A DNA stretch of 10,087 nucleotides from Promethearchaeota archaeon (GTDB taxonomy: Archaea > Asgardarchaeota > Lokiarchaeia > Sigyniarchaeales > SOKP01), in assembly GCA_048940645.1 (NCBI GenBank), contig JBHLOI010000090.1:1-10087 (forward strand), in the 5' to 3' direction. Under the pieces are notes generated by a model. It was not told the DNA's origin. It saw only the letters and a program-made list of their open reading frames with translations, and did no database searches. The number at the start of each line of letters is the position of its first letter. Positions within the stretch are counted from its first letter, which is position 1. The position numbers and the translations under genes are program-made. Positions 1 through 10,087 of the stretch are shown one piece after another.

Positions 1-73
1 AGCCAGAGGGGAGATTTGAACTCCCGTTAACAACTCTGCAGGCTATCGCTCGACCAGTCTAAGCGACTCTGGC
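1..73 (-). tRNA. tRNA-Cys (anticodon GCA)
   Basis: Reverse complement folds as GCCAGAG TC GCTT AGACTGGTC GAGC G ATAGC CTGCAGA GTTGT TAAC GGGAG TTCAAAT CTCCC CTCTGGC T: 7-bp acceptor stem, D arm with GG, GCA anticodon, TTCAAAT T-loop and U73 discriminator typical of tRNA-Cys. No intron; any encoded CCA would lie outside the window. Confidence 0.95.
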
Positions 74-252
74 AAATGCAATGAAATTTCCAAGTCTTTC
101 ACTTTATTAATATAATGAAGATTAAAAATTTTAATTTTTGTTTTAAATTACCAGTAATAAGATTTTGTTAAACTTTTATCAAATTCATTTTATATCAATA
201 ACATTTTTTAATGAACTGTTCATTAAATAACTCTGATATAAAATAAAGGAAA

Positions 253-1287
253 GTGATGATTATGGAGCCTAAAGATATTGATTTTTATTCATTAGGTTTT
301 AATTTTATCGAAACTAAGATTATGTTTGTCTCTAATTATAAAGATGGCAAATGGGATGAGGGAAAACTGTTGCCTTTCGGTAATTTTGAGATCTCACCAG
401 CTGCATGTATATTAAATTATGGTCAAGGAATTTTTGAAGGGATGAAAGCTTTAAGGACTAAAAACGGAGAAATTACCTTATTTAGACCAGAATTAAATGC
501 ACAAAGATTTAATAATAGTGCAGATAGAATGTTAATGCCAAATTATAATCCAGATAAATTTATTGATGCCATCAAACAAGTAGTAAAAGCTAATGAAGAA
601 TATATACCTCCATATGATAGCGGTGGAGCATTATATATCCGTCCAATAATGATTGGAAATGGACCGATAGTAGGAGTAAAACCAGCAACTGAATATAAAG
701 TTATAATTTATGTAACTCCAGTTGGACCTTATTTCCCCGAAGGATTTCAGGGGATAGATCTGGAAATCACTAAAAAGTATACGCGATCGGCTCCTGGAGG
801 AACTGGTGCCGCTAAAACTTGCTGTAATTATGCAGGATCTATGCTTCCCGTAAAAGAAACTAAGGAGAGAGGATATGCACAAGTAATATTTCTTGATGCC
901 GTTCATAGGGAATATATTGATGAAGTTGGTACAGCAAATTTTTTTGCTGTTATCAATGGAACATTAGTTACACCGGAATTAAGTGGCACAATATTGCCAG
1001 GGATTACACGCAAGTCAATTTTAGAACTCGCTATAAGTAAATTGGGAATGAAAATCGAAGAAAGAGATATTTCATATAAAGAATTGTTTGAAGATACTTG
1101 TTCAGAGGCATTTTGCGCAGGCACTGCCGCTGTGATAACTCCAATTAAGTCTATTGTAATAGAAGATAAAAAAAGAATTTTTAGCGAGGGAAAACCGGGC
1201 GAGGTAACAAGAAAGCTTTATGAGTTATTAACTGGAATTCAGAGATTGGATATCGAAGATATTTTTGAATGGATGGTACGAGTTTAA
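253..1287 (+). CDS. ilvE: Branched-chain amino acid aminotransferase (PLP fold type IV)
   Basis: Motifs LNYGQGIFEGMKA, LFRP..N..R, LYIRP, AK...NY (PLP lysine), ILPGITRKS and GTAAVITP. The true start may be ATG 256 or 262, after AAGGA at 246-250. Confidence 0.95.
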   Translation: MMIMEPKDIDFYSLGFNFIETKIMFVSNYKDGKWDEGKLLPFGNFEISPAACILNYGQGIFEGMKALRTKNGEITLFRPELNAQRFNNSADRMLMPNYNPDKFIDAIKQVVKANEEYIPPYDSGGALYIRPIMIGNGPIVGVKPATEYKVIIYVTPVGPYFPEGFQGIDLEITKKYTRSAPGGTGAAKTCCNYAGSMLPVKETKERGYAQVIFLDAVHREYIDEVGTANFFAVINGTLVTPELSGTILPGITRKSILELAISKLGMKIEERDISYKELFEDTCSEAFCAGTAAVITPIKSIVIEDKKRIFSEGKPGEVTRKLYELLTGIQRLDIEDIFEWMVRV

Positions 1288-1316
1288 TAGATCCATAAAT
1301 AATTTCTAAGTCTAAG

Positions 1317-1418
1317 TTATTTTTTTGCTTTCGTTTTTCTAAATTTCCTTTTGTTGAGAGGGGGTAATCTTAATAAAGGTCTGATCAAATTTTCTCTTGA
1401 TATATCACCTCCTGTCAT
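1317..1418 (-). CDS. Candidate 33-aa basic small protein (not in ORF track)
   Basis: Hand translation ATG 1418 to TAA 1317: MTGGDISRENLIRPLLRLPPLNKRKFRKTKAKK. TATA-like TTATAATATA about 20-28 nt upstream; convergent with ilvE. Confidence 0.35.
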   Translation of the reverse strand: MTGGDISRENLIRPLLRLPPLNKRKFRKTKAKK

Positions 1419-1529
1419 AATTTTAAATGAACATAATATATTATAATAGCCTTAAAAAAATGTTTATTTTAGTAACCATTATAATGGAACATAGATTTAA
1501 TACGGTTAATTCAAAAAGAAGCCTAATTT

Positions 1530-2048
1530 TTAAAAATTACTTAAATTCTTAATCAATAAATCATATGCTTGATTTACATTAAACCCTGTCTTGGATGAAA
1601 TTTTCAAATATTCAATTACATTTTCGTAACAAACAATAATATCTGAAATATAATCATCTAAAGAAGTACATGTATCAGGGTCTATTAGATCATACTTTGT
1701 TCCTAAGATTATAATTGGAATTCTTCCAAATGCTTTTAATTTATTTATCCATTCATAAACGCTTTCAAGAGTGTTAATTCGAGTAAGATCGAATAAAATA
1801 AACGCTGCTATTGAGCCATCAACAAAATCATCCAGTATTTTTTTGAATTGGTGTTGACCAGCAAAATCCCACATAATAAAATTAAATTCTGTGCCGTTAA
1901 CTTGTGTTATTTTTGAATAAAAATCAACACCTCTCGTTAATTCATTACCATCATTAAAGTAATCATAGACTAATCGATTCAGAAATGAGGTCTTTCCAAC
2001 TCCTCCATCTCCTGCGATTATTGTTTTACAAACTTTTGGTTTGGGCAT
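1530..2048 (-). CDS. Rab-like small GTPase (Ras superfamily)
   Basis: G1 GDGGVGKTS, G2 TRGVDF, G3 WDFAGQ, G4 GTKYD, G5 SSK; 172 aa; no C-terminal prenylation cysteine. Confidence 0.93.
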   Translation of the reverse strand: MPKPKVCKTIIAGDGGVGKTSFLNRLVYDYFNDGNELTRGVDFYSKITQVNGTEFNFIMWDFAGQHQFKKILDDFVDGSIAAFILFDLTRINTLESVYEWINKLKAFGRIPIIILGTKYDLIDPDTCTSLDDYISDIIVCYENVIEYLKISSKTGFNVNQAYDLLIKNLSNF

Positions 2049-2262
2049 AATTTCAACACAACCACTATTTAATCAATGTAATATTAAATTATCACTAAAT
2101 TCCTCGATAATTTTATCTATGTAATTTTAGATATAAAAAGTTCGATTAAAGTATAGTTTTTGTAATATTAGAACAAAATAAAATTTTATTAGTTGCATTT
2201 AAGTTTTATTTCATTTTGACAAAATGATTAACTTTTAAAGACATAAAATTTAGAATGTACTT

Positions 2263-2730
2263 TTAATAAATTAATTTTGCTAAATATTTGGAGAAAGCTT
2301 TAAATTGACGAATATCTCTGTCCCAACTTTCGAAATCTTTATCATAATAAAAGATGAACAAATCTGAAATATCATTAATTAGAGTTCTAATTTTATTAGA
2401 GTTAAATCGATTTTCTTTTTGGATGGATAATACAAACAAGAAATTTGTAGTATACTTAAAGTATAATTTGCTATTTGAGAGCTTAATATATTTAATATCT
2501 TCAGAAAAAGCTTCTAAAGCAAGCATAGAGATTGCTGAAAGGAATCCACATATTAAGTCAATAGAGAGATGTTTCTTTTTAAGATATTTGAAATTTTTAT
2601 TAAAAATACAAATACCAGATTTTTTCTCAATTATCCACAAATTCTCAAAATATCTATTTTCCCTTCTTTTATTTACCGACTTTAAAATTTCAATAGTCAC
2701 TTTTTTGTATCCTGTAAATTTTATATCCAA
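2263..2730 (-). CDS. Longin-like domain protein
   Basis: Pattern LWIIEKKSGICIF...DLICGFLSAISMLA...IKYIKL..SKLYF....FLFVL followed by helices matches the longin topology of Asgard longin/roadblock-like proteins; adjacent to a small GTPase. Confidence 0.7.
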   Translation of the reverse strand: MDIKFTGYKKVTIEILKSVNKRRENRYFENLWIIEKKSGICIFNKNFKYLKKKHLSIDLICGFLSAISMLALEAFSEDIKYIKLSNSKLYFKYTTNFLFVLSIQKENRFNSNKIRTLINDISDLFIFYYDKDFESWDRDIRQFKAFSKYLAKLIY

Positions 2731-2885
2731 TATATTTTAATAAAATAATAAAAATAAGGGACTTCAATATTAATGATTTTTAAAGGAAGTGTAAAAATAC
2801 TTTTATATAGATTAAAGAGAATTAATTAATATCTTTAAGATTGAGATTTAAAATTAAAAAATTGATAGGAAAGATGAGATAACAC

Positions 2886-3314
2886 ATGGTCGATGTGAAA
2901 TTAGCACTTGAAATAAAAGATATGTATGATAATAAAAAAGTTATCGAAAAACCTGAGAATATACTTAAAATTTATGAATTCGTCAAACAATTATCTATGG
3001 AAAATGAAGAATTACAGGAAGAACTAGAAGACATCAATGAATTTTCTGCTCAAATTGTAATTAGCGAACCAGATTTTAAATGTTGGATTAAATTAGGTAG
3101 TGGGAAATTCGAGTATGGGGAAGGGGAAGTTGATGATCCCTCATATACCCTATCCTGTAGGCAAGAAATCATGGGAGGAATGATGCAGGGTGAAATTGAG
3201 TCTACTAGTGCTTATATGGCAGGCGATCTTACTATAGAGGGAAATCTTCAAGATGCAATTACTTATGGAGAGTTTCTTAGTCTAGCAATGGAGATCTCAA
3301 GAGATCTAGGATAA
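2886..3314 (+). CDS. SCP2 sterol/lipid-binding domain protein
   Basis: C-terminal signature G.IESTSAYMAGDLTIEGNLQDA, preceded by WIKLGSGKFEYGEGEVDDPSYTL, typical of SCP2; very acidic. Confidence 0.88.
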   Translation: MVDVKLALEIKDMYDNKKVIEKPENILKIYEFVKQLSMENEELQEELEDINEFSAQIVISEPDFKCWIKLGSGKFEYGEGEVDDPSYTLSCRQEIMGGMMQGEIESTSAYMAGDLTIEGNLQDAITYGEFLSLAMEISRDLG

Positions 3315-3390
3315 TTAAATTGATTAAAAATTAAACAATATTTAAATTAATTTTTTTTGTGATTGACTTTATTTTTTCTTATTTAACAAA

Positions 3391-4464
3391 CTAAATCGAT
3401 TCTAGACCTACAATTTCAATTAACTTTTTCCTTTCCTGATCAGTTTTAGTAATTACTCCAAGATTTCCAATTTTTACATTCTTTAAACCGATATCTTTTA
3501 CTCTCTTGAAAGTCTCTAAAATCTCTGATAATTTAGGTTCACGGTAATTTTTTAATTTATACTGCGGAAAAAATGCTAAGATGTGAAAAGGAATTCTTTC
3601 ATCTACTTCAACAATTAGCCTAGCAATTTTTTCAAATTGCTCGATTTCCACCAGGTTGGGAATAAATACTGTAAGAATTTCTAAAATAAAATTTCTTTTT
3701 ACAATTTCTTTGGGGCTATTAAGTACAGTTTTATTTGAAGTTCCACATAATTTTCTATAGATATCTTCATCGTAAGCCTTAATATCAAGCCAGTAAGAGT
3801 CTAAACCAGATTTTTGAAAAATATCAAGATTCTTAGGAGTAAGGCCATAGCCATTGGTTTCTAAAAGTATCCAAATATTCTCGGTTTTTTCTTTAATCTT
3901 TTGAGAAACTTCTGCGTAAAATTTTGCTTGACACGCAATGTCTCCACCTGTGAATGCTATAATGTTTCTTGCTGGTCCAAATCCTTGAGGACTTAAAACA
4001 ATTTTATCCTTTGATAGTTTATTAGGACATATTGGACTTTTTTTGTTGTATAAAATACATGAGCCACAATGTTTACACATATCTGTGGCATAATACATTA
4101 AAGCTCGCTCTCTAGGTTCATGAACTGTAACCTGTTGTTCATATTCTCTACAAATTTCAGCTAATTGTTCTGTTGAGTACCAATCACCATTGAAATATTT
4201 CGAGAATTCCCATGAATGACATTTTAGACAATTATGATTGCAACCAGATTGATAAATTGAGAAGTAATCTTCTGGTCTTGATAAATGCATTGATGTTATT
4301 ACTCTCCAGTATTGGTTATTTTCAAATTTTAAAGTTCCTTTACATGCCATTTTTTCAATACCATTTTTAAGATATGTCTCGCATGCACCTTTATTATATC
4401 CTTGTTTTACCATATTACAACGTATTGATAAATTTTCATTCATAAACGATGTGCTTCCTCCCAT
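3391..4464 (-). CDS. Radical SAM protein, PflA/glycyl-radical activating enzyme-like
   Basis: GCNHNCLKCH (CxxxCxxC), FTGGD, ETNG, LDIKA and FFPQY motifs; extra CxxCxxC...CP insert. Confidence 0.88.
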   Translation of the reverse strand: MGGSTSFMNENLSIRCNMVKQGYNKGACETYLKNGIEKMACKGTLKFENNQYWRVITSMHLSRPEDYFSIYQSGCNHNCLKCHSWEFSKYFNGDWYSTEQLAEICREYEQQVTVHEPRERALMYYATDMCKHCGSCILYNKKSPICPNKLSKDKIVLSPQGFGPARNIIAFTGGDIACQAKFYAEVSQKIKEKTENIWILLETNGYGLTPKNLDIFQKSGLDSYWLDIKAYDEDIYRKLCGTSNKTVLNSPKEIVKRNFILEILTVFIPNLVEIEQFEKIARLIVEVDERIPFHILAFFPQYKLKNYREPKLSEILETFKRVKDIGLKNVKIGNLGVITKTDQERKKLIEIVGLESI

Positions 4465-4485
4465 TATTTATTTTTTAATGTGATT

Positions 4486-4974
4486 TCATAAATCTAATTG
4501 GTTATCATGATTGATTGCCCATTTCAATAAGGTTTTACTCTTTGTTGGAAAAATTTTAATTAAAACTCTTACAGCTGTTTTCCTCACTTCAGGATTTTCA
4601 TCTGAAAGTAAACTATTTTCAAGAATTCCATATACTTCCTTATTATTAAGATTAAGTAATTCAAAAGCTCTCAAACTATTTATTCTATCATCGACCTTTT
4701 CGCTTTTTTCTATAAAATTATTTAGTAATTTGATGGCTTCTGCTTTATTTAACTCTTTTCTTGTTACATACTCATAGATATTAGCTACTGTTAATTTTTG
4801 TTCCATAAATTCTAAAGCATCCTCATAAATAACTTCATTCAATTCTTTTCTTAAATCGTAAGAACATGAATGATTTTCTGGAATTCTGTGTTCGCTACAA
4901 AATGTTAGACCACAATATTTACATCTATAAGGTATTCCATTAATGATGGATTTACAAACATAGCAATTTGTCAA
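4486..4974 (-). CDS. AN1-type zinc finger fused to HEAT-like repeats
   Basis: CYVC-x10-CKYCGLTFCSEHRIPENHSC (AN1 pattern); C-terminal LLSDENPEVRKTAVRVL HEAT-like repeat; TTG start. Confidence 0.85.
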   Translation of the reverse strand: MTNCYVCKSIINGIPYRCKYCGLTFCSEHRIPENHSCSYDLRKELNEVIYEDALEFMEQKLTVANIYEYVTRKELNKAEAIKLLNNFIEKSEKVDDRINSLRAFELLNLNNKEVYGILENSLLSDENPEVRKTAVRVLIKIFPTKSKTLLKWAINHDNQLDL

Positions 4975-5135
4975 TATAATATACCTTATTTTATTTTAGA
5001 TAATTTTTTCTCAATACCTCGAAAAAAGAGTTAAAATTTTTAAAAATATAAGATCATAACGTTAAATTCTTATTTAAATAAAACGATGAGTTAATATCCT
5101 TTAAATAAAATATATACATAAAGAAGTACCTAAAT

Positions 5136-5244
5136 GGCTCCTGCCAATACCCTGGATTTTTGTCTTTTGATGGTGAATAAAAATTCACTATAATTCTTAT
5201 TTCTATATGATTATGGCCAATTATTTGGTCTTTTGGCAGGGGTC
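5136..5244 (+). ncRNA. Candidate structured non-coding RNA of unknown family
   Basis: 12-bp terminal stem GGCTCCTGCCAA/TTGGCAGGGGTC enclosing 2-3 hairpins; all non-Watson-Crick pairs are G-U on the + strand; TATATA at 5111-5116 and TTTT at 5249-5252. Confidence 0.45.
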
Positions 5245-5333
5245 TCCCTTTTAGTATAACAATATAATAGCAATGTATGAAATTGCTCATATTAATGACA
5301 ATATTAATTTTTAAAGATGAATAAAGTAAACTT

Positions 5334-6119
5334 ATGAAAATTGGATATGTTCAAAGTTCTCCAATATTTGGAAATAAAAGTAAAAATTTTGAACAAATAG
5401 AGGAATTAATAGCTAAGAAGAAGGCAGATTTGATTGTTTTACCTGAACTTTTTGCCACAGGTTATACATTTATCTCTAGAAAAGAAGTTAATAACCTAGC
5501 AGAAGGTAAAAACGGGGAAACTGCCAACTTTCTAAAAGACATCTCGAAAAAAACCGGTGCTATAATTGTTGGTGGCTTTATAGAAAAAGCTGGAGATGAT
5601 ATTTATAATTCCGCATTCTTGATATTAAATAATAATATCATTGGAATTTATCGGAAATTACATCTTTATTATAAAGAGAAATTATGGTTTAAACAAGGAA
5701 ATTTGGCTTTAGATGTTTTTGAAATTAAAGGTTTTACAATTGGTATGATGATTTGCTTTGATTGGTTTTTCCCAGAAACGATGCGATCTCTCTCTCTCCT
5801 TGGAGCGGATATAATAGCTCATCCTGCAAATTTAGTGCTTCCATATTGCCAGAAAGCTATGGTCATCCGTTGTTTAGAGAATAGAGTCTATGCAGTTACG
5901 TCCAACAGGATCGGTGAAGAAAAGAGAGGGCCTGACAACTTTTTATTCACTGGAGTAAGCCAGATTACTTCATATAATGGCGAAGTGCTTTCCCGAGCAC
6001 CAAGTGATGAATTATTTTTAGATTTCATAGATATTGACGTTAATAAGGCAAGAAATAAAAAGTTAAATGAATATAATGATTTGTTTAATGATAGAAGAGT
6101 CGATTATTATAGATTATAA
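5334..6119 (+). CDS. Nitrilase/carbon-nitrogen hydrolase family protein
   Basis: Catalytic triad motifs DLIVLPELF (E), YRKLHL (K), MICFDWFFPE (C); RCLENRVY and NRIG motifs. Confidence 0.93.
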   Translation: MKIGYVQSSPIFGNKSKNFEQIEELIAKKKADLIVLPELFATGYTFISRKEVNNLAEGKNGETANFLKDISKKTGAIIVGGFIEKAGDDIYNSAFLILNNNIIGIYRKLHLYYKEKLWFKQGNLALDVFEIKGFTIGMMICFDWFFPETMRSLSLLGADIIAHPANLVLPYCQKAMVIRCLENRVYAVTSNRIGEEKRGPDNFLFTGVSQITSYNGEVLSRAPSDELFLDFIDIDVNKARNKKLNEYNDLFNDRRVDYYRL

Positions 6120-6121
6120 AG

Positions 6122-6556
6122 TCATTCAAAAAGGTTTTCTAGTTCAATAATTTTATTTCTAATCTGTTGTGGAATTGATACTTTCTGATCATTTTTATAA
6201 TCATAACTTACAACAATGGCTTTTGCTTCAGCTGCTAATTTGTTTAATTGATGACTTATAAGGATATATTTCATTGTAAATCGATCTTCCTTTAAATCTG
6301 TAATTTTGGCTCCTATTGAGACTTCATCTGGATATTTTAAGGGAATTTTATATTTGCATTCTGTAGATGCTAATATTGGGCCAACACCAATAGTGTTTTT
6401 TAAAGTAGTGAAGCCAATTCTATCAAAGTAGGCAATACGGACACTTTCAAAAAATCTGAAAAAAATGACATTGTTTACGTGTTGATATGCATCCATATAC
6501 CCCCATAGGATAGGGATTTTTATAATTACTGGAAATTGTGCTAAATTTTCACTCAT
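6122..6556 (-). CDS. Acyl-CoA thioesterase, 4HBT/YbgC hot-dog family
   Basis: MDAYQHVNNVIFFRFFESVR matches the D-x-x-x-HVNN-x-x-Y/F signature; CKYKIPLKYPD. Confidence 0.92.
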   Translation of the reverse strand: MSENLAQFPVIIKIPILWGYMDAYQHVNNVIFFRFFESVRIAYFDRIGFTTLKNTIGVGPILASTECKYKIPLKYPDEVSIGAKITDLKEDRFTMKYILISHQLNKLAAEAKAIVVSYDYKNDQKVSIPQQIRNKIIELENLFE

Positions 6557-6630
6557 TTTCAGATCATTTTACTAAATAGTGAAATTAATATAATAATTAA
6601 ATTCTCAAGGTTACACTTATTAAGTGATAT

Positions 6631-8010
6631 TTAAATTTCTTCTCTTAATTTAATAATTTTCTTTTTTAATTTCTTGAGCTGAGAATCTGCATCTGCTAAA
6701 TTATAAATTAGAAATTTTTCAAGTAATTTTACTGCTTTTTGATAAAAATGAATGCTATTAATATAGTCTTTATTTTTTTCGTAATTCTCTGCTTTTTCTA
6801 GAGCAAAATCTAATTCGACCTTTTTAGTTGTGTTATCAAGTTCGAAAATGGTGTTTGAAATTTTATAGATTTGATCCTTCAATTTAAGTTCTTTAGCAAT
6901 ATAAAGCGCTTTGTTATACTCTTTATTAGCAACTTGGTAAGCGCGATCCTTTTCAGCAGTTTTACCTTTTTTCATAAACGCCTTTATTAACTTTTTAGCA
7001 GTAAATTCATCTATAGATTCTATATCTTCCTTTAATTGCTCAAGATCACTATCTGTGATGATAATTGAAGAAATAGGTTTAATTGCGTTAATTTTTTTAT
7101 GATTAGCTTCTTGTGTTGTTTCAATTTTATTTATTACAGCTTCAAGCTTAGTAGGGACAATTATTTTTCGCTCTAGGAGTTTATTTATTTCAAAGAGAAC
7201 TATATCTGCATCAATATTTACAATATTTTTTACTCGATTTAGCAATTTATTTATAAAGAAGAATGGTTTTGAAATAAGAAGTTCTTTTGCTAAATTATAG
7301 ATTGCTTTTTGAATTGAAATTTTAGTAATCTTTTTAATTTCATGGGGCGGAATTGAATGAGCTAGAGTCATTGGAAAGACTAAATTTACATTGAATGATT
7401 TTACTATATACTCTATCATCTCATCAAAATCGATAGCCCCTGTATCTTGAAATTTGAATAAATCTTCTTTAAAATTATCTTCAAATTCACCTAAGAATTG
7501 AAGCATTTGATATCTCATACTATCACTGGCTTTATGATCAAGTATTAAACAGAGCCTAATATTTTCTCCATTTCTTAATAAAATATTAAAACTTTTATAC
7601 TGAAATTCATAAAAAGGCTGTTCTACAACCGTGCTTGTTCTATTAGGAGATACCTGTTCTGATTCAGAAAAAGTTATATTTGCTTGAATGAATCCACTTA
7701 ATAATCCAGAATCTATTTCTACTCCTGAAACTGCATAATTTAAAATAGGTAAGCCCGATTCTTTATCCATAATAATAATATGTTTAATATTTAAAACATC
7801 TAAAAATTTCTGCCATATTTGTTCTTTTTCTATTTTTAAGCGCTTTTCATCAGATTCAATTTCAAAGATTCTAAATTCTTGATTTATTTCGAATCCCATA
7901 GTTGATAGTCGCTTTTCAATACATTCATAACACGAATTAAGAATTTTAGGACAGTTTAATTTATTATAACCACAATTAAATCCTATTCCATTAATGTGAA
8001 AATACGGCAT
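6631..8010 (-). CDS. Multidomain longin-like protein with C-terminal TPR/MIT-like helices
   Basis: aa ~74-205 IKHIIIMDKESGLPIL...GLLSGFIQA resembles the 2263-2730 longin pattern; aa ~230-286 winged-helix-like; aa ~338-459 two helical-hairpin repeats; 4 N-terminal Cys. The CDS is secure, the domain calls less so. Confidence 0.7.
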   Translation of the reverse strand: MPYFHINGIGFNCGYNKLNCPKILNSCYECIEKRLSTMGFEINQEFRIFEIESDEKRLKIEKEQIWQKFLDVLNIKHIIIMDKESGLPILNYAVSGVEIDSGLLSGFIQANITFSESEQVSPNRTSTVVEQPFYEFQYKSFNILLRNGENIRLCLILDHKASDSMRYQMLQFLGEFEDNFKEDLFKFQDTGAIDFDEMIEYIVKSFNVNLVFPMTLAHSIPPHEIKKITKISIQKAIYNLAKELLISKPFFFINKLLNRVKNIVNIDADIVLFEINKLLERKIIVPTKLEAVINKIETTQEANHKKINAIKPISSIIITDSDLEQLKEDIESIDEFTAKKLIKAFMKKGKTAEKDRAYQVANKEYNKALYIAKELKLKDQIYKISNTIFELDNTTKKVELDFALEKAENYEKNKDYINSIHFYQKAVKLLEKFLIYNLADADSQLKKLKKKIIKLREEI

Positions 8011-8148
8011 CGCTCAACCCCGTAATATCTTGAATGGATATTACTGTCTTGAATAAAAAAATTACTCTATCAAAATTCTTTACTGCTTTTATAGTGAATT
8101 TTAAATTTTTAAATTTTTAGATATTCGAATTTTATAAAAAGAAATATC

Positions 8149-8319
8149 TTAACAATTTTTATTTTGAGCATTTAATTTTAAGCTTTCTATTTTTAGCTCA
8201 TTTTCTAGAATTTTATACATCTCTATTATTTCTAAATACCTTTTTTTAAAGGGTGCTTTTCTAAATTCTCTTAGATTTTCCCAATCTTCCCTTTTTATTG
8301 TAATTACTTTGGTCTTCAT
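8149..8319 (-). CDS. Candidate 56-aa small protein, possibly ribbon-helix-helix/antitoxin-like (not in ORF track)
   Basis: Hand translation: MKTKVITIKREDWENLREFRKAPFKKRYLEIIEMYKILENELKIESLKLNAQNKNC; co-oriented with both neighbours in a 457-bp gap. Confidence 0.55.
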   Translation of the reverse strand: MKTKVITIKREDWENLREFRKAPFKKRYLEIIEMYKILENELKIESLKLNAQNKNC

Positions 8320-8467
8320 TTCAATTCCAAGTAAATTATTAAAAATTATTCTTAAAATAGAAATGAATTAATCATATTTTAGAGTTATAGAGACCAATAT
8401 TTATTGAATAGTGGAGAATTTTTAAAAAAATTATTAAGAAAATATAACTTGTTATGAAAAATTTGTT

Positions 8468-8902
8468 TTATGCATTCTTAATTTCTTCAAAAGATTTTTT
8501 ATATTCTTCAGGGTTTCCGTTTGCCATGATATAATCAACATAAACCTTCAAACTTTTCAAGAATAAGTCACCAGCTATTTCAAGAACGCTTCTTTGATTT
8601 TCTAATTCAAATTCAGTCCATAATGTAACCTCTGTTTTATCACCTAGAGGTTTAAAGATATATCCAATTTTTTCCATAGGACTTCCTTCTTGGATAGATG
8701 TCATTCTCTCATTTGGTATATTTTCAATTTCTATATTAATTATATCTCCTACATTTGATTTAATAAAATACTTATTTGGCTCAAGTTGTTCAATTTCTCT
8801 TACTACTATATTCCATATTGGCAAATCCATGTAATTATTTAAGATTCCATAAACTTTTTCAACAGGCGCCTTTAATTCGATTTTTATTTCTAATTTTGGC
8901 AT
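8468..8902 (-). CDS. SRPBCC (START/Bet v1/polyketide cyclase) family protein
   Basis: IEL.APVEKVY.IL.NY.DLP.WN N-terminal signature and C-terminal helix LKSLKVYVD. ATG 8902 preferred to the GTG 8914 in the ORF track. Confidence 0.85.
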   Translation of the reverse strand: MPKLEIKIELKAPVEKVYGILNNYMDLPIWNIVVREIEQLEPNKYFIKSNVGDIINIEIENIPNERMTSIQEGSPMEKIGYIFKPLGDKTEVTLWTEFELENQRSVLEIAGDLFLKSLKVYVDYIMANGNPEEYKKSFEEIKNA

Positions 8903-9017
8903 TATTTCCCACACTTTTAATAAGAATTTATCAATAATTTATTTTTAAGTGTTATTAAATGTTTACTTTTCTATTTTAAATGTTTGAGAAAGAAAAAGTT
9001 CAACCATCAATTTTACA

Positions 9018-9236
9018 TTAAAATGAATTATATTTCATTTTTAAATTATAACAGCGACAACAAAACAACTCAATATATTTACTATTCCATATTTTAATAA
9101 ATTCCTCATTATCACTTGCTCCTTTATTCTTCAAAAAGTCTTCAAAAATTAATTCCTTTCCACACCTAAAACAATTTCTTTCCCTAATATGCTTTTCTGA
9201 AGATAAATTCAGGAGATTTAAACTTTTATGCTTCAT
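9018..9236 (-). CDS. Small putative zinc-binding protein (CxxC...CCxC)
   Basis: CFRCGKEL ... IWNSKYIELFCCRCY in 72 aa. Confidence 0.7.
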   Translation of the reverse strand: MKHKSLNLLNLSSEKHIRERNCFRCGKELIFEDFLKNKGASDNEEFIKIWNSKYIELFCCRCYNLKMKYNSF

Positions 9237-9358
9237 TCCATTATTTATTGAAAATAACTAATTTAAGATTAGAGTGGGTTTTCTATTTTTTAATATTTCT
9301 TTTTTTCTTTAATAAATAAATTTTTTAAATCGCATTACCATATTTTCTTATTGAAAAA

Positions 9359-9646
9359 ATGAGTGAAATAGCCAATAATTTAAAGAACCAAATTAACACT
9401 GCAGCCTATTTTCTTTCCCAAAAAAATCATCCTTATGATACTTTGTGTTGGATGCTCGCTGAAAGGGAATTATTTATTCAATTCAACTTTATAAGGCCTC
9501 AAAAAGAAAAAATAAGAAAAAGAGCTGCACGAATATTTTTTTCTAAAACTCCTTATGATGTTCTATGCTGGTTAATAGCAGAAAAAGACATCTTATTTAG
9601 AAGTAAGATGTTCAAAAAGAGCACTAAACCTACATTCTATTTGTAA
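9359..9646 (+). CDS. Hypothetical protein with an internal two-fold repeat (DUF2934-like pattern)
   Basis: INTAAYFLSQKNHPYDTLCWMLAEREL aligns without gaps to IRKRAARIFFSKTPYDVLCWLIAEKDI. Confidence 0.75.
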   Translation: MSEIANNLKNQINTAAYFLSQKNHPYDTLCWMLAERELFIQFNFIRPQKEKIRKRAARIFFSKTPYDVLCWLIAEKDILFRSKMFKKSTKPTFYL

Positions 9647-9647
9647 T

Positions 9648-9788
9648 TTATTTATTTTTCTGTGATTTTTTTCTTTGGTTTTTATTATAAAATTCTATAT
9701 CACAATATTTACATCTATTAGCGTAAGATTCTAATTCTTTCCCACATTCTGGGCAATATTTAGGTCCTGATAAACAACTATCCTTCAT
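9648..9788 (-). CDS. 46-aa zinc-ribbon protein (not in ORF track)
   Basis: Hand translation: MKDSCLSGPKYCPECGKELESYANRCKYCDIEFYNKNQRKKSQKNK; CPECG-x9-CKYC zinc ribbon; stop lies 1 bp from the convergent gene's stop. Confidence 0.75.
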   Translation of the reverse strand: MKDSCLSGPKYCPECGKELESYANRCKYCDIEFYNKNQRKKSQKNK

Positions 9789-9959
9789 AAATATTACAGG
9801 TTTAGGGTTAATGAAATATTTTTCATAATTTTTAATAATAATTTTAAAAATAATTACTTACAGGAACACACTCCTTCTTATAAAAACCATCATCTCATTT
9901 ACCATCTTCTTCACACAAACCTAGAATGCTCTAAGCCTGAATCCTTAAATCCTCTTTCG

Positions 9960-10087
9960 AATGCCACACACTCGCGCGGTTGAGAGTGGCGGGCTGAATA
10001 GGTCACCCGGAAGCTCCCTACGTACACCCCCACCTCACTAACCCCGTCTTTTACGGGTGCGCTCGTCTCATCCCCATGGTTCGCGTC
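9960..10087 (-). rRNA. rrl: 23S rRNA gene, 3' terminal fragment (continues beyond the window)
   Basis: Abrupt GC rise; reverse complement ACGAGCGCACCCGTAAAAGACGGGGTTAGTGAGGTGGGGGTGTACG...TTCAGCCCGCCACTCTCAACCGCGCGAG resembles archaeal LSU rRNA helices 99-101. The exact 3' end is approximate. Confidence 0.88.

Follow-up and report, generated by a model that had tools for sequence, protein, structure and literature searches.

Genomic Context of the RNA Gene

The window analysed here is a stretch of 10,087 nt from a contig of a Lokiarchaeial genome (Promethearchaeota archaeon, JBHLOI010000090.1). It contains a zf-AN1 gene on the minus strand (4486-4974) and a CN-hydrolase (nitrilase) gene (5334-6119), and between the two, at positions 5136-5252 of the plus strand, lies what is almost certainly a gene for a folded non-coding RNA, with a predicted transcript of about 117 nt that ends some 80 nt upstream of the nitrilase gene. 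The zf-AN1 gene, which is divergent from the RNA gene, encodes a fusion of an AN1-type zinc finger with HEAT repeats, and a tRNA-Cys (GCA) gene identified by ARAGORN occupies the edge of the window (1-73, minus strand). All three family covariance models match the RNA gene (R1, 73.2 bits, E 2.3e-18; R2, 89.8 bits; R3, 83.5 bits), which is with very high probability a stand-alone, divergent paralogue of an uncatalogued multi-copy family of Lokiarchaeial RNAs. The original prediction, made from the letters of the window, had proposed a novel, stand-alone RNA; the independent sRNA gene on the plus strand stands, while its uniqueness gives way to membership in a large multi-copy family.

Fold and Strand of the Window Copy

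In the modelled structure the window RNA is a three-way junction, closed at its two ends by a long stem, P1, and with the hairpins P2 and P3 flanking linkers. P1 is formed by GGCTCCTGCCAA (5136-5147) and TTGGCAGGGGTC (5233-5244), which pair over 12 bp including G5137-U5243 and U5139-G5241. It is followed by a single-stranded U-box, CCCUGGAUUUUUGUCUUUUG (5150-5169), recognised by its invariance in the family, by the P2 hairpin AUGGUGAAU-AAAA-AUUCACUAU (5170-5191, with arms at 5170-5178 and 5183-5191), by a J2/3 linker (5192-5214) that is AU-rich in the window copy when compared with typical members, and by the P3 hairpin GGCCAA-UUAU-UUGGUC (5215-5230, with arms at 5215-5220 and 5225-5230 and the loop TTAT in the DNA). 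The octamer GTCTTTTG is present twice (5162-5169 and 5228-5235). The coordinates first proposed for the stem, the hairpins, the TATATA, the repeat and the TTTT were all correct on rechecking, and the closing stem and the two main hairpins fold as described, P1, P2 and P3 all covarying across the family. Not so the weak ATAATT/GATTAT stem placed at 5190-5214, which two uncompensated substitutions break in close orthologues (T5191->C in G045 and G047, A5210->C in G013). The minimum free energy (MFE) fold further contains a GGAU/GUCU mini-hairpin inside the U-box; because this mini-hairpin is lost in distant members, the U-box is read as single-stranded. A K-turn (L7Ae) reading of the P2 flanks was rejected, since inspection by eye showed that the GA/GA pattern is not maintained across lineages. 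A direct repeat (AATTCTTATTTAAATA and AATTCTTATTTCTATA, 88% identical) occurs in the upstream intergenic DNA (5065-5080) and in the J2/3 linker (5192-5207), and may be due to chance in AT-rich DNA.

Folding of the two strands, a check proposed along with the prediction, separates them well. The plus strand at 5134-5255 reaches an MFE of -37.8 kcal/mol against a mean of -23.3 kcal/mol for its dinucleotide shuffles (z -4.5; none of the 200 shuffles was as good), and its reverse complement, the minus strand, gives a z of -1.53, with 14 of 200 shuffles as good. The imperfect pairs of the window stems are indeed G-U on the plus strand.

A Multi-Copy RNA Family of Lokiarchaeia

A BLAST search with positions 5120-5260 returned a second copy in the same genome (C22:28880-29009, 74% identical) and several matches in each of the 24 same-genus genomes (24/24). 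Covariance model R1 was built from six clean members of other genomes, the window copy being left out, and its structure was set by hand (P1 of 8+5 bp, P2 of 7 bp, P3 of 5 bp). This model finds exactly two copies in the genome of the window, the one at C22 (160.9 bits) and that of the window itself, and it matches 41 of the 42 genomes of the genus. A wider model, R2, matches 99 of the 102 genomes sampled from the window's family, spread over 12 genera, with 1-18 copies per genome and typically two. Clear positives in the sister family come from two genera only (g8 and g9), one represented by a closed genome of 6.0 Mb with three copies (G065) and the other by a closed genome of 4.3 Mb with one. 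In a phylum-wide sample, searched with strict filters that may have missed weak homologues, the RNA was found in 27/27 genomes of the window's family and in 0/113 of other Asgard families; borderline model matches in G030, G025 and G032, one of them inside a 400-aa ORF, were not accepted.

An exact scan for the 19-mer CTGGATTTTTGTCTTTTGG, with one genome per prokaryotic species, retrieved at least 114 stretches, nearly all of them from MAGs titled Promethearchaeota or Promethearchaeia. A few of the MAGs are titled Odin-, Thor-, Hod- or Hermodarchaeota, of which at least two match G022 and G090, genomes placed in the window's own family and, for one of them, in its genus. Two full-length members, at 676-795 (76.8 bits) and 3645-3768 (61.5 bits), were also observed on a 14-kb contig titled as a Patescibacteria MAG (JANBVM010000030.1), which is probably a mis-binned Lokiarchaeial contig. 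Among viral contigs there were 14 exact 17-mer matches, 13 of which look like chance in coding-like DNA. The only full family member among them (36.6 bits; L155:7-141, minus strand) is found at the extreme end of IMGVR_UViG_3300029288_000001 (224,826 nt), a contig catalogued as viral in IMG/VR that could represent a piece of host DNA or a provirus.

Rfam 15 yielded only noise for the window and for eight typical members at E<=10, so that the proposed Infernal check leaves the window with no match at that threshold, and nothing on this RNA family was found in the papers searched. The Lokiarchaeial U-box sRNA family is a new and uncatalogued one, defined by models R1-R3.

Covariation and the Invariant U-Box

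The fold is carried by compensatory change. In alignment A4 (53 members) 96% of the cells are paired and 22/25 pairs are compensatory; in the more diverse alignment A6 (54 members) the corresponding values are 91.8% and 25/25. None of 500 shuffles reached the observed values, and pairing falls to only 28-47% of cells when partners are shifted by 1-3 columns; both alignments were fitted to the model, which favours structure, but the gap to the slid controls is still large. All eight outer pairs of P1 are compensatory in the family (98% of cells paired), as are 7/7 modelled pairs of P2 (93.6% paired) and 5/5 of P3 (100% paired). Family covariation in this way also supports the pairing of the two P1 arms of the window copy, GGCUCCUGCCAA and UUGGCAGGGGUC. 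P1 is in fact swapped wholesale among members, being GACUCCUG/CAGGAGUC in most copies, GCUCUCAG/CUGAGAGC in the locus L074 and CCGCAUGAA/UUCAUGCGG in the sister family. On the smaller scale of the orthologues, substitutions in the stems keep the pairing, a G-U of P3 becoming A-U or G-C and a U-G of P1 becoming U-A.

The U-box, (CCCUG)GAUUUUUGUCUUUUGG, located between the closing stem and the first hairpin, is the only universally conserved part of the RNA, and it stays unchanged while P1 changes completely among copies. The unpaired P1-P2 stretch CUGGAUUUUUGUCUUUU and the sequence CTGGATTTTTGTCTTTT are invariant in 26/26 members of alignment A1, and sister-family and distant members keep AUUUUGUCUUUU(U)GG and AUUUUGUCUUUUUGG, respectively. 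The form of the box common to the family, CUGGAUUUUUGUCUUUUGG, appears in the window at 5152-5170 as CTGGATTTTTGTCTTTTGA, with its last base changed. Because it is the only element kept in every lineage, the U-box is regarded as the functional site. The window copy has P1, P2 and P3 at the modelled positions, followed by (U/A)CC(C/U) and an oligo-U run.

Paralogue Lineages

The window copy belongs to a lineage here called type B, represented in seven genomes (G000, G045, G047, G013, G007, G054 and G055), in all of which (7/7) the RNA adjoins the zf-AN1/HEAT gene and the CN-hydrolase gene. Two further lineages were recognised: type A, the best-scoring or "primary" copy, is syntenic across genera and neighbours a 131-aa membrane protein, a 160-aa protein of unknown function and a radical-SAM gene, and in most of the remaining genomes of the genus the second copy is of type C. 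Type B retains P1, P2 and P3 together with the U-box and the UCCC-oligo-U end and has an AU-rich J2/3, where typical members carry UGAUUUCGCCCUCCUCCCCCUAUUUUAUUU.

In typical copies P2 is followed by UGAUUUCGCC and then by a C-rich tract (CGCCCUCCUCCCCC, also CCUCCUCCCCC), and a segment of 13-15 nt upstream of P1, AAAUAAAAUAGGG, is complementary to the interior CCCUAUUUUAUUU, as exemplified by L002:1640-1665 and L002:1548-1562 (both minus strand) and by the G008 paralogues in alignment A5. This upstream pairing tracks coordinated changes, with U-A, C-G and U-G variants at one position; two G008 paralogues combine AGAAAGAUU..AUGGGG with CCCUAUAAUCUUUCU, and type C copies combine UAAUAUAGGG with CCCUAUAUUA. 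Sixty copies with a strong upstream duplex contain 41 wobble pairs against 8 A.C mismatches, an excess that is no more than suggestive, since the copies are mutually related. The upstream motif of typical copies lies at -31..-21, with a variable spacer and then a conserved CAU|G downstream of it; it sits where a TATA element is expected, and may be either a transcribed leader that forms a pseudoknot or a promoter mirrored inside the RNA. In one copy (G011:C179, locus L034) the 5' edge of P1 carries a 12-nt duplication, AAAATGACTCCT|AAAATGACTCC, so that the upstream motif comes to lie at -54..-38. Sister-family members instead use the C-rich strand for local pairing, in a hairpin that covaries (CCCCG/CGGGG, CCUAUG/CAUAGG).

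Both the C-rich J2/3 tract and its upstream complement are absent from the window copy, a lineage-specific loss seen in all type B genomes; the best upstream duplex of the window copy reaches only -8.5 kcal/mol, and its upstream spacer is not conserved. Having neither the C-rich tract nor the long-range pairing, the window paralogue marks out the minimal conserved core of the family, namely P1, the U-box, P2 and P3.

Putative Promoter and Termini

A putative BRE/TATA promoter element, CCTTTAAATAAAATATATA, occupies positions 5098-5116, with TATATA at 5111-5116. The sequence CCTTTAAATAAAATATAT is invariant in four orthologues, and the 31 nt ending in CCTTTAAAT are unchanged in the four close orthologues except for A5107 and A5108, which are changed in three of the four. 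The spacer that comes next (-29..-2; 5117-5135 between the TATA-like box and the start of the RNA) varies: among the four close orthologues, 11/28 columns are variable in the upstream spacer versus 9/117 in the RNA body. Such an arrangement, with an invariant block, a variable spacer and a conserved body, is what one would expect if a promoter and its spacer preceded a structured RNA that starts near 5133-5136, where a probable transcription start is accordingly placed by this comparison. The TATA-like element lies at about -38..-20 from the first base of P1, a spacing that fits established archaeal promoter geometry, and is the positional equivalent of the AAATAAAATAGGG motif of typical family members. 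The stretch 5098-5116 is probably the BRE/TATA promoter of the window RNA, and the suggestion of a TATA-like box about 25 nt upstream of the stem gains support from the orthologue invariance and the variable spacer.

At the other end, (U/A)C(U/A)CC(C/U)UUU follows P1 in nearly all family members. The 3' tail of the window copy (5245-5252) consists of UCCC and an oligo-U run, and the TTTT at 5249-5252, anticipated after the stem from the start, is a probable archaeal terminator on the strength of established archaeal oligo-T termination.

Alternative Explanations for the Locus

Several other readings of the locus were weighed. A structured leader or riboswitch for the nitrilase gene at 5334-6119, which the original prediction had offered as its second option, would suit the common strand and close spacing of RNA and gene in G000, G045, G047, G013 and G007; it is nevertheless very unlikely, since the zf-AN1 gene intervenes between the two in G054 and G055, an oligo-U run stands directly 3' of P1, more than 95% of family members lie beside unrelated genes, and the "primary" copy is syntenic with entirely different ones. 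The copies of G008 illustrate this variety, their neighbours being a PNK/HAD protein, a subtilase, an mTERF protein, an LRR protein, an XPD helicase and a SpoU methylase, and no long-range conservation of neighbours was found between the sister-family (Lokiarchaeum-like) copies and those of the window's family. It is just as improbable that the locus is a MITE or another selfish repeat, in which P1 would be the terminal inverted repeat. The spread of copy numbers from 1 to 18, the 150-300 nt of upstream DNA that some paralogues have in common and the 12-nt duplication at the 5' end of the L034 copy would be in line with mobility, but genomes typically hold two copies, in loci syntenic across genera, which differ by compensatory changes instead of being near-identical, and the G-U bias indicates selection on the RNA. 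A count of copies, which had been named as the test for a MITE, gives two in the window's own genome, 74% identical, and the window copy is not flanked by a target-site duplication.

A known RNA with paired termini, whether a Y RNA, a vault RNA or a divergent 5S rRNA, is the least probable of these readings, even though the paired 5' and 3' ends, the length of about 120 nt and the oligo-U tail agree with it; the family gave no Rfam match at E<=10, and the likeness to Y and vault RNAs that had been remarked on comes down to paired termini, an architecture held in common only in that trivial sense. The TROVE/Ro protein of Y RNPs (PF05731) has no match in the window's own genome (89.6% complete), while control genomes did match; the search for MVP (PF01505) was negative in the same genome, with the control genomes also silent. 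As to 5S rRNA, its model RF00001 finds none in the window's genome or in 16/18 genomes of the genus, which would leave room for a divergent form. Against this, the paralogues within a genome are too divergent for rRNA, and a canonical 5S (68.6 bits) occurs alongside the family RNA in G035, so that the two are different molecules. The genus genomes that have no RF00001 match include assemblies 98-100% complete with 40-50 contigs, and 5/7 sampled sister-family genomes do match; the explanation is either a systematic loss of the 5S gene during binning or an unusual divergence of this gene in the window's family. As had been stated from the letters, the locus shows no tRNA, 5S or C/D-box signature: ARAGORN reports only the tRNA-Cys at 1-73, and neither it nor the Rfam models detect a tRNA, C/D-box or H/ACA sRNA at the locus. 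Two coding candidates were discarded. A 19-aa ORF on the plus strand, starting from the ATG at 5134, differs in frame from copy to copy, since 8-, 9- and 10-nt variants occur ahead of the U-box. The overlapping 78-aa ORF of the minus strand, whose conservation as a protein would have spoken against an RNA gene, loses its start or gains stops in 5/7 related loci.

A Possible Protein-Docking Scaffold

The best explanation of the locus as a whole, to which we assign a probability of about 0.7, is a stand-alone RNA gene, a type B paralogue, whose product would work as an RNP with a protein-docking U-box. The RNA would act in trans, in keeping with the different neighbours of its paralogues, and its scaffold would display the U-box, invariant and unpaired, between P1 and P2, where it would dock a conserved protein. 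The most likely partner would be an Sm-like (SmAP/LSm) ring, which is preferred because the AUUUUUG between the helices is Sm-site-like. This reading, of an independent RNP scaffold with a protein-bound U-box and most likely an Sm-like ring as the protein, is ranked first and is favoured, if only tentatively. The genome of the window encodes four LSM-domain ORFs; the one LSM paralogue profiled (139 aa) is present in all families of the class and therefore gives no co-distribution signal with the RNA, and no LSM genes were found near any of the RNA copies. The U-box also contains T5 and T4 runs, which could themselves be archaeal termination signals.

Judged by its sequence, the one invariant element of the family RNA looks like an Sm-type protein-docking site. 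With the Sm-class snRNAs of eukaryotes (U1, U2, U4, U5, U7) and the SmAP/Hfq sRNAs, the RNA has in common a length in the range of about 100-150 nt, stably paired ends, a single-stranded AU4-5G tract between helices, multi-copy paralogues and a host with several LSM proteins. The GUCU after this tract resembles the site of U7 snRNA, which is of the AAUUUGUCUAG type. The consensus of Sm sites is RAU4-6GR, and GAUUUUUGU, located between P1 and P2 and unpaired in the consensus fold, has U in place of its 3' purine. The Sm reading is drawn from this motif, and no sequence or Rfam relationship to Sm-class snRNAs was found; the family is limited to about two Lokiarchaeia families, and we know of no spliceosome in the archaeal host. 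That the family RNA forms the core of an Asgard Sm-ring RNP, a prokaryotic RNA with the build of the Sm-site domain of eukaryotic snRNAs and with a U7-like AUUUUUGUCU site bound by an LSm paralogue, is doubtful; if true, it would be a living analogue or relative of the RNPs ancestral to spliceosomal or U7-type snRNPs.

The second-ranked model, which we consider improbable though less so than the U7-like RNP, is a base-pairing "sibling" sRNA in which the U-box would be the seed for A-rich mRNA sites (CCAAAAGACAAAAAUCC), possibly with an Sm-like chaperone, in the manner of the Qrr or OmrA/B-type families. Bacterial sibling sRNAs (Qrr1-5, OmrA/B, LhrC; RsaE/RoxS) are likewise sets of paralogues with an invariant unpaired region on a variable scaffold; here too the multi-copy paralogues have one invariant single-stranded stretch in common, the genomic contexts of the copies are heterogeneous and LSM proteins are present in the genome, and the C-rich CCUCCUCCCCC tract of typical copies recalls the C-rich seeds of the RsaE/RoxS type. 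In contrast to such sRNAs, no targets are enriched: apart from the RNA genes, the window's own genome has no site with <=4 mismatches to the 21-nt complement, and complementary 12-mers number 26 versus 24 in a reversed control, after removal of 15 self-matches. The 19 invariant nt are longer than typical seeds, the C-rich, anti-SD-like tract is missing from the window copy and is paired locally in Lokiarchaeum-like (sister-family) members, and the RNA is a sealed three-way junction, whereas Hfq-type sRNAs do not have such a sealed-end scaffold.

A further resemblance is to the Hgc RNAs of Methanocaldococcus and Pyrococcus, orphan structured ncRNAs of AT-rich archaea without assigned function. 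These too are GC-rich structured islands in AT-rich intergenic DNA with promoters of their own; they differ in taxon and fold, and Rfam returns no match. Eukaryotes have their closest known relatives in the Asgard archaea, on whose non-coding RNAs, to our knowledge, almost nothing has been reported; the present RNA has a well-defined structure and is near-universal in one large Lokiarchaeial family. Should it prove to be expressed and LSm-bound, it would offer an experimentally accessible archaeal system for the study of Sm-RNP assembly; otherwise it would still be a lineage-defining housekeeping RNA that genome annotation has missed.

Sequences Adjoining Other Family Members

Some features were observed around other copies of the RNA. 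About 170-240 nt upstream of the C22 copy of the window's genome (G000), between the RNA gene and the divergent gene for the 131-aa membrane protein, there is a tandem direct repeat of about 33 nt, ACTATTCTGTCGATCAAAACTCGACAATTTTG/ACTATTCTGTCGATAAAAACTCGACAATTATT (L002:1795-1870, minus strand), which may be a regulator-binding site. Two paralogous loci of G008, L082:2128-4422 (C10) and L086 (C9b), are collinear except for about 2.4 kb of extra DNA in one of them; this segment contains a 765-aa ORF without a Pfam match and begins directly after the 3' end of the RNA, and could have arisen by insertion targeted to the end of that gene. In the same genome, two RNA copies are adjoined by genes for large repeated-mTERF proteins (L084:2905-4770 and L086:416-2110; PF02536, E 1.8e-32), members of a family best known from eukaryotic organelles.
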